DNA of 64,000 bases from an uncultured Gammaproteobacteria bacterium (GCA_964510885.1 CAZEDL010000001.1:129310-193309), one strand, 5' to 3'. Shown: positions 1-64,000, numbered from the stretch's first letter. The notes: a model not told the origin generated them from the letters alone. Numbers and translations: made by a program.

Positions 1-135
1 GATGGGACACTGACCATTGGATGCCTGAGTAGTACCATAGCTCAAGAAATAAAATTACAAGAAAGCAGTTTAATTACCGCTATAAATAAGCGTCTTGGAG
101 CTAGCCTGGTAAAAAAACTTCGTTATTTGCAATAA
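1..135 (+). CDS. 3-prime fragment of a gene that starts upstream of the window; the tail resembles DUF721/DciA-like C-termini
   Basis: Open frame running from the window edge to TAA at 133-135. The translation ends in ...GTLTIGCLSSTIAQEIKLQESSLITAINKRLGASLVKKLRYLQ. No start codon lies inside the window. Confidence 0.3.
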   Translation, partial: DGTLTIGCLSSTIAQEIKLQESSLITAINKRLGASLVKKLRYLQ

Positions 136-156
136 TATTTATTATTACCACTTCAT

Positions 157-838
157 ATGCGAGAAAACTCTGGCCTTAATAGACCGCTAGCTTTCGAAGC
201 TACAGATCCATCTAAGCCGCTGAGCTTGCAAGAATTTACTGAGATACTAGCCGAGACAAATGTCGGTAGCGGCGATGATGATAAATACCTGACTGCCGAA
301 GTTATCAGAGACCATGCTAAAATTTTATTTGCCATGAAAAGCTGCCGGAAATTAAACGATATCTGGAAACTCACAGTGATTTTGATAATCTTGATAGTTT
401 TGCAACGTTTCATCTAGCCAATCAATTGGGAGTTGAGCTCATGCTTGATTCAACTTCCGATGAAACCATTGCCAATGCTTATGAAGATTTAAAAGACTTA
501 AGAAAAACAGAAGATGAGCGGCAAGTATACCTGGGACTCAAAAAAAATCCGGCCACATTAAGGTTGTGGACCTGAGCACAGAACCGTCCGGAAAGGTTGA
601 ACCTCATACTCAATTTAGAAGCGCTGATTTATCAGATTAATCAGACGTGGGTAGCGATGATCCAGAAGCAGATTTTAAGCCAGAGGAAACAGATATTACC
701 CCGCTCCATAGTCCAATCTATATTTCTGGTGAAGCAACCAGCGTAAATTTAGGCTTAGATAAAAAATTAACTGATGAACCTCCAAATACTAAAAAGAAAA
801 AATCAACCCTACCTGGACCGTTAGAAATGATGCTCTAA
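157..838 (+). pseudogene. Degenerate gene remnant: ORF fragments in three different frames with an in-frame TGA
   Basis: The 157-417 ORF (frame 1), the 441-575 ORF (frame 0) and the 647-838 ORF (frame 2) abut each other. Frame 0 continues open beyond the TGA at 573-575 for another ~65 codons. The peptide ETIANAYEDLKDLRKTEDERQVYLGLKK is reminiscent of Rpn/YhgA-type (PD-(D/E)xK) transposase-like C-termini, but this is weak. Confidence 0.3.
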
Positions 839-904
839 AACTAGCCTAGTTAGATTGATAAAATAAATATTAAAAAACACCCCTGTATAATGGGTGTTTT
901 TTCG

Positions 905-977
905 TGGGTCGGCTGGGGTTCGAACCCAGGACCTTATCCTTAAAAGGGATCTGCTCTACCAGCTGAGCTACCGACCC
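905..977 (-). tRNA. tRNA-Lys (anticodon TTT)
   Basis: The reverse complement reads GGGTCGGTAGCTCAGCTGGTAGAGCAGATCCCTTTTAAGGATAAGGTCCTGGGTTCGAACCCCAGCCGACCCA. It has a 7-bp acceptor stem, a D-arm GCTC/GAGC, an anticodon loop CTTTTAA and a T-arm CTGGG-TTCGAAC-CCCAG. No CCA is encoded. Confidence 0.85.
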
Positions 978-1118
978 GAATATGACCACAAAATAATAGC
1001 ACAGCACCCCAAAATGATCAAGGCCGCTATTCCACAGAATCCCATTTGTCTAAAAAATAGACTTTTTTCAGCTATTTGCTATACTTTCTCTAACTTTAGC
1101 CTTTTCTAAACCTAGTCT

Positions 1119-1694
1119 ATGCTCAACAAAAAATACTTCCAAACCGTACGCGAGGAACTACTATCCTACGCCGAAAAACGTCGCGAAGTCATTAAATCCT
1201 CCGGTGATGCTCAGCACCAGGCTAAACGGGCTATTTTTGCCCTGCAGCGCGATGACCGCCCAGAAGCTAAGAAATGCCTCGATACCGCCAGCGAGCTGCT
1301 TATGGGCCTAAATAAGCGCTACCACAAGAGTCCAGAGTTATTCGAAGAAGGGTCTTACCGAGCCTCGCTTGAAGAATATGTCGAAGCTTGGCTATTTCAT
1401 GAATACCTCGAGGGTCGTGATATGGGCCCGGTCAACGGCCTCACCGTCGACCCGGATTTATATGTTAGCGGCCTCGCTGATGTTCCCGGAGAAATGCTGC
1501 GCTATGCCATTAAAGCTGCCACCGAACGCGATTTTATGATGGTAAAAAAATGCTACCAAGCTGCCGAAATGATTGTCAGCGAAATGGTAGATATGGACCT
1601 CACTGGTTATAACCGCCAAAAATTTGACCAAGCCAAACAAGCTCTCAACAAACTCCAACAAGTAGTATACGAAGTGAGCCTCAAAACGTCATAA
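1119..1694 (+). CDS. Hypothetical helical protein, possibly translin-family
   Basis: 191-aa ORF with no competing frame. The motif LEEYVEAWLFHEYLEG and its length and helical character are loosely translin-like. Assignment is tentative. Confidence 0.5.
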   Translation: MLNKKYFQTVREELLSYAEKRREVIKSSGDAQHQAKRAIFALQRDDRPEAKKCLDTASELLMGLNKRYHKSPELFEEGSYRASLEEYVEAWLFHEYLEGRDMGPVNGLTVDPDLYVSGLADVPGEMLRYAIKAATERDFMMVKKCYQAAEMIVSEMVDMDLTGYNRQKFDQAKQALNKLQQVVYEVSLKTS

Positions 1695-1710
1695 TACTCG
1701 ATAGAGCGGT

Positions 1711-3027
1711 ATGTCGTTTGTGTCGAGATTTAAAAATTATGGCCACCTGCTAGTCGCAATACTGGCCTATTGGCGCTATGGCCGACCCGCCCGACAGCTG
1801 GTCGTTGTTGGCGTCACGGGCACCAAAGGTAAATCCACCACCAGTCGCCTGATCGCTTCGGTGCTAGAAGCCGGTGGTAAAAAAGTTGGCCTACTTTCAA
1901 CCGTCGAATTCCAGATTGGCTCTGAACGTTTCCCAAACGAACGCAAAATGACGATGCTTGGCCACGGCGAAATTCAAGGTCTGCTCAGGCGTATGGTAAG
2001 TGCTGGCTGCACGCATGTGGTGGTTGAAACCTCATCTCAGGGAATTCTGCAATATCGCCACTATGGTCTGCATTATGATATTGCCGTCTTTACCAATTTA
2101 GCACCCGAACATGTCGAAGCACATGGCGGATTTGACAATTTAAAAAGGGATAAAGGAAAATTATTCGCCGCTCTTAACAATCCCCACAAAGAATTAAACG
2201 GGATAATTATTCCTAAAATAATCGTCGCCAATAGCGACGACGAGCATGCCGACTATTATTTAAATTTTAAAGCCGATCAAAAATACGCCTATACACTAAA
2301 GTCATCGAGCCATCCTACTTCTGCTGTTTCTGTTATCCAAGCGAGCGATATTACGAGCACTGGGCAGGGGAGTACTTTTACCGTATCGGGACAAAAATAT
2401 TCTCTACCGTTATTTGGCATATTCAACGTAAGTAATGCCCTGGCTGCAATTACTGTAGCAAAAGCCGTCGGCATCTCAAGTACCGACATTGCTTCGGGCC
2501 TAGTGAGTGTCAGCCATATTACTGGCCGCCTTGAAGCTATCGACTGCGGCCAACCCTTTAAAGTATTTGTGGATTATGCCCACGATCCGCTCAGCATCAA
2601 AAGCGTCCTTGAAGCGGTGCGACAATTACACCTGGCTGCCGGCCAAAAACTTATTTCTGTAATTGGTTCTGATGGCGGCGGTCGCGATGTCGGCAAACGC
2701 AGAGTTACTGGTGAACTCGCGAAAAAACTATCGGATATCGTTATTGTTACCACCACCGATCCCTATGACGAAGACCCGGCTGCCATTGTTGAGATGGTAG
2801 TTGCCGGGGCTCTTAGATCAGGAGGAGTCATTAATCAATCAGTATTTGAAATTCCTGATCGCAAAATCGCTATCGAAAAGGCTCTGTCGCTCGCTGGCAG
2901 GGGAGATGCCGTGATACTTACCGCCAAAGGCCATGAAACGTGTATGGCAGTAAAAAACGGCCAGAAAATCCCGTGGAGCGACCGCTCTGTTGTAGAGGCT
3001 TACCTAAAAAGTCGGCCACTACCTTAA
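1711..3027 (+). CDS. murE: Mur ligase family protein, MurE-like (UDP-MurNAc-tripeptide synthetase) lacking the usual N-terminal domain
   Basis: P-loop GVTGTKGKSTT near the N-terminus. Central TSSQGILQYR...FTNLAPEHVEAHG matches the MurE central domain. C-terminal DYAHDPLSIK and TAKGHETCMAVKNGQKIPWSD match the MurE DYAHTPDAL and AGKGHE..F.D motifs. Confidence 0.75.
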   Translation: MSFVSRFKNYGHLLVAILAYWRYGRPARQLVVVGVTGTKGKSTTSRLIASVLEAGGKKVGLLSTVEFQIGSERFPNERKMTMLGHGEIQGLLRRMVSAGCTHVVVETSSQGILQYRHYGLHYDIAVFTNLAPEHVEAHGGFDNLKRDKGKLFAALNNPHKELNGIIIPKIIVANSDDEHADYYLNFKADQKYAYTLKSSSHPTSAVSVIQASDITSTGQGSTFTVSGQKYSLPLFGIFNVSNALAAITVAKAVGISSTDIASGLVSVSHITGRLEAIDCGQPFKVFVDYAHDPLSIKSVLEAVRQLHLAAGQKLISVIGSDGGGRDVGKRRVTGELAKKLSDIVIVTTTDPYDEDPAAIVEMVVAGALRSGGVINQSVFEIPDRKIAIEKALSLAGRGDAVILTAKGHETCMAVKNGQKIPWSDRSVVEAYLKSRPLP

Positions 3028-3061
3028 CCTGTGGTATACTACTAAGCACCATACATTACCT

Positions 3062-3469
3062 ATGCCGCAGCGTCCGCGCTGGAATGCTTTTTTTGCTTCA
3101 CAATGGACCACCATTATATTGCTGGCTTTGTTAGTGTTACTCGCAATCGGCTACGGCTCGGCCTATTATCAGCATTACCAAGTACAACAAGAAATAAGAC
3201 GCCTCGAGCGCCAAGCCGAAGACCTCAAAGCCAAAAAATTAAAAACCTTGGAATTGCTCAAATATGTCGAATCCCCAGCCTTTGTAGAAGAGCGGGCTCG
3301 CCTCGAGCTCAATCTCGGCCGCCCTGGTGAGAAAATGATGGTAATTGATTCTGGCGCCGCCGCTCCGCCTAGACAATCCCTAGTGAATATGTTAGAACAA
3401 AACCGGCCGGTATTATCCAACCAAACTAAATGGTGGAATTACTTTTTCTCCCCGGCAGGCGACACATAA
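3062..3469 (+). CDS. ftsB: Septum formation initiator FtsB/DivIC/FtsL-like
   Basis: N-terminal TM segment, then a coiled coil (QQEIRRLERQAEDLKAKKLK), then the conserved PAFVEERARLELNLGRPGEKMMVI motif. Confidence 0.7.
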   Translation: MPQRPRWNAFFASQWTTIILLALLVLLAIGYGSAYYQHYQVQQEIRRLERQAEDLKAKKLKTLELLKYVESPAFVEERARLELNLGRPGEKMMVIDSGAAAPPRQSLVNMLEQNRPVLSNQTKWWNYFFSPAGDT

Positions 3470-3513
3470 GCTAGTACCTATAGTATATTAAATTTTTTTC
3501 ATCATCTCATCCT

Positions 3514-4542
3514 ATGGAAACTACTGATCTAAAACAAATGCCGCGCCTGACTAGTAATCAAAACCTACGCAATTTTATATACGGAATTGCCGGCCTCTTA
3601 ATCGTAGCAATCGTGGCTGTGGTCGGGACCGGAATCTTCCGAGTCTATCGCCAAGGAGCCACCGATCGTTTCAGCCGCACCGTGGCGAGCGCCTTGCATT
3701 TGCCAATTGCTAAAATCAACGGCGAAACCATTCTCTACAGCGATTATGCGCACGACCTTGAAGCTATTAATCTAAAAAGCGCCTACGATAAATCGCACAA
3801 TGGCCCGACCGCAAATCTTAGCAATGTTGAAAAATCAGACCAAGTATTGTGGCGCCTTAGCAACAACGCGCTTATCGAAGCCAGTGCCAAAAAATATAAT
3901 GTCACCGCTTCTCCTGAAGAGATAAAAGAGATCAGAGAAAAAATTCTGACAAAATTCAATGGCGACGCCGCCGCCGCAGACACCCAATTATCGGCTGAAT
4001 TTGGTTGGAATTTAGCCACCTATGAACAGAAGGTCGTTGTCCCTTATATTCTAGGGAGCAAAATCATAGCCATTCTCGAAACAGAGCCGACCACTCGCAA
4101 CGAAAGCCGTGCCTTGGCCCAAAGCATTCTTGATCAACTCAAAAAAGGAGCTGATTTCGCCGATCTGGCCGCCCGCTATGGCGAGGATGGCAGCGCCGAA
4201 GATGGCGGGGATCTTGGTTGGTTTGGACGCGGAGTGATGGTGCCGCAGTTTGAAACACCGGCCTTTAAACTTAAAAAAGGCGAGCTAAGCCCAGAGTTAG
4301 TTGAAACCACGTATGGGTTTCACATCATTAAAGTCGAAGACACTCGCGTAAATAATGAAAAAGATCCTAAGACCAATAAACCTGTCGGCCAAGAAATAAA
4401 AGGCCGTCATATCCTAATTCGCTTCGCTAGCTTAACCCGCTTTCTAAATGAACAAACTCGCACGGCCGATTTGCACTTATACGTAAATATCCATAATCCA
4501 TTCAAAGAGCCGCCGACCACAACTCCAGCTCCTCAATCCTAA
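3514..4542 (+). CDS. Parvulin-type peptidyl-prolyl cis-trans isomerase (PpiC/PrsA/SurA-like), membrane anchored
   Basis: N-terminal TM segment. C-terminal rotamase domain contains GADFADLAARYGEDGSAEDGGDLGWFGRGVMVPQFE...GFHIIKVED. Confidence 0.8.
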   Translation: METTDLKQMPRLTSNQNLRNFIYGIAGLLIVAIVAVVGTGIFRVYRQGATDRFSRTVASALHLPIAKINGETILYSDYAHDLEAINLKSAYDKSHNGPTANLSNVEKSDQVLWRLSNNALIEASAKKYNVTASPEEIKEIREKILTKFNGDAAAADTQLSAEFGWNLATYEQKVVVPYILGSKIIAILETEPTTRNESRALAQSILDQLKKGADFADLAARYGEDGSAEDGGDLGWFGRGVMVPQFETPAFKLKKGELSPELVETTYGFHIIKVEDTRVNNEKDPKTNKPVGQEIKGRHILIRFASLTRFLNEQTRTADLHLYVNIHNPFKEPPTTTPAPQS

Positions 4543-4565
4543 ATTCTGGCCGCCATGCGGCCTCC

Positions 4566-4636
4566 TGCGGGCGTAGTACAATGGTAGTACATTGGCTTCC
4601 CAAGCCAAGGACGTGGGTCCGATTCCCATCGCCCGC
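4566..4636 (+). tRNA. tRNA-Gly (anticodon CCC)
   Basis: GCGGGCGTAGTACAATGGTAGTACATTGGCTTCCCAAGCCAAGGACGTGGGTCCGATTCCCATCGCCCGCT. Cloverleaf with anticodon loop TTCCCAA. Very close to canonical bacterial tRNA-Gly(CCC). Confidence 0.85.
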
Positions 4637-4694
4637 TCAAAAATGAAATAAAATTTGACAACTAAATTAATCTACCGAACTTGATAACTTCCCT

Positions 4695-4818
4695 AATCGG
4701 ACAGGGGGAAGGATTGGGAACCGCCAGGTTCCCACTGCTGCTGGGGAGAGCACACGAGAGGGCGAAAGCCCTTTCGTGAGAGGCACGAAGTGCCGAGTCC
4801 GATTCCCATCGCCCGATC
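4695..4818 (+). ncRNA. Unclassified structured RNA-like element ending in a duplicate of the tRNA-Gly 3-prime end
   Basis: Outer stem ATCGGAC (4695-4701) pairs with GTCCGAT (4796-4802). Inside are three hairpins: GGGAACC-gcca-GGTTCCC, CACGAGAGGGC-GAAA-GCCCTTTCGTG with a GNRA tetraloop, and GGCAC-gaa-GTGCC. The 3-prime 23 nt, GTCCGATTCCCATCGCCCGATCA, repeat tRNA-Gly positions 4616-4638 with one mismatch. A TTGACA hexamer lies upstream at 4655-4660 and a terminator follows immediately. Confidence 0.3.
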
Positions 4819-4822
4819 AAAC

Positions 4823-4858
4823 AAAAAATCTATGCCGTCTGGCATAGATTTTTATTTT
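4823..4858. terminator. Bidirectional intrinsic terminator
   Basis: AAAAAATCTATGCC-gtct-GGCATAGATTTTTATTTT. A perfect 10-bp stem is flanked by an A-run on one side and a T-run on the other. It serves the + strand tRNA/RNA element and the convergent minus-strand gene that ends at 4868. Confidence 0.75.
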
Positions 4859-4867
4859 AAGGTATAT

Positions 4868-5206
4868 TTATCCGTATTGCTGAATCGAGCTTTTACGGGC
4901 CTCGGCCTGAGTACTGAGTTCCGTTTTAATCCGCTCCGCTTCTGCCTCAACCAGCTCCCCATCATATTCACCCGCATGAGCGGTAACACCGGTATAGACC
5001 GTTGCCCGCTGGTCAAGATGCAAATTGAGCTGAGCGGTTTCACCCCGGTCCTCAACATACAAATGAAACCGGGGGTACAAATCATGCCGTACCCGACGCA
5101 CAAAACTTTGCGTACCATGCCGACGATCTTGAAGAACACTATACCCAAGGCGGCGGAGAGTAATGGTCGGATTACCTAATTCTATTTTAGAAATCATTAT
5201 TTTCAT
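4868..5206 (-). CDS. Small protein, possibly a ribosome hibernation factor (HPF/RaiA-like); tentative
   Basis: 112 aa. The stretch LNLHLDQRATVYTGVTAHAGEYDGELVEAEAERIKTEL loosely follows the HPF pattern (LHVNG..A....DMYAAID.L.DKLERQL). The gene ends in the shared terminator. The frame competes with ORF 4852-5148. Confidence 0.3.
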   Translation of the reverse strand: MKIMISKIELGNPTITLRRLGYSVLQDRRHGTQSFVRRVRHDLYPRFHLYVEDRGETAQLNLHLDQRATVYTGVTAHAGEYDGELVEAEAERIKTELSTQAEARKSSIQQYG

Positions 5207-5214
5207 AAATATCT

Positions 5215-5658
5215 ATGTTATCACAGGATACACCGCAACACTTTGCCGATCAAGAGCAAGAAAAATTTGACCAAATCCGCGCATGGGAAAAACTTCTTAC
5301 GGAAGCTGTTTTCCAAACTTTTGTAGTAAAACAACTCTTCCCCGAAGCAGAAAGTGACGAAGCTGCTTTTGGAAAATACATTGGGGAAACCCCGGCTACT
5401 GGCTATAACACTGATTATCGAGCCGCCCTTAAAGAAATTAAAGATAACGACGATTATTCAAAATTAAGGGACGAACTTAAAAGTGTGATTGCTTTATGTC
5501 ATACTGAAAATCCAACCGGGGCTCAAAGTGTAAAAAGTGCCCGCGTGGACACCCTAATTACTAACTTACCAGAAGGCGCCAAAGAAGCAATTGGTCATTT
5601 TACGGCTGGGCTAACTGAAGTAATTCACACTATAAGAGCCAAAAAAAGTAAAAACTAG
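5215..5658 (+). CDS. Hypothetical protein
   Basis: 147-aa ORF, divergent from the 4868-5206 gene. No recognisable motif. Confidence 0.5.
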   Translation: MLSQDTPQHFADQEQEKFDQIRAWEKLLTEAVFQTFVVKQLFPEAESDEAAFGKYIGETPATGYNTDYRAALKEIKDNDDYSKLRDELKSVIALCHTENPTGAQSVKSARVDTLITNLPEGAKEAIGHFTAGLTEVIHTIRAKKSKN

Positions 5659-5661
5659 CAT

Positions 5662-5988
5662 ATGATTGAATCAGACTACGTCCGATTAGTAATTTGCACC
5701 CCAACAACACATGCGGATATCGTACGAAGCGCTCTAGGAGATGCCGGGGCAGGGGAGCAGGGCAACTATAGTCATTGTTCCTCTTCATACCGAAGCACAG
5801 GGCGTTTCATACCGCTAACCGGAGCCGATCCAGCTGTTGGAACCATAGGAGTGCTCGAAACAGTTGCCGAAGAAACAATCGTTACTATTTGTCATAAAGA
5901 CAAGCTAAAAGATGTAATTGCTGCAGTCAAAAAAGTGCACCCTTACGAAGAAGTCCCGATTGACATAATACCTCGTTTTGAGGTATAA
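5662..5988 (+). CDS. Small PII/CutA-like fold protein resembling the inserted domain of NIF3/YqfO-family proteins
   Basis: Motifs AGAGEQGNYSHCSSSYRSTGRFIPLTGADPAVG and HPYEEVPIDIIP. It starts 4 nt after the previous ORF. Confidence 0.5.
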   Translation: MIESDYVRLVICTPTTHADIVRSALGDAGAGEQGNYSHCSSSYRSTGRFIPLTGADPAVGTIGVLETVAEETIVTICHKDKLKDVIAAVKKVHPYEEVPIDIIPRFEV

Positions 5989-6013
5989 CGTGTAAGCCAA
6001 AACGGCCAAATAT

Positions 6014-6086
6014 GCCGCCTTAGCTCAGTTGGTAGAGCGACACATTCGTAACGTGTAGGTCCGGGGTTCGATCCCCCGAGGTGGCT
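6014..6086 (+). tRNA. tRNA-Thr (anticodon CGT)
   Basis: GCCGCCTTAGCTCAGTTGGTAGAGCGACACATTCGTAACGTGTAGGTCCGGGGTTCGATCCCCCGAGGTGGCT. Anticodon loop TTCGTAA. Resembles E. coli tRNA-Thr(CGU). Confidence 0.8.
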
Positions 6087-6100
6087 CGCGTATTATCCAC

Positions 6101-6125
6101 AAACCGACTATAGGTCGGTTTTTTA
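6101..6125 (+). terminator. Intrinsic terminator after tRNA-Thr
   Basis: AACCGAC-tatag-GTCGGTT followed by TTTTT. Confidence 0.7.
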
Positions 6126-6138
6126 ATTATTATTTTAA

Positions 6139-6147
6139 TGCTATAAT
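6139..6147 (+). promoter_or_regulatory. Extended -10 promoter (TGcTATAAT) for ftsEX; near-leaderless
   Basis: TGCTATAAT at 6139-6147. The ftsE ATG lies at 6156, about 9 nt downstream of the -10 element. Confidence 0.4.
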
Positions 6148-6155
6148 GGACATCT

Positions 6156-6836
6156 ATGATAAAGCTGCATGGTGTTTCCAAATTCTATTCTCACAATTCA
6201 GTCGGCCTTCGCGATATTAATCTTGATATCAAAGCCGGAGAATTTGTCTCGGTAGTTGGCCAAAGTGGGGTAGGCAAGACCACTTTCATCAAACTTCTTA
6301 TTGCCGAAGAACGCCCTACCAAGGGTACCATCGAAATCGGCGGCTGGAATATTACCAAAATTAACCGTGATACCATTCCATACCTTCGCCGCCAGATCGG
6401 CGTAATTTTTCAGGATTTTAAATTATTGCCCAAAAAAACCGTGTTTGAAAATGTAGCTTTTGCTCTCGAAGTCGCTGGTGCACCATCCTCGCGAATCAAA
6501 GAAGTTGTCCCAAAAGTTCTTGATATCGTCGGCCTCAGCGGCAAACACCACCGCTTTCCGAACCAGATCTCTGGTGGAGAGCAGCAGCGCGTGGTTATTG
6601 CCCGATCCCTGGTGCATACACCAAAAATTATTGTGGCCGATGAGCCCACTGGCAACCTTGATTCGATTAACACCGAAGAAATTATTTCTATTCTAAAAAA
6701 AATCAACGAATTCGGCACCACGATAGTGCTTGTTACGCATAATCGCGAAGTGGTTAATCACCTACGACGCCGTGTCGTCACCTTGCATGACGGCCAAATT
6801 ATCAATGATAGCCTAGAAGGAAAGTATATCTTATAA
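6156..6836 (+). CDS. ftsE: Cell division ABC ATPase FtsE
   Basis: Walker A GQSGVGKTT, signature ISGGEQQRVVIARSL and Walker B IIVADEPTGNLD. Immediately upstream of the FtsX-like permease. Confidence 0.85.
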   Translation: MIKLHGVSKFYSHNSVGLRDINLDIKAGEFVSVVGQSGVGKTTFIKLLIAEERPTKGTIEIGGWNITKINRDTIPYLRRQIGVIFQDFKLLPKKTVFENVAFALEVAGAPSSRIKEVVPKVLDIVGLSGKHHRFPNQISGGEQQRVVIARSLVHTPKIIVADEPTGNLDSINTEEIISILKKINEFGTTIVLVTHNREVVNHLRRRVVTLHDGQIINDSLEGKYIL

Positions 6837-6904
6837 AAGCTTGTTCTTTGCGTATAATTACTAACAATTTAGCATTGTAACACTTTAACAATTCCGGCAT
6901 ACGT

Positions 6905-7813
6905 ATGGTATCACTACTCCGAATCATAAAATTCGCCTTTCAAGACATCGCTCGCAACCTCGGCCTGTCGCTCATGACGGTGTTTATTTTGGTGCTCATG
7001 CTTGTTTCGGTCAACATGCTCTGGTCCGTGAAGATTCTTACCACCGAAGCCGTCACCTTAGTGAAAGATCAGGTAAATGTCAGCCTCTACCTGAACGGTG
7101 AAGTGACCGACAAGGATGTCACCAGTGTTACCGATTACATCAAATCATTCCCCGAAGTTACGAGCCTCAAAACCCTCACTCGAGCCGAAGTGCTACAGAC
7201 ATTTAAAGATCGTCACCAGGTACGCACAGAAGTATTGCAAGCGCTTGAAGAACTTGGGGGCAACCCATTTGGCCCGACCCTTGTCATCACTGCCCGAGAA
7301 CCTGGGGATTACACCAAAATTATTGATGCCCTGAATGTCCCAGAATATGATCATCTGATCGAGGCTAAAAGCTTCGATGGGCATGAAGCCGCTATTGACC
7401 GTATCCAGATCATTACGAACCGGGTAGAAAAAATCGGGCTTGGCTTATCGCTCGTGTTTGCGATTATTTCGTTCTTGATCATCTTTAATACCATCCGTGT
7501 AGCCATCTATACCCAGCGGGTAGAAATCAGCATCAAACGCCTCGTAGGGGCGAATAACTGGTTCATTCGTGGCCCATACCTCGTGGAATCAGTCATTTTC
7601 ACCTTCATTAGCCTGGTGATCACTGGCGGCCTGATTTACTTTACCCTTAGCCATTTTGACCCCTATTTAAGCGTAGTCTTCCCCAGCTCCTTCTCCTTGA
7701 CAAGTTACTATAAGTTGCATATCTTGTTCTTGTGCTTAATCCAAGGCGGAGCGGTATTATTCCTGACCACCATCTCCAGCAGCCTAGCGATGAGCAAAAA
7801 TCTCAAAGTCTAG
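6905..7813 (+). CDS. ftsX: Cell division permease FtsX
   Basis: N-terminal TM segment, periplasmic domain, and a C-terminal three-TM bundle with the FtsX-type segment (GANNWFIRGPYL). Confidence 0.8.
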   Translation: MVSLLRIIKFAFQDIARNLGLSLMTVFILVLMLVSVNMLWSVKILTTEAVTLVKDQVNVSLYLNGEVTDKDVTSVTDYIKSFPEVTSLKTLTRAEVLQTFKDRHQVRTEVLQALEELGGNPFGPTLVITAREPGDYTKIIDALNVPEYDHLIEAKSFDGHEAAIDRIQIITNRVEKIGLGLSLVFAIISFLIIFNTIRVAIYTQRVEISIKRLVGANNWFIRGPYLVESVIFTFISLVITGGLIYFTLSHFDPYLSVVFPSSFSLTSYYKLHILFLCLIQGGAVLFLTTISSSLAMSKNLKV

Positions 7814-7836
7814 CGGAAATAGGGGAGTACACACCT

Positions 7837-7865
7837 ATCCGTCCGCCACGGCAGACGGATTTTTC
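7837..7865 (+). terminator. Intrinsic terminator after ftsX
   Basis: ATCCGTC-cgccacggca-GACGGAT followed by TTTTT. Confidence 0.6.
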
Positions 7866-7875
7866 AATAGTATAT

Positions 7876-7946
7876 TCGGGGATCGTCTAACGGTAGGACA
7901 GCAGCCTTTGAAGCTGTTTATCTTGGTTCGATTCCAAGTCCCCGAG
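7876..7946 (+). tRNA. tRNA-Gln (anticodon TTG)
   Basis: TCGGGGATCGTCTAACGGTAGGACAGCAGCCTTTGAAGCTGTTTATCTTGGTTCGATTCCAAGTCCCCGAG. 7-bp acceptor stem TCGGGGA/TCCCCGA, anticodon loop CTTTGAA. Confidence 0.8.
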
Positions 7947-7950
7947 CAAG

Positions 7951-7977
7951 AAAGCGCACCCAACATGCGCTTTTTTA
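7951..7977 (+). terminator. Intrinsic terminator after tRNA-Gln
   Basis: AAGCGCA-cccaaca-TGCGCTT followed by TTTTT. Confidence 0.7.
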
Positions 7978-8043
7978 TATATAGATGTTTTGACCCAGCG
8001 CAAAGAACAGGTTACAATATCTGCTCAATAATTTTTCACCTCT

Positions 8044-9342
8044 ATGTCCACTTCCGCCATCCGCTGCCCCCACTGCAAGAACGAAATCGAACTGACCGAA
8101 ACCCTCACCGGGCATATTAAAACCGAGTTGCAAGCCGAATTTGACACCAAGCAGCGCCTCCAGGCCGAACTGGTGGCCAAGAAAGAACAAGCCCTAAAAG
8201 ACGCCCTCGAAAAACTCGATCAGGAGAAAGCCAGTCTAAAAGAAGCGGTGGATGCCAAGGTCAAAACCGAAAAAGAAAAACTCTGGACCGTAGCCCAAGA
8301 AAAAGCCCAGGAAAAGTTTAGCCTCGAACTACAAGATTTAAAACTCCAGAAACAAGAACGCGATCGCCAGCTTGAAGAAGCGCGTAAAAACGAACTCGAG
8401 CTCCGCGCAGCGGCTAGAGAACTAGAGGAAAAAACTAAAAATCTGGATTTAGAATTAGAGCGCAAACTTGATGCTGAACGCAAAAAAGTTGAAGCAAAAT
8501 TGAAAGGTGAACAAACACAGCTTCTCGACGATAAACTCCGTACCATGCAAGAGGAATTCCGCCTGAAAGAGCTAGAAAAAGATAAGCAGATGGAAATTTT
8601 GAAAAAATCCCTTGACGAAGCCCAGCGTAAATCTGCCCAGGCCTCCATGCAAATTCAGGGTGAAGTGCAAGAAGCAGATCTGAAGCGGCTGCTCGAAACC
8701 AATTTCCCGCTAGATATTATCAGCGATGTACCAACTGGTATCAAAGGCGCAGATTTAGTGCAGACTGTAAAAACCCCTTTCGGGCAGGCGTGTGGTATAA
8801 TTCTCTGGGAATCAAAAAATACCAAGCAATGGAGTGCTGACTGGATAAAAAAAATGAAAGGGGATCAAGGCCTCGCTAATGCCGATGTGTGTATTATTGT
8901 GTCCAAAGTCTTACCCGATACCATCTCCACCTTCGGCTGTCTCGACGGTATTTGGGTGCTTGATGCCGCCTATGCCATACCAGTCACAGCAATGCTGCGC
9001 CAACATCTAATGGAATTAAGCCAAGCAAAAAATTCACTAGTCGGTCAGGAAACCAAAAAAGATTACTTATACGAATATATTTCGAGTCCTCAATTCAAGA
9101 ATCGCCTAGAAAATATTATCATGGGCTTTACCAGTCTAAAACAAGATCTCGAAACCGAAAAACGCTCTATGCAACGCATCTGGAGCAAACGGGAAAAAGA
9201 AATCGAACGGGTGATTATGAGTACCAGCGGGCTCTACGGCGATATGCAGGGCATCATCGGGGCCAGCTTACCAAGCGTACCAATCCTTGAGCTAGACGCA
9301 AGTGAACCAGAGCCTGAGGCGGCAAATCTTACTCTTATCTAA
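8044..9342 (+). CDS. DUF2130-like protein: N-terminal CxxC, long coiled coil, C-terminal PD-(D/E)xK-like nuclease domain (RmuC-related)
   Basis: CPHCKNEIEL at the N-terminus. About 170 aa of E/K/L-rich heptads follow. The C-terminal GADLVQTVKTPFGQACGIILWESKNTKQW...VCIIVSKVLP has a D...E-x-K arrangement. Confidence 0.6.
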   Translation: MSTSAIRCPHCKNEIELTETLTGHIKTELQAEFDTKQRLQAELVAKKEQALKDALEKLDQEKASLKEAVDAKVKTEKEKLWTVAQEKAQEKFSLELQDLKLQKQERDRQLEEARKNELELRAAARELEEKTKNLDLELERKLDAERKKVEAKLKGEQTQLLDDKLRTMQEEFRLKELEKDKQMEILKKSLDEAQRKSAQASMQIQGEVQEADLKRLLETNFPLDIISDVPTGIKGADLVQTVKTPFGQACGIILWESKNTKQWSADWIKKMKGDQGLANADVCIIVSKVLPDTISTFGCLDGIWVLDAAYAIPVTAMLRQHLMELSQAKNSLVGQETKKDYLYEYISSPQFKNRLENIIMGFTSLKQDLETEKRSMQRIWSKREKEIERVIMSTSGLYGDMQGIIGASLPSVPILELDASEPEPEAANLTLI

Positions 9343-9358
9343 ATTAACTTTTTGTCAT

Positions 9359-10381
9359 ATGAAAGCGCTGATACTAACAGCACTGACTGCCCTTGGTTTG
9401 GTGACCACACCTGCCAAACCGGTGAAACCAATTACTGAACCGACTAAAACTACTTCACCGACCGCGACTGCCAAGTCAAAAATGCCTGTCAAATCACAGG
9501 TCACAAAAATAAAGCCTGCCACCAAGCCAACGACTGCCAAGAAAACCGTTCCTGGTGTCAAGAAAGCATCTGATTTAAAAGTGCCCGCCTCAAAAATTAT
9601 TGAGATTGCACTTCCACTCCCTAAAAAAAATAAAACCACACCCGCCAAGGACCGCGATATATCCAATCCCGAGCCTTTCACCATGAGTGAAAATGAAATC
9701 TCCAAAAGTCCGCTCACCGTGGCCGGGGTTTTAGCCTTTACTAACGCTGCAAGGCATGATAATGGCGATATTACTGCACTCAAAGGCAATGCTTTATTAA
9801 ATAAAGTAGCAGGCTTACGTCTCAAAGACATGTTTGACAAACAATATTTTGCCCATGTATCGCCAAGCGGTATCGGGCCGTCTGAAATTGCTGGCGATGT
9901 GGGATACGAATATCTAACTCTTGGTGAAAATATTGCCCGCGGCACTTTTGCTGATGATGCAGCTCTTGTAACTGCCTGGATGAACAGCCCGCATCACCGT
10001 GAAAATATCGTTAATCCCAAATATCAAGAACTAGGTATTGCTGTAGGAGAGGGGACATACGAAGGGCACAGCACGTGGCTAGCGGTGCAGGTATTTGGGA
10101 CAGCTGCCAGCGTCTGCCCCGAACCTGACGAAACGCTAAAAACCAGCATCAATGCTGCAAGTGGCGAAGTTAATACTCTAGCTGAATCAGCTGCTAAAAT
10201 TCAAAGTGAATTAGAAAAATTGAGCCCCAAAACATCTCTTGAAATTGAAAACTATAATGTTAAAATTAACGAATACAATGATCTAGCCCAAAAAATCACT
10301 GCTTTAAATGAATCCATAAAACTAAAAATAAAAACCTATAATGGACAGTCAAACAGTTATAATAAATGCATAAACGGTTAA
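9359..10381 (+). CDS. Secreted CAP/SCP/PR-1 domain protein with Pro/Thr/Lys-rich linker and C-terminal coiled region
   Basis: Signal peptide MKALILTALTALGLVTT. CAP motifs AWMNSPHHRENIVNPKYQELGIAVGEG. Start set to the ATG at 9359 rather than the track's 9302, which overlaps the upstream gene. Confidence 0.75.
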   Translation: MKALILTALTALGLVTTPAKPVKPITEPTKTTSPTATAKSKMPVKSQVTKIKPATKPTTAKKTVPGVKKASDLKVPASKIIEIALPLPKKNKTTPAKDRDISNPEPFTMSENEISKSPLTVAGVLAFTNAARHDNGDITALKGNALLNKVAGLRLKDMFDKQYFAHVSPSGIGPSEIAGDVGYEYLTLGENIARGTFADDAALVTAWMNSPHHRENIVNPKYQELGIAVGEGTYEGHSTWLAVQVFGTAASVCPEPDETLKTSINAASGEVNTLAESAAKIQSELEKLSPKTSLEIENYNVKINEYNDLAQKITALNESIKLKIKTYNGQSNSYNKCING

Positions 10382-10394
10382 ATCTGACTCACCT

Positions 10395-11912
10395 ATGAAA
10401 TATATTGATGGTTTGTTGAACAAGATAACAATGTATCGACTGGTATTATATTGTTTAATCGGCTTGTCAATTATCGCCATCATCTTCGGCTTTGTCGGCA
10501 TCATTTCCTACCGCGGAAGTGAATTGTCGATCTCACTGATTTTACTTCTTGCTATCTGCTCGGCTGTAAATTATGCTTTCGCCAAACTGTATAAGGCACC
10601 AGTAAATATCGAGTCAACTTTTATCACGGCGTACATCTTGTTTTTGATCATGTTTCCAGCTGGCAGTGTGCAGGGAGCTCTATACCTTGCTCTGACTGGT
10701 TTTATTGCGGTGGCATCGAAATATGTCATTGCTCTGAATCATAAACATCTTTTCAACCCAGCTGCTTTTGCGCCCGCGCTGCTAGGGTTTACACCTATCG
10801 GTGGCGCAGCTTGGTGGGTTGGCTCTATGTATCTTTTGCCGCTAACGCTCATTGCCGGCTTGCTAATCGTGCGCAAAATTCGCCGCGAAGTCTTATTTTT
10901 TAGCTGTGTAGTGGCCAGCATAATCACCGTCATAGTTCTCGGTGTAGTGCACGACTCTAATTTACTCGACATCATTAAGCAACACTTCTTATCCTGGCCG
11001 ATAATCTTTTTTGCCGCGGTCATGGTCACCGAGCCGCTCACGACGCCCCCTACCAAACGTTTACAAATCATCTACGGCGCACTCGTTGGCACCATCTCGA
11101 GCTGGCCCTTCCATATCGGCACTATTTTTTCTACCCCCGAACTTACTCTAGTAATGGCCAACTTATTTTCATACAGCGTAAGTTTACGACGACGCCTTAC
11201 GCTGGTGCTTAAAAGCAAACAAGAAATTGCTACGGGCACGTACGAGTTTATCTTTGATCCAGGTTGCACCGTAGCATTTAAAGCTGGTCAGTATCTTGAG
11301 TGGACACTACCGCATGCCAAACCAGACGATCGCGGCAATCGGCGCTATTTCACCGTTGCCTCATCTCCGACAGAGCGGAATCTGCACCTTGGCGTGCGCT
11401 ATGGCGACACGTGCAGCTCCTTCAAACGGGCATTAATGAACCTGGAGCCAGGTGGACACCTCACCGCCGGTCAGTTGGCTGGTGACTTTACCCTTCCCGC
11501 CGACACCACACTACCACTAGTTTTTATTGCTGGTGGTATCGGTATCACCCCATTTCGCAGCATGATCAAGTATCTGCTCGATAAAAAAGAATCGCGCGAT
11601 ATAATTCTTTTCTACACCAACCGGACAGCCGCTGATATCGCCTATAATGACCTTTTCGCCGAGGGAGCTAGGGTATTAAAATTAAAAACTGTCTATATTT
11701 TGACCGAACGCGGAGCCGTACCGGGAGATTGGTCTGGCGAGACCGGTTTTATTACCGCCGATATGATAAAAAAGCATGTCCCAAATTTTTCTAGTCGCCA
11801 ATTTTATCTCTCCGGGCCAAATGGCATGGTTGACTCCTACGCCCAGCTACTCAAAACCATGGGAGTAAATCGCCGACAGATACACAGTGATTACTTCCCG
11901 GGCTTTGCTTGA
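10395..11912 (+). CDS. Polytopic membrane protein fused to an FNR-type FAD/NAD(P)-binding reductase domain
   Basis: About 270 aa with multiple TM helices. The C-terminus has RRYFTVASSP (the FNR R-x-Y-S/T FAD motif), GGIGITPFRSM (NAD(P) binding) and FYLSGPNGMV. Confidence 0.7.
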   Translation: MKYIDGLLNKITMYRLVLYCLIGLSIIAIIFGFVGIISYRGSELSISLILLLAICSAVNYAFAKLYKAPVNIESTFITAYILFLIMFPAGSVQGALYLALTGFIAVASKYVIALNHKHLFNPAAFAPALLGFTPIGGAAWWVGSMYLLPLTLIAGLLIVRKIRREVLFFSCVVASIITVIVLGVVHDSNLLDIIKQHFLSWPIIFFAAVMVTEPLTTPPTKRLQIIYGALVGTISSWPFHIGTIFSTPELTLVMANLFSYSVSLRRRLTLVLKSKQEIATGTYEFIFDPGCTVAFKAGQYLEWTLPHAKPDDRGNRRYFTVASSPTERNLHLGVRYGDTCSSFKRALMNLEPGGHLTAGQLAGDFTLPADTTLPLVFIAGGIGITPFRSMIKYLLDKKESRDIILFYTNRTAADIAYNDLFAEGARVLKLKTVYILTERGAVPGDWSGETGFITADMIKKHVPNFSSRQFYLSGPNGMVDSYAQLLKTMGVNRRQIHSDYFPGFA

Positions 11913-11913
11913 T

Positions 11914-12789
11914 ATGGCCCCCCTTATTTTTTCGTATCAAGCACTCGGCACAGAGTGGCGCATCACCGTTTGGCATGAATTAGAACCCGCTGCCTGGACA
12001 AAGCTTCAAGAACAAATTCTGGCCGTATCGACTAAATTTGATCACACCTACTCACGGTTTATTAAAACTTCGTTTGTGTGGTCAGTTGCCAAGCAGCAGG
12101 GGGCAATTGCCGTGCCAGCAGATTTCATGGCCATGCTACGCTGGTATTTTGACCTTTACCGGCCATCCCACCAAAAATTCTCCCCTCTGATCGGGTTTAC
12201 CCTTAGCGATCTTGGTTACGATGCCGATTATTCGCTCACCGAAAAACCATCTATTCGGCCAACACCGGATCTTGAAAAAACCGTAAAAATTATTGACGAT
12301 TCACATATTCAACTGGCAGAACCGGTGTTGTTTGATTTTGGAGCCCTTGGAAAAGGATACCTAGTAGACAAAATAGCCAGACTTCTAAAAGCCAACGCAC
12401 TTGAGTATTTTTTAGTAGACGGGAGCGGTGATATCAACTACCAAGGCCACCCAGATTTCCCGCTGCGCGTCGGACTCGAAGATCCTGGCGATCCCACCAA
12501 AGTGATCGGGGTACTCGAGCTAAAATCAGGGGCTTTATGCGGTTCAGGAACTAACCGCCGCAAATGGGGGAATCATCATCATATCATCGACCCAAGCACC
12601 GGCCGATCCACCGAGGGAATTGTGGCGGCGTGGATTCTATCTGAATCAGCCACCTTGTCTGACGCCTTGGCCACCACTTTATTTTTGGCTGAACCAGAAC
12701 GGTTCTCACATTTAAATTTTGAATACTGTCTACTTAACAAAGACTATAAAATAAAACGCTCCGCCGGTTTTACGGCAGAGCTATTTTAA
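11914..12789 (+). CDS. apbE: FAD:protein FMN transferase (ApbE family)
   Basis: ApbE core FDFGALGKGYLVDKIARLL...DGSGDI. ATG at 11914 is one nt after the upstream stop. The track's 11887 start overlaps the upstream gene. Confidence 0.8.
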   Translation: MAPLIFSYQALGTEWRITVWHELEPAAWTKLQEQILAVSTKFDHTYSRFIKTSFVWSVAKQQGAIAVPADFMAMLRWYFDLYRPSHQKFSPLIGFTLSDLGYDADYSLTEKPSIRPTPDLEKTVKIIDDSHIQLAEPVLFDFGALGKGYLVDKIARLLKANALEYFLVDGSGDINYQGHPDFPLRVGLEDPGDPTKVIGVLELKSGALCGSGTNRRKWGNHHHIIDPSTGRSTEGIVAAWILSESATLSDALATTLFLAEPERFSHLNFEYCLLNKDYKIKRSAGFTAELF

Positions 12790-12808
12790 GAAGTTATTTT
12801 TTCAGTGA

Positions 12809-13378
12809 TTAGGCGGCGGCTTGTGCTTTGATCTTTACCAAGGCATCCATGAAGCCTTTTGATACCAGCGAAGCTCCATTTACCACACTGAGTGACACAC
12901 TGTCAATCGGCTTGCCAACCACTTGCTCTTTAAAGCCTTCGTTAAAACGATCCTGCATTTTTTGACTGATTGGGTTCTGAGAACTACCGCTAAAAGTAGC
13001 GTCAATAATTTCGCCCGCCTTAACAGTTAATCCGATCATGATTTTTTCCTGACCAGCCGGAGAGACATATACTCCTTCAGCAGAATAAGTGCCGTCAGCA
13101 TACGTTTTCTCTTCTTTAGCTGGGGGCGGAGTTGTTGGCTGGGTAGAAGGGAGACTCGTGCTGTTGTCAGGGGTAGTCGCAACCGGTTCGTTGGTCGGTG
13201 TTTCAGAGCCAGTCGGAACCGTAACATCGATTGCAGGTGCCGCAGGCTGTGCACCACGTTTGGTAAAGAGTCCGATCGCACCGGCAACTACAGCCACCGC
13301 GAGTACTGCACCGACAATTTTTGGAGTATTAGACCCTCCTGCTTTAAACGGAGAATTTGATTGCATCTCTGGGCTCAT
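12809..13378 (-). CDS. Membrane-anchored FMN-binding domain protein (FMN_bind), likely flavinylation substrate
   Basis: N-terminal TM anchor followed by a Pro/Thr linker. C-terminal DGTYSAEGVYVSPAGQEKIMIGLTVKAGEII...IDSVSLSVVNGASLVSKGFMDAL matches the FMN_bind domain with a GAS site equivalent to SGAT. Convergent with apbE. Confidence 0.75.
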   Translation of the reverse strand: MSPEMQSNSPFKAGGSNTPKIVGAVLAVAVVAGAIGLFTKRGAQPAAPAIDVTVPTGSETPTNEPVATTPDNSTSLPSTQPTTPPPAKEEKTYADGTYSAEGVYVSPAGQEKIMIGLTVKAGEIIDATFSGSSQNPISQKMQDRFNEGFKEQVVGKPIDSVSLSVVNGASLVSKGFMDALVKIKAQAAA

Positions 13379-13576
13379 ATCAAAAAGATAGATAATAATA
13401 AATTAATTTTATAAGTGTATCATGTATAGGTGGCGTTTTCAAGTATTTTTCCGCTTATACCTAATACACTCACGCCAAAAAATTTATTTCATTTGGTTAC
13501 CACCGCTTAGGAATGATGAAGCCAAAATCTGAGATGATTACTCACGAAGCTAGTTAATGATTAACATGGCCAAATA

Positions 13577-14308
13577 ATGCGCAAGCATGCTATAGTAATT
13601 CCTCCTATGAATAATTGTAAATTCGTAAATAATGGCCAGTCGTTTGACGTTACTATTCGCGACGATGTAGATGAAAGTGTCATGGCTGAAATACTTACCT
13701 GGCACGAATACCGGTCGGCAGATTCGGTCATTCGTTCAGCACCACACCCAATCATTGATCTCGGAGCACACGCCGGATTTTTTACCCTCTACTGCCGTAC
13801 CCTTAACCAAACTGTCCCGATTATTGCAATCGAGCCTGCCCCGTCCAACCTTAAAGCGTTGCACGCACACCTATCTGCCAATAAAATAATAGGCGTAACG
13901 GTTGTCAAAGCGGCGGTGGGGAGCGTGACTAGGCGCGGTACACTCATGCTTACGAGCGATAGTCATAACCATTATTTATCTGATAAAAAAAGAAATAAAA
14001 CTGAACAAGAAATACCGGTTCAGATTTTTTCCTTATCTGATCTGCGGCGAACGTATAACTTAAACCACGTGTCACTGCTTAAAATGGATATCGAAGGTGG
14101 TGAAAAGGCCATTTTTACTTCTTTAGAAACCGACACACTCACTGGTATCGAAGCCATCATCCTCGAATATCACGATACCGAAGAAAAATTATCCCGTCGC
14201 ATCGAACAAATTCTGCGCGAACACGGTTTCAGTGTCGCCACCCATCCGTCGCGATTTGACCGCACCTTTGGCTTTCTATTTGCCCGTAATAAACGGCTAC
14301 TATCTTAA
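13577..14308 (+). CDS. FkbM-family SAM-dependent methyltransferase
   Basis: IIDLGAHAGFFT (SAM motif I) and LLKMDIEGGE, the characteristic FkbM motif. Confidence 0.75.
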   Translation: MRKHAIVIPPMNNCKFVNNGQSFDVTIRDDVDESVMAEILTWHEYRSADSVIRSAPHPIIDLGAHAGFFTLYCRTLNQTVPIIAIEPAPSNLKALHAHLSANKIIGVTVVKAAVGSVTRRGTLMLTSDSHNHYLSDKKRNKTEQEIPVQIFSLSDLRRTYNLNHVSLLKMDIEGGEKAIFTSLETDTLTGIEAIILEYHDTEEKLSRRIEQILREHGFSVATHPSRFDRTFGFLFARNKRLLS

Positions 14309-14316
14309 AAAGGTCT

Positions 14317-15548
14317 ATGCCGCAAAAAACTTGGCTAGTGGCAGTCGATATGGGCTATGGCCATCAGCGCGCCCTATTTCCACTCCGTGATCTGTCTCCG
14401 ACCGGGAAACTTTTGATAGCCAATAACTACGACGGTATATCGGCAGCAGAAAAGAATCTATGGGATGAGGGCCGCGCTATCTACGAACGAATTTCACGCT
14501 TGAATAATGTACCCCTCATTGGACCAACTCTCTTCGGCCTGTTTGATCGATTTCAAGCCGTGCCAACAAGCCCGCCGCGGGGAATTAACGATCACCCGAC
14601 TCTGCAAGTTCGGCAAAATTATTATCTTATCAAACGCGGGTGGGGGAGAGAATTAATTACTATCTTGAATACAAAATCAATTCCGCTTATAACCAGTTTC
14701 TTCACCGTCGCGTTCATGGCTGAAGAACATGGTTTCAACGGCGAGATCTTCCTCTTAATTTGCGACACAGACATCAGCCGCGCCTGGGCTCCACTAGTGC
14801 CCGCAAAGAGCCGAATTAAATACCTGGCGTCGACAGAGCAAGCAGCCGCTCGCCTAGCTTCATACGGAGTTCCGAAGCATAATATTTTTTTAACCGGCTT
14901 CCCGCTACCCACAGAAAATAGTGAAAAAATTAGCGGGGTACAAAAAATATATGAGGCTCGTTTAAAACGCTTAAAACTATTTGAAAAACAGGGCTTTACC
15001 TCCAAAAATCCACTAACACTTATGTTTGCCATTGGCGGCGCAGGCGCCCAACAATGGATTGCTGGTGACCTAATCAATAATCTAAAGACCCTAATTCGTG
15101 AACAAGAAATTAACCTTCATCTGGTGGCCGGACAAGGCCAGATGCTTATCAATATCTCGAATCGCATCTTAGAGAGGCTAAACTTTATGACCAGATAGGT
15201 AAAACAATTCATATTATCTACAAAGCGGACAAAGACAGCTATTTTAAAGAATTCAACGCGGCTCTCCCAAGCACAGACATACTCTGGACCAAGCCAAGCG
15301 AATTAGTATTCTATGCTGGTCTTGGCCTACCTATTATTATCGCGCCGCCAATCGGCTCCCAGGAAAAAGCCAACGAAGCCTGGCTAACCAGAGCCGGAGC
15401 TGGCCGCAAAGAAGATGCCCCAGATATGTGTGTAGACTGGCTCGACTTGTGGCGGCGGGACGCGGCCTTCTCCACAGCAGCTACCGCTGGCTACGGGCTG
15501 TCTGATCACAAAGCCACTGCCACCATTAAAACGGTTGTTTTTGGCTAA
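14317..15548 (+). pseudogene. GT28-type (MGDG synthase/UgtP-like) glycosyltransferase interrupted by a +1/-1 frameshift near 15100-15198
   Basis: Frame 1 (14317-15198) carries an N-terminal domain with VDMGYGHQRA. The C-terminal domain (PSELVFYAGLGLPIIIAPPIGSQEKANEAWL...GAG) continues in another frame from about 15120 to 15548. Both frames are open across the junction. Confidence 0.5.
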
Positions 15549-15636
15549 AATCATCGTAAAAGCCAGTGTAATACAACCTAGATAGTCGCTTGCCAAGCCT
15601 TGGTTTTTTTATTACACTACTAGTCTAATTAGCGCT

Positions 15637-16041
15637 ATGAACCTCAAACGATACCTAACGTTTATGTCGATCGGCACAGTGTTGTGCTGGATCGCCTGGG
15701 GCTCAATCGTCTATAGCCTTGATCCCACCGCCGGCGGAGCCTTTGCTATTATCTTTTTTTATAGCAGCTTATTTTTAGCTGTTCTCGGCACCGTATCGGT
15801 GGCCGGATTTTTTGGGCGCTGGCTGCTTATCAAACATGATGAAGTAGTCTTTCGCCATGTCCGTCGCACGTTTCGGCAAGCAATTATTGCTGCCACCTTG
15901 GTTGACCTTACGTTGATATTGCTTCATGCTGGGTTACTGCGCTGGTGGAATAGCTTACTATTAATTTTGCTTGGATTCCTAGTAGAAGCGGTATTCTTCA
16001 CGAATCGTAAATATCGTAATCATGATTATGTGGCGCCCTAA
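15637..16041 (+). CDS. Hypothetical small membrane protein
   Basis: 134 aa with four predicted TM helices. Overlaps the mreB start by about 20 nt. Confidence 0.5.
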   Translation: MNLKRYLTFMSIGTVLCWIAWGSIVYSLDPTAGGAFAIIFFYSSLFLAVLGTVSVAGFFGRWLLIKHDEVVFRHVRRTFRQAIIAATLVDLTLILLHAGLLRWWNSLLLILLGFLVEAVFFTNRKYRNHDYVAP

Positions 16042-17077
16042 TGTTTTTCAAAAATTTAGCAAAGAGATCGGCATTGATCTTGGCACGGCCAACACGCTAG
16101 TGTATGTCAAAGGCCGCGGTATTATCATTAACGAACCTAGCATTGTCGCCATCAACACTCGCACCGAACAAATTCTGGCCGTCGGCAGCGAAGCCAAAGA
16201 AATGCTTGGCAAAACACCACCTCACATTGTCACCACCCGTCCACTCACGAATGGTATCATTTCTGATTTTGAGGTCGCCGAAAAAATGCTGCGCTATTTT
16301 ATTGATAAAGTGTACGAAGATAGTGGGCTTAGTTTTTTCACCCGCCCCACCGTAGTGGTAGGGGCCCCGGTTGATATTACTGAGGTAGAACGTAAAGCCA
16401 TCGGCGACGCCGTACTGAACGCCGGTGCTCGCTCAGTTTATATCGTAGAAGAACCAATGGCCGCGGCCATCGGGTCGCGCATGCCAGCTCGTGAACCGGT
16501 CGGCAATCTAATTGTAGAAATTGGCGGTGGCACCTGCGAGATAGCCGTTATTTCACTCAGCGGTATTGCTGCCAAAAAATCAATTAAAATTGCTGGAGAT
16601 GAATTAAACCGAAACATTATCCAGTATGCACGTGACGTCTTCAAGCTCCTGCTCGGAGAACGTCAAGCCGAAGAAATAAAAATAAAAGTTGGCTCTGCTA
16701 TCGAGCTACCAGAACCCCTCGAATTCCCCATGCGCGGCCGTGATCTTGTCACGGGTTTGCCGCGTGAGGTGATGATCAATGACGCTGAAGTGCGCGAATC
16801 AATGATCAAATCTCTGCGCACTATCGTCGATAATATAAAACTTACTATCGAAACTACTCCACCTGAATTGGTAGCCGATATTCACGAACGAGGAATCTTA
16901 TTATCTGGCGGCGGCTCGCTCCTGCGCGGTCTGGATCAGCTTATTTCTAAAGCGGTCGAAATCCCAGTTCGCATTGCCGATGACCCGCTAACATCGGTTG
17001 TTCGAGGTGCAGGGGCACTCCTCGATGACCGTGAACTTCTTGATGAAGTAGCTGTTTGGCCGACCAAACAAAAATAG
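16022..17077 (+). CDS. mreB: Rod shape-determining actin homologue MreB
   Basis: GIDLGTANTLVYVKGRGIIINEPSIVA plus the actin-fold phosphate and adenosine motifs. Confidence 0.9.
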   Translation: MIMWRPNVFQKFSKEIGIDLGTANTLVYVKGRGIIINEPSIVAINTRTEQILAVGSEAKEMLGKTPPHIVTTRPLTNGIISDFEVAEKMLRYFIDKVYEDSGLSFFTRPTVVVGAPVDITEVERKAIGDAVLNAGARSVYIVEEPMAAAIGSRMPAREPVGNLIVEIGGGTCEIAVISLSGIAAKKSIKIAGDELNRNIIQYARDVFKLLLGERQAEEIKIKVGSAIELPEPLEFPMRGRDLVTGLPREVMINDAEVRESMIKSLRTIVDNIKLTIETTPPELVADIHERGILLSGGGSLLRGLDQLISKAVEIPVRIADDPLTSVVRGAGALLDDRELLDEVAVWPTKQK

Positions 17078-17098
17078 TCTGATTTTCGCTGTTATCTC

Positions 17099-17902
17099 AT
17101 GCGGACTCTTGCTTCCAAAACAATTTACCTGGCAGCCATGGGAATCGTAACGTTACTGATGCTATTCCATTTCTTAGGCTGGCTCCGTTCCGTAGAAAAT
17201 TGGTTTAGAAATTTGTTGACCCCATTTTTTTCTGGCACCCACAGCTTCAGCATCAAAGTAGGGGACAGTTACGAATTTTTTTCAAATCGACAGAGTGTTA
17301 TTAGCGCGTATCAAGCATGCCGAGATACCTCGGCAAAAAATCAAGTTGATATGGCGACAATTGCTGTTTTGACCGAAGAAAATCAAGAGTTGAAAAAAAT
17401 ATTAGCCTTTAAAGAAAACTCCAGTCGACAATTAGTAGTGGCCAATGTGGTCGGCAACGACCTTAATGATGTAGAAAAAACAATTATTTTAAATCGTGGT
17501 CAGGCCGACGGACTAAAACTCAATCAACCCGTAATTGCAGAGAGCGGGGTGCTAATCGGCAAACTAATCGCCGTCGAAGACCAGCAGGCCATGGCCCGTT
17601 TACTGCCGGATAATCGGAGTAAAATTATTGCCGCCCTGCTGAACCAAGAACGCAGCACCGGTGTAGTTGAAGGCGGGTACGGCCTTAGCTTGCGTCTCAA
17701 GTTTATCCCTCGCAATGAAATCGTGACCGTCGGCCAGCAAGTTATCACTTCTGGTCTTGAAAATGGTATTCCAAGGGGACTATTAATCGGCACTGTGGCA
17801 GTGGTAGAAAACGAAGCCTACCAACCATTTCAACAAGCCTTGATAACTCCAATAGTAGATTACTCTAAACTCACCGTTGTCAGCGTGATTACCAACCAGT
17901 AA
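17099..17902 (+). CDS. mreC: Rod shape-determining protein MreC
   Basis: N-terminal TM segment, coiled coil, and the C-terminal beta-domain motif VITSGLENGIPRGLLIGTV. Follows mreB. Confidence 0.8.
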   Translation: MRTLASKTIYLAAMGIVTLLMLFHFLGWLRSVENWFRNLLTPFFSGTHSFSIKVGDSYEFFSNRQSVISAYQACRDTSAKNQVDMATIAVLTEENQELKKILAFKENSSRQLVVANVVGNDLNDVEKTIILNRGQADGLKLNQPVIAESGVLIGKLIAVEDQQAMARLLPDNRSKIIAALLNQERSTGVVEGGYGLSLRLKFIPRNEIVTVGQQVITSGLENGIPRGLLIGTVAVVENEAYQPFQQALITPIVDYSKLTVVSVITNQ

Positions 17903-17936
17903 TTGGCCTCACTTGTTACCTGCAGTTACCACCGTC

Positions 17937-17986
17937 GACTCATTTCACAATCAATCCATGTCATTCCTGACCAGGATCAGGAATCC
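17937..17986 (+). repeat. GTCATTCC-palindrome repeat unit, copy 1
   Basis: CTCATTTCACAATCAATCCATGTCATTCCTGACCAGGATCAGGAATCCAC is 47/50 identical to the reverse complement of 53461-53510. It has an internal hairpin GTCATTCCTGA/TCAGGAATC. Confidence 0.7.
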
Positions 17987-18161
17987 ACAGTTAAAATTTT
18001 TAATTTTCAATTAAAGAATCACTGGGCGACACCATCATTAAAAATTGTAAATTGTATTTATTGACCGAAGGGAAACTAATTGAAAATCATATCTGATACC
18101 ATGTGGATTGTGGATTCCTCCGACTGAGTTGGGAGGATGAGAGTTTTAACATGACTTTTAT

Positions 18162-18707
18162 ATGAACCGTCTTCTGTCAGTCATATACGCAATAATACTT
18201 ACAGCAGGGCTGACTCTCGGTCAAATTTTAATTCGAGAAGTTGCCCCATTTCCATTTAGCCAAATAAATCTTATATTTGCGAGCATTGCCACGCTTGTCA
18301 TCGCATATGGCAATAATCGACCTTTGGTTATAGCTGCTGTAGCCACGCTTCTCTTAGATGGTTTTTCTTCCGCACCTTTTGGCCTTGGAAGTCTTACTAT
18401 ACTGTCGGGCTTAGCCTGCCACAGCTTACTGCTTAGTAAAATTTTTACCACTCATTCACCTTCGATTGTGGCGCTATCAGGATTTTTAAGCAATCTATTG
18501 TACCGCATACTCTGGCTTATTATTATAATATCACTTAATCTTTCGCAAAATAATACGGGCATACTCAATTTTGACCTGCTCCAAAAATGGTCAGCTGATG
18601 TATTTTTAACCACCGGCACCTTGGTGCTTATGTATATGCTCAGCACTCGTTTTGTTAAGCGGCTCAAACCAAACTATATAAACATCCAACGCCAAACATC
18701 CGTATGA
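18162..18707 (+). CDS. mreD: Multi-TM membrane protein, probably MreD
   Basis: 181 aa with 5-6 TM helices. Positioned between mreC and mrdA as in canonical mreBCD-mrdA operons. Overlaps the mrdA start by 4 nt. Confidence 0.5.
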   Translation: MNRLLSVIYAIILTAGLTLGQILIREVAPFPFSQINLIFASIATLVIAYGNNRPLVIAAVATLLLDGFSSAPFGLGSLTILSGLACHSLLLSKIFTTHSPSIVALSGFLSNLLYRILWLIIIISLNLSQNNTGILNFDLLQKWSADVFLTTGTLVLMYMLSTRFVKRLKPNYINIQRQTSV

Positions 18708-20698
18708 AACGAAAGTCAAGCGACCAATCATTATTTTTAGGACTCACCGAGGCCGATACTGATAACTCTAAAATTCCTAATCGTTACCGATTGTCATGGG
18801 TGGAATCATCTTTTGATTTACCAACCTCTAGCCAGGCGTCTGCCTCATACGAACACGATGCCTTTCTCGGAAAAAGTGTTAACCCCAAAAAAACGCGCTG
18901 GTTTTTTTTAGTCTTGCTTGCTGGGGTATTGCTAATCTTATGTCGAGTGAGTTATCTCCAGATTTGGAAAGGGAGCGAATATCGAGCACAGGCAGAAGGA
19001 AATCGTTTGCGTTTGATCCCGGTATTGGCTGAGCGGGGGATAATCTACGACCGCTTTAATCGCGAATTAGTCCAAAATATTCCAAGCTTTACCCTGTCTA
19101 TTATTCCTCAAGATTTACCACGCGATCAAAACGAGCGAACAACAGTACTGTCGCGGGTATCCGAAATGAGCGGAGTCCCAAGCGAAGATATCAATACCGC
19201 ACTCAAAAAATATCGGACCGCTGGATATCAGTCACTCACTGTAAAAGAAAATCTGGATTACGAAGCTGCGCTCACTCTCTATACCGAAAATGCCGACCTG
19301 CCTGGAGTAGTTATTGAAAGCGCCACCAAACGCTACTACCCAGAAACGACTAACTCAAGCTCAAGCAGCACCCTCTCAATGTCGCATCTGTTTGGATATC
19401 TTGGAAAAATAAATGAACAAGAATTAAGCCGAGTTAAAAAAGGCACGTATCTATTAGCCGACACCATCGGTAAAGCCGGTCTAGAAAAATCATATGAAGC
19501 CGAGCTGCGCGGCACCATGGGCACCAAAAAAATAGAAGTTGATGCCAGGGGTAAAGAACAAGCGGTACTAACGATCGATCCTCCTGTACCTGGAAAAAAT
19601 CTAATTTTGACCCTTGATCTTGACGCCCAACGAACACTAGAGCAAGCAGTCAGGCAAACGCTCGACAAGAATAATAAAACCCGGGCCGCCGCAATTGCCC
19701 TTAATCCCGAAACCGGCGCTATTTTGGCTATGGTCAGCTGGCCAAGCTTTGATAATAATCATTTTTCGGGCGGTATAGCATCAAGCACGTATCGCACTTA
19801 CATAAACGACCCAGATCATCCGCTTTTCAATCGCGCCATTGCCGGCCTTATGCCGCCCGGTTCGACCCTTAAACTATTAGTCGGCCTAGCCGCCTTGGAA
19901 GAAAAAATAATCACTACGCAAACCAGTGTTAACAGCGCCGGTGGAATTATGGTGGGCGGACACTTATTCAGAGACTGGAAAGCTGGTGGCCACGGTATTA
20001 CATCACTCACCAAAGCGTTAGCCTGGTCAGTGAACACCTTCTTTTACTATGTCGGCGGGGGATACCGCGATTTTACGGGCATGGGCGTTGATACGCTACT
20101 TAGCTACCTTAATCATTATAAACTTACCGACACTACGGGTATAGATCTGCCGGGTGAACGAGCTGGCTTTTTACCAAGTAGGGAATGGAAACAAGAGAAA
20201 CGTGGTGAACCTTGGTATGTCGGTGACACATACAATTTATCAATCGGCCAGGGAGATTTAGTGGTCACCCCGTTGCGTGTAGCCTGGTGGACGGCCTTTA
20301 TTGCTACTGGTAAAAATATCAAGCCGCATTTGGCCGATGCGCTCGTCGATTCAATTACCAAAAAACGTACCTCACTAAACTTTAGTGATAATCCTGAAGC
20401 GCTTGCGAATTCGGGCAACGAAGCGGTCATCCGCCGAGGGATGAAAGAATGCGTGGAGTATGGTAGCTGCCGTGCTCTCGCCACTCTACCCTTCACAGTA
20501 GGTGGCAAAACCGGCACCGCTCAGTGGAGTTCAAGTCATGATACCCACGCCTGGTTCACCTCATTTGCTCCAGTCGAGCGCCCCCAAATCGTTGTTACCG
20601 TGCTCGTTGAAGAAGGTGGTGAAGGCTCAGGCGTAGCACTGCCAATTGCTAAACAATTTTTAAGTTGGTGGGGGAAAAAATATTTGACAGGGGGATGA
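18704..20698 (+). CDS. mrdA: Penicillin-binding protein 2 (elongasome transpeptidase)
   Basis: N-terminal TM segment and dimerisation domain. Transpeptidase motifs STLK (PPGSTLK), SVN and KTGTA. Confidence 0.85.
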   Translation: MKRKSSDQSLFLGLTEADTDNSKIPNRYRLSWVESSFDLPTSSQASASYEHDAFLGKSVNPKKTRWFFLVLLAGVLLILCRVSYLQIWKGSEYRAQAEGNRLRLIPVLAERGIIYDRFNRELVQNIPSFTLSIIPQDLPRDQNERTTVLSRVSEMSGVPSEDINTALKKYRTAGYQSLTVKENLDYEAALTLYTENADLPGVVIESATKRYYPETTNSSSSSTLSMSHLFGYLGKINEQELSRVKKGTYLLADTIGKAGLEKSYEAELRGTMGTKKIEVDARGKEQAVLTIDPPVPGKNLILTLDLDAQRTLEQAVRQTLDKNNKTRAAAIALNPETGAILAMVSWPSFDNNHFSGGIASSTYRTYINDPDHPLFNRAIAGLMPPGSTLKLLVGLAALEEKIITTQTSVNSAGGIMVGGHLFRDWKAGGHGITSLTKALAWSVNTFFYYVGGGYRDFTGMGVDTLLSYLNHYKLTDTTGIDLPGERAGFLPSREWKQEKRGEPWYVGDTYNLSIGQGDLVVTPLRVAWWTAFIATGKNIKPHLADALVDSITKKRTSLNFSDNPEALANSGNEAVIRRGMKECVEYGSCRALATLPFTVGGKTGTAQWSSSHDTHAWFTSFAPVERPQIVVTVLVEEGGEGSGVALPIAKQFLSWWGKKYLTGG

Positions 20699-20758
20699 CG
20701 TGTGTTATAGTAACTACATAATTTAAAAATTTTTTCTCTACCTATAATTCCATTGTCT

Positions 20759-21220
20759 ATGGAAGAAACAGTTCACTACGTATCTGCCCAAAGTCTAGCT
20801 GATCTGAAACAAGAATACGAAAATTTAAAAAATGTTACCATTCCGGAAATTGCCAAACGCATTGATGAAGCCAAACAACAAGGCGACCTGTCAGAAAATG
20901 CCGAATATACGCAAGCCCGTGAAGACATGTCGTGGGTGCAGGGCCGCCTGCTCGAGCTGGAACAAATTATCACCAATTCCAAAATTATCACTCATCAAAC
21001 TACCGGAGTCGTTGGTGTCGGGAGCGTGGTGATTGCCACCATAAATGGCAAAGATCGAGACCTCACCATAGTCGGGCCGCAAGAAGTCAATCCGGCTAAA
21101 GGCCTAATTTCCAACGAATCACCGCTCGGTCAGGCACTTATCGGCCATAAAGCTGGCGAGACAGTCGAGGTATCGGCCCCAGCCGGAAAAATAAAATACA
21201 CCATAAAAGCCGTTAAATAA
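20759..21220 (+). CDS. greA: Transcription elongation factor GreA
   Basis: N-terminal coiled coil (LSENAEYTQAREDMSWVQGRLLELEQII) and a C-terminal FKBP-like domain. Start moved to the ATG at 20759; the track starts at a TTG at 20753. TATAAT at 20743-20748 gives a near-leaderless transcript. Confidence 0.85.
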   Translation: MEETVHYVSAQSLADLKQEYENLKNVTIPEIAKRIDEAKQQGDLSENAEYTQAREDMSWVQGRLLELEQIITNSKIITHQTTGVVGVGSVVIATINGKDRDLTIVGPQEVNPAKGLISNESPLGQALIGHKAGETVEVSAPAGKIKYTIKAVK

Positions 21221-21235
21221 GACAAAAAACTCCTC

Positions 21236-21268
21236 AAAAAGTCCCTGATTTACAGGGGCTTTTTTTAT
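21236..21268 (+). terminator. Intrinsic terminator after greA
   Basis: AAGTCCCTG-attta-CAGGGGCTT followed by TTTTTT. Confidence 0.75.
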
Positions 21269-21279
21269 ATCAAAAATCT

Positions 21280-21308
21280 TTGACGAATCGGTTTATTTTC
21301 GCTATATT
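21280..21308 (+). promoter_or_regulatory. Sigma70-type promoter for lysS
   Basis: TTGACG (21280-85), a 17-nt spacer, then TATATT (21303-08). About a 100-nt leader to the ATG at 21415. Confidence 0.5.
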
Positions 21309-21414
21309 ACTACATGTATTTTACTTACAATTCCTAAGCAAGCCACAGCAACTAGCTACCGTTACGCGTGCTTCATAAAAAAGATCTCAAATACTGCTAA
21401 GTACTTAATATATT

Positions 21415-22920
21415 ATGCCGGAACATCAAACTGAAGCCGAGGTGCGGCTTGAACATTTAAATCGCTTGATTAGCGCCGGAGTGAGCCCCTATCCAGCTAC
21501 CACCGGAGCCCATGTATCAATCGATTCACTAACCGACCTTCCCGTCGATACCAGCGTCACCATTGCAGGCCGTATCGTCGCCAAGCGTCTCATGGGAAAA
21601 TTATGTTTTGCCAAACTTTCTGATGCGACAGGACAATTCCAAGTCGCTTTTTCTGAAAAAGAATTAGGTAAAGAAACCTACGATTTTTTCAGCAGCACCA
21701 TTGATCTGGCAGATTTTGTGACTGTCACCGGTCCAATTTTTATCACCCATAAAGGGGAGCGAACAATCTTAGTTAAAAACTACCAACTACTAACCAAGGC
21801 ACTATTGCCACTTCCCGAAAAATGGCACGGGTTGTCTGATGTTGAAACGCGCTATCGTCAACGATACCTTGATCTGTTAGCCAACGAAGAATCAATGCGA
21901 ATTGCCAAGCTGCGCAGCAAACTAGTGCGAGAACTCCGCTCCTATTTTGATACTCGCGGATTTCAGGAAGTGGAAACGCCAATCTTGCAACCACTCTATG
22001 GCGGTGCCAATGCCCGCCCATTTGTTAGCCACCACGAAGCCTTAGACATCACCCTCTATTTGCGCATCGCTCCAGAATTATATTTAAAACGATTAATTGT
22101 CGGGGGTTTTGAAAAAGTCTACGAAATCGCCCGCTGCTTCCGCAACGAAGGCATCGATCATAACCACAATCCGGAATTTACCCAGATAGAATACTACTGG
22201 GCCTATGCCGATTATAATGATTCCATGAATTTGGTAGAAGAAATGTTGCCGTATCTTATTAATGCCATTGGTCTGCCCCTGCAATTTGAAGCCGATGGTA
22301 AACAAGTGGATTTTAGCGGGCCATATCCGCGAATCACCATGCGCGAACTCATCAAGCAGTATGCCAAAATTGATATTGAGGATTATCCGGATCAAGTGAG
22401 CCTCTATAAAAAAGCCACCGAACTTGGCGTAGAAGATCTGTCACCAGCCGATGGGCGCGGTAAACTAATTGATGAAATCTACAAGAAATTTGCCCGTCCG
22501 AATATTGTCGACCCAATTTTTGTCATTGATCACCCTGTAGAATTATCACCGCTCGCGAAACGCAAAGCCAGTGACCCTCGCTATGTAGAGCGTTTTCAAC
22601 TCTTATGCGTTGGGGGCAACGAACTCTGCAACGCCTTCACCGAGCTCAATGACCCGCTCGATCAAGAAGAACGCTTCAAAGAACAAGAACGCCTGCACGC
22701 CGCCGGCGATGCCGAAGGCATGCGCTACGATGCCGATTACATCACCGCCCTAAAGCATGGCATGCCGCCGACCAGTGGTCTTGGCATGGGCATCGATCGC
22801 TTAGTAAAATTACTCGTCAATGCTCAAAACTTAAAAGAAGTAATTCTATTCCCCACACTTCGCCCCGAAGTGTCTGTACCGAATGAAGAGGCGGCACCAC
22901 AAAAAGATAGCTCTAAATAG
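21415..22920 (+). CDS. lysS: Lysyl-tRNA synthetase, class II
   Basis: N-terminal OB anticodon-binding domain. Class II motifs FRNEGIDHNHNPEFT, the motif-2 region, and the motif-3 GMGIDRLVKLL. Confidence 0.9.
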   Translation: MPEHQTEAEVRLEHLNRLISAGVSPYPATTGAHVSIDSLTDLPVDTSVTIAGRIVAKRLMGKLCFAKLSDATGQFQVAFSEKELGKETYDFFSSTIDLADFVTVTGPIFITHKGERTILVKNYQLLTKALLPLPEKWHGLSDVETRYRQRYLDLLANEESMRIAKLRSKLVRELRSYFDTRGFQEVETPILQPLYGGANARPFVSHHEALDITLYLRIAPELYLKRLIVGGFEKVYEIARCFRNEGIDHNHNPEFTQIEYYWAYADYNDSMNLVEEMLPYLINAIGLPLQFEADGKQVDFSGPYPRITMRELIKQYAKIDIEDYPDQVSLYKKATELGVEDLSPADGRGKLIDEIYKKFARPNIVDPIFVIDHPVELSPLAKRKASDPRYVERFQLLCVGGNELCNAFTELNDPLDQEERFKEQERLHAAGDAEGMRYDADYITALKHGMPPTSGLGMGIDRLVKLLVNAQNLKEVILFPTLRPEVSVPNEEAAPQKDSSK

Positions 22921-22924
22921 TACT

Positions 22925-23317
22925 ATGAAAAAAGTACTTGCTTTTGGCACCTTTGACCACTTGCATCCTGGCCATTCATTTTTTTTAGCCGAAGCCAAAA
23001 AACTCGGCGACCACTTAACCGTGGTAGTAGGCCGAGATGTCACCGTTAGCCAAGTAAAACACCACCTGCCAAAACAATCAGAAGTCGAGCGCTTAGCTGC
23101 AGTAGCCAAAGATCCGGCCGTCGATAAAGCTCGGCTCGGGAATACCGGTGAAGATAAATTAAAAGTGATCGAAGAAGAGAAGCCAGATATTATTGCGCTA
23201 GGCTATGATCAAAAAGTATTTGTAGACTTGTTACTTGAGAAATATTCTGGAAAAATTCAAATTTCTTGGATCGAAGCCTTCCAACCGGATATCTACAAAA
23301 GCTCCAAACTAAGGTAA
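22925..23317 (+). CDS. Cytidylyltransferase-like nucleotidyltransferase (RibL/TagD-like)
   Basis: FGTFDHLHPGH (HxGH motif), KPDIIALGYDQ. About 130 aa. Start set to the ATG at 22925. Confidence 0.6.
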   Translation: MKKVLAFGTFDHLHPGHSFFLAEAKKLGDHLTVVVGRDVTVSQVKHHLPKQSEVERLAAVAKDPAVDKARLGNTGEDKLKVIEEEKPDIIALGYDQKVFVDLLLEKYSGKIQISWIEAFQPDIYKSSKLR

Positions 23318-23319
23318 CT

Positions 23320-24372
23320 ATGAAGACGCCTGCCCCGCTCAAAATTTTAATCGCCACTTCGAACCCCGGAAAATTTCAGGAATTTATCTTAGAATTTGCT
23401 GATTTACCTTTTACATTTGTAAATCTCACGGACTGCGGTCTTGGCAACCTTGACGTTGACGAACCCTACGACACCACCGAACAAAACGCCATTCACAAAG
23501 CTAAAATCTATGGACAAAAGAGCGGCCTCTTAACTATTGCCGAAGATAGCGGTTTATTTGTACGAGCACTGCAAGGTGCCCCCGGCGTCCATTCAAAACG
23601 CTACGCACCCACCGCTCCCGAACGAGTCAAAAAACTCTTGGCCGCTCTAACCGGAGTGCCGACCAAACACCGCTCAGCTTCATTTGAAAGTTCAAGCTGC
23701 CTGTATAATCCAACTACTCATTCATACACCGTATTTTCGGGTCAAACCCACGGCCACATCACTGAGCGCACCAGCCGTATTCCTGCCCGCCCCGGGCTCG
23801 AATACGACAGTGTTTTTTACTATGAGGCCGCTAAAAAAATCGGCACCGCAATTTCGCCCGCTGAAAAAAATCTGATTAGTCATCGAGGCCAACTAGCCAT
23901 CCAGCTCAAAATTTACCTAACGCGCCAACTGTCTTTCAAACAGATAATTGTGCCCGCCGCGCTGGTGGTAAAAGATCGTAAATTATTTTGCAACAAACGC
24001 CGCGACCACCGCCCTCACATGAATAATAAGTGGGAATTTCCAGGTGGGGGAATAGATAATGGCGAAGATCCAGTTGAGTGTGTAAAACGAGAAATAAAAG
24101 AAGAGACGGGATATACCGTAGAACCAATCGAAATGATTCCGCACATGCTCTCAACCGTTGCAAAAGGGGCCAGCCAAGAGCCATACCAAGTATTCATCTT
24201 CTGTTATATCTGCAAAATAACGGGGGGCAGTCTCAAAGTCCCTGCCGGAGAATCTAACGGACACGGATGGTTCACTCTTGCAGAAGCTAAAAAGCTGGAT
24301 TTTCTAGCTTTAAACAAGCAACTGTTCCGTCTCAAGCACACTCTCGCTATCATTAAAAAATATATTGATTAA
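23320..24372 (+). CDS. Fusion of RdgB/HAM1 non-canonical purine NTP pyrophosphatase (ITPase) and a NUDIX hydrolase
   Basis: N-terminal ILIATSNPGKFQEF...IAEDSGLFVRALQGAPGVHSKRY...ISHRGQ follows E. coli RdgB throughout. C-terminal Nudix box WEFPGGGIDNGEDPVECVKREIKEETGY. Confidence 0.75.
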   Translation: MKTPAPLKILIATSNPGKFQEFILEFADLPFTFVNLTDCGLGNLDVDEPYDTTEQNAIHKAKIYGQKSGLLTIAEDSGLFVRALQGAPGVHSKRYAPTAPERVKKLLAALTGVPTKHRSASFESSSCLYNPTTHSYTVFSGQTHGHITERTSRIPARPGLEYDSVFYYEAAKKIGTAISPAEKNLISHRGQLAIQLKIYLTRQLSFKQIIVPAALVVKDRKLFCNKRRDHRPHMNNKWEFPGGGIDNGEDPVECVKREIKEETGYTVEPIEMIPHMLSTVAKGASQEPYQVFIFCYICKITGGSLKVPAGESNGHGWFTLAEAKKLDFLALNKQLFRLKHTLAIIKKYID

Positions 24373-24384
24373 ATAAAGAGCCGT

Positions 24385-25623
24385 ATGCTAGATATTAACC
24401 TAATCCGTCAAAACCCTGAACTCATCAAAAAAAATAACGCTACTCGAAACGTTACTGTCGATCTCGATGCTATTTTAATCCTCGATGAAGAAAAAAATAA
24501 ACTTAAGACCGAAGCCGATCGATTGCGTTCAGAGCGCAACAAGCGCTCCAAAGGCAAGCCCTCTGAAGATGAAATCAAGCTGCTGCGGAAGCTCGGCGAA
24601 GAGGTGAGCGGGCTCGAACAAATCGTCGCCGAAAAACAAACTGCTCTTGATGCGCTACTTGGTAAAATTCCAAATATTAATCACGATAGCACGCCAGTTG
24701 GCCCCGATGAGAGCGGTAATGTAGTGGAACGCACTAGCGGTACGAAGCCTCAATTCTCATTTGAACCACTTGAGCACCATCTGGTTCCAAGTGTCAAAAA
24801 TTACATAGATCTTGAACGGGGTGCTAAATTATCTGGTTCGCGTTTTTATTACCTCAAAGGCAAACTCGCCATTTTAGAGCGCGCCCTTATTCAATTCACG
24901 CTCGACACTATTCAAAAACAAGGCTTTGAGCTTATCTTGCCACCACTTCTTGTCACTGAACCAGCCATGTACGGCACTGGATTTTTCCCCGCTGACCGGA
25001 ATGAAGTTTATGCCGTAAACCCGGATGAAGATGATTTATACTTAATCGGCACCTCCGAAGTGCCGTTAGTATTCATGCACAGTAATGAAATTCTTAAGGC
25101 CGGAGACCTACCAAAAAAATATGTCTCGGTGACACCCTGTTTCCGCCGTGAAGCCGGTAGCTACGGCAAAGACACCAAAGGCATCTTCCGCGTCCACCAA
25201 TTCTATAAAGTAGAAATGGTTGTTTTCTGCCGGCCTGAAGACTCATGGAATATTCACGCCGAAATCCTGGCTCATGAAGAAACTATTTTGCAGGCACTAG
25301 GCCTTCATTATCAAGTACTTAATATTTGTAGTGGCGACCTTGGTTTTCCAGCCGCTAAAAAATATGATTGCGAAGGGTGGTTCCCTGGCCAGAGCCGCTT
25401 TCGAGAGCTCACTTCCACCAGCAACACCACCGATTATCAAGCCAGGCGTAGCAACATTCGCTATGAAACACCTGACGGTAAAAAAGAACTCGCCCACACG
25501 CTAAATGGTACGGCCGTAGCCGACCGCACGCTGCTCGCTATTATTGAAAACTACCAGACCGCTGATGGGGGAGTAGTCGTACCAGAAGTGCTACGTAAAT
25601 ATACTGGTTTTGACCAGATCTAA
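24385..25623 (+). CDS. serS: Seryl-tRNA synthetase
   Basis: N-terminal coiled-coil arm. Class II core FRREAGS...GIFRVHQF..VE, then the motif-3 region. Confidence 0.9.
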   Translation: MLDINLIRQNPELIKKNNATRNVTVDLDAILILDEEKNKLKTEADRLRSERNKRSKGKPSEDEIKLLRKLGEEVSGLEQIVAEKQTALDALLGKIPNINHDSTPVGPDESGNVVERTSGTKPQFSFEPLEHHLVPSVKNYIDLERGAKLSGSRFYYLKGKLAILERALIQFTLDTIQKQGFELILPPLLVTEPAMYGTGFFPADRNEVYAVNPDEDDLYLIGTSEVPLVFMHSNEILKAGDLPKKYVSVTPCFRREAGSYGKDTKGIFRVHQFYKVEMVVFCRPEDSWNIHAEILAHEETILQALGLHYQVLNICSGDLGFPAAKKYDCEGWFPGQSRFRELTSTSNTTDYQARRSNIRYETPDGKKELAHTLNGTAVADRTLLAIIENYQTADGGVVVPEVLRKYTGFDQI

Positions 25624-25637
25624 TACTTCGTTAGATC

Positions 25638-26642
25638 ATGACCAACCCCTATTCGTTTAGCAAAAAACTAATTACCAAACGGTTTCTTTTGCATCCTGCT
25701 ACGATTATAACGGCCATACCAACCGCCTTTCTTATTGGTTTTGTAATTATCGGCAATCTTGCTAAAGATAGCAATAGGGAGCTGCTAACAGGAGTCAGTT
25801 GGGGCGCTAGTATACTAGGAATAATTTTTGTGCTCACCCTTACGACAACCTGGTTGCTGGCAAAATGCGGCTTTCCCTATCAAACATATGAGTTACTTGA
25901 GGATAGTATTGAGCTTGAAAACAGGGGATGGATTTTTAAGAGTAAAAAAAGTATTCAATATAGCAAAATTATCCAGATAAGCCTATCAGAAAGTTTAGGC
26001 AACCGCGTATGGAATCTAAAAGATATTGTTCTTAAAGTAATTGATGATGAAAAGCATATAGTCTATGCTAGAACGCTACATGGCTTTGATCAACGCGAAG
26101 CAGAACTCCTAAAAAACGCTTTGGTCAAAAAAATAACTGCAACAGAGCATGCCACGAGCGAATATCACAATCTTAATATTGATTTGCCAAAAACCATTAT
26201 TAATAGTCTGGGCTTTGGATTTCTAGGTGCAGTATTTATAGGGGTCGTTACCGGAGCATCATACAAATATAAATTCTCTATTTCACGATATGGTTATAAT
26301 CCTATAACCAGTATCAATGAGATCATCCTTTTTGAAGCCGTTGCTGCACTCTTATTTTTATACGGAATTTGTAATAAATGGTACGGTTGGAAATTGAGCG
26401 CAACACCAACCGAACTCATAATCAGTCATGGTTTTTTTATCAGGACAGTTGATTACATTTTTTATTCACATCTTCAGACTGGTTTTTTGAGCGGGTTATT
26501 TTTTAAGAGTATAACATTCCACTTACCTTATGACTGTTTGGTAGAATTTCCACCGCTAGTGGGGCGTGAGGGCGAAAAAGTCCTATCAGAAATTAATCAA
26601 AAATTAACCACAACCTATGAAAAACATCCTCAAAGAATTTAA
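25638..26642 (+). CDS. Membrane protein with YdbS/YdbT-like bacterial PH (bPH_2) domains
   Basis: Two TM-hairpin plus bPH-like repeats, including YELLEDSIELENRGWIFKSKKSIQYSKIIQISL. Confidence 0.45.
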   Translation: MTNPYSFSKKLITKRFLLHPATIITAIPTAFLIGFVIIGNLAKDSNRELLTGVSWGASILGIIFVLTLTTTWLLAKCGFPYQTYELLEDSIELENRGWIFKSKKSIQYSKIIQISLSESLGNRVWNLKDIVLKVIDDEKHIVYARTLHGFDQREAELLKNALVKKITATEHATSEYHNLNIDLPKTIINSLGFGFLGAVFIGVVTGASYKYKFSISRYGYNPITSINEIILFEAVAALLFLYGICNKWYGWKLSATPTELIISHGFFIRTVDYIFYSHLQTGFLSGLFFKSITFHLPYDCLVEFPPLVGREGEKVLSEINQKLTTTYEKHPQRI

Positions 26643-27030
26643 AGAATTTGCTGTTAAAGGTAATGTCATCGATCTCGCCGTTGGCGTCGTAATTGGTGGA
26701 GCTTTTGGGAAAATTGTCTCTTCTCTAGTTAGCGACATAATCTCTCCGTTATTAAGCGTTTTAACCAATAGTATCGATCTAAAAAATCTTCATGCAGTAA
26801 TTAAAACCGGCCCACTTGGCCAGCCACCTGTGCTGCTCAATTACGGACTATTTATCGAGAATATTATCGATTTTATCATTATCTCTTTCACTATTTTCCT
26901 CATGGTAAAGGGAATTAATCAAGTACGTAAAAAACAAGCAGCCGAAGAAGCCAAGCCGGTCCTACCACCACGGCAAGAACAACTTCTCGAAGAAATTCGC
27001 GACCTATTAAAAAGTCAGACCAGAAAATAA
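26617..27030 (+). CDS. mscL: Large-conductance mechanosensitive channel MscL
   Basis: MKNILKEFKEFAVKGNVIDLAVGVVIGGAFGKIVSSLVSDII is the canonical MscL N-terminus and TM1. Confidence 0.85.
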   Translation: MKNILKEFKEFAVKGNVIDLAVGVVIGGAFGKIVSSLVSDIISPLLSVLTNSIDLKNLHAVIKTGPLGQPPVLLNYGLFIENIIDFIIISFTIFLMVKGINQVRKKQAAEEAKPVLPPRQEQLLEEIRDLLKSQTRK

Positions 27031-27035
27031 CCGCT

Positions 27036-27066
27036 AAAAAAACCGGCCGTAACGGTCGGTTTTTTC
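27036..27066. terminator. Bidirectional intrinsic terminator between mscL and the convergent gene
   Basis: AAAAAACCGGCCG-taa-CGGTCGGTTTTTT. Confidence 0.7.
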
Positions 27067-27074
27067 TTCAAAAA

Positions 27075-27719
27075 CTATTTTACAATCAGCGTACCTCTCA
27101 TCGCGCCATGCCCGGCTCCACAGAAGACTGAGCAGGAAAAGGTGAACGTCCCACTTTTATCGGCCACAAACTCTGCCACGACTGTCTTCCCAGACTCGAT
27201 ATTAAGCGATAGGTTAAATTCAGGCAAACTGAAGCCATGAACGGTATCAGCGCTAGTTATCAGTAACTTTACTACGTCACCTCTATTCACCGTAATCGTA
27301 CTTGGTTCAAAGGCAAATTGTTTAGCGGTTAAATTGAAGGTTTTGGTTTCAGGCTTCGCTGGCGCTGGTACTGGCTCCGATTTTGGCTCGGGTTTAGATT
27401 CTGGCTGTGACTCTGCTTTTACTTTAACCTCCATGGCCCCATCAACCGATACGGCCGTTTTTTCTTGAGTGTTAGCAGCCTTATCTTCGATTTTAGACGG
27501 CTCTGTTTTTGCGTCTCCTGTCTCAGTCGCAGTTACCTCTGTTTTCTCCATCACTGCTGCATCATTTTCAGCTGGCGGGGGAGTTGTTGCTGTCGTTTCA
27601 ACTCCAGTTGAAGCACTCTCAGGAGGAGCAACCGTTACATTAGCGGTCGAAGAGCATCCTGCTCCGACCGTGACCAGCAAGGCTCCGGCCATAAATAGTC
27701 CGGCAACTTGTTTCTGCAT
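27075..27719 (-). CDS. Lipoprotein with C-terminal cupredoxin-like (copper-binding) domain
   Basis: Lipobox LVTVGAGC, a long acidic/Pro/Thr linker, and the C-terminal HGFSLPEFNLSLNIESGKTVVAEFVADKSGTFTFSCSVFCGAGHGAMRGTLIV. Confidence 0.65.
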   Translation of the reverse strand: MQKQVAGLFMAGALLVTVGAGCSSTANVTVAPPESASTGVETTATTPPPAENDAAVMEKTEVTATETGDAKTEPSKIEDKAANTQEKTAVSVDGAMEVKVKAESQPESKPEPKSEPVPAPAKPETKTFNLTAKQFAFEPSTITVNRGDVVKLLITSADTVHGFSLPEFNLSLNIESGKTVVAEFVADKSGTFTFSCSVFCGAGHGAMRGTLIVK

Positions 27720-27865
27720 ACATTAATATATTAATAATTAGCTACTCGTAGTATAGGGATAAAACACCATTTTTACAAGCCTTTAAAAAAGCTTGGGTAT
27801 CGGGTATACTATATAGAAAGCCATACACTGTGGTGATTTTTGATGCTAGAGAATAAAAGCTTACT

Positions 27866-28981
27866 ATGCTCACTTGGATTGAAGTCAACGCTGCAGCTAT
27901 TCGTCACAACCTTCGCCAATTTAGAAAAAAGATCGGGCCGCATGTTTTACTCATGCCGGTTATAAAACGCAATGCCTATGGGCATGGTTTTCTAGAAGTG
28001 GCGAGCATAGTAGCTGCGGAACCGGTTGTTGACCGAGTTTGCGTAGCCAGCCTTGAAGAAGCTGCCGTATTACTACGCAACGGTTTCAAAAAACCAATAA
28101 TCATTCTGAGTTTCTATGAACTATCTTCAAAAGAGTGCCTACTAGCGATAAAACGAGGTGTAGCCTTTCCAGTCTATTCACTGGAGCAAGCCAAAAAATT
28201 GAACCAGCTAGCAAAAACAGTCCGTACCAAGGCAGTACTGCATCTTAAAATCGATACTGGAACGTCACGACTTGGCGTGCTACCCTCGGAGGCTACGACT
28301 TTAGCTCGCTATATTACAAAACAACGATACCTTACTCTCGAAGGCCTGTGGAGTCATTTTTCTTCGAGCGAGCACAATCACACTGAAACCAAGCGGCAAG
28401 AAAAAATTTTTAATTCTGTTATTTCTGAATTAAGGCAGCAGGGGATAGAGCCACCACTCAAACATATCAGCTGTTCAGCCTCTACCATACTGTACCCAAG
28501 TACTCATTTTAATGCGGTGCGTATTGGCCTTAGCACCTATGGATTATACCCATCCGAGAGTTGCCGTCCAAACATTGCTCTAAAGGCAGCCCTATCCTGG
28601 CACACCAAGCTGATCCAGATAAAAAAGATCCCGACTGGAACAGCTGTTAGCTACGGTATGACCTACAAAGTCACCCGCCCCACAATACTCGGTGTTCTGC
28701 CAATTGGCTATTCAGATGGATACGACCGTTCCCTGTCTTCACGTGCAACTGTTCTCGTGCACGGTCGACGCTGTAGAGTTCTCGGTCGAATCTGCATGAA
28801 TTTAACCATGATCGATCTCACAGATTTGTCCTATATTCCACAGACCGGTGAAAAAGTTACACTGCTCGGTGGCACCGGTCCGAATACCATTACCGCCGAT
28901 GAACTGGCAAGTCTCGCTGGAACTATCAACTACGAAATTATTGACCGCCTTAATCCACTCATTCCACGCCGCGTCACCTAA
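27866..28981 (+). CDS. alr: Alanine racemase
   Basis: PLP-lysine motif PVIKRNAYGHG and the C-terminal beta domain. Confidence 0.85.
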   Translation: MLTWIEVNAAAIRHNLRQFRKKIGPHVLLMPVIKRNAYGHGFLEVASIVAAEPVVDRVCVASLEEAAVLLRNGFKKPIIILSFYELSSKECLLAIKRGVAFPVYSLEQAKKLNQLAKTVRTKAVLHLKIDTGTSRLGVLPSEATTLARYITKQRYLTLEGLWSHFSSSEHNHTETKRQEKIFNSVISELRQQGIEPPLKHISCSASTILYPSTHFNAVRIGLSTYGLYPSESCRPNIALKAALSWHTKLIQIKKIPTGTAVSYGMTYKVTRPTILGVLPIGYSDGYDRSLSSRATVLVHGRRCRVLGRICMNLTMIDLTDLSYIPQTGEKVTLLGGTGPNTITADELASLAGTINYEIIDRLNPLIPRRVT

Positions 28982-28984
28982 CCT

Positions 28985-30061
28985 ATGCGTCGTTATAGCT
29001 CAGCCATGCGTCCGAACTTCAAAAGCCAACGCCCTACCAAACGGCGGTCTATTTTTAGCATCTTTAAACGGCGGAAACATGCCCTTGCTGAGCGGCATAC
29101 GGTGCTGCATCAGGAATATTCAGGTGCTTTTATCCCTAGGCGACAGCGAATGATACAAGCTTCAGGCACCAGACTGAACCTTTGGCCGCTAATCCGAAAG
29201 CTCCTTTTGCCCGCACTCCTGCTAGCCTGGATTGGTTTAATGCTTTTTTTACCCTATTTTCGTATTAATAATGTAAGCTACTACGGCCTCAATATAGTAA
29301 AAAAAGATACGATTGATACCTATGTTAGAGGCAATGTTCTAGCATCTCGCTTCAGTTGGTGGCCGGCCAATAACTATTTTTTACTCGGGAAGAGCCGACT
29401 TGAGTCTAATCTCAAAAAACAGTTTTCTTTTGCCACGGTAACAGTTAAAAAAGTATTTCCGAATCGTATAATTGTTGATGTTACCGAGAAAATCTCAAGC
29501 ATCATCTATGATGATGGCCAAAATTATTACCTGCTTGATCAAAGCGGTCAAATTATAAAATTATTGCGGGCAGTGGGGGAGAGTGAACGCAAAACAGTGC
29601 TGATTTCAGCGCCGATAGTAGCGATTAGCAGCACCACCCCTACATTCACCGCTTCAAGTACAGCTGAAAGCCCTTCCAGTACCACCCGTATCGACCATAC
29701 CCCTAATAGCGCCAGTATCCACCAAGAATTTGGCAAATTCCCTGTTCTGTATGATAAACGTGACGAACCTTTAAATGCGGCTTCTAGCTCGGGAATGGTT
29801 CTATTTAACCCCATTGCAGTAAAAGGTATCCTTGATTGGCAAACCCTAGTGGAAGAACGGGGGATAGGGAGGATTAAATATTTTACGAGCCAACAGACCA
29901 CCCCAGGTATAACTACCGTTATAAACGAACCCTGGACTCTACAATTCGATCCTACCGGCGATCTAGAACAACAAGCCAGAAACATAGAGCTAGTCCTACG
30001 CGAGAATCGGCCAACGCAGTATATTGATGTGCGGTTTGGGGATCGGGTGTATTGGAAGTGA
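28985..30061 (+). CDS. ftsQ: Cell division protein FtsQ/DivIB-like (POTRA domain)
   Basis: Basic cytoplasmic N-terminus, TM segment (LLLPALLLAWIGLMLFL), POTRA segment YFRINNVSYYGLNIVKKDTID, and VFPNRIIVDVTEK. Confidence 0.6.
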   Translation: MRRYSSAMRPNFKSQRPTKRRSIFSIFKRRKHALAERHTVLHQEYSGAFIPRRQRMIQASGTRLNLWPLIRKLLLPALLLAWIGLMLFLPYFRINNVSYYGLNIVKKDTIDTYVRGNVLASRFSWWPANNYFLLGKSRLESNLKKQFSFATVTVKKVFPNRIIVDVTEKISSIIYDDGQNYYLLDQSGQIIKLLRAVGESERKTVLISAPIVAISSTTPTFTASSTAESPSSTTRIDHTPNSASIHQEFGKFPVLYDKRDEPLNAASSSGMVLFNPIAVKGILDWQTLVEERGIGRIKYFTSQQTTPGITTVINEPWTLQFDPTGDLEQQARNIELVLRENRPTQYIDVRFGDRVYWK

Positions 30062-30176
30062 TACGACTCAAAGCGGAGTGGGAAAAACAGAAAAACGAGC
30101 CAAAGGGTTAAAGCATGCTTAACGTCGTATAACATAGATTAAGAGACGTTAGAACCATTCCTATTTCTTAGATTCT

Positions 30177-31148
30177 ATGCAGAAATCAAATACTCCTATA
30201 ATCAAGCACTTCACCCCTTTTCTTGACTACTGCGAGGTAGAGAAAGGTTTGAGTCCTACCACTACGCGCAATTATCACAATTTCCTAAAAGTCTTTGCAG
30301 ACTGGCTCACTGAGCAAAAATTAACCACGCTTAAGCCGCATGACTTAACTCAGGAACATATTTGGAACTATCGACTATTCCTTTCCCGTCACAAAGACAA
30401 GCACACCAATCAGCCAATCAAAAAAACCACCCAAAACTACTACCTAATCGCTCTACGCAACCTACTTAGCTATTTAAGCATCCGCGACATTGCCGCTCTG
30501 CCATCTGATAAAATTCAACTACCAAAATTGACTGACAAAGATAAAGCTATAAAATTTCTCACCTATGATCAGGTAGAAAAGCTGCTATCAATGCCCGATA
30601 TTACTGATGAATCTGGCCTCCGTGACCGGGCCATTCTCGAGCTCCTCTTCTCCACCGGGATGCGTGTCTCGGAACTAACGTCGCTTAATATTAGGCTATT
30701 TGATAAAAATGCTATAATCAGCGGAAAAATAACTGATCTAGAGATAAGTATTAGCGGTAAAGGTGAATCTACGCGCACCGTATACTTCTCAACCCGGGCG
30801 CTCAAATGGCTGGGTGCATACCTCAAAACCCGTCAAAACGACCTCTACCCCCCTCTGTTCATTAATTACGCCAAAACCCAAAAAGATAATACCGAACGCC
30901 GACTCACTCCCCGCTCTATCGAACGCCTAGTGCGTCAATACACCAGCATGGCCGGTCTGCCAGTGGATGCCACCCCCCATACCCTGCGCCACAGCTTTGC
31001 TACCGACCTTTTGGATCAAGGAGCTGACATGCGCTCGGTGCAAGAACTGCTTGGGCACAAAAATATTGTTACCACCCAAATTTATACGCACGTGACCAAC
31101 AAAAAATTGCACGATATTCATACTAAATTCCATCGAGGGAATAAATAA
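30177..31148 (+). CDS. xerC: Tyrosine site-specific recombinase, XerC/XerD-like
   Basis: Catalytic residues in conserved context: RDRAILELLFSTGMRVSEL, HTLRHSFATDLL, LGHKNIVTTQIYTHV. An insertion of about 35 aa (LFDKNAIISGKITDLEISISGKGE) lies between the R box and the H box. Confidence 0.85.
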   Translation: MQKSNTPIIKHFTPFLDYCEVEKGLSPTTTRNYHNFLKVFADWLTEQKLTTLKPHDLTQEHIWNYRLFLSRHKDKHTNQPIKKTTQNYYLIALRNLLSYLSIRDIAALPSDKIQLPKLTDKDKAIKFLTYDQVEKLLSMPDITDESGLRDRAILELLFSTGMRVSELTSLNIRLFDKNAIISGKITDLEISISGKGESTRTVYFSTRALKWLGAYLKTRQNDLYPPLFINYAKTQKDNTERRLTPRSIERLVRQYTSMAGLPVDATPHTLRHSFATDLLDQGADMRSVQELLGHKNIVTTQIYTHVTNKKLHDIHTKFHRGNK

Positions 31149-31153
31149 ATCAT

Positions 31154-31822
31154 ATGCAACTACCCTTTGAAAAATTCGCTGGCGACATGAAGGTAGGGCT
31201 GTCATTACTCGGCATAGCCGAAAAACGATTAGTCGAGCGCTATGTGAGCAAAATCCCCGCCGGCATTGAGACGTACCACCTCACCATGACAACGGTGATC
31301 TGGAGCGGTTTAATCGTGCTCTTTGGATATCTCACCCAATACAATATCCACTGGCTCTGGGGTACCTCTGTCATGATTTTGGCCCAATATATTACCGACC
31401 TCTTTGATGGTGCCGTTGGCCGCTATCGCAATACCGGCCTGATTCGTTGGGGGTATTACATGGATCACTTTCTTGATTACATCTTCCTCTGTTCAATCTT
31501 AGTCGGATATTCCTTTTTATTTAACGATAAATTCAATTCCCTGTTCTTCATCCTCGTGGTATTTGGCGCCTTCATGGTCAATTCCTACCTGGCCTTTGCC
31601 GCTACCAATCAATTTAAAATTGAATATTTAAAAATCGGACCAACTGAGATCCGATTATTATTCATAATCATTAATACGCTTTTAATTTTTCTTCACAAGA
31701 CGTATCTGGTGTCATTTTTGCCAGCGGTGCTGGCATTTGCCATGATTGGCCTGGTGTATGCGGTGTATGATACGCAGAAGAAAATTTGGGAGAAGGATAT
31801 GGAGAATAAAAATAAACTGTAA
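31154..31822 (+). CDS. CDP-alcohol phosphatidyltransferase family protein
   Basis: DLFDGAVGRYRNTGLIRWGYYMDHFLD follows the D-G-x2-(A/G)-R-x8-G-x3-D-x3-D pattern. 6 TM helices. Confidence 0.7.
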   Translation: MQLPFEKFAGDMKVGLSLLGIAEKRLVERYVSKIPAGIETYHLTMTTVIWSGLIVLFGYLTQYNIHWLWGTSVMILAQYITDLFDGAVGRYRNTGLIRWGYYMDHFLDYIFLCSILVGYSFLFNDKFNSLFFILVVFGAFMVNSYLAFAATNQFKIEYLKIGPTEIRLLFIIINTLLIFLHKTYLVSFLPAVLAFAMIGLVYAVYDTQKKIWEKDMENKNKL

Positions 31823-31848
31823 AAACGTCTAATTTATAATAAAAAACC

Positions 31849-32664
31849 TTAAACCAGATCACTCGGATCCCAACATGTCCTCAAATTCTCATTCAATCCA
31901 TCAATCTTCAGTATCTCTTCCGCAGACAATTCGAACCCAAACACTTCGCTATTCTGCTCAATCCGCTCCGGGTTAGTCGATTTTGGTAAAATAATATTCC
32001 CTTTTTGAACATTCCAGCGTAACAAAACCTGAGCGTCAGATACAGCATGCTGAGTTGCGATCGCTCTGATCAGTGGTTCATCTTTACGTGCACCATGTAC
32101 CAATGGGCTATATGCCTCGAGCGCTATCCCCTGCCCAGTGCAATACTCGAGCAATTCTTTTTGATATAAATACGGATGAAATTCTACCTGATTCACCGCC
32201 GGCGTTACCTTGGCATACGTTTTAAGCTCTTCGAGATGGCGTACTGTATAATTGGACACCCCAATCGCCCGGCACACTCCCCTTTCACACAATTCCTCAA
32301 GCGCCCGCCAACTATCTTGGCGCGTACCCGTCTGTGGCCAATGAATCAAATATAAATCAATATAATCAACCGCTAATTTGAGACGCGACAAATCAAAGGC
32401 CCGCTTGGCCGAATCATACCCCTGATCCGCATTCCAGAGTTTGGTAGTAATAAAAATCTGCTCGCGCGGAATACCGCTCTCTCGAATGGCCTCCCCTACC
32501 TCGCGTTCATTGTCGTAAATCATTGCCGTGTCGAAATGGCGATATCCGGCCTCGAGCGCCGAGCGCACCGCCGTTTTTACCTCTGCCCCCTTGGCTTTCC
32601 ACGTACCAAGGCCGACCAATGGAATTTCTACTCCATTATTCAATTTTTTAGCAGGGATAGTCAT
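31849..32664 (-). CDS. Aldo/keto reductase (AKR family, DkgA-like)
   Basis: LGTWKA, YRHFDTAMIYDNE, ITTKLWN, IDLYLIHWP. Confidence 0.85.
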   Translation of the reverse strand: MTIPAKKLNNGVEIPLVGLGTWKAKGAEVKTAVRSALEAGYRHFDTAMIYDNEREVGEAIRESGIPREQIFITTKLWNADQGYDSAKRAFDLSRLKLAVDYIDLYLIHWPQTGTRQDSWRALEELCERGVCRAIGVSNYTVRHLEELKTYAKVTPAVNQVEFHPYLYQKELLEYCTGQGIALEAYSPLVHGARKDEPLIRAIATQHAVSDAQVLLRWNVQKGNIILPKSTNPERIEQNSEVFGFELSAEEILKIDGLNENLRTCWDPSDLV

Positions 32665-32666
32665 AG

Positions 32667-34022
32667 TTATTGCGGATCAAACACTGATCGCTCAAGCACA
32701 CGACGTTTCAAAAATTGCGAGATACGGCGCCCCCCATATACCGATGATAAAATCCCTACCCCATTACAACCAAGGTTATACATAAGTATCGGATTTTTTG
32801 GCTCTGGCCCTACTACTCGAAGACCAGTTGGCGTATAGGCCATCAGCCCATGCCACTCGAACAGGTAATCAATACTTTCATGTGGTGCATACTGGTAACT
32901 ACTGCGAATAAACGCATCCAGCTCGCGTTTGGCAGACTCTGGATATAGATGTCTATCACGGTGATACATCCCTTTGTGCTCCAAATCTTCCTCTGGGCCA
33001 CCTATGCAAATTAAATTTTCTTCACCATGTTCACGGTGAACAAAACGGCGACGAGTAAAATAATAGTATGGCGTGTCCTCGTTTATTCCGGGATTAGAAA
33101 AATAACTAATCGCCACCGGCTTATGGTCAGCGTGTTCCAAGTATGCTGACATATACCCTACCTTGGCATTTACACAGCTATGGAAGGCCGTATCGATATC
33201 CGCTCCGCCCGGGTAATTAAAAATCGTAAAATTCTGGAAGCCATTTGTGCAGAGCACGACCCGACTCGCATCCACTGAATACTCACCAATACACAGCATA
33301 GCCTGGCGTTTACTCAGGTGAATTTCTTTCACTGGGCTATGCTCATATAGCGAAAATCGATCCGGATAAGTGCTTAATAAATATTCGATAATATCTTCAC
33401 AAAACAAGGCACTGTTGAGACAACCTTTACGTGAAGCCAGTGCCCCAATATATCGCGTGTCAGTCGTTTCTATCATCTTTAAAATCTGTTCGTGCGGAAC
33501 GATAGCATAGAGCCCCTCGTATTCAGGAGCAATCCTGCATAATACTTCAGGAATATCGGCTACCAACACTTCTTCCACATTTAATCCAGCTTCACGCTGG
33601 AAAGACAGATTACGCAAGTGCAAATTAATTTGCTCCGTACTTGAACATCCGGCATATCCAGTACACACGCTAAGTGGAGTCGTAATCTTGGTGTCTTTAA
33701 AAATATCTTCAAGCAAATCCCATGCATGATAAATAGATTCCTGGGCCTTGGCTGCTAAATTGAGGCCATATTCATCGACCAAATGAGCAAACGGATGCTC
33801 AAAATAACTCACAATCTGGCCGGCATTATGGCCGGTAGCACCATGTGCCACTTTATACGCCTCAATCAGCGTAACTTTTTTAGCAGTATGCTTGAGCGCA
33901 AAGTAGGCAGTGGTCACCCCGGCAATACCAGCCCCGACAATTGCTAAATCAGTCTTGATATCTTTGTTGAGGACGCCATGGGTGCGTTTAAAAGTGAGTT
34001 GATGAATCCAAGGAGACTGCAT
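32667..34022 (-). CDS. FAD-dependent oxidoreductase, DAO/DadA-like
   Basis: Rossmann motif IVGAGIAGVTTAY. ATGHNAGQIV resembles the DadA SANAGQIS motif. 451 aa. Directly downstream of ddl, with 3-nt spacing. Confidence 0.7.
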   Translation of the reverse strand: MQSPWIHQLTFKRTHGVLNKDIKTDLAIVGAGIAGVTTAYFALKHTAKKVTLIEAYKVAHGATGHNAGQIVSYFEHPFAHLVDEYGLNLAAKAQESIYHAWDLLEDIFKDTKITTPLSVCTGYAGCSSTEQINLHLRNLSFQREAGLNVEEVLVADIPEVLCRIAPEYEGLYAIVPHEQILKMIETTDTRYIGALASRKGCLNSALFCEDIIEYLLSTYPDRFSLYEHSPVKEIHLSKRQAMLCIGEYSVDASRVVLCTNGFQNFTIFNYPGGADIDTAFHSCVNAKVGYMSAYLEHADHKPVAISYFSNPGINEDTPYYYFTRRRFVHREHGEENLICIGGPEEDLEHKGMYHRDRHLYPESAKRELDAFIRSSYQYAPHESIDYLFEWHGLMAYTPTGLRVVGPEPKNPILMYNLGCNGVGILSSVYGGRRISQFLKRRVLERSVFDPQ

Positions 34023-34028
34023 AAAAAA

Positions 34029-35132
34029 TTACTCAGAAACTGAAAATGATGTTTTAAGAGCTTTTTCACGATTATGACGCTCGATAGCCAACTGAATCAA
34101 GCGGTCAATCAGTACAGAATACGGGACCCCACTCACTTCCCATAATTTTGGATACATGCTAATTGGCGTAAAACCAGGCAAGGTATTAACCTCGTTCACT
34201 CGGAGCTCACCATTCTTCATAAGGAACATATCTACTCGCGACAACCCTTCAAGGCAGAGTGCCTTAAAAGTTTTTATGGATAAATCCTGAATATTTTTAA
34301 TGATTGCCGCCTCAAGTTTGGCTGGAATTTCAAAGGTGGCACCGTTTGGATCAATATACTTCGCCTCGTACGAATAAAATTCGTGTGTTGGCACAACTTT
34401 TCCGGGAAGTGATGCCTCGGGATGCTCGTTTCCAAGCACTGCACATTCCACTTCTTCGCCATTAACAGATTCTTCGATTAAAATTTTGCTGTCATACAAA
34501 AAAGCCACTTTAATTGCCTCTTTTAGGGCAGCTTCTGTTTTGGCTTTACTAACCCCGACAGATGAGCCGGCATTAGCTGGTTTTACAAATACCGGCAAAC
34601 CAAGGTGCTCTAAGACACGCTTAGTATCAATGACAGAAGTCGTATCAAAGCACAACCACTTAGCTACCGGGATATCGGCCCCTTTAAGAAGTCGTTTCAT
34701 CACATCTTTATCCATGCCAACCGCCGACCCAAGCACCCCAGCCCCTACAAATGGAACATCAAGCAACTTAAGGAGACCTTGCAAAGTTCCATCTTCGCCA
34801 TAGGTGCCATGCACAATCGGAAAGGCTACATCTATGGGTTTCACCTGGTTATCGGGGCTAAGCGAAATAAGTTGCCGACTATCCTGGCCCGGCACCACGG
34901 CAATTTCTTTAAAAGTAGTTTGATTAAGCTTAATAAGCTTAGGATTATTTTCATTTAGTAAAAAATTAGCGGCCGCAGCTGAGTACCATTTGCCCTCTTT
35001 ATCAATGCCAAGCGCCACGACGTCATACTTCTCTGGATCGAGCGCTGCTATAATATTTTTAGCTGATTGCAGTGACACTTCATGTTCTGCCGACCTCCCC
35101 CCAAATACCACACCCACTCTGATCTTATTCAT
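34029..35132 (-). CDS. ddl: D-alanine--D-alanine ligase
   Basis: VGVVFGGRSAEHEVSLQSA, ATP-grasp fold, and the C-terminal EVNTLPGFT. Confidence 0.9.
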   Translation of the reverse strand: MNKIRVGVVFGGRSAEHEVSLQSAKNIIAALDPEKYDVVALGIDKEGKWYSAAAANFLLNENNPKLIKLNQTTFKEIAVVPGQDSRQLISLSPDNQVKPIDVAFPIVHGTYGEDGTLQGLLKLLDVPFVGAGVLGSAVGMDKDVMKRLLKGADIPVAKWLCFDTTSVIDTKRVLEHLGLPVFVKPANAGSSVGVSKAKTEAALKEAIKVAFLYDSKILIEESVNGEEVECAVLGNEHPEASLPGKVVPTHEFYSYEAKYIDPNGATFEIPAKLEAAIIKNIQDLSIKTFKALCLEGLSRVDMFLMKNGELRVNEVNTLPGFTPISMYPKLWEVSGVPYSVLIDRLIQLAIERHNREKALKTSFSVSE

Positions 35133-35153
35133 AAAAAAGAAGTAAACAAGTAA

Positions 35154-35726
35154 CTATTTCATCTCCGGCATAAATTCACCAAGCGTAGTTTCCTCCTGTA
35201 AGAGCGACGCTGGATCTTTATCATTTATTGTCAACAAAATCGTATTCCGTGACATGTGTGGGTCATGGCAGAGCATGCTAGAACAGGTCATGCACGGCTT
35301 GAGTGTCGTTTCATGGGCATCTTTGTGATTAGGATCAGTATTAGTTTCGCGTGACGCTACGACCACTGCTATAATCGGGATGAGTTCATCGGTCTCCGTA
35401 GTTTGCGCAATAATAGACTCAAGTGTTGCCCGTTCCGCACACTGCTTAGGGATAATTTGCGCTCGCTTATCATTGTGGCCGTAAAAAATTTGTCCGCGCT
35501 CATTCATCATAGCGGCGCCTACATAAAAACCGCGGTACTGGGTTTCATCTTGCTCGGCTTGATTGCGGGCCTCAATTGCGCGCCGGATTAACAATTGTTT
35601 ATTAGCTTCAAATAACTCTCTGGCCTCAAACGGAAATAAATGCTCAGCGACACCGCTTTCCCTCTTAAGATCATCACTGCCAGGCGATATTTGATGACGA
35701 ACTTCGTTCATATCATTATTAATCAC
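35154..35726 (-). CDS. cdd: Cytidine deaminase (tetrameric CDA-type) with N-terminal extension
   Basis: GFYVGAAMMNERGQIFYGHN, the zinc ligand motif CAERATLESII and PCMTCSSML. Confidence 0.75.
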   Translation of the reverse strand: MINNDMNEVRHQISPGSDDLKRESGVAEHLFPFEARELFEANKQLLIRRAIEARNQAEQDETQYRGFYVGAAMMNERGQIFYGHNDKRAQIIPKQCAERATLESIIAQTTETDELIPIIAVVVASRETNTDPNHKDAHETTLKPCMTCSSMLCHDPHMSRNTILLTINDKDPASLLQEETTLGEFMPEMK

Positions 35727-36966
35727 CCAAATAAGACACTGGATTTACCGGTATACCATTAGCCCGGACTTCAAAATGAAGGTGAGGGCCGGTGACAAAT
35801 GGCCCCGCACCTACCGTACCCGGAGTGCCTCCAGAATACCCAATGACATCACCTTTGTTCACAAATTCATCCTCTGCAACGGAAATTTGGCTAAGATGGC
35901 CATAGACCGTGGAAATATTACCAGTGTGGATCAAGAGGACATACGCATAGCACGATGATGTAGCGCACTTACGAGCTCTCCCCACATACCCAGCCGCAGC
36001 TGCCTTCACTGGCGTACCTTGGGATGCGCGAATATCAATGGCACTATGTTCAAATACATTCCGGAACGGATAGGACGGATCGTGGAATTGCGCGGTAATG
36101 TAATGGCTCGGTACGGGCCAACTCATACTCACCTGGCCGGTCGGCTTGATTTTATCTTGCTCTGCTAATTTTTTACTCACCTGTTCTTCATACGAGCGTA
36201 CCTCATTTTCTACCACTTGGTACTGTTGCTTCAAACTCTTTAATAAAGTGGCATACTTAAGCTCCGAAGACCGAGTTTCAACCAGTAAATTTTGTTTTTG
36301 GCCATAGCGCTCACCAAGATCGTCGCGTTTCTGCTGGAGCTGTTCTTGCAGTTGCGCATACTCAGTACGCCGTGTCAGCACCTGCTTCTTGCGCGCATCA
36401 AGATCTTCTTTTGCCAAACGTAAATTTTTTACCGACCACCCGAGATCGCTATACACATTTTCAAGATACCGCACTTGGCTGTAAAAATCAGCAAAACTCT
36501 GATTGGTTGCCATGATCTCGAGATAACTACGCTGATCATCGGCCTGGATATTTTGAATAATTTTGGCGATCAATTGTTTTTGTTTGGTAATTACTTTTTC
36601 TTTTTCTGCAATTGAAATGGAGAGAATATCAATTTCATTCTGAGTTATACTAATTTTTTCTTTGGTCACTTCAATATCGGCCTCAACTACGGCCGTTTGG
36701 TTATCAATAATGCTCAATTGATTTTTGAGTGACACTGCTTCAGTCTGTTTTTGAACAATGTTTTTTTTATATTTCTCAATCGTTTGTTCTAATTCTTTAA
36801 TTTTGTCTTTTTGAGCTGCAATTTTACCGTTCAGCACCTTAATTTCTTGCTCTTTGGAGGTGTCTGCCGACACAAAAAAACCACTTCCGGAAAAAGTGAG
36901 TAAAAACCCAAGTATGAAGACGACTAAAAATAAAGTTCGTTTGGACATGGGGATAGTATAGCACAC
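35719..36966 (-). CDS. M23 family peptidoglycan metalloendopeptidase with N-terminal coiled coil (EnvC-like)
   Basis: Signal/TM segment, about 250 aa of coiled coil, and a C-terminal LytM domain with HTGNISTVYGH and GPHLHFEVR. Confidence 0.8.
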   Translation of the reverse strand: MCYTIPMSKRTLFLVVFILGFLLTFSGSGFFVSADTSKEQEIKVLNGKIAAQKDKIKELEQTIEKYKKNIVQKQTEAVSLKNQLSIIDNQTAVVEADIEVTKEKISITQNEIDILSISIAEKEKVITKQKQLIAKIIQNIQADDQRSYLEIMATNQSFADFYSQVRYLENVYSDLGWSVKNLRLAKEDLDARKKQVLTRRTEYAQLQEQLQQKRDDLGERYGQKQNLLVETRSSELKYATLLKSLKQQYQVVENEVRSYEEQVSKKLAEQDKIKPTGQVSMSWPVPSHYITAQFHDPSYPFRNVFEHSAIDIRASQGTPVKAAAAGYVGRARKCATSSCYAYVLLIHTGNISTVYGHLSQISVAEDEFVNKGDVIGYSGGTPGTVGAGPFVTGPHLHFEVRANGIPVNPVSYLGD

Positions 36967-36984
36967 TCCCCTCCCCCTGAAAAC

Positions 36985-38466
36985 TTAGCCAAGTTTGGTA
37001 ATCGCCACCCTAATTCTACGCAGTGTTTCATCTTTTCCGAGCACTTCCGCGATCTCGAATGGGCCGGGCGAATTCTGCTGCCCCGACAAAGCCACCCGAA
37101 GCGGCCAGAGCACAGTGCCAGCCGAATACCCTTTTGAAGTAAGCCAATCTTTAATCCCGGTTTCAAGCGCCGTCTTCTCCCAATTAAATGACGCCTCAGT
37201 AAAATAATCTAAAATCTCAGTCAAATTACGCTTGGCTTCTTCGGCTGTACTTTTTTTCCAGACAAGCATGGTTCCATCATAATTTGGAAGCTCGAAAATA
37301 AAGGTGATTGCTGCCGGCAATTCTGCCAACGTGGTTACCCGATCTTTCTCTAACGCTACCGCCTTTGTTACCGCCATAGCGTCAGTAGCAGCGATAGTAA
37401 CAGTTTCAAAAAAAGGTTGTGCCAAATGAGCCACTTCTTCAGGCGTCTTTTTCTTCAAATACTCACGGTTGTACCAATCAAGCTTCTCATGATTAAACAC
37501 TGCTCCAGCTTTATGGATCTGTTCCATCTTAAAATCTTTGACTAATTCCGGCAACGAAAATAATTCCCGTTCATCGCCAGGATTCCAACCCAAAAAAGCT
37601 ACAAAGTTAACCAACGCTTCGGGTAAATAGCCTTTAGTTTGATAATCAGATACTGCCACATCGCCCTGACGCTTGCTGAGCTTTGATTTGTCCGGATTTA
37701 ACAAGAGTGACAAATGGGCAAATTGCGGCGCTTCCCAACCAAACATCTTGTACAACGTCAAATGCTTTGGCGTGCTGCTTACCCACTCTTCGCCGCGCAC
37801 CACATGGGTAATCTGCATCAGGTGATCATCCACCACCACCGCAAAATGATAAGTCGGAAAGCCGTCCGATTTAAGAAGCACCTGATCATCAATCAACTCA
37901 TTTTTAAACCTGACTTCGCCTCGAATCAAATCGGTGAATACGATTTCGCCGCTATCCGGCATCTTCATCCGCACTACATGCTTCTCCCCTGCCTGCACCC
38001 GGCCAACCGCTTCTTCACCAGACAGTTTGGCGCACAGGCCATCATACAAAGTTGGCAGTTTAAGTTCTTGTTGGCGCGCACGCATCGCATCTAATCTTTC
38101 GGCCGTACAAAAACAATAGTAGGCATCACCCTTATCAAGAAGTACTTTGATATATTCCTGATAAATTTCGAGGCGCTCTGATTGAATGTATGGGCCGCAG
38201 ACTCCACTTTGCGTCACCGAACTTTCCCCCGGAACTGAGATAGTATCAAGCGTTACCCCTTCATCAGGAAAAATCCCCGCCCAATACAGTGATTTCAAAA
38301 TATTCACCGTACCATCGGCCACGTAGCGCTCGCGATCGGTATCTTCGATACGCAGCAAAAACTGGCCGCCGTTTTGTTTGGCGAGTAAATAAGAATAGAG
38401 GGCCGTGCGCAGACCACCAACATGCAGATAACCAGTCGGACTAGGAGCAAAACGGGTACGAATCAT
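36985..38466 (-). CDS. gltX: Glutamyl-tRNA synthetase
   Basis: RFAPSPTGYLHVGGLRTAL (HIGH-type), KLSKRQG (KMSKS), and a C-terminal anticodon-binding domain. Confidence 0.9.
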   Translation of the reverse strand: MIRTRFAPSPTGYLHVGGLRTALYSYLLAKQNGGQFLLRIEDTDRERYVADGTVNILKSLYWAGIFPDEGVTLDTISVPGESSVTQSGVCGPYIQSERLEIYQEYIKVLLDKGDAYYCFCTAERLDAMRARQQELKLPTLYDGLCAKLSGEEAVGRVQAGEKHVVRMKMPDSGEIVFTDLIRGEVRFKNELIDDQVLLKSDGFPTYHFAVVVDDHLMQITHVVRGEEWVSSTPKHLTLYKMFGWEAPQFAHLSLLLNPDKSKLSKRQGDVAVSDYQTKGYLPEALVNFVAFLGWNPGDERELFSLPELVKDFKMEQIHKAGAVFNHEKLDWYNREYLKKKTPEEVAHLAQPFFETVTIAATDAMAVTKAVALEKDRVTTLAELPAAITFIFELPNYDGTMLVWKKSTAEEAKRNLTEILDYFTEASFNWEKTALETGIKDWLTSKGYSAGTVLWPLRVALSGQQNSPGPFEIAEVLGKDETLRRIRVAITKLG

Positions 38467-38478
38467 AATTAAACAAGA

Positions 38479-39264
38479 TTACTTAGTGAGGTTCAGAAAT
38501 GGCACTGGCCCAGTCATATACTGGGGCAAATGACCATCCCATTTTTTCACCGCTTCAAGCTCTACAAGGCCAGTGCTACCGCGCAACGCCTCTGCCTGAA
38601 TCCTAATCGCTTCTGCTTCGGCTTTTGATTGCACGATGCGCTGTTCGGCTTCGTATTTAACTTGTTCTAATTTATTTTTAGAGGCCAACGCCTGTTGCTC
38701 GGCAGTTACCTTAGCTTCGATTGCTTCATTGAATGATTCAGAAAAATCAAAACTCACGATATTCACTTCTACGACTTGAATAAAATTTTTACTGAGCCGT
38801 TCCGCCAAGTTCAGTTTCATGTCGGTTTTTACTTGTTCGCGTTTGGTAATTAATTCTTCAGCCGTATACTTGGCCGTAGCTGCTTTAATAGATTCTTGCA
38901 GTGCCGGCGAGAGCAAGCGATCTTCATAATCCAGAGCCACTTGCTTGTAAAGCTCATCTACCTTAGATGCTTCCAGCTGAAAATTTAAGGCAATCTTGGC
39001 CGATACTGTCTGTAAATCTTTACTCGCCGCACTCGCTTGCACCTCTACTTTCAAAATCCGGACATCCACATCTTTCACCGATTCAATGAGCGGCATCTTG
39101 AAGTGCAACCCTTCATCCAACACTCGATTTACCGAGCCGAGGCGTATCACAATCCCCCGCGTACCAGGGCTTATAATAGTCCATGAGCCAAAAATTAACA
39201 CCAACACCACGGCACAAATAAATAATACCGAAACGACTGCACCAACCCCTGTTTTTTCAGCCAT
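38479..39264 (-). CDS. SPFH/band-7 (prohibitin/HflC-like) membrane protein
   Basis: N-terminal TM segment, SPFH core (GTRGIVIRLGSVNRVLDEGLHFKMPLIESV), then a coiled coil. Start set to the ATG at 39264, giving an N-terminal TM segment and avoiding overlap with the upstream gene. Confidence 0.7.
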   Translation of the reverse strand: MAEKTGVGAVVSVLFICAVVLVLIFGSWTIISPGTRGIVIRLGSVNRVLDEGLHFKMPLIESVKDVDVRILKVEVQASAASKDLQTVSAKIALNFQLEASKVDELYKQVALDYEDRLLSPALQESIKAATAKYTAEELITKREQVKTDMKLNLAERLSKNFIQVVEVNIVSFDFSESFNEAIEAKVTAEQQALASKNKLEQVKYEAEQRIVQSKAEAEAIRIQAEALRGSTGLVELEAVKKWDGHLPQYMTGPVPFLNLTK

Positions 39265-39274
39265 ATTTCTATAA

Positions 39275-40048
39275 TTAACCCTTAATAAGATAGTATAAAA
39301 AAGTGATTGTAGCATTACCAATCCGGGAAATTCTACTTGGCTCTCGCCACAAACGATATAACCATTCTAATCCAAGCCCACGCATCAGTAAAGGCGCGCG
39401 AGGCACCTGGCCGGAAATAAAATCAAGCGCCCCTCCTACACCCATGCCAATTTTAATCCCAGCTAGATTGGTCCTATTTTCATAGAGCCATTTTTCCTGC
39501 TTCCCCATTCCAAAAGCGACAAACAGGATATCGGCCTTGGCGGCCCTAATTTTATTCAAAAGATTGGCCTGTTCCCCAGGGTCAATTAGCAATCTTTCAT
39601 TGCTAAATCGGTGAATTGTTAAATTGTTAGTAACTAGTCTTTGTTCCTTAATCACCGGCCCCCTATCCACGCCCACAATCCGGAGCTTCGGAAACTGACG
39701 TAATAATTCTGCTTTTGTTTTATCAAGCACTTCATCACTGCCTGACCCAAGCAAAAAAATATTTTTTCCGGTTTCTTCTGCCACTTGGCACAGCTCAATC
39801 ATAAAATCAACTCCGGGTATCCGCTCTAATCGTTCGCGTCCTGCCAGCTGCAACCCTTTCCCATCGCACAGATTCACATCTCCACTATTCAACACTATTC
39901 TAAAATAACTATCTGTCTGCGCTTTCACTACCATTTCGGGATTAGGGGTAAAGAAGAGAGTACATTTTTCTCCATTCAAAAAATTCCGAGCTGCGGCCAG
40001 TGCCTGATCTTTTGTAACCTGATCTACTCTGACACCTAAGATTTCCAT
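39275..40048 (-). CDS. tagA: WecB/TagA/CpsF (GT26) family glycosyltransferase
   Basis: MEILGVRVDQVT at the N-terminus, LLGSGSDEV, and the C-terminal FVAFGMGKQEKW. Start set to the ATG at 40048; the track's upstream extension overlaps thpR. Confidence 0.7.
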   Translation of the reverse strand: MEILGVRVDQVTKDQALAAARNFLNGEKCTLFFTPNPEMVVKAQTDSYFRIVLNSGDVNLCDGKGLQLAGRERLERIPGVDFMIELCQVAEETGKNIFLLGSGSDEVLDKTKAELLRQFPKLRIVGVDRGPVIKEQRLVTNNLTIHRFSNERLLIDPGEQANLLNKIRAAKADILFVAFGMGKQEKWLYENRTNLAGIKIGMGVGGALDFISGQVPRAPLLMRGLGLEWLYRLWREPSRISRIGNATITFLYYLIKG

Positions 40049-40049
40049 A

Positions 40050-40604
40050 TTATTTAAAAGGTATTTCCTGCACCACGGTATAGTGCGCTCCCGCTCGGGC
40101 AAGTTCGCTTCGCAAAATAGCAATCTTGCCCACCTTCCATTCGAGTGGCCTGACGGCATCATTTGGGAACACGAACGGCTCCGGATGCGTGCAAGGCTTA
40201 ACTCGTCCCAGGGTAATATGCGGTTGCCAAGGCAACTCCGGCATCTTAAACCCAAGCGCGGCGAGAGCGTGATTCAAGAGGGCTTCTAATTCCCGGGCAC
40301 GATACTCGACTTCTTCTGCCCGCATGAAGACTGTGCGAGGATCAGCCACGGTTCCAAAAATTCCCAGTTCGCCAAGTTTCATCTCAAATGGCCTGATTTG
40401 GCTTGCTACACTAGCCACTGTCACTTTCAGGGTTTCAAGCTCGGCAGATTCAATCTCACCCAAAAAATGCAGAGTAATATGAAAGTTAGCTCCCGACACC
40501 CAATTAATCGGTACATCAGGATTAGCTAAGGCCGCTTTTTGAGCGACTTCTGACAGATATTGTTGTACCAGTGGAGGTACTGGCAAAGCCGTAAAAATAC
40601 GCAT
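40050..40604 (-). CDS. thpR: RNA 2',3'-cyclic phosphodiesterase ThpR/LigT (2H phosphoesterase)
   Basis: Two H-x-T-x motifs (HITLHFLG and HITLGRV) in a 184-aa protein. Confidence 0.75.
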   Translation of the reverse strand: MRIFTALPVPPLVQQYLSEVAQKAALANPDVPINWVSGANFHITLHFLGEIESAELETLKVTVASVASQIRPFEMKLGELGIFGTVADPRTVFMRAEEVEYRARELEALLNHALAALGFKMPELPWQPHITLGRVKPCTHPEPFVFPNDAVRPLEWKVGKIAILRSELARAGAHYTVVQEIPFK

Positions 40605-40627
40605 AACAAAGCCAGTATATCACCTAT

Positions 40628-40656
40628 TTGACAAATTGTTCAACCCTCGATATACT
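40628..40656 (+). promoter_or_regulatory. Sigma70 promoter of clpB
   Basis: TTGACA (40628-33), a 17-nt spacer, then TATACT (40651-56). Confidence 0.6.
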
Positions 40657-40660
40657 GATT

Positions 40661-40687
40661 TTATCACTCTAATATATAGAGTGATAA
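40661..40687 (+). promoter_or_regulatory. CIRCE-like inverted repeat (HrcA-type operator) overlapping the clpB transcription start
   Basis: TTATCACTC-N9-GAGTGATAA versus the CIRCE consensus TTAGCACTC-N9-GAGTGCTAA. Both arms are 8/9, the 9-nt spacer is exact, and the arms are perfectly complementary to each other. Confidence 0.55.
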
Positions 40688-40700
40688 ATATTCTTACCCT

Positions 40701-43334
40701 ATGAATTTAGAGAAATTTACTACCAAATCAGTGGAAGCGCTTCACGCGGCCGGCAGAATCGCTCGGGAAAATGGCCAGGCTCATATTGACCCACCTCATT
40801 TATTTTTAGCCTTTCTATTAGATCCGGAGAGTATCGTAATTTCGATCTTAGCCAAGGCGAATGTAAATTTGCAGAACGCTATTTACCAAATGAAAGTTTT
40901 AATCAGTCACTTGCCGAAACAAGGCGATATTAATTCGTATCCAAGCGGGCAAATAATCCTTGACTCGCCATTGGTAGCGTTATTGGAACAATCAGTCGCT
41001 GAAGCTAGAGACATGAACAGCGAATATGTAAGTGTAGAGCATATCTTATTGGCTTTTTTTGTTGATAAAAATGATGTCAGTAACGCTTTTAGCGTTGAAA
41101 ATGTTACCTTTGGGGTGATACAAAAAATTCTTGTAGAAATGAAGGGCTCTTCAGAATTCACGGACTCATTTTCGGGTGAAAAAAAATATGCCATGCTTGA
41201 AAAATTCGGCAAAAACCTGACGGAACTCGCGCGCAAAGAAAAAATTGATCCGGTGATTGGCCGCGATGACGAAATCCGACGGGTAATGCAGATTCTGAGC
41301 CGGCGGACCAAAAATAACCCGGTTCTGATCGGCGAACCAGGTACCGGTAAAACGGCTGTAGTGGAAGGGTTGGCCCAGCGTATTGTAAATGGTGACGTCC
41401 CAGAATCGCTTAAGAATAAAGACATTTTCGCGCTTGATATTGGTTCGCTGGTAGCCGGCACTAAATTTCGTGGCGAGTTTGAAGATCGGCTAAAAGGTAT
41501 TTTAAAAGAAATTTATGGAGCCGAAGGTAAAATTATCTTGTTTATCGACGAACTTCATACGATTGTGGGAGCCGGATCAACTGAAGGCTCGGTTGACACT
41601 TCCAATATGTTGAAACCAGCACTCGCCCGCGGTGAGCTCCATACCATTGGTGCCACTACCCTCAAAGAATATCAAAAATATATTGAAAAAGATGCGGCTC
41701 TCGAACGCCGTTTTCAACCAGTTATTATTAACGAACCTACCGAAGATGATACGGTCGCGATCTTGCGCGGTATCAAAGAAAAATATGAAGTCCATCATGG
41801 GGTACGCATTACTGATAATGCCCTGGTTAGTGCAGTAAAACTCTCCGAACGCTATATTACCGATCGCTTTTTACCAGACAAAGCCGTTGACCTCATCGAT
41901 GAAGCCGCCTCGGCCCTACGCCTCCAGATGGATTCGATGCCGGAAGAACTGGACAAGATGAAACGTTCGATCGTGAAACTTGAAATTGAGAAACGCGCCT
42001 TGCATAACGAGACCGATACTGAATCAAAAGAACGCTTAGCCAAAGTAGAAAGAGAACTGGCAGACATTCATGAACGTAGTAACGAATTTGAAGCTAAATG
42101 GAAAAATGAAAAAGAAATTATTACGCGCATTCAGGATTTTAAAAAAGAAATCGACCAACTTCGCCAACAATCTGAAATTGAAGAGCGGCAAGGTAATTTA
42201 CAAAAAGTTGCCGAAATTCGCTATGGCGCTATCCCCACTTTGGAAAAATCTATTCAAAAAGATGAAAAAAAACTGGCCGAACTGCAACAAAGCCGGGGCT
42301 TATTAAAAGAAGAAGTGAGCGAAGAGGATGTCGCCGGGGTCGTCGCGCGCTGGACCGGTATTCCCGTTAAAAAAATGCTTCAAAGCGAGATGGGTAAACT
42401 GGCCCACATGGAAGAAGTCTTAAAACAAAAAGTTATCGGCCAAGACGAAGCTATTAGGGCAGTGGCTAATGCTATCCGCCGCTCACGCGCGGGAATTTCG
42501 GAAAAAAATCGCCCCATTGGATCGTTTATCTTTATGGGTCCCACGGGAGTTGGTAAAACTGAACTGGCTAAGACGCTGGCGGAATTTATGTTTGATACCG
42601 AAGAAGCCTTAGTCCGTTTGGATATGAGCGAATACATGGAAAAACATAGCGTATCTAAAATTATCGGCTCACCACCTGGTTATATCGGCTATGAAGAAGG
42701 CGGCCAACTTACCGAAATCGTGCGTCGCCGTCCGTATGCCGTCATTCTCCTCGATGAAATCGAAAAAGCGCATCCCGATGTATTTAATTTACTACTCCAA
42801 GTACTTGATGATGGCCGGGTAACGGATGCCAAAGGACGCCTGGTTAATTTCAAAAATACCGTTATTATCATGACCAGTAATATTGGCAGTCGCACCATCT
42901 TGGAATTCAAAAAACGAGGCAGTTTTGGGTTTGAACAGGACCACAGTCAAAAGAAAAAAGATGAACGAGAGATTAAAGAAAAAGTTATGGCTGCTCTACA
43001 GGATCATTTTAAGCCCGAATTTTTAAACCGGTTAGATGAAATTATTATTTTCCATTCTCTTGGCGAAGCCAATATTGAACGAATTGTCGACTTACAATTG
43101 GCCGCAGTGCAAACACGATTAAATGAGAAAAAAATAATACTCTCTCTGGACGCTTCTGCTAAAAAATATATTGCTCAAACCGGCTTTAACAGCGATTATG
43201 GCGCTCGCCCAATCAAACGCCTGATCCAACAGGAAATTCTTGACAATCTAGCCATAAAAATCATTGACGGTACTATTACAGAAGGGCAAACCGTGAGCGT
43301 CAGCCTCGAAAAAGATACACTAAAAATAGTCTAA
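40701..43334 (+). CDS. clpB: ATP-dependent disaggregase ClpB
   Basis: Clp-N repeats, AAA-1 (GEPGTGKTA), coiled-coil M-domain, AAA-2 (GPTGVGKTE) and the sensor-2 GARPIKR. Confidence 0.9.
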
Positions 43335-43365
43335 GCATTGCTTAGAACCATCTATCTACTTAGCA

Positions 43366-43395
43366 AAAACCTGGCACCCTCTGTCAGGTTTTTTG
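43366..43395 (+). terminator. Intrinsic terminator after clpB
   Basis: AAACCTGGCA-ccctc-TGTCAGGTTTTTT. Confidence 0.65.
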
Positions 43396-43468
43396 CTTTT
43401 ATTATTACTATATATATGCTATGCTTAGAGCAAGTCATCAGAGGAGATGTTGCTCGTAATTTTGTAGT

Positions 43469-45694
43469 ATGTCTTCATTCCAAAAAATTTTTGCCAGCCT
43501 GCTTCTAGCCAGCCTATTTGTTCCGCTGGCCGCTGGCGCAGTATCTAGTGCCGATTTTAATCCTAATTTTATTATTTCTGATGCTGAGCTGCAGGATTAT
43601 AACAGCTGGACCAAAGGCGATATTCAAGATTTTTTAACCAGCAAAGGCAGTTATTTGCGTCAATATCAGGCAGCAGATGTAAACGGAACTCAAAAAACAG
43701 CGGCCGAAATCATATACGACTCCGCTCAGACCCACCAAATCAACCCCAAATACCTGCTCGTCACCCTCCAAAAAGAACAAAGTTTAATTACTGATGACAC
43801 TCCCACTGCCCGCCAGCTTGACTGGGCAACAGGCTACGCCGTCTGCGACAGCTGCTCCAAAGATGACCCAAAAGTTGCCAAGCATAAAGGGTTTGGCAAA
43901 CAGGTCGATGCCGGCGCCGGCATTATGCGTTGGTACTATGATAATAAAGATACGCATCCAGTGGTGTTAAAAAAAGATGTTCCGATTAAAATTGACAATA
44001 AACCCGTAACCCCCGGCAGTTGGGCCACTGCCTTTCTTTACACCTACACCCCGCACGAACATGGCAACCTAAATTTTTGGCGCATCTGGAACACCTGGTT
44101 CGAACAAGTCTATCCCGATGGCTCACTGCTCAAATCAGCCAGCAGCTCCGAAATCTGGCTAATCAAAGACGGTCTGCGCCGCAAATTCGCGAACCAATCC
44201 GCCCTTATCACCCGCGCCGATCCAAAACTCGTAATCACCGTGCCAGATATTGAGTTGCAAAATTACCAGCTTGGGCGAGATATTAGCCTGCCGAACTACT
44301 CTGTGCTCCGGGCCGCAAATTCAGGCATGTTCTATTTGCTTGACTATGACACAGTCCGCCCTTTTGCATCCGAAGCAGTGGTGCGCAAATTTGGCTATAA
44401 CCCGCAAGAAATTATCGACGTCAGCGACTCTGATCTATCTACCTATTCTATTGGTTCTATCATCAATACCAGTAGCACTGCCCCAGCCGGGATTATTTAC
44501 CAAATAACCGATTTAAATGATGCCTACTACCTCCTAAAAGATAATACTATCTACCCGCTCGTGGATCGCAAAGTAGCCAGCGTGGTCTACAAACATCTAG
44601 CCCTTGAAAAACATACCAAACAAGATATTGCCGCCTATCCGGTAGCCGACCTGCCCATTTCCTTCCCCGATGGCACCTTACTCAAATCAGCTGATAGCAA
44701 CACCATTTACGTCTTAGAAAAAGGCAAAAAACGTCGCCTGGCGGATGATGACACCTTCACCGGTCTTGGCTATAAAAAAGAAAATATCGTGACCGTCAAC
44801 CTGTTATCCCTACTCACTATTCCAAGCGGGCAAGCTCTGTTCCTCAACAGCAGCCTCTTATCGTCTAAAAATAAATTTTTGGGCGACAGCGAATCCGCAA
44901 TTCCAGATTTGTTCAGCACCAAGCTCCCCAGCTACCTTGTAGCCGAATACCCCTCCGGGCGTTTGCTAAGTGGAAAAAATATTGATTCACAGCGTTCAAT
45001 CGCCTCTTTCACCAAACTTATCACAGCCTATGAAGCCCTGCATGGCGAATATAAAAGAGATAAAACTGCCAAATATTCCGCCAAAAAATACAAAGGCTAT
45101 GATAATAAAATCGGCTTCAAAGAGAATGAGCAGCTTAAAAATGTAGATCTCTTAAACACCCTTCTGGTAGGCTCAATCAACAGTACCGCCGGCTTATTGG
45201 CTGAGGCAGCAGGACTCACCGAAGAGGGTCTAGTTCAAAAAATGAACGACCGTCTTAGCGAATGGGGAGCCGACAATACCACACTGTCAGATGTTAGTGG
45301 TCTTGATGCTAATAATAAATCCACGCCACGCGATCTGCTAAAAATCTTTACCAAAGTCCTAGCTGACTCGACCCTGAACCCTATCCTCAAAAAAACTACC
45401 TACACCTTCAGTGGTATCGCCAATAAAAAAGTAATCAAACATGAAGTCAAAAATACAAACCAGCTCTACTTTGCCACCGGCAAAAAACCAGCCTATACTA
45501 TCCTGGCGAGTAAAACTGGCTACACTGAAGAGGCAGGCAGTGTGCTAATGATGCTGATTGAAGGGGATAAAGACAAAAAACGCTATATAGTTATCACCAT
45601 GGGCAACCCTGACTATACCCGGCGGTTTGAAGAACCAGCTCGGTTGGCAGATTTCGTAGTAAGTGATAAATTCATCATAACGAACAATAAGTAA
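43469..45694 (+). CDS. Secreted protein with C-terminal D-Ala-D-Ala carboxypeptidase (S11, low-molecular-weight PBP) domain and a ~470-aa N-terminal extension
   Basis: Signal peptide. The C-terminal domain carries SIASFTKLITAYE (SxxK), GSINSTAG (SxN) and KTGYTEEAG (KTG). Confidence 0.7.
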   Translation: MSSFQKIFASLLLASLFVPLAAGAVSSADFNPNFIISDAELQDYNSWTKGDIQDFLTSKGSYLRQYQAADVNGTQKTAAEIIYDSAQTHQINPKYLLVTLQKEQSLITDDTPTARQLDWATGYAVCDSCSKDDPKVAKHKGFGKQVDAGAGIMRWYYDNKDTHPVVLKKDVPIKIDNKPVTPGSWATAFLYTYTPHEHGNLNFWRIWNTWFEQVYPDGSLLKSASSSEIWLIKDGLRRKFANQSALITRADPKLVITVPDIELQNYQLGRDISLPNYSVLRAANSGMFYLLDYDTVRPFASEAVVRKFGYNPQEIIDVSDSDLSTYSIGSIINTSSTAPAGIIYQITDLNDAYYLLKDNTIYPLVDRKVASVVYKHLALEKHTKQDIAAYPVADLPISFPDGTLLKSADSNTIYVLEKGKKRRLADDDTFTGLGYKKENIVTVNLLSLLTIPSGQALFLNSSLLSSKNKFLGDSESAIPDLFSTKLPSYLVAEYPSGRLLSGKNIDSQRSIASFTKLITAYEALHGEYKRDKTAKYSAKKYKGYDNKIGFKENEQLKNVDLLNTLLVGSINSTAGLLAEAAGLTEEGLVQKMNDRLSEWGADNTTLSDVSGLDANNKSTPRDLLKIFTKVLADSTLNPILKKTTYTFSGIANKKVIKHEVKNTNQLYFATGKKPAYTILASKTGYTEEAGSVLMMLIEGDKDKKRYIVITMGNPDYTRRFEEPARLADFVVSDKFIITNNK

Positions 45695-45706
45695 CCCTTT
45701 CACAAC

Positions 45707-45769
45707 TTACGCGTTATAACTTTTCCCTTTGGTAACCAAACGCATTCAGGGGAAAGTTATAACGCGTAA
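45707..45769. repeat. 21-bp near-perfect inverted repeat with 21-nt spacer
   Basis: TTACGCGTTATAACTTTTCCC ... GGGGAAAGTTATAACGCGTAA gives one G-T equivalent position. The spacer contains TTTGG-TAA-CCAAA. No following U-tract. Confidence 0.7.
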
Positions 45770-45798
45770 TTCTACACTTTATTCATTAAGTTAGCGCT

Positions 45799-46590
45799 AT
45801 GTCGCTTGTCTTTGCGGGCATTACCCCTCACCCGCCACTCTTAATCCCAAGCATAGGCAAAGAAGCTGCTAAAAAAGTGGAAAAAACCAAATTAGCCCTC
45901 GAAAAGCTGGAAGAAGATATCTACTTAGCCCATCCTGATGTAATTATTATTTTCTCCCCGCACAGCAACCTGCTTAAAGAAGCCTTTACGCTCAACTTGT
46001 GCCCTAAATACCACAGTGATTTGCGTGAATTTGGCGACCTCAGCACACAGCTTACCTTTCCTGGTGAAATGCAGGCGCTGTCATCGCTGCGCAAAACTGC
46101 CGAGAATGCCGGCATGGCCTGCCGCCTGATTAGCGAGCCAACCATTGATCATGGTATAGCCGTGCCGCTTTTTTTCCTGACTAGACATCTTAAAAACACC
46201 CCTATCGTCCCGATTGGTTTTTGTGATGCCGAATGGAAAACGCACCTTGAATTTGGCTATCTGATCAAAGAACAAATCATGAACAGCAACAAACGCGTAG
46301 CTGTAATTGCCTCGGGTGATTTATCGCATGCACTCACAACCGATGCTCCGGCCGGATTCAACCAACGCGGCTCAGAATTTGACCGAAAAGTCCAAGATTT
46401 ATTTGCCGTCCAAAATACCACCGGATTATTACAACTTGATCCTTCGCTCGTGTCTGATGCCGCTGAGTGCGGGTTCAAAACCTTTTTAATGTTAAGTGGC
46501 GTGCTCCGGGGAGTTAACTATACCTACCAGTCATATTGTTACGAAAGCCCGTTTGGCGTCGGATATCTCACTGCCCACTTTGCCTTCTAG
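45799..46590 (+). CDS. LigB-type class III extradiol dioxygenase / MEMO1-like (AmmeMemoRadiSam system protein B-like)
   Basis: 263 aa. GITPHPPLLIP, FSPHSNL, HGIAVPLFFL, VIASGDLSH. Histidine spacing typical of the LigB/MEMO fold. Confidence 0.6.
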   Translation: MSLVFAGITPHPPLLIPSIGKEAAKKVEKTKLALEKLEEDIYLAHPDVIIIFSPHSNLLKEAFTLNLCPKYHSDLREFGDLSTQLTFPGEMQALSSLRKTAENAGMACRLISEPTIDHGIAVPLFFLTRHLKNTPIVPIGFCDAEWKTHLEFGYLIKEQIMNSNKRVAVIASGDLSHALTTDAPAGFNQRGSEFDRKVQDLFAVQNTTGLLQLDPSLVSDAAECGFKTFLMLSGVLRGVNYTYQSYCYESPFGVGYLTAHFAF

Positions 46591-46629
46591 CGTCCCCTTA
46601 AAGCGCGGGTACTTCATGTTCTTCTGCCT

Positions 46630-48525
46630 ATGTTTGCCACCGTTGTGTTAGCCCGGCGTACTCCTGCTAAACTTTCCTATCTTACCTATCGAGTCCCGCC
46701 TTCACTTGCAGGTTCAATAGCCCTTCGCCAGCTGGTAGCCGCCCCCTTTGGCAAAAGCCAAGCCTACGGGATAGTTTTCGATTTATCACAGCACGCACCC
46801 ATTCTTCCCAAAAATCAACTGATTAAAGATATTGCAGCTATAATAAACCTAACCCCAGTACTATCCGAAGCACAATCGGATTTTATTAAAGACATCAGCG
46901 ATCTGTATCACACTTCGTTTGGCTGGCTGATTAAAAACACCTTATTTCCACTGCAACCGCGAAAAATAAAACAATTTGCCAGCGTAGCCAATTCAGGTGT
47001 GGTTACCGCAGCAAAAACACCTGCCCCAATCCACTTTTTTTATCACCGCACTCTACCCGAAGCCATCCCCTACCTTGAAAAAAATCTCAACGACGGTGCT
47101 CAAAACTTGCTATTAGTGCCCGAAATAAATCAACTCAAAAAAATTAGCGCCAGCCTGCCGACCTTGCTGTTACGTGAAGCTACAATAATAGATAATCAAA
47201 CTAGCGCTAAAATTTTATATGAAACCTGGTTACGGCTCTGGCGCGGTGAGGCCCTGACAGTAATCGGAACGCGCTCTAGCTTGTTTCTGCCGTGGACCAA
47301 TCTTAGAAACGTCGTCGTACTTGATGAATCAAATCCGAGTTACAAAAGTTTTGAAGCTGCCCCGCGGCTTGAAACTCGTGATGCTGCACGATTTTTAGGG
47401 TGGCACCATGGTGCCACCGTCCATCTACTTAGCCAAGTTCCATCGCTCGAAACCTACCAATTTGCCAGGCAAGGGTTATACCCGAATAATTTATTTACTG
47501 AAAAAGTGCCCGCCGCTACTCCACCGCCCCAGATCGAAATTATCAATCTTAAAGATGAATATTACCGCCGCAATAATACTGCTCTTTCAGAAGCTGCACG
47601 CAAAGCTCTCAGTCAAGTCAAACGTGGCGAGATTGGCCTCTGCTTAGTAAACAAGCGTGGCACCGCTTCATTTATCACCTGTCAGGATTGTGGTTTTGTA
47701 TGGCAGTGCAAAACCTGCCGCCAAAATCTTACCTGGCACGAACAATCTAAAAGCCTGCGCTGTCATTTTTGCAAAACGAACGAACCGCTCCCTGGCAGCT
47801 GCCCCACCTGCCAGGGCACACTCATTAAACTCGGCGGCTCTGGCAGCGAAAAAATTGAACAACTACTCCGCCAAATAACCCGTGAAAATAACGGCACCGT
47901 TGTTCGCATTGATTCTGATTCAAAACATATCGTGCCTACAGTAGACGCGCCGCTCTACTTGGCAGCCACCGCCGCCGCCTGGACCAGCCTCCCCTGGGAA
48001 AAAATTACCACAGTAGTCTTTGTCGACCCCGACACCATGCTACAGATTCCTGAATACCGAATCAGTGAACGCCTCTGGTATTATATTCAAATGGCCCGGC
48101 TTAATATTCCAGCCACCGGGAGATGCTTCGTACAAACCAGACACCCCGAGCAACCTTTTTTCCAGCACCTGAACAATCGAGCCCAATGGTACGCAGAGGA
48201 ACTAAAATCGCGCCGCCGCTTCAAATACCCGCCATACTGGAGCTTATTAAAACTAAGCCTCAGCCGACCGCTTCAAGGCACTATTGCTGGCGAAACAGAG
48301 CGCCTTTACCGACAACTGCGAACATTGACTAGCGGCTCTGAAAACGTTATAGTACTGCCGCCAATTGCCTCTGTAACTAGCGGAAACAGGCCTTCAGCAA
48401 GCCAGATTATAATAATCAAAATCAAACCTGAAGTGTATAAAAAAACCATCAAAAAGCTACTTGCCAGTGTGCCTAATTTTTGGAAAACCGATCTAAACCC
48501 GCACGATCTCCTGAACAGTCTATAA
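46630..48525 (+). CDS. priA: Primosomal protein N' (PriA)-like, with intact Cys-rich zinc module but degenerate Walker A
   Basis: N-terminal 3-prime-DNA-binding domain (LTYRVPPSLAGSIALRQLVAAPFGKSQAYGIV). Motif II-like VVLDESNPSYK. Cys cluster CQDCGFVWQCKTCRQNLTWH...CHFCK...CPTCQG. The usual GxGKT P-loop is replaced by LEKNLNDGAQNLLLVPEI. Confidence 0.7.
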   Translation: MFATVVLARRTPAKLSYLTYRVPPSLAGSIALRQLVAAPFGKSQAYGIVFDLSQHAPILPKNQLIKDIAAIINLTPVLSEAQSDFIKDISDLYHTSFGWLIKNTLFPLQPRKIKQFASVANSGVVTAAKTPAPIHFFYHRTLPEAIPYLEKNLNDGAQNLLLVPEINQLKKISASLPTLLLREATIIDNQTSAKILYETWLRLWRGEALTVIGTRSSLFLPWTNLRNVVVLDESNPSYKSFEAAPRLETRDAARFLGWHHGATVHLLSQVPSLETYQFARQGLYPNNLFTEKVPAATPPPQIEIINLKDEYYRRNNTALSEAARKALSQVKRGEIGLCLVNKRGTASFITCQDCGFVWQCKTCRQNLTWHEQSKSLRCHFCKTNEPLPGSCPTCQGTLIKLGGSGSEKIEQLLRQITRENNGTVVRIDSDSKHIVPTVDAPLYLAATAAAWTSLPWEKITTVVFVDPDTMLQIPEYRISERLWYYIQMARLNIPATGRCFVQTRHPEQPFFQHLNNRAQWYAEELKSRRRFKYPPYWSLLKLSLSRPLQGTIAGETERLYRQLRTLTSGSENVIVLPPIASVTSGNRPSASQIIIIKIKPEVYKKTIKKLLASVPNFWKTDLNPHDLLNSL

Positions 48526-48535
48526 TAAAATTTTT

Positions 48536-49030
48536 ATGGTATACGATATTGTCTACGAACCACACCCTATTTTACATAACCGGGCTAAAGACTTGACCGC
48601 GTCCGAAATTAATACGCCCGAAATGCAAAAATTTATTAAAGACATGGTAGAGACCATGTATGCCAAAGACGGTGTTGGCCTGGCCGCTGTCCAGATTGGA
48701 ACCTCGATCCAGCTGTGCGTGATTGCCAAAGCCTACAACGAATTGAATCCGAACCAGGACTTGTGTCTGATTAACCCAACCTGGACAAAAGCCTCACGCC
48801 ATACCAATTGGGATGAAGAAGGCTGCTTATCAGTCCCTGGTATTTATGGAAAAATAAAACGCTACTCTAATTTGAATGTCACCGCGCTTGATCACAAAGG
48901 CCGACCGCTCACCTTCCGGGCTGAAGACTTTTTTGCCCGCATCATCCAACATGAATGCGACCATTTAAACGGCACGCTATTTATTGAAAAAGCCAAAGAT
49001 TTACACCGGATCAAAAAACCTACACCCTAA
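48536..49030 (+). CDS. def: Peptide deformylase
   Basis: GVGLAAVQIG, EGCLSVPG, HECDHLNG. Confidence 0.9.
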   Translation: MVYDIVYEPHPILHNRAKDLTASEINTPEMQKFIKDMVETMYAKDGVGLAAVQIGTSIQLCVIAKAYNELNPNQDLCLINPTWTKASRHTNWDEEGCLSVPGIYGKIKRYSNLNVTALDHKGRPLTFRAEDFFARIIQHECDHLNGTLFIEKAKDLHRIKKPTP

Positions 49031-49036
49031 GCAGAC

Positions 49037-49417
49037 ATGTTTAAGCGCATCCATCACGTCGCGATAATTTGCCAAGACTACGATCGGTCAAAACATTTTT
49101 ATTGCACTATTTTGGGTGCAAAAATACTTCAAGAAAATTACCGTGCTGACCGCAGATCCTACAAGCTTGATTTAATGTTAGCTGACTGCCAAATCGAACT
49201 ATTCTCTTTTCCAAACCCTCCTAAACGCCTCAACAATCCTGAAGCTGCTGGACTTAGACATTTAGCATTTACCGTTGATTCAGTCACTACTGTCAAACAT
49301 ATCCTTGAAGCGTCAAATATTTCCGTTGAACCAATCAGAACCGACCCATATACGCGCAAAAAATTTACTTTTTTCAAAGATCCGGATGGCTTACCTCTCG
49401 AAATATATGAAAGTTAA
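49037..49417 (+). CDS. VOC/glyoxalase-family protein
   Basis: MFKRIHHVAIICQDYDRSKHFY...LGA plus a C-terminal beta-alpha-beta-beta-beta unit (PDGLPLEIYE). Confidence 0.7.
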   Translation: MFKRIHHVAIICQDYDRSKHFYCTILGAKILQENYRADRRSYKLDLMLADCQIELFSFPNPPKRLNNPEAAGLRHLAFTVDSVTTVKHILEASNISVEPIRTDPYTRKKFTFFKDPDGLPLEIYES

Positions 49418-50348
49418 TGACACAACTATATCTATCACTTTTTTCGGCACCGACCAATTTGCTGCCGACGTTCTTGCCCCGCTTATCGACAGCGGGCTAT
49501 TTACTTTCAAAGCAATCGTGACTCAGCCTGACCGGCCAATCGGTCGCAGCCGCGAAATCGCTCCGGCGCCAGTTAAAGAACTCGGCCGAACCCATAATAT
49601 CCCTGTAATACAGCCGCCTACCTTGAAATCTCCAGAGACAATTGCCAGTATTCCACCGGCAGATTTATTTTTAGTGTTTCATTACGGACTTATTATCCCG
49701 CCAGAATTATTAAGCATTCCTAAGTACGGCACCCTGAATCTTCACCCGTCAAAACTCCCAAGCTTCCGCGGCGCATCACCAATTCGGAGCGCGCTTATCA
49801 ATGGCGACACTGAAACGGCAGTAACAGTGATGCTAATGGATGACAAAATGGACCACGGCCCGATACTAGCCACCGAGATAATTGCGATTGATCCTGATGA
49901 TACCAATGATTCTCTGACTACCAAAATAACTCCGCGCGGCAGCGCACTACTATTAAAAACAATTCCGCGCTGGGTAAATGGCGACATCAGGCCGGAGCCT
50001 CAGAATCACGCCGCCGCTACTTTTTGTACTCTAGTATCCCGTGATGATGGCCAAATACAGTGGCACACTTCGGCAGCCACGATCTACAACCTATTCCGCG
50101 GGCTCAGTCCCTGGCCTGGAATCTGGACAGAACTCCAGGGTAAACGTCTCAAACTATTAATTATCTCTCCGGCTGTAACCACACAATCAGCCGCGCCAGG
50201 TACTATAATAGCTGAAAGTAACCGGCTATATATTGCAACTGGCCAAGGAGTTATTGAAGTAATTAGTCTGCAATTGGAAGGTAAAAAAGCGATGACGGCC
50301 AACCAATTCTTAAATGGGTATAAACACCTTATCGGAACTACCCTGTGA
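49407..50348 (+). CDS. fmt: Methionyl-tRNA formyltransferase
   Basis: ITFFGTDQFA, the SLLP-type motif HPSKLPSFRGASPIRSALINGD, and the C-terminal Fmt domain. Start set to the ATG at 49407, which overlaps the upstream stop by 11 nt. The track's 49275 start overlaps the VOC gene. Confidence 0.85.
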   Translation: MKVNDTTISITFFGTDQFAADVLAPLIDSGLFTFKAIVTQPDRPIGRSREIAPAPVKELGRTHNIPVIQPPTLKSPETIASIPPADLFLVFHYGLIIPPELLSIPKYGTLNLHPSKLPSFRGASPIRSALINGDTETAVTVMLMDDKMDHGPILATEIIAIDPDDTNDSLTTKITPRGSALLLKTIPRWVNGDIRPEPQNHAAATFCTLVSRDDGQIQWHTSAATIYNLFRGLSPWPGIWTELQGKRLKLLIISPAVTTQSAAPGTIIAESNRLYIATGQGVIEVISLQLEGKKAMTANQFLNGYKHLIGTTL

Positions 50349-51805
50349 AACATACCACAAGGCAGATCATCTGGTTTACTGGCGTCTACACCCTACTACG
50401 GGTTATTTCTTTTATTTTTCCTCCGGCTACTCCACTGCACGAAGCTTCGCTTTTTAACAGCATCTTCAGCGGCCTTATTTTAACTATCGTCGCTTACTGG
50501 TTAATTAAAAAAAATCCCGTGGGCTGGTATATTGTTGCTGGCGAACTATTTCTCGGCGGAACTGGAAACTTTTTTAGTTTTTTTGGCCTATCGCTCAGGA
50601 CTGCGCTGCTCCTCGTGTCGCTAGCTATATTTTTTGCTTGGCAATCGCCACCGCGAACCTGGAAAGAACTCATTTTTACTAATCAAACCGCCAGTGTAAT
50701 TATTATAATGGTTGCAACTGTGGCCAGCTTATCGGCAATTCGAGGCTATACCTTCGATCACCCATTGGCACTAATACGCGCCGACAGCATTCCCTATCTA
50801 TTCTTTTTATACTACTTTCCCCTGCGGAGTCTGATTAAAGACAGTGAGTATAAAGCTGAATTTTTATCAGTGTCACAATCGCTTATTATCGCTGCGGTTA
50901 TCGGCAGCGCTCTGTTCATGGGCACAACCTTCGCTCTGTATTCCAGTCACTTCTTAGTGCTGCAAGATACCTACTACCATTGGTTTCGCGATGTTGCGAA
51001 CGGAAAAATCACCGCCCTCCCATTTAATTTTTTCCGCATTGTACTCAATGAGCAACTACTGCTTATCCCTCTTATTCTAGTCGCCACTGATAGCTTAATT
51101 AAGCGACAGGCATTATTTTCGAGCATAACAAAGTGGCGACATTATATTCTTATTGGCGCCTTACTCGGTATCTTAGCTATCAACATCACGCGCATTTATC
51201 TTATCGCCTGGGTTATCGGTTTAGCTTTTCTCATTTCCAAACGGTTTTTTAAGCGCTGGCTGACTATTTCCGCGTTGAGCGGTGTGGCGTTTCTAACCAT
51301 CTTTACTACTATCCATACGATATCTAGCCGAGGCACGAGCCTTGGGCTTGAGCTCTTTGGGCTACGCCTGCAGAGCATTGTTAGCCCAGCGATTGAAGAT
51401 AGTTCGCTCAGCCGCACCCTACTACTGCCCAAAATCATAGCTAAAATAAAATCACATCCGATACTGGGCAATGGGTTAGCTGATACGGTCACAGTCTATA
51501 GCCCGGGAGTAAAACGCGATATCACCACCCCCCAATTTGATTGGGGCTGGCTTGAGATCTGGGCTGAGCTCGGAATCATTGGCCTGCTCGCCTGGGCGCT
51601 ATCGTGTGGGCTCCTGCTGCTACGTATGTTGCAAAGCCAGGCCCCGAGCTGGCAGGCAGCCAGTTTAGTTGCCCTTGGCGCCTGCACCATTACTGCTCCC
51701 GTTATATTTCATGTACTTGGCATTGTCTGGTTAGTCATACTGCTCAGCACCCTTAATCTTTCTTCACCAAACCCGGCTACTGCCAAAAATTCTTTTGACA
51801 GCTGA
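50345..51805 (+). CDS. O-antigen ligase (WaaL)/Wzy_C-family polytopic membrane protein
   Basis: At least 10 TM helices and a large periplasmic loop. The motif SHPILGNGLADTVTVY is typical of the Wzy_C family. Confidence 0.6.
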   Translation: MKHTTRQIIWFTGVYTLLRVISFIFPPATPLHEASLFNSIFSGLILTIVAYWLIKKNPVGWYIVAGELFLGGTGNFFSFFGLSLRTALLLVSLAIFFAWQSPPRTWKELIFTNQTASVIIIMVATVASLSAIRGYTFDHPLALIRADSIPYLFFLYYFPLRSLIKDSEYKAEFLSVSQSLIIAAVIGSALFMGTTFALYSSHFLVLQDTYYHWFRDVANGKITALPFNFFRIVLNEQLLLIPLILVATDSLIKRQALFSSITKWRHYILIGALLGILAINITRIYLIAWVIGLAFLISKRFFKRWLTISALSGVAFLTIFTTIHTISSRGTSLGLELFGLRLQSIVSPAIEDSSLSRTLLLPKIIAKIKSHPILGNGLADTVTVYSPGVKRDITTPQFDWGWLEIWAELGIIGLLAWALSCGLLLLRMLQSQAPSWQAASLVALGACTITAPVIFHVLGIVWLVILLSTLNLSSPNPATAKNSFDS

Positions 51806-52601
51806 TATGACGGGAAAATATAGTCAATTATTTAAGAATTGGTTGCAGCGTTTATTGGCCTACCGCGTCCGGATTATCATCTGGCTAATACGCGATGTCG
51901 CCATGTTTATTATTTTTCCTTTCATCTGGCTCGCCATCTACGGCGACCGGCCCGAGATTGGCAGCTTTTCGAAAGCCAACATAGTCACCTACTACGTGGT
52001 GGTCGCTTTTATCAACACGGTCGTAACCTCACATATCGGCGATGTTATTAAAAAAGATATCGTCCGTGGCGAATTAAACACCCTGCTACTTCGCCCGATG
52101 CCCTATGTATTTTATCATTCAATTCACGAAATAGCCTACCGCGTCTATGGCTTACTTGCAGCCACCCTCACTTCAAGCGTGCTATTGTTCGCTCTGCCCG
52201 GGTGGATTTCTTTCCCCACCCCTCTAAACAGTTTATTTTTTATAATTTCACTCGTGCTTGCCTTTGTAATTTCGCAAACCCTCCAGACTCTGATCGGGCT
52301 GGCGGCTTTTTGGCTCGGCGAAAACAGTTCACTTAATAATACGACAACTCTGTTACAGATGATCTGCGGTGGAGAAATCGCCCCGCTAAGCTTTTTCTCC
52401 CCACTCGTACAACTGATCGCCGCCTGGCTCCCCTTCAAATATCTGATCTATGTACCCGCTCAAATTTACCTGAACCAACTAAGTCCCACTGAAATTGGCC
52501 GACATTTTCTGTTGACGGCTGTTTGGATCATTTTACTCAGCTTGTTTACTCGCTTCTGTTGGCAACGAGGCGTTCGCACATATGATGGCTCTGGTATATG
52601 A
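51795..52601 (+). CDS. ABC-2 family transporter permease
   Basis: 6-TM ABC-2 architecture. Translationally coupled to the next permease with a 4-nt overlap. Confidence 0.6.
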   Translation: MTADMTGKYSQLFKNWLQRLLAYRVRIIIWLIRDVAMFIIFPFIWLAIYGDRPEIGSFSKANIVTYYVVVAFINTVVTSHIGDVIKKDIVRGELNTLLLRPMPYVFYHSIHEIAYRVYGLLAATLTSSVLLFALPGWISFPTPLNSLFFIISLVLAFVISQTLQTLIGLAAFWLGENSSLNNTTTLLQMICGGEIAPLSFFSPLVQLIAAWLPFKYLIYVPAQIYLNQLSPTEIGRHFLLTAVWIILLSLFTRFCWQRGVRTYDGSGI

Positions 52602-53389
52602 TCAAAAAATATTTCACACTCTATCGTCTGTTTTTTAATAACGCCCTGTCGCTCGAAGCACAATACCGCGTTGATACCTGGCTAAAATTGATTACGAATA
52701 TCATTTGGATCATAACGCTATTTGCCATTATTGAAGTAGTCTTCAACCATACCAGTGCATTATTAGGCTGGAGCAAAGCCGAGGTCTATATTCTCACCAT
52801 GCTGTGGGTGCTGCTTGATGAATTATTCATTACGCTGTTTCGAGAAAACTTCTATGATTTTTCTCTTTTGACCGCCGAAGGCCAACTTGATTTTTACCTG
52901 ACTAAGCCAGTAAACACCCTCTTTTTGGTCACCACCAAGCGGATCTTGGCTCGAGCCGGATACCGTTTTATCATGCAGATAGCAGTTCTCCTGTACGTAC
53001 TCTGGAATTTTGACATCACCATCAGGATCTCATTTATCCCCTTATTTATCTTGTTATTAATCATCGGACTTATCATTCAATACAGCTATTCCTTATTTTT
53101 TAATATCTTTAGTTTCTGGTACCTCAGGATTGAAAATATTAACGAACTGATCGGAGCGCTATCTATGTCCGGGCGGTATCCGCTTAGTATTCTGCCGAAA
53201 ACACTAAAAATTATTACCTTTAGTGCTATCCCGATCGCCTTCTCTGCCTATGTGCCCCTGGCCGTATTACTCGGTAAAATGCCCTGGACGGTTACGTTCC
53301 TCGCTCTTGGCGTCGCGCTCAGTTTCTTTGGTCTGAGTGTATCTTTTTGGAACTATGCGGTCCGCCAGTATTCGAGCGCTTCAAGTTAA
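52598..53389 (+). CDS. ABC-2 family transporter permease (second subunit)
   Basis: 6-TM ABC-2 architecture. Paralogous in layout to the preceding ORF. Confidence 0.6.
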   Translation: MIKKYFTLYRLFFNNALSLEAQYRVDTWLKLITNIIWIITLFAIIEVVFNHTSALLGWSKAEVYILTMLWVLLDELFITLFRENFYDFSLLTAEGQLDFYLTKPVNTLFLVTTKRILARAGYRFIMQIAVLLYVLWNFDITIRISFIPLFILLLIIGLIIQYSYSLFFNIFSFWYLRIENINELIGALSMSGRYPLSILPKTLKIITFSAIPIAFSAYVPLAVLLGKMPWTVTFLALGVALSFFGLSVSFWNYAVRQYSSASS

Positions 53390-53402
53390 TTACTATGAGC
53401 AA

Positions 53403-53510
53403 TCTCAAACTTGTCATTCCCGCGCAGCAGCGGGAATGCATTCGCTCATTTTATGAGTAAAGTGTGCATTCCTGATCCTGGTCAGGAATGACACGGATTG
53501 ATTTTGAAAT
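53403..53510. repeat. Composite palindrome of two GTCATTCC...GGAATG(C/A) units
   Basis: Unit B1 is GTCATTCCCGCGCAGCAGCGGGAATGCATTCGCTCATTTT. Unit B2 at 53461-53510 is the reverse complement of the 17937-17986 unit (47/50). The two units face each other across CTCATTTTATGAG. Confidence 0.7.
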
Positions 53511-53558
53511 GAGTTAAATGACACGAATTAATTTTGACAAGAATTCTATACACACATT

Positions 53559-54572
53559 ATGTCTACCCCGATAATCACCCTCACCGACCTCAGCAAGACC
53601 TATGAATACTACAAAAAAGAACCAGGCCTCATGAGCTCTTTAAAAAGCTTGGTGTACCGAAAAAAATTATATGCCGAAGCCGTAAAGAAAATTAATCTGA
53701 ATATTCAACCCGGTGAATTGATCGGATTTCTGGGGCCAAACGGTGCTGGTAAAACGACCACCCTCAAAATGCTCTCGGGGATTATTCATCCTACCAGCGG
53801 GTCTGCCAGCGTGCTCGGGTATACGCCGTGGCAGCGCCAAGCCGACTTTCAAAAGCAATTCGCCTTGGTGATGGGGCAGAAAAATCAGCTGTGGTGGGAT
53901 TTGCCAGCGATGGAAAGTTTTTTATTAAACAAAGCTATCTACGAAATTACCGATTCTGCCTTTAGTGCTACCCTGCAGGAATTAGCAACCATCCTTGATA
54001 TTAACGACATCCTACATATACCGGTCAGGAAATTATCCCTCGGCCAGCGCATGAAATGTGAGCTGACCGGAGCCTTATTACATTCACCGCAAGTATTATT
54101 CCTTGATGAGCCTACCATTGGGCTTGATGTGGTGTCGCAAAAAAATATTCGGGAATTTCTAAAAAAATATAACCGCCAAAAAAATATCACGATTATCCTG
54201 ACGTCACACTACATGGAAGATGTAGAAGCGCTCTGTGAACGAGTCGTGATCATTAATCACGGCAGCCTTATCTATGACGGCGCCCTAGCGAGCCTCCTCA
54301 CAACCTATGCCAACCAAAAAATACTGGAGGTAACATTTACTCTGCCCATTCCTGAAACAGACCTGTCAGCTTTCGGCCGTATTCAAGAATATGCACCGAG
54401 CCGGGTTGTGCTTGAAGTGCCAACTGAAAAAAGTAAAGATGTAGCTATCACCCTCCTACGCGACTTCCCAGTCGATGATATTCTAATCAATGAAATTGCC
54501 GTTGATGAAGTAGTCCGCAATATTTTTCTCGCCCCTCCGGCGGTTGCCCAAGCTACCAGCGGTCTTAAGTAA
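53559..54572 (+). CDS. ABC transporter ATP-binding protein partnered with the ABC-2 permeases
   Basis: Walker A GPNGAGKTT, signature LSLGQRMKC, Walker B LFLDEPTIGLD, H-loop TSHYMED, and a C-terminal extension. Confidence 0.85.
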   Translation: MSTPIITLTDLSKTYEYYKKEPGLMSSLKSLVYRKKLYAEAVKKINLNIQPGELIGFLGPNGAGKTTTLKMLSGIIHPTSGSASVLGYTPWQRQADFQKQFALVMGQKNQLWWDLPAMESFLLNKAIYEITDSAFSATLQELATILDINDILHIPVRKLSLGQRMKCELTGALLHSPQVLFLDEPTIGLDVVSQKNIREFLKKYNRQKNITIILTSHYMEDVEALCERVVIINHGSLIYDGALASLLTTYANQKILEVTFTLPIPETDLSAFGRIQEYAPSRVVLEVPTEKSKDVAITLLRDFPVDDILINEIAVDEVVRNIFLAPPAVAQATSGLK

Positions 54573-55287
54573 TTAACCCATGCTTTTTGAGCACTACCTG
54601 GCGAGCCCGTTCATAATCCGCCACGTGTTTATTCTTTAGCGGCAAAGCATACACAAATGAAGGCAGCCAGTTACTGATATGTAACCCCTTACGACCGGCT
54701 GTTTCTTTGGTAAACAATACTTCTGGCACAAATATGCCGATTTTATCCTCTTCAAACATAGTCAACCACAGATCCCAATCCTGAAACCGTTTTAAAGACT
54801 CATCAAAACCAGAAAAATCCTGACGTCTGATAAGCGAGGTAGTATCAATATAATTATAACGCTGCAAGTCAGCTGCTACAAACGGCTGTGAGCGCATTTT
54901 TTTCCAACCAAATTTAAACTGACTATAGGCATAACTGGCCGCTTGGTTCATCTGGAGGGCTGCATACATCTTCTCAATCATACTTACCTCGGCAATGGTA
55001 TCGGCATCCCAAAAAAGCACATACTGACCCGTAGATTCTGTGAATCCCCGGTTACGAGCTGCCGGCGCACCCTTATTTTCCTGCCTAATAAATAGGGCTT
55101 CTATATCGGCCTGTTGTGCTTTAATTTTTAAAGGCTCTGCCAGTGCTTGAAAATTATCTGTGCTGCCATCATTAACAAAAACAACCTGCAGCGGACGGTA
55201 GGTTTGACCAATCAGTGATTGAACAGAGCGCTCGATGGTAGCCGCATGATTATATACTGGTATTATAACACTAATTAAGGCATTCAT
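54565..55287 (-). CDS. Family 2 glycosyltransferase
   Basis: SVIIPVYNHAATIERSVQSL...VFVNDGSTD, with a DxD region. Confidence 0.8.
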   Translation of the reverse strand: MNALISVIIPVYNHAATIERSVQSLIGQTYRPLQVVFVNDGSTDNFQALAEPLKIKAQQADIEALFIRQENKGAPAARNRGFTESTGQYVLFWDADTIAEVSMIEKMYAALQMNQAASYAYSQFKFGWKKMRSQPFVAADLQRYNYIDTTSLIRRQDFSGFDESLKRFQDWDLWLTMFEEDKIGIFVPEVLFTKETAGRKGLHISNWLPSFVYALPLKNKHVADYERARQVVLKKHGLIT

Positions 55288-55289
55288 AA

Positions 55290-56417
55290 CTAATTATTGG
55301 CCAGCTCAATCTTTTTTAATTGCCTTTCCCAGTTGAATTCAGAGAGCACCCGCTGCTTCCCGGCTGCCCCAAGTTGTTTGGCATACTCTGGGTTGAGTAG
55401 TAGTCCCGTGATCGCCTCAACCACCGCTGGCTTTTGGTTTACATCTACAATGAAACCAGTGACAAGGTGTTCAACCGCCTCAGCCGTGCCGCCAGCCCGA
55501 CCAGCCACACTCGGCAAGCCAAGCGCCGCTGCTTCGAGAAATACCGTACCAAAACCTTCTTCGGTAAATTCATCGGGGTGGGATAACAGGACAAACAGAT
55601 CGGCCAATGAATAATAAACCGGCAGATCATCCGGTGGGACCGCCCCAAGAAACCTCACAACATTTTGCAGTGACCCTTCGGTAATCTGCTTAATGATTTC
55701 GCCTTTCTTCGGCCCATCACCCAAAATCAACCAGACTAAATTAGGTATTTTTTCTAATAAATTCGGCAGGATAGTTATCATATGCGGGAATCCTTTGCCT
55801 TCGGCCAAGCGCCCGACAGTGATAATGACTTTTTTGCCGTTCAAAGCTAATTGCGCCCGGAGCGATGCTTGCCGAGTCTCGGCAACTGGTTTAAAAAACT
55901 GCTCGCCGGGGCACGGGTACGACACCATAATCGGCACTCCGGCCGGAACTAAATCTTTTACTTTGCTCTCTAAAAATAAACTGTTAACCACTATCCGGTC
56001 GGCTTCAGCCAATATCTTTTGAAGGAATGCTCGTTTAAGCTTCGTTCTGGTAGCCAATTGAATATCAGTGCCATGTAAAAAAACCGTATACGGAATGCCA
56101 AGTAATTTTTTAATTAAAAAAGCCACATATCCCACCGGCAAGACATGATGCACCTGCACATGAGTAATTTGCTCTCGTTTAATAAGCAAAAACACCTGCC
56201 AAAACAGACGCACCCAATGTGGCCACCACCAAAAAAAATATGGGTTTTTGCGATATACTTTCCACAGATGGCCATCGTCAACCATTTTAGAATCGGGAGC
56301 TGGCGGCGCATATACCACCACATCATCCGGCAAGAGATGGGCTGCAAAATTCAGCACATACGAGGCAATGCCGCCAGTCTGCGGCGGATATTCTAACGTA
56401 ATAATAAGTAATTTCAT
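55290..56417 (-). CDS. Family 4 (GT-B) glycosyltransferase
   Basis: C-terminal EGFGTVFLEAAALGLPSVAGRAGGTAE follows the GT4 EX7E pattern. Confidence 0.8.
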   Translation of the reverse strand: MKLLIITLEYPPQTGGIASYVLNFAAHLLPDDVVVYAPPAPDSKMVDDGHLWKVYRKNPYFFWWWPHWVRLFWQVFLLIKREQITHVQVHHVLPVGYVAFLIKKLLGIPYTVFLHGTDIQLATRTKLKRAFLQKILAEADRIVVNSLFLESKVKDLVPAGVPIMVSYPCPGEQFFKPVAETRQASLRAQLALNGKKVIITVGRLAEGKGFPHMITILPNLLEKIPNLVWLILGDGPKKGEIIKQITEGSLQNVVRFLGAVPPDDLPVYYSLADLFVLLSHPDEFTEEGFGTVFLEAAALGLPSVAGRAGGTAEAVEHLVTGFIVDVNQKPAVVEAITGLLLNPEYAKQLGAAGKQRVLSEFNWERQLKKIELANN

Positions 56418-57928
56418 AAAAATTTAGCGACCAATTGTTTAATAAATTGCGGCGTCAGGGCTCCGGTGACAAACAATAAGGCAACATATACCGCGCCGCC
56501 AATCGGAATAGTAAATAGAAAATAAATATAGCGAGACAAGACTGCGACTACCACCGCCATGATACCAGCCGGTAAAAGCACCTGTCCAAGATACGTAAGC
56601 AAAACCATGACTCTGATTGAAACTTTGCGCCGCACCATCAGCAACCCGGTAACACAGAGTAATCCATTAGTCACCACCTCCACTCCGGCCGCCCCAATGA
56701 TACCAAACCGCGGAATCAAAATAATATTTAAAATAATATTGCAGCCAAGACTAATTGCCAGCAGAATAGTTTGTGTCACTTGATTGCCCGTAGCATTCAA
56801 CGTGGCACCGGTTACCAGACTCAAAAAGCCAAACCATACGCTGGCTAATAAAATTTGCAGCACCGGAGCTGCGGGCAAAAAATCGGCTCCATAGATCAAC
56901 GTAATAATCGGATGCGCCAATACTCCGATACCGAACACCACCGGGAATAACACTATGAATAAATAGCGCCAAGATTTTTCAAATAACTCTACCACCTTAG
57001 AGCGGTCAGTCATAAACCAGCTACTCATGGCCGGATAAATACTGGCGGTAAGAGCAATCGGAATAAACTGAAAGGCAGTGACAATTTTATTCCCGAGTCC
57101 CCACCAACCAAGATCGTGGGGACTGAGCAATTTTGAAATCAACACCGTGTCTGTGTAGGAGTATAACCGGCCGATAAAACTAGCCAGGGCAAACGGCCAA
57201 GCCAGTAAAAACAACATTTTTAGCACCGGCCGGCTGACACCCGTAAAAAAAGCCAGCGAAAATTTTCGCTTCACCACTAGTGCCGCTAAAATTAAATTGC
57301 AGCCGCTCGGAATAGTGTAGGCCAATACTAACCAAAATAAGGGCCACCCATTGAATAGCGCTATCGTACCAATTAGGAGGGTGAGGCCCTGAGCCACTAT
57401 CACCCCAAGTGCCTCATAAAACAAATTCTTATGGGCTCGCAGAATACTGAAAAAGACAGTCTGTAAGTTATCAAACACCATGGTTATTCCAGACACATAT
57501 ACCAGATGCTGAATTTGGACAGAATAATTGAGTACGTGCGCCATTAGAACCACAAAGCCATAAGTGAGAATGCTGAGGACAACTTTGGTAGACAGCACGG
57601 TCGGGACAAGTTCTTGTTCACGACCTGGGGTACGTGCAATTTCCCGCGTTAATACGGGCCCGAAACCAACATCTGCGAGCACGCTAAAAATCGTGGTAAA
57701 AGTAATGGCGAAAAAATAAGCCCCAGTCTGCTCCACCCCCAAAAAGCGTGCAACCAAAGTAAAGTACACGAACGAAATGATTTTTTGCAAAATCGAAGCC
57801 CCTGTCAAAAACGAAGCATTTTGAGTGACAGAATATGCCATATTATATCTATCAGCATAGCTGATTACAGCTAAAAAAACAACTTTATTTATATAAGAAG
57901 TAATACGCTTGTAATGAACAACCCTCAC
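56414..57928 (-). CDS. wzx: Polysaccharide biosynthesis flippase (Wzx/MOP superfamily)
   Basis: 504 aa with 12-14 TM helices in Wzx-like organisation. GTG start. Overlaps the GT4 gene by 4 nt. Confidence 0.75.
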   Translation of the reverse strand: MRVVHYKRITSYINKVVFLAVISYADRYNMAYSVTQNASFLTGASILQKIISFVYFTLVARFLGVEQTGAYFFAITFTTIFSVLADVGFGPVLTREIARTPGREQELVPTVLSTKVVLSILTYGFVVLMAHVLNYSVQIQHLVYVSGITMVFDNLQTVFFSILRAHKNLFYEALGVIVAQGLTLLIGTIALFNGWPLFWLVLAYTIPSGCNLILAALVVKRKFSLAFFTGVSRPVLKMLFLLAWPFALASFIGRLYSYTDTVLISKLLSPHDLGWWGLGNKIVTAFQFIPIALTASIYPAMSSWFMTDRSKVVELFEKSWRYLFIVLFPVVFGIGVLAHPIITLIYGADFLPAAPVLQILLASVWFGFLSLVTGATLNATGNQVTQTILLAISLGCNIILNIILIPRFGIIGAAGVEVVTNGLLCVTGLLMVRRKVSIRVMVLLTYLGQVLLPAGIMAVVVAVLSRYIYFLFTIPIGGAVYVALLFVTGALTPQFIKQLVAKFL

Positions 57929-58125
57929 CTGTCATTCCGACCGGGCACAGCCACGAGCCTGCCTGCGGAGCGAATAATCTCTGTCGAATTTAGGAACACA
58001 TATCCAGTTACCGCATAATCACCGCTCTGTCATCCTGAGTGAAACGAAGGATCCCTTGGCGATGGTGATGAGTGGAATTCTCCGCTCCGCTCAGAATGAC
58101 AAGTGGGAACATATGAACCAGCTCT
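57929..58125. repeat. Intergenic block with GTCATTCC-family palindromic units
   Basis: CTGTCATTCCGACCGGGCAC at 57930-49. TGTCATCCTGAG (58028-39) pairs with CTCAGAATGACA (58090-101) across a ~50-nt spacer. CTTGTCATTC is shared with unit B1. Confidence 0.55.
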
Positions 58126-58146
58126 AATTATTCATTAAATACTCTT

Positions 58147-58184
58147 AAAAAATAAAACCTCCCTCAGCATCAACCAAGGGAGAT
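58147..58184 (-). terminator. Intrinsic terminator of proS (minus strand)
   Basis: On the minus strand: CTCCCT-12 nt-AGGGAG followed by a U-run, which is the plus-strand A-run at 58147-58157. Confidence 0.6.
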
Positions 58185-58204
58185 TTAATTGTACTAAGCT
58201 TGGA

Positions 58205-59440
58205 TTAAAGGTGACTCAGAATGTCTGCAAAAGACGCCACTTCAGCTTCTGTTTGCGAACGTTTTTTAATTTCTACTCCCTGATTAGCCAGTGTCTTTTT
58301 AGACACCACCAGACGGGTAGGTATCCCAATCAAATCTGCATCTGCAAACTTCGCCCCCGCCGATACCTGAGAACGATCGTCGTATAGCACCTCAATCCCT
58401 TTATCAAGTAGATATGCATACAATTTTTCAGCCGCCGCCAGAACTTCCCCATCTCCCCCCAGCACCACCAGGTGAACTTGGTAAGGGGCGACTGCAGCTG
58501 GCCATCTAATACCCTTCTCATCATTAAACACCTCAACAATCGTACCCATAATCCGGGACGGCCCAATACCATAACAACCCATTTCCACCGGCTGCTTTTT
58601 ACCTTCCTGATCGGCAAACGTAAATTCAAACGCTCCCGAAAACCGCTGGTGCAGTTTGAAAATATTCCCAACTTCAATCCCCCGTCGCTCCTCAAGATCA
58701 ACATTGTTACACTTAGGGCAGTAATTATGTTCATCAATAATTTCACGATTTACACCAATATTACACTTGGTGCAAAGATATACCGTATCTTCACCAATAT
58801 CCGACAGAGTTTGAAATTCATGCGAATAGCGACTGAATACGCCGCCCGAAGCATAGGTTAGTACCGTTTGTTCCCCCAGCCCGAGCCGTTCATAAATTTT
58901 TAAATAAGCCCCCTGAACACGTTCATAATACGCTTCAAGATCTGCTACCGACGTATGAAACGAATACAAATCTTTCATGTTAAATTCCCGCCCACGCAGC
59001 AATCCAGATTTCGCGCGCGGCTCATTGCGGAATTTATTCTGAATTTGGTACACCGCGAGTGGCAAATCATTATAAGAAAAAGCATATTTCTGCACCAAAG
59101 GCGTGACAATCTCTTCATGTGTGGGATTAAGCACCATTTTGGTATCACCTGCTCCAAGGGTATGAAACAGTACATCCATGGTATCGCGGCCAGTTTTAAC
59201 ATAACTCTCTTCTTGGGTCAGAGCCGGCATCAAAATTTCCTGCGCGCCGATCGCATTTAATTCTTCGCGGATAATAGTCTGAATCTTATTAAGGACACGC
59301 AAACCAAGCGGCAGATAATTATACACCCCAGCCATTTGCTTGGTAATAAACCCACCCTGGGTCAACAATTCTGCATTCCGACTTTCGGCATCCGCCGGCA
59401 CCGATTTGCTAGTTTTTCCAAACAGCGCTGAATAACGCAT
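58205..59440 (-). CDS. proS: Prolyl-tRNA synthetase (short form without editing domain)
   Basis: MRYSALFGKTSKSVPADAESRNAELLTQGGFI is the ProRS N-terminus. Class II motifs, a Zn-binding C..C...C..C module, and a C-terminal anticodon-binding domain. Confidence 0.85.
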   Translation of the reverse strand: MRYSALFGKTSKSVPADAESRNAELLTQGGFITKQMAGVYNYLPLGLRVLNKIQTIIREELNAIGAQEILMPALTQEESYVKTGRDTMDVLFHTLGAGDTKMVLNPTHEEIVTPLVQKYAFSYNDLPLAVYQIQNKFRNEPRAKSGLLRGREFNMKDLYSFHTSVADLEAYYERVQGAYLKIYERLGLGEQTVLTYASGGVFSRYSHEFQTLSDIGEDTVYLCTKCNIGVNREIIDEHNYCPKCNNVDLEERRGIEVGNIFKLHQRFSGAFEFTFADQEGKKQPVEMGCYGIGPSRIMGTIVEVFNDEKGIRWPAAVAPYQVHLVVLGGDGEVLAAAEKLYAYLLDKGIEVLYDDRSQVSAGAKFADADLIGIPTRLVVSKKTLANQGVEIKKRSQTEAEVASFADILSHL

Positions 59441-59627
59441 ATAAAACAGAGATAAGTAAACTTTGCTAACTATAGCATATTTTTATGAAATGGCAAATCT
59501 GATCTGAATGATAATTACAAGGAAATATAATTAAAAAATAAAATCTCGTAAATAACCATTTACAATTTTCTTGACTTGACTACTAAAAACTTGCTATGTA
59601 CTTAACTAGACAAGTATGGAGGAGTCC

Positions 59628-60278
59628 ATGGAAAAATCAGAAATTGTTGTTTTTTTCGTAACCGACGCCAGGCAGTGGCACACCGAGCGGCTGCGCAGAA
59701 TCGGAGCCAATATCGGAGTGTACTGCATAGAAAACCATGTTCGGCGCCCAGTCATTTGCACTGCGGCGAATGGCAAACACTCAGTATGGACTTATTTCTG
59801 GGTGATCTGGGGTCTAAAAGGAGGCTTTCGCGGCTTGAGCAGATTCTTGCCATATTTCCGCCGAGAAGCCAACTCAGAAAACAAAGACGGGCGCGAGGAG
59901 ACGAAGCTGCTCTTCGACCATATCTGGGAAGGTCACTTTGCTGGGGAAACCCGCAGGCAAGGTGATCCCAGTCACGCGCACAGTGGATGGGTGACGAGCG
60001 TGCTCGTGGTTGGCCACCATGAGGCATTGAATCGGGTGCTCATCAGGCTCATACGCGAGTATATGGCGCCTGTAAAAGCGGGGCTCGTACCAATCTTGGC
60101 CGAAGCAGGGCTCGACGGTCGCCACCGTCAAAAAAAGCCCCCATTCACTCTCGGCAAAGCCGAGTTAGTAATCATGCGATTTGAACTTGACCCCAGTAAT
60201 AATTATTCGACCACGCTCATATCGATTGAGCATGGTATCGAGCTGAGCGCCACCGACACCCCTCCCACAATCGAATAG
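59628..60278 (+). CDS. Hypothetical protein (orphan); start set to second ATG preceded by GGAGGAG
   Basis: Strong SD GGAGGAG 3 nt upstream of the ATG at 59628. Locally higher GC with many overlapping shadow ORFs. No recognisable family. Confidence 0.4.
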   Translation: MEKSEIVVFFVTDARQWHTERLRRIGANIGVYCIENHVRRPVICTAANGKHSVWTYFWVIWGLKGGFRGLSRFLPYFRREANSENKDGREETKLLFDHIWEGHFAGETRRQGDPSHAHSGWVTSVLVVGHHEALNRVLIRLIREYMAPVKAGLVPILAEAGLDGRHRQKKPPFTLGKAELVIMRFELDPSNNYSTTLISIEHGIELSATDTPPTIE

Positions 60279-60375
60279 CCGCCATCTTCGCCGCTTCCGA
60301 CGACATCCCCCACCCTTTCTATCTATTTAGAGGATAAAAAGGGAGGAGAAAAATACTGATGTCGCCTGAAGTAAT

Positions 60376-60400
60376 AAAACCCTCCACTGGAGGGTTTTAT
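60376..60400. terminator. Bidirectional terminator between convergent genes
   Basis: AAAACCCTCC-actg-GAGGGTTTTATT. Confidence 0.7.
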
Positions 60401-60407
60401 TATTTAT

Positions 60408-60728
60408 TTATTCTTCGCTAGTCTTTTTTAATTCCTTTTCAAGCCCTGTCCAGCGCTTACGCAACTCTCGGACCAGCATATTTTTGACATCAACTGCCAA
60501 CTCGCGTTTGGCAGCATACTCTTCCACTGCCCGCTCAACCAAGGCATCGTACATTTCACGGGTTGGCCCATCGAGTTGGCTAATACTGTCTTTAAGTTCG
60601 GCGTAAAGCGGATCGAGGTGGAGCTTGATTTTGGCGCGAAGCTCTTTGCCTTTCGGAGTGGCGTTGAGCCAGACCAGGGCAGCCCCGAGTAATCCCCCGA
60701 CTACCAACCCTTTATTAAATCTTCCCAT
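60408..60728 (-). CDS. YtxH-like (DUF948) small membrane-associated protein
   Basis: MGRFNKGLVVGGLLGAALVWLNATPKGKELRAKI matches the YtxH N-terminal motif. Start set to the internal ATG at 60728. Confidence 0.5.
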   Translation of the reverse strand: MGRFNKGLVVGGLLGAALVWLNATPKGKELRAKIKLHLDPLYAELKDSISQLDGPTREMYDALVERAVEEYAAKRELAVDVKNMLVRELRKRWTGLEKELKKTSEE

Positions 60729-60753
60729 AGAATAGAGGTTAGTTAAGTAAAGA

Positions 60754-61614
60754 TTATGTGCCACACCCAGGAGTAGCGGATCCTCCGCTACCACTTGAAT
60801 CCGCTGCTGTGCCAAAACCAGGCACAAAAGCTACCGTACTGAGTGTTTGACCGCACTCAGCTGGTGGATTATTGAAAGAAGCACAGACGGCTTGTTTAAT
60901 CGCTTCGGGGCTGCGGGAACTGTCGATAATAGCACCGTTAATCACGAGGGTCGGAGAACCTTGAACACCGTAGCCTTCGCTCGCAGTTTGATCAATGGGG
61001 AAAATCGGGAATTGACCGGAGAGCCACTTGGACTGATCATTATACTGTGCCATCACGCCGAATTGTTTATCTGTTTTATCGGTACAGACTTTTAGTTTGC
61101 CAGTGTTCACTTTGGCGCTCGCAAGGCAGCCATCGGAATTGCCACCGGCGGCAAAACAGGAAAGATAGGCCTGGAAGACTTTTGGTTGTTCTGACTCAAT
61201 GCAGTGCTGGCGGGTATTTTCTTCTACTTCCTTTAGCCCGTGCATGGCATAATGCACAAATTTCAGATCAAAATCGGCTTTTTTGCCGAGTGTCTGCCAG
61301 ACCGGCAAGAAGCCTTTTTCCATCTGGAGTCCATAAGGGCAATAAGACATGACAAATAGTTCTACTTTTGGGCGATCACTCTTTGGAATATTGGCCGGAG
61401 GTGGGGGCAAGGCCTTAGCATTGGCAACATCATCAGCTGTTGCCTTATAGGCATAATTTGATGAGGGTCCGGCCGAACCAAATTGTAGAGTGCCACGAGC
61501 CAACAGACTCAACATGATAATGAAACCGAGAGTACAGAGTACCAAAAGTCCAGACACACAGCCGATGATCAGAGCGGATCTAGGATCTAAATTATCGAAG
61601 AGATTTTTTTGCAT
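60754..61614 (-). CDS. Membrane-anchored thioredoxin-fold (DsbA-like) thiol-disulfide oxidoreductase
   Basis: N-terminal TM segment. CxxC active site VMSYCPYGLQ. Thioredoxin-fold C-terminal part. Start set to the ATG at 61614. Confidence 0.65.
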   Translation of the reverse strand: MQKNLFDNLDPRSALIIGCVSGLLVLCTLGFIIMLSLLARGTLQFGSAGPSSNYAYKATADDVANAKALPPPPANIPKSDRPKVELFVMSYCPYGLQMEKGFLPVWQTLGKKADFDLKFVHYAMHGLKEVEENTRQHCIESEQPKVFQAYLSCFAAGGNSDGCLASAKVNTGKLKVCTDKTDKQFGVMAQYNDQSKWLSGQFPIFPIDQTASEGYGVQGSPTLVINGAIIDSSRSPEAIKQAVCASFNNPPAECGQTLSTVAFVPGFGTAADSSGSGGSATPGCGT

Positions 61615-61705
61615 AAGCGTACAGTGAAAAAATAAATGCATCTTAGGCTTAGTACACATCATTGTACCGTAGACTTGTGAATAGTCAAGCAATACAAGCT
61701 GTTTT

Positions 61706-62530
61706 TTAGTCAGTTTTTTTAGCGATCAAATGAACATTAGGTGATGGAAACCGACAGAGTAGTCGTGATTCGATATTCACGCTTGAATTAACGATATGTT
61801 TGATTATTTTCATGATCACTCCCCCACTCTGGTTATTTGTTTCAGCAAAATAAGCTTCGTTATTTAATTGGGATAGGCCTTTCGCAGTAGCTGCTCGGTG
61901 CATGAGTTTAAAGCTCATCACATTCAGTAGCTGCCCGAGGAGATGTTCTCCATAGCGTACTTCAAGAATTTCAAAACCGGCGGCTTGTACCGTTTGTTTT
62001 AAACTCTGCCGGGAAAAATATTGGATATGGCCGGCATATTTTTTGGTCAGATCATTTTTTAGCTGCAGCTTGTGGAGCCAATGCCATAATGACAGACAAT
62101 CATCTTCACAGGGAACAAAGGCATACAACCGGCCGCCCGGCTTGAGGACACGGTGAGATTCTTTAAGAAGGGAGACCGGATCGGGTACATGCTCGAGAAC
62201 ATCAAAGATCAACACCATATCAAGCTCTTGATCTGCATATGGTAAACGATCTGGGGTGCTGAGCGCATATTCGACTCCATCGCCTAGCGCCTGTGCTTGT
62301 GTAATGGCGGTTTCGCTTATATCTGAGCCATAACACATGAGTTCCGGTCGGGCTTGTTTTATTGCTCGGATAAATTGGCCAAGGCCGCACCCAATTTCCA
62401 TGACTTTGGCACTGGCGGGCAAAATTTTTACCGCTTTGAGCGCTTGAGACAGTCGAAAACTGGTTGGAGATGACCAATTAAGGCGGGCAGTACCTTTGCC
62501 CCACAGTGATTCGTTATAATCAAAAGACAT
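61706..62530 (-). CDS. Class I SAM-dependent methyltransferase
   Basis: VMEIGCGLGQF (motif I), DMVLIFDVLEHV (motif II/III). Confidence 0.8.
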   Translation of the reverse strand: MSFDYNESLWGKGTARLNWSSPTSFRLSQALKAVKILPASAKVMEIGCGLGQFIRAIKQARPELMCYGSDISETAITQAQALGDGVEYALSTPDRLPYADQELDMVLIFDVLEHVPDPVSLLKESHRVLKPGGRLYAFVPCEDDCLSLWHWLHKLQLKNDLTKKYAGHIQYFSRQSLKQTVQAAGFEILEVRYGEHLLGQLLNVMSFKLMHRAATAKGLSQLNNEAYFAETNNQSGGVIMKIIKHIVNSSVNIESRLLCRFPSPNVHLIAKKTD

Positions 62531-62540
62531 GTTTTAAATA

Positions 62541-63713
62541 TCAACTAAGTACTTGTTTATCAGACACACTATAATAAACCTGTTCCAGCTTGGCAATATG
62601 TGCTTCCCACGAAAAATCGATGATCATACGGGTGCGCCCGGCAGAACCAAAGGCAGAGTGTTTATCCGGAGATAACTGCAATATGCTTTTTAGTTTGTCC
62701 GCTAAATCGATCTGATCTCCGGCTTGAAATAGCAAGCCGTCTACACCGTCTCTCACTCTTTCGGCCAAACCAGGAATGCTACTAACGACAACCGGGCAGC
62801 CAGCGGAGAGCGACTCGCTCAGCACCAACGAAAACGATTCACCGCGATCGGCCGGTATTACGGTGCAGGCGGCGGCGTTGTAATACTGATTCAGAACTCT
62901 GGAGTCTTCGAGGCGACCGGCAAATATCACCAGGCCGGCCAAGCCTTCTGTTTCAACGAGGGCGCGATATTCTGCTGCGGCGTACCCGCTGCCAACTACC
63001 AATAAGCGTGCATCCGGTTCGACTTCATGAATCTTAGAGAAGGCTCGGATTAGAAGATCCAGGCGTTTGAAAGGAATTAGATTACCAACAAATAAAATGA
63101 TTTTTTTATCCTTTAGTTCAGGAAATGGAAACTGCTCCCAATTCACTGGTTCTGGTTTAAAAATAGCGGCATCCACCCCATTTGGAATCACGGTCCATTT
63201 TTTTTCTGCAACGTGCGCGCTTATGCTAGTCGATAAAAAATGAGTGCGATCAACCCCAATGACGTGAGCGGCCTGGCTAATGATGACTGCACTCATTAAA
63301 CGATCATATATCTCCTGCACAACCTGTTTTACAAGTCCGGTAGTGGCGGCTTCCATGTGCACCGTTATGACAAGAGGAATCCCCCATACTCGGCTGGCTA
63401 GCGCCGCCCACTCCGCCCCCCCATAAAATGGATAGTGCAGATGAATAACATCGAAGCCGCGCAAGCGCCAGATTAGCTGAGGCACTACTCCAGCGTCACC
63501 AAGCCTAAGGAGCGGGCAAAGAAGTACGATCGATCCATCTGAGCATGATTCTGAAGAAGTATGGTTGTACTTCAGCGTAAAAACAGTTACTTCGTGACCA
63601 CGCTTTCTTAATTCTTGGGATTCATTGTCTGCCACTGACCCCATGCCGCCAAGGCGAGGAGGAAAAGCCGCTACTACCTGAGCAATCTTCATAAAATAGG
63701 AAACATTACTCAC
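62541..63713 (-). CDS. Family 4 glycosyltransferase
   Basis: GT-B fold. C-terminal ESFSLVLSESLSAGCPVVVSSIPG matches the GT4 motif. Confidence 0.8.
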   Translation of the reverse strand: MSNVSYFMKIAQVVAAFPPRLGGMGSVADNESQELRKRGHEVTVFTLKYNHTSSESCSDGSIVLLCPLLRLGDAGVVPQLIWRLRGFDVIHLHYPFYGGAEWAALASRVWGIPLVITVHMEAATTGLVKQVVQEIYDRLMSAVIISQAAHVIGVDRTHFLSTSISAHVAEKKWTVIPNGVDAAIFKPEPVNWEQFPFPELKDKKIILFVGNLIPFKRLDLLIRAFSKIHEVEPDARLLVVGSGYAAAEYRALVETEGLAGLVIFAGRLEDSRVLNQYYNAAACTVIPADRGESFSLVLSESLSAGCPVVVSSIPGLAERVRDGVDGLLFQAGDQIDLADKLKSILQLSPDKHSAFGSAGRTRMIIDFSWEAHIAKLEQVYYSVSDKQVLS

Positions 63714-64000
63714 GCGAAGAAACTGGCAGCTTCACGTCATTAAGGGCTTGTTGGCGCACCAGGCGAGTGAGTTGTTTATTGAGACGGTCGATATGTACGG
63801 TGAGGCGAAAAATAAGAAAAAAAATACCGGCGAGTGAGAGATAGACTACCAAATCAGCGCCGCGACCGATACCAACCGCTTTAGCGAACATGGCAGTTGA
63901 ATTTGGTACCGCCACCACAATCCCGGCCAGCACCCAAAATACACTCCAGAGCGAAGCGGAGCTAAACGAGAGATCGCCCGCACGATATTTGCCCCACACA
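63706..64000 (-). CDS. DUF2304-like small membrane protein; 5-prime end may lie beyond the window
   Basis: Two TM helices then the basic amphipathic tail IDRLNKQLTRLVRQQALNDV, which is typical of DUF2304 proteins that accompany GT operons. ORF reaches the window edge. Confidence 0.4.
   Translation of the reverse strand, partial: VWGKYRAGDLSFSSASLWSVFWVLAGIVVAVPNSTAMFAKAVGIGRGADLVVYLSLAGIFFLIFRLTVHIDRLNKQLTRLVRQQALNDVKLPVSSRE

What the first reader, a model, noticed from the sequence alone, without database searches (positions are those of the whole stretch)
53393..53558. Composite palindrome built from two GTCATTCC-family units inside a surface-glycan transporter operon
The 166-nt spacer between the second ABC-2 permease and the ABC ATPase is unusually long for this genome. 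It is filled by two related hairpin units facing each other: GTCATTCC-CGCGCAGCAGCG-GGAATGCA and GCATTCC-TGATCCTGGTCA-GGAATGAC. They meet around CTCATTTTATGAG. The conserved arms with variable palindromic inserts look like a family of REP/MITE-like elements. Sitting inside an operon, it could act as an RNA-stability or polarity element.
Basis: seen in the sequence. Interest (0 to 1): 0.5.

Follow-up and report, generated by a model that had tools for sequence, protein, structure and literature searches.

The report
Inserted pair of REP-type hairpin repeats
The long gap between two transporter genes holds an inserted pair of small hairpin-forming DNA repeats from a widespread, already described family (Neisseria dRS3/NTS, 'CGTC-tagged REPs'), seen here in a candidate-phyla-radiation bacterium, so it is largely ordinary.

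Summary
The 169-nt gap (53390-53558) between an ABC-2 permease gene and its ATPase gene holds two facing hairpin units (53412-53440 on +, 53465-53493 on -). They are not chance palindromes. A profile built only from copies in other genomes finds exactly these two units plus one more at 17956-17992 (E 2e-5 to 1e-12).

Each unit has an unpaired TGTC tag, an 8-bp stem starting ATTCC, a 6-nt loop and a short tail. This is the anatomy of the CGTC/TGTC-tagged REP superfamily, which includes Neisseria dRS3/NTS and the 'Ssn-related motifs'. In Neisseria these units are bound and cut as single-stranded DNA by the small GIY-YIG nuclease SsnA.

The facing arrangement, tags outward, is the usual pairing for this family. 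It is also the topology that brackets ssn genes elsewhere, including in a CPR MAG.

Five of six distinct orthologous operons have no hairpin at this junction, with gaps of 17-23 nt or an extra gene, so the doublet is an insertion. Both spacer units carry G where the family almost always has C. No ssn gene lies in the window. An RNA stability or polarity role is untested and not favoured.

Verdict: new member of a known kind; modest interest.

The parts
52598..53389 (+). Second ABC-2 permease gene (ABC2_membrane_6); its stop codon is the left border of the spacer
   Evidence: Pfam PF06182, E 1.3e-38; ORF list
53390..53558 (.). 169-nt intergenic spacer. Its first ~15 nt and last ~10 nt resemble the 20-nt spacer of the L002 orthologue; the remainder is inserted repeat DNA.
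   Evidence: read directly from the sequences; orthologue gaps
53412..53440 (+). Hairpin unit 1: tag TGTC (53412-15), stem ATTCCCGC/GCGGGAAT (53416-23 / 53430-37), loop GCAGCA (53424-29), tail GCA (53438-40; the family norm is CCA)
   Evidence: CM R1 hit 53409-53445 (+), 25.7 bits, E 2e-5; the same insert CGCGCAGCAGCG occurs in L055, L123 and L134
53441..53464 (.). 24-nt inter-unit spacer containing the small palindrome CTCAT-TTT-ATGAG (53445-53457). It is not conserved in other doublets.
   Evidence: alignment A1 shows only the units are conserved, not the linker
53465..53493 (-). Hairpin unit 2 (read on the minus strand): tag TGTC (53490-93), stem ATTCCTGA/TCAGGAAT (53468-75 / 53482-89), loop 53476-81, tail GCA (53465-67)
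   Evidence: CM R1 hit 53460-53496 (-), 38.2 bits, E 2e-9; 94% identical over 52 nt to 17938-17989
53487..53545 (-). Two direct copies (30-nt period) of the upstream flank plus tag of unit 2: TCAAAATCAATCCGTGTCATT (53487-53507) and TCAAAATTAATTCGTGTCATT (53517-53537). The second has no hairpin behind it; it may be a partial third unit or a footprint.
   Evidence: the repeat finder D1; pattern search gives 3 matches against 0 expected
53559..54572 (+). ABC transporter ATPase gene; right border of the spacer
   Evidence: Pfam ABC_tran; N-terminus conserved with orthologues
17938..17989 (+). Paralogous copy of unit 2 with its upstream flank. It carries the canonical CCACA tail and lies in the mreC / 181-aa ORF / PBP2 operon gap.
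   Evidence: blastn 49/52 identical; CM R1 hit at 48.8 bits, E 1e-12; neighbouring genes from Pfam
18105..18145 (-). Degenerate partner unit (TCCTCC...GGAGGAATCCACAAT) facing the 17960 copy; weak evidence
   Evidence: CM R1 hit at 12 bits, E 0.4; sequence
58028..58101 (.). Second facing doublet, from a different sub-family: TGTCATCCTGAGTGAAACGAAGGATCC (+, 58028-58055) and TGTCATTCTGAGCGGAGCGGAGAATTCC (-, 58074-58101). It lies in the 276-nt gap between the flippase and tRNA-synthetase genes.
   Evidence: the orthologous gaps are 82-110 nt with no units

Best explanation
The spacer is an ordinary short gene junction of about 20 nt that has received a convergent doublet of REP-type hairpin repeats.

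Each unit is directional. It has an unpaired TGTC tag, an 8-bp stem that always starts ATTCC followed by three freely covarying pairs, a 6-nt loop and a short tail. This is the anatomy of the CGTC/TGTC-tagged REP superfamily. That superfamily includes Neisseria dRS3/NTS and the 'Ssn-related motifs'.

Shown here:
- The units belong to a family dispersed across many phyla, including Patescibacteria.
- The facing arrangement, tags outward and tails inward, is the family's usual paired form.
- The same topology brackets small GIY-YIG (ssn-type) nuclease genes in other genomes, including one CPR MAG.
- The doublet is absent from the other orthologous operons.

Inferred:
- The doublet is a gene-less miniature of an ssn cassette, comparable to a REPIN or MITE relative to its insertion sequence.
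- It acts at the DNA level. When the DNA is single-stranded (replication, transformation, repair) each unit folds into a hairpin. An Ssn-type nuclease binds the hairpin and cuts a few nucleotides upstream of the tag. That activity would spread or maintain the repeats and modulate recombination.
- At this site the doublet is a passenger. It is co-transcribed within the permease-ATPase mRNA, where its two stable hairpins may incidentally affect decay or translational coupling.
- Both spacer units have G instead of the near-invariant C just 3' of the stem. That C is the base most critical for SsnA binding in Neisseria. They are therefore probably decayed or immobilised copies.
For: Family membership by an independent profile:
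- CM R1 was built from 55 copies in other genomes. It hits only 17956-17992, 53460-53496 and 53409-53445 with significance, and it fixes their orientation.

Dispersal:
- A second 52-nt copy lies at 17938-17989.
These come from Patescibacteria, Chlorobiales, Anaerolineales, Nitrospirae, Bacteroidales and others.
- 16 metagenome contigs, mostly from groundwater, carry the window's stem variants.

Structure:
- The three variable stem pairs are paired in 65-91% of 77 distinct inserts, against 35-50% in shuffles, with GC, CG, AT and TA types all present.

Tag and tail:
- Among units not constrained by the search pattern, the tail starts with C in 95 of 105 and reads CCA in 76 of 105. The tag begins with T in 66 and C in 32.
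- This matches the published description of CGTC REPs: a tag that can be TGTC, 8-9 bp stems starting AT, and a CCA tail.

Arrangement:
- 45 of 63 neighbouring unit pairs are convergent.
- CPR metagenome contigs show mostly convergent heterodimers, 15 convergent pairs in 11 of the 16 contigs, with 15-50 nt between the two stems.

Link to Ssn:
- SsnA binds and cuts NTS hairpins as ssDNA, and the NTS-ssnA-NTS layout is published.
- Ssn-like GIY-YIG ORFs occur in 9 of about 115 hairpin loci and hit PF01541.
- In 6 of 10 ssn loci the gene is bracketed by a (+) unit on one side and a (-) unit on the other. These include units of the 8-bp stem / 6-nt loop class. L063 has the same GCAGCA loop as unit 1.
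- A 'Candidatus Paceibacterota' MAG has ssn flanked by inverted exact NTS.

Insertion:
- The orthologous junction is 20 nt in L002/L003. It holds other genes with 17-57 nt gaps in L001, L004/5, L141 and L142.
- Only L001 has a unit there, a single one directly after the permease stop.
Against: - No ssn or GIY-YIG gene and no transposase lies in the 64-kb window. The rest of the source genome could not be read, so the cognate enzyme is unproven for this organism.
- No Ssn gene was found in about 90 kb of CPR-like metagenome contigs that carry these units.
- The window units fail the published search definitions: the SRM regex, NTS within 4 edits, and dRS3 with N8.
- Both spacer units lack the C that is critical for SsnA binding.
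- Mobility of such doublets has never been demonstrated. Di Nocera et al. found no dedicated transposase for CGTC REPs.
- L001 has a unit at the same junction. That could mean local conservation rather than independent insertion.
Confidence: 0.8

Rival explanations
1. The doublet is a selected cis-acting RNA element inside the operon. Its two hairpins would stabilise the upstream permease message, attenuate read-through, or uncouple translation of the ATPase. coli REP/BIME elements in the mal operon.
For: It lies between co-oriented, functionally linked genes and would be transcribed. The RNA fold is -53.7 kcal/mol with z = -4.9. A related unit sits directly after the same permease stop codon in L001. 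The 17960 copy also lies inside an operon, mreC-PBP2. One weak terminator-like call was made at 53429-53446.
Against: It is absent from the other orthologous operons, L002/L003, L004/5, L141 and L142. The same units occur between convergent genes and in either orientation relative to transcription. An asymmetric tag and tail conserved across phyla is not explained by an RNA hairpin function. No U-tract follows either hairpin, and terminator-like calls are at the level seen in shuffles. There is no Rfam match. SsnA does not bind RNA.
Confidence: 0.12
2. The spacer is a scar left at a rearrangement hot spot. It would be the remains of a gene, such as the ATP-grasp, PEP-utilizer or third permease genes found at this junction in relatives, that was deleted from this lineage.
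For: The junction immediately upstream of the ATPase gene is occupied by four different genes in four relatives.
Against: tblastx and blastn of the spacer against the inserted genes of L001 and L004 find only the shared hairpin unit. The doublet, the flank repeats and the remnants of the native junction account for nearly all 169 nt.
Confidence: 0.04
3. The doublet is a REP/REPIN or MITE mobilised by a classical transposase, such as a RAYT or IS200/IS605 TnpA or a DDE enzyme, rather than by an Ssn-type nuclease.
For: The doublet architecture is that of REPINs. Di Nocera et al. left open the possibility that CGTC REPs are mobilised by other transposases.
Against: There is no GTAG tag. No Y1 or DDE transposase lies in the window. 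I saw no target-site duplication at the doublet borders. CGTC REPs are not associated with RAYT genes. Ssn-type genes, by contrast, are bracketed by these very units.
Confidence: 0.04

Closest known systems
CGTC-tagged REP superfamily (Di Nocera, De Gregorio & Rocco 2013, BMC Genomics 14:522; PMC3733652)
   Same: Both have an unpaired 4-nt tag, and the paper notes that CGTC is often replaced by TGTC. Both have an 8-9 bp stem starting A-T, T-A and a short unpaired tail with consensus CCA. Both are extragenic, with one inverted dimer type predominant and heterodimers with different stems common. Neither has an associated RAYT.
   Different: The loop here is 6 nt, against 4-5 nt in the four published families. 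The two spacer units have a GCA tail that can pair with the tag. Patescibacteria is not among the five phyla reported in 2013.
Neisseria dRS3 / NTS and 'Ssn-related motifs' with the SsnA GIY-YIG ssDNA nuclease (Chenal et al. 2025, Nat Commun 16:2388; PMC11893778)
   Same: Unit 1 (TGTCATTCCCGCGCAGCAGCGGGAAT) is nearly the NTS core (CGTCATTCCCGCGMAVGCGGGAAT) with a 2-nt longer loop. Both are directional hairpins. Units of the window's class bracket ssn-type genes in other genomes. A CPR MAG carries ssn between exact NTS copies.
   Different: The window units fail the published NTS, dRS3 and SRM search patterns. The critical C after the stem is G in both spacer units. No ssn gene lies in the window, and copy density is low at 3 profile hits in 64 kb.
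REPINs and E. coli BIMEs (REP doublets)
   Same: Both are two inverted REP-type hairpins separated by a short variable linker and located in intergenic DNA, often within operons. Both may be non-autonomous derivatives of a cassette bracketed by the same repeats.
   Different: REPINs and BIMEs carry GTAG tags and are tied to RAYT (IS200/IS605-like Y1) enzymes. Here the tag is TGTC and the associated gene class is a GIY-YIG nuclease. Mobility has not been shown.

Membership tests
CGTC/TGTC-tagged REP superfamily (Di Nocera 2013) | Unpaired CGTC tag (variants TGTC and CCTC) at one end of the palindrome | tested here: met
   TGTC lies directly 5' of the stem in units 1 and 2 and in the 17960 copy. 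In related loci the tag begins with T in 66 and with C in 32 of 105 units.
CGTC/TGTC-tagged REP superfamily (Di Nocera 2013) | [quoted passage not shown] | tested here: met
   The stems are ATTCCCGC/GCGGGAAT and ATTCCTGA/TCAGGAAT, 8 bp each. The inner three pairs covary across 77 distinct inserts.
CGTC/TGTC-tagged REP superfamily (Di Nocera 2013) | Loop of 4-5 nt | tested here: not met
   The loop is 6 nt (GCAGCA, CCAGGA) in all three window copies. Four- and five-nt loops occur in relatives such as CGCGAAAGCG.
CGTC/TGTC-tagged REP superfamily (Di Nocera 2013) | Short unpaired 3' tail fitting CCA | tested here: inconclusive
   The 17960 copy has CCACA, which meets the feature. Both spacer units have GCA, which does not. 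The family-wide tail is CCA in 76 of 105 units.
Neisseria NTS (Chenal 2025) | Match to CGTCATTCCCGCGMAVGCGGGAATCYRG with at most 1 mismatch | tested here: not met
   No window match within 4 edits; unit 1 needs about 5. L139 and L140 match exactly.
Neisseria dRS3 | ATTCCC-N8-GGGAAT | tested here: not met
   Unit 1 is ATTCCC-N10-GGGAAT. Unit 2 has ATTCCT/AGGAAT arms.
Ssn-related motif (SRM; Chenal 2025) | Match to HGTCWYN(0-2)YYVSBRHN(0-5)WNVSBRGN(0-2)RNCYNB | tested here: not met
   The regex has 0 matches in the window, and even the canonical 17960 copy fails it.
Ssn-related motif (SRM; Chenal 2025) | C immediately 3' of the palindrome (most critical base for SsnA binding) | tested here: not met
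   The base is G in both spacer units and C in the 17960 copy. It is C in 128 of 128 pattern hits although S (G or C) was allowed, and in 95 of 105 unconstrained units.
Ssn-related motif (SRM; Chenal 2025) | A cognate ssn (single-domain GIY-YIG, cd10448) gene in the same genome, typically bracketed by the motif | not testable with these tools
   There is none in the 64-kb window, and the source assembly is not indexed. The association is shown for the same unit class in other genomes and for a CPR MAG.
REPIN / RAYT-type REP | GTAG tag and association with a RAYT (Y1 transposase) | tested here: not met
   The tag is TGTC. No Y1_Tnp domain lies in the window.
MITE | Terminal inverted repeats of a known IS plus a target-site duplication | tested here: not met
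   The borders AAACT|TGTC and GACA|CGGAT show no direct duplication. There is no IS in the window.
Intrinsic (Rho-independent) terminator | GC-rich hairpin immediately followed by a U-tract | tested here: not met
   Neither unit is followed by a T-run. The scan gave 1 weak site against 0.8 expected, and that site is not a unit hairpin.

The most novel reading that the evidence does not exclude
In Patescibacteria the TGTC-ATTCC hairpin doublets may be true non-autonomous mobile elements. They would be gene-less miniatures of ssn cassettes, copied by a GIY-YIG single-strand nuclease. That would be a REPIN-like system built on a different enzyme fold. The G-tail variant in this operon, whose tail pairs with the tag and removes the base needed for nuclease binding, would be an immobilised copy retained because its hairpins tune permease versus ATPase expression.
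Probability: 0.1. Interest if true: 0.6.

Novelty: new member of a known kind. Interest (0 to 1): 0.3.

Why it matters
It places the dRS3/NTS/CGTC-REP hairpin family in the very small, compact genomes of candidate-phyla-radiation bacteria. It also shows that a whole class of units (8-bp stem, 6-nt loop, TGTC tag) escapes the published SRM search pattern, so current censuses undercount the family.

The shared topology of ssn cassettes and gene-less doublets gives a concrete, testable hint that Ssn nucleases propagate these repeats. For annotation, it explains several over-long intergenic gaps and spurious small ORFs of the 'VIPAQQ...' type in such MAGs. It does not reveal a new kind of system.

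Tried and rejected
- **Cyanobacterial repeat idea.** HIP1 (GCGATCGC) occurs only twice in 64 kb, and the organism is a Magasanikbacteria-like CPR bacterium.
- **Known RNA family.** There is no Rfam hit at the gathering threshold or at E <= 1; the only hit is a meaningless lncRNA match at E 0.92.
- **Published motif definitions.** The SRM regex, NTS with up to 4 edits and dRS3 all fail to match.
- **Loose hairpin regexes.** GTCAT plus a 5-bp arm, or any 7-bp stem, give counts no better than shuffles. Specificity comes only from the full unit and the CM.
- **GIY-YIG gene in the window.** A motif regex and a custom HMM over all six-frame ORFs of at least 30 aa found none.
- **Source contig.** Exact-protein look-ups for both start variants of the ATPase were not on record, so copy number and ssn presence in the source genome could not be determined.
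- **Gene-remnant hypothesis.** There is no residual similarity to the genes inserted at this junction in relatives.
- **Phage carriage.** The pattern has 0 matches in 2.9 million viral contigs.
- **Internal promoter.** TTGACA at 53534-53539 has no usable -10 element, and the only call in the gap (TATACA-17-GATAAT) runs into the ATPase gene at the level seen in shuffles.
- **Integron attC idea.** It was considered and dropped, because the only tyrosine recombinase in the window (30177-31145) looks like XerC/D rather than an integron integrase and I saw no attC-type core sites.
- **Supplementary tables of Chenal et al.** These are not held, so I could not check whether Patescibacteria were in their census.

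Full report
**Observation**

- The second ABC-2 permease gene (52598-53389, PF06182) and the ABC ATPase gene (53559-54572, PF00005) are separated by 169 nt.
- The ATG at 53559 is the true start. The encoded N-terminus (MSTPIITLTDLSKTYEYYKKEPG) lines up with the starts of the orthologues in L001 and L002. The database copy P0001 is called 24 codons shorter.
- The gap holds GTCATTCC-CGCGCAGCAGCG-GGAATGCA (53413-53440) and, facing it, GCATTCC-TGATCCTGGTCA-GGAATGAC (53466-53492). CTCAT-TTT-ATGAG (53445-53457) lies between them.
- As single-stranded DNA or RNA the region folds into two separate hairpins plus the small central one. The z-scores are -5.7 and -4.9, and no shuffle of 200 folds as well.
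- The median intergenic gap in the window is 16 nt. This gap is long, ranking 12th of 59, but is not the longest.

**The hairpins are copies of a dispersed repeat**

- A 52-nt stretch comprising unit 2 and its flank recurs at 17938-17989 on the other strand, with 49 of 52 positions identical.
- That copy lies in the gap after mreC, in the mreB-mreC-PBP2 cluster.
- The 21-nt flank plus tag, TCAAAATCAATCCGTGTCATT, occurs three times in the window against 0 expected. One of the three is a hairpin-less partial copy at 53517-53537.
- A different sub-family forms another facing pair at 58028-58055 (+) and 58074-58101 (-). It lies in the 276-nt gap between the flippase and a class II tRNA-synthetase gene.

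**Organism and orthologous operons**

The ATPase's closest relatives are from Candidatus Magasanikbacteria and other Patescibacteria. Synteny (PriA, def, fmt, a large membrane protein, two permeases, ATPase, GT2, GT4, flippase, tRNA synthetase) is conserved in relatives.

The permease-ATPase junction varies among relatives:

| Locus | Content of the junction |
|---|---|
| L002/L003 (74% identical ATPase) | 20 nt, no gene |
| L001 (80%) | ATP-grasp gene |
| L004/L005 (78%) | PEP-utilizer-domain gene |
| L141 | 266-aa gene |
| L142 | third permease |

- Gaps around these inserted genes are 17-57 nt.
- None of these loci has the doublet, and L002, L004, L141 and L142 have no units at all.
- L001 has one unit, TGTCATTCCCGCGGGACAGCGGGAATCCACA, starting 7 nt after the same permease stop. 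It also has a facing doublet after its ATPase gene.
- The spacer retains no similarity to the genes inserted in relatives.
- So the doublet is an insertion into a short native junction, in a lineage where these units come and go.

**The family elsewhere**

They came from Patescibacteria (Daviesbacteria, Berkelbacteria, and one MAG with hits on about ten contigs), Chlorobiales, Anaerolineales, Nitrospirae, Dehalococcoidia, Bacteroidales, Campylobacterota and others.
- All 128 matches had C after GGAAT, although G was allowed.
- The N12 insert is mostly palindromic. Its outer three positions pair in 65-91% of 77 distinct inserts, against 35-50% in shuffles, using GC, CG, AT and TA pairs. This gives an 8-bp stem and a 6-nt loop.
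- In units not constrained by the search pattern, the tail starts with C in 95 of 105 and reads CCA in 76 of 105. The tag begins with T in 66 and with C in 32.
- Neighbouring units are convergent, tags outward, in 45 of 63 cases.
- A metagenome scan for the window's own stem variants returned 16 contigs, mostly from groundwater. In 11 of them the units sit in convergent heterodimers, 15 pairs in all, with 15-50 nt between the two stems, and 33 of the 35 units end in a C tail.
- The doublet in L123 aligns to the window's over 86 nt at 80% identity, but only the units are conserved, not the linker.
- A covariance model built from 55 copies in other genomes finds three significant matches in the window: 17956-17992 (48.8 bits), 53460-53496 (38.2 bits) and 53409-53445 (25.7 bits). 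Sense scores are far above antisense scores.
- A weak, degenerate facing partner lies at 18105-18145.
- Viral contigs hold no match.

**What is known about this family**

- Di Nocera et al. (PMC3733652) defined CGTC-tagged REPs. The tag is often TGTC, stems are 8-9 bp and begin with A-T pairs, loops are 4-5 nt, and the tail is CCA. One inverted dimer type predominates, heterodimers are common, and no transposase is associated. Neisseria dRS3 is a member.
- Chenal et al. (PMC11893778) showed that the 28-nt Neisseria NTS (CGTCATTCCCGCGMAVGCGGGAATCYRG) is bound as single-stranded DNA by SsnA, a 94-aa GIY-YIG nuclease.
  - SsnA cuts a few nucleotides upstream of the NTS.
  - The C just after the palindrome is the base most important for binding.
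  - dsDNA, RNA and the reverse strand are not substrates.
  - ssn genes across phyla are flanked by such motifs, in an NTS-ssnA-NTS layout that resembles an insertion sequence.

**Tests of that link here**

- A small HMM of Ssn-like ORFs found GIY-YIG genes in 9 of about 115 hairpin loci and none in the window. The seed sequences hit PF01541.
- In 6 of 10 ssn loci the gene is bracketed by a (+) unit on one side and a (-) unit on the other, tags outward. This is the same topology as the gene-less doublets.
- The brackets in L071 and L063 are of the window's 8-bp stem / 6-nt loop class. L063 shares unit 1's GCAGCA loop.
- A profile search found an Ssn-like protein labelled Candidatus Paceibacterota (P0179). 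Its gene is flanked by an exact NTS at 4919-4946 (+) and a one-mismatch NTS at 5399-5426 (-).

**Where the window units depart from the definitions**

- They fail the published SRM regex, NTS within 4 edits, and dRS3.
- Their loop is 6 nt rather than 4-5.
- Both spacer units carry G, not C, after the stem. This lets the tail pair with the C of the tag and lengthens the hairpin.
- L135 shows a fully symmetric relative, TGTCATTCC...GGAATGACA.
- If the Neisseria rule transfers, both spacer units would be poor nuclease substrates.
- Because the two units form a quasi-palindrome, templated correction between the arms could explain why both carry the same change. That is inference only.

**Interpretation**

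The best-supported reading has three parts:
- The spacer is a native junction of about 20 nt plus an inserted convergent doublet of TGTC-tagged REP-type hairpins.
- The doublet is probably a gene-less miniature of an ssn cassette.
- It acts, or once acted, at the level of single-stranded DNA.

The Ssn dependence in this genome is inferred, not shown. No ssn gene or transposase lies in the window, and the rest of the genome could not be reached.

An RNA-level effect on the operon is possible as a side effect, but it is not what the comparative evidence points to. There is no U-tract, no Rfam family, and no doublet at this junction in any of the orthologues.

**Verdict**

This is a new member of a known kind, with two minor novelties. 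These are its presence in CPR bacteria as a unit class that published motif searches miss, and a G-tail variant. Interest is modest.

Noticed in passing
window 57929-58204: The 276-nt gap between the flippase start and the tRNA-synthetase stop holds a second facing doublet from another GTCAT sub-family (58028-58055 on +, 58074-58101 on -). A degenerate TGTCATTCCGACCGG... end lies at 57930. The orthologous gaps are 82-110 nt with no units.
   Followed up: partly
window 17903-18161: The best-scoring family copy (17956-17992, canonical CCACA tail) also sits inside an operon, between mreC and a 181-aa ORF followed by PBP2. A weak degenerate facing partner lies at 18105-18145.
   Followed up: partly
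window 53517-53545: A second copy of unit 2's upstream flank plus tag (TCAAAATTAATTCGTGTCATT on the minus strand) has no hairpin behind it. It could be the remnant of a third unit or a footprint of how the units are copied. It remains unexplained.
   Followed up: partly
L001, L004/L005, L141, L142 versus window 53390-53558: The junction just upstream of the ATPase gene is a variable slot in this lineage. It is empty or holds an ATP-grasp gene, a PEP-utilizer-domain gene, a 266-aa gene with no Pfam match, or a third ABC-2 permease.
   Followed up: partly
window 53559-53630: The database version of the ATPase (P0001, 313 aa) starts 24 codons downstream of the conserved N-terminus. The start at 53559 is supported by the orthologues.
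   Followed up: yes
window 53395-53460: A 21-codon ORF (MSNLKLVIPAQQRECIRSFYE) runs through unit 1. 'VIPA...'-type peptides are a typical artefact of translating these hairpins and are likely to be mis-called as genes.
   Followed up: no
window 60372-60402: A near-perfect 31-nt palindrome, TAATAAAACCCTCCACTGGAGGGTTTTATTA, lies between convergent genes (59616-60278 on +, 60757-61692 on -). It looks like a bidirectional intrinsic terminator and is unrelated to the GTCAT family.
   Followed up: no
L135 721-748: A fully symmetric hairpin, TGTCATTCCCGCGCAGCAGCGGGAATGACA, carries the tag on both strands. It is a possible intermediate form related to the G-tail units in the window.
   Followed up: no
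L070 2298-3161 and 6266-6590: A Rhodothermales MAG has arrays of alternating (+)/(-) units from two sub-families with a regular period of about 150 nt, directly upstream of its ssn-like gene.
   Followed up: no
window 1119-1691: An ORF has a Translin-family domain (PF01997, E 1.3e-17), which I believe (from memory, not checked here) is mostly known from eukaryotes and archaea.
   Followed up: no
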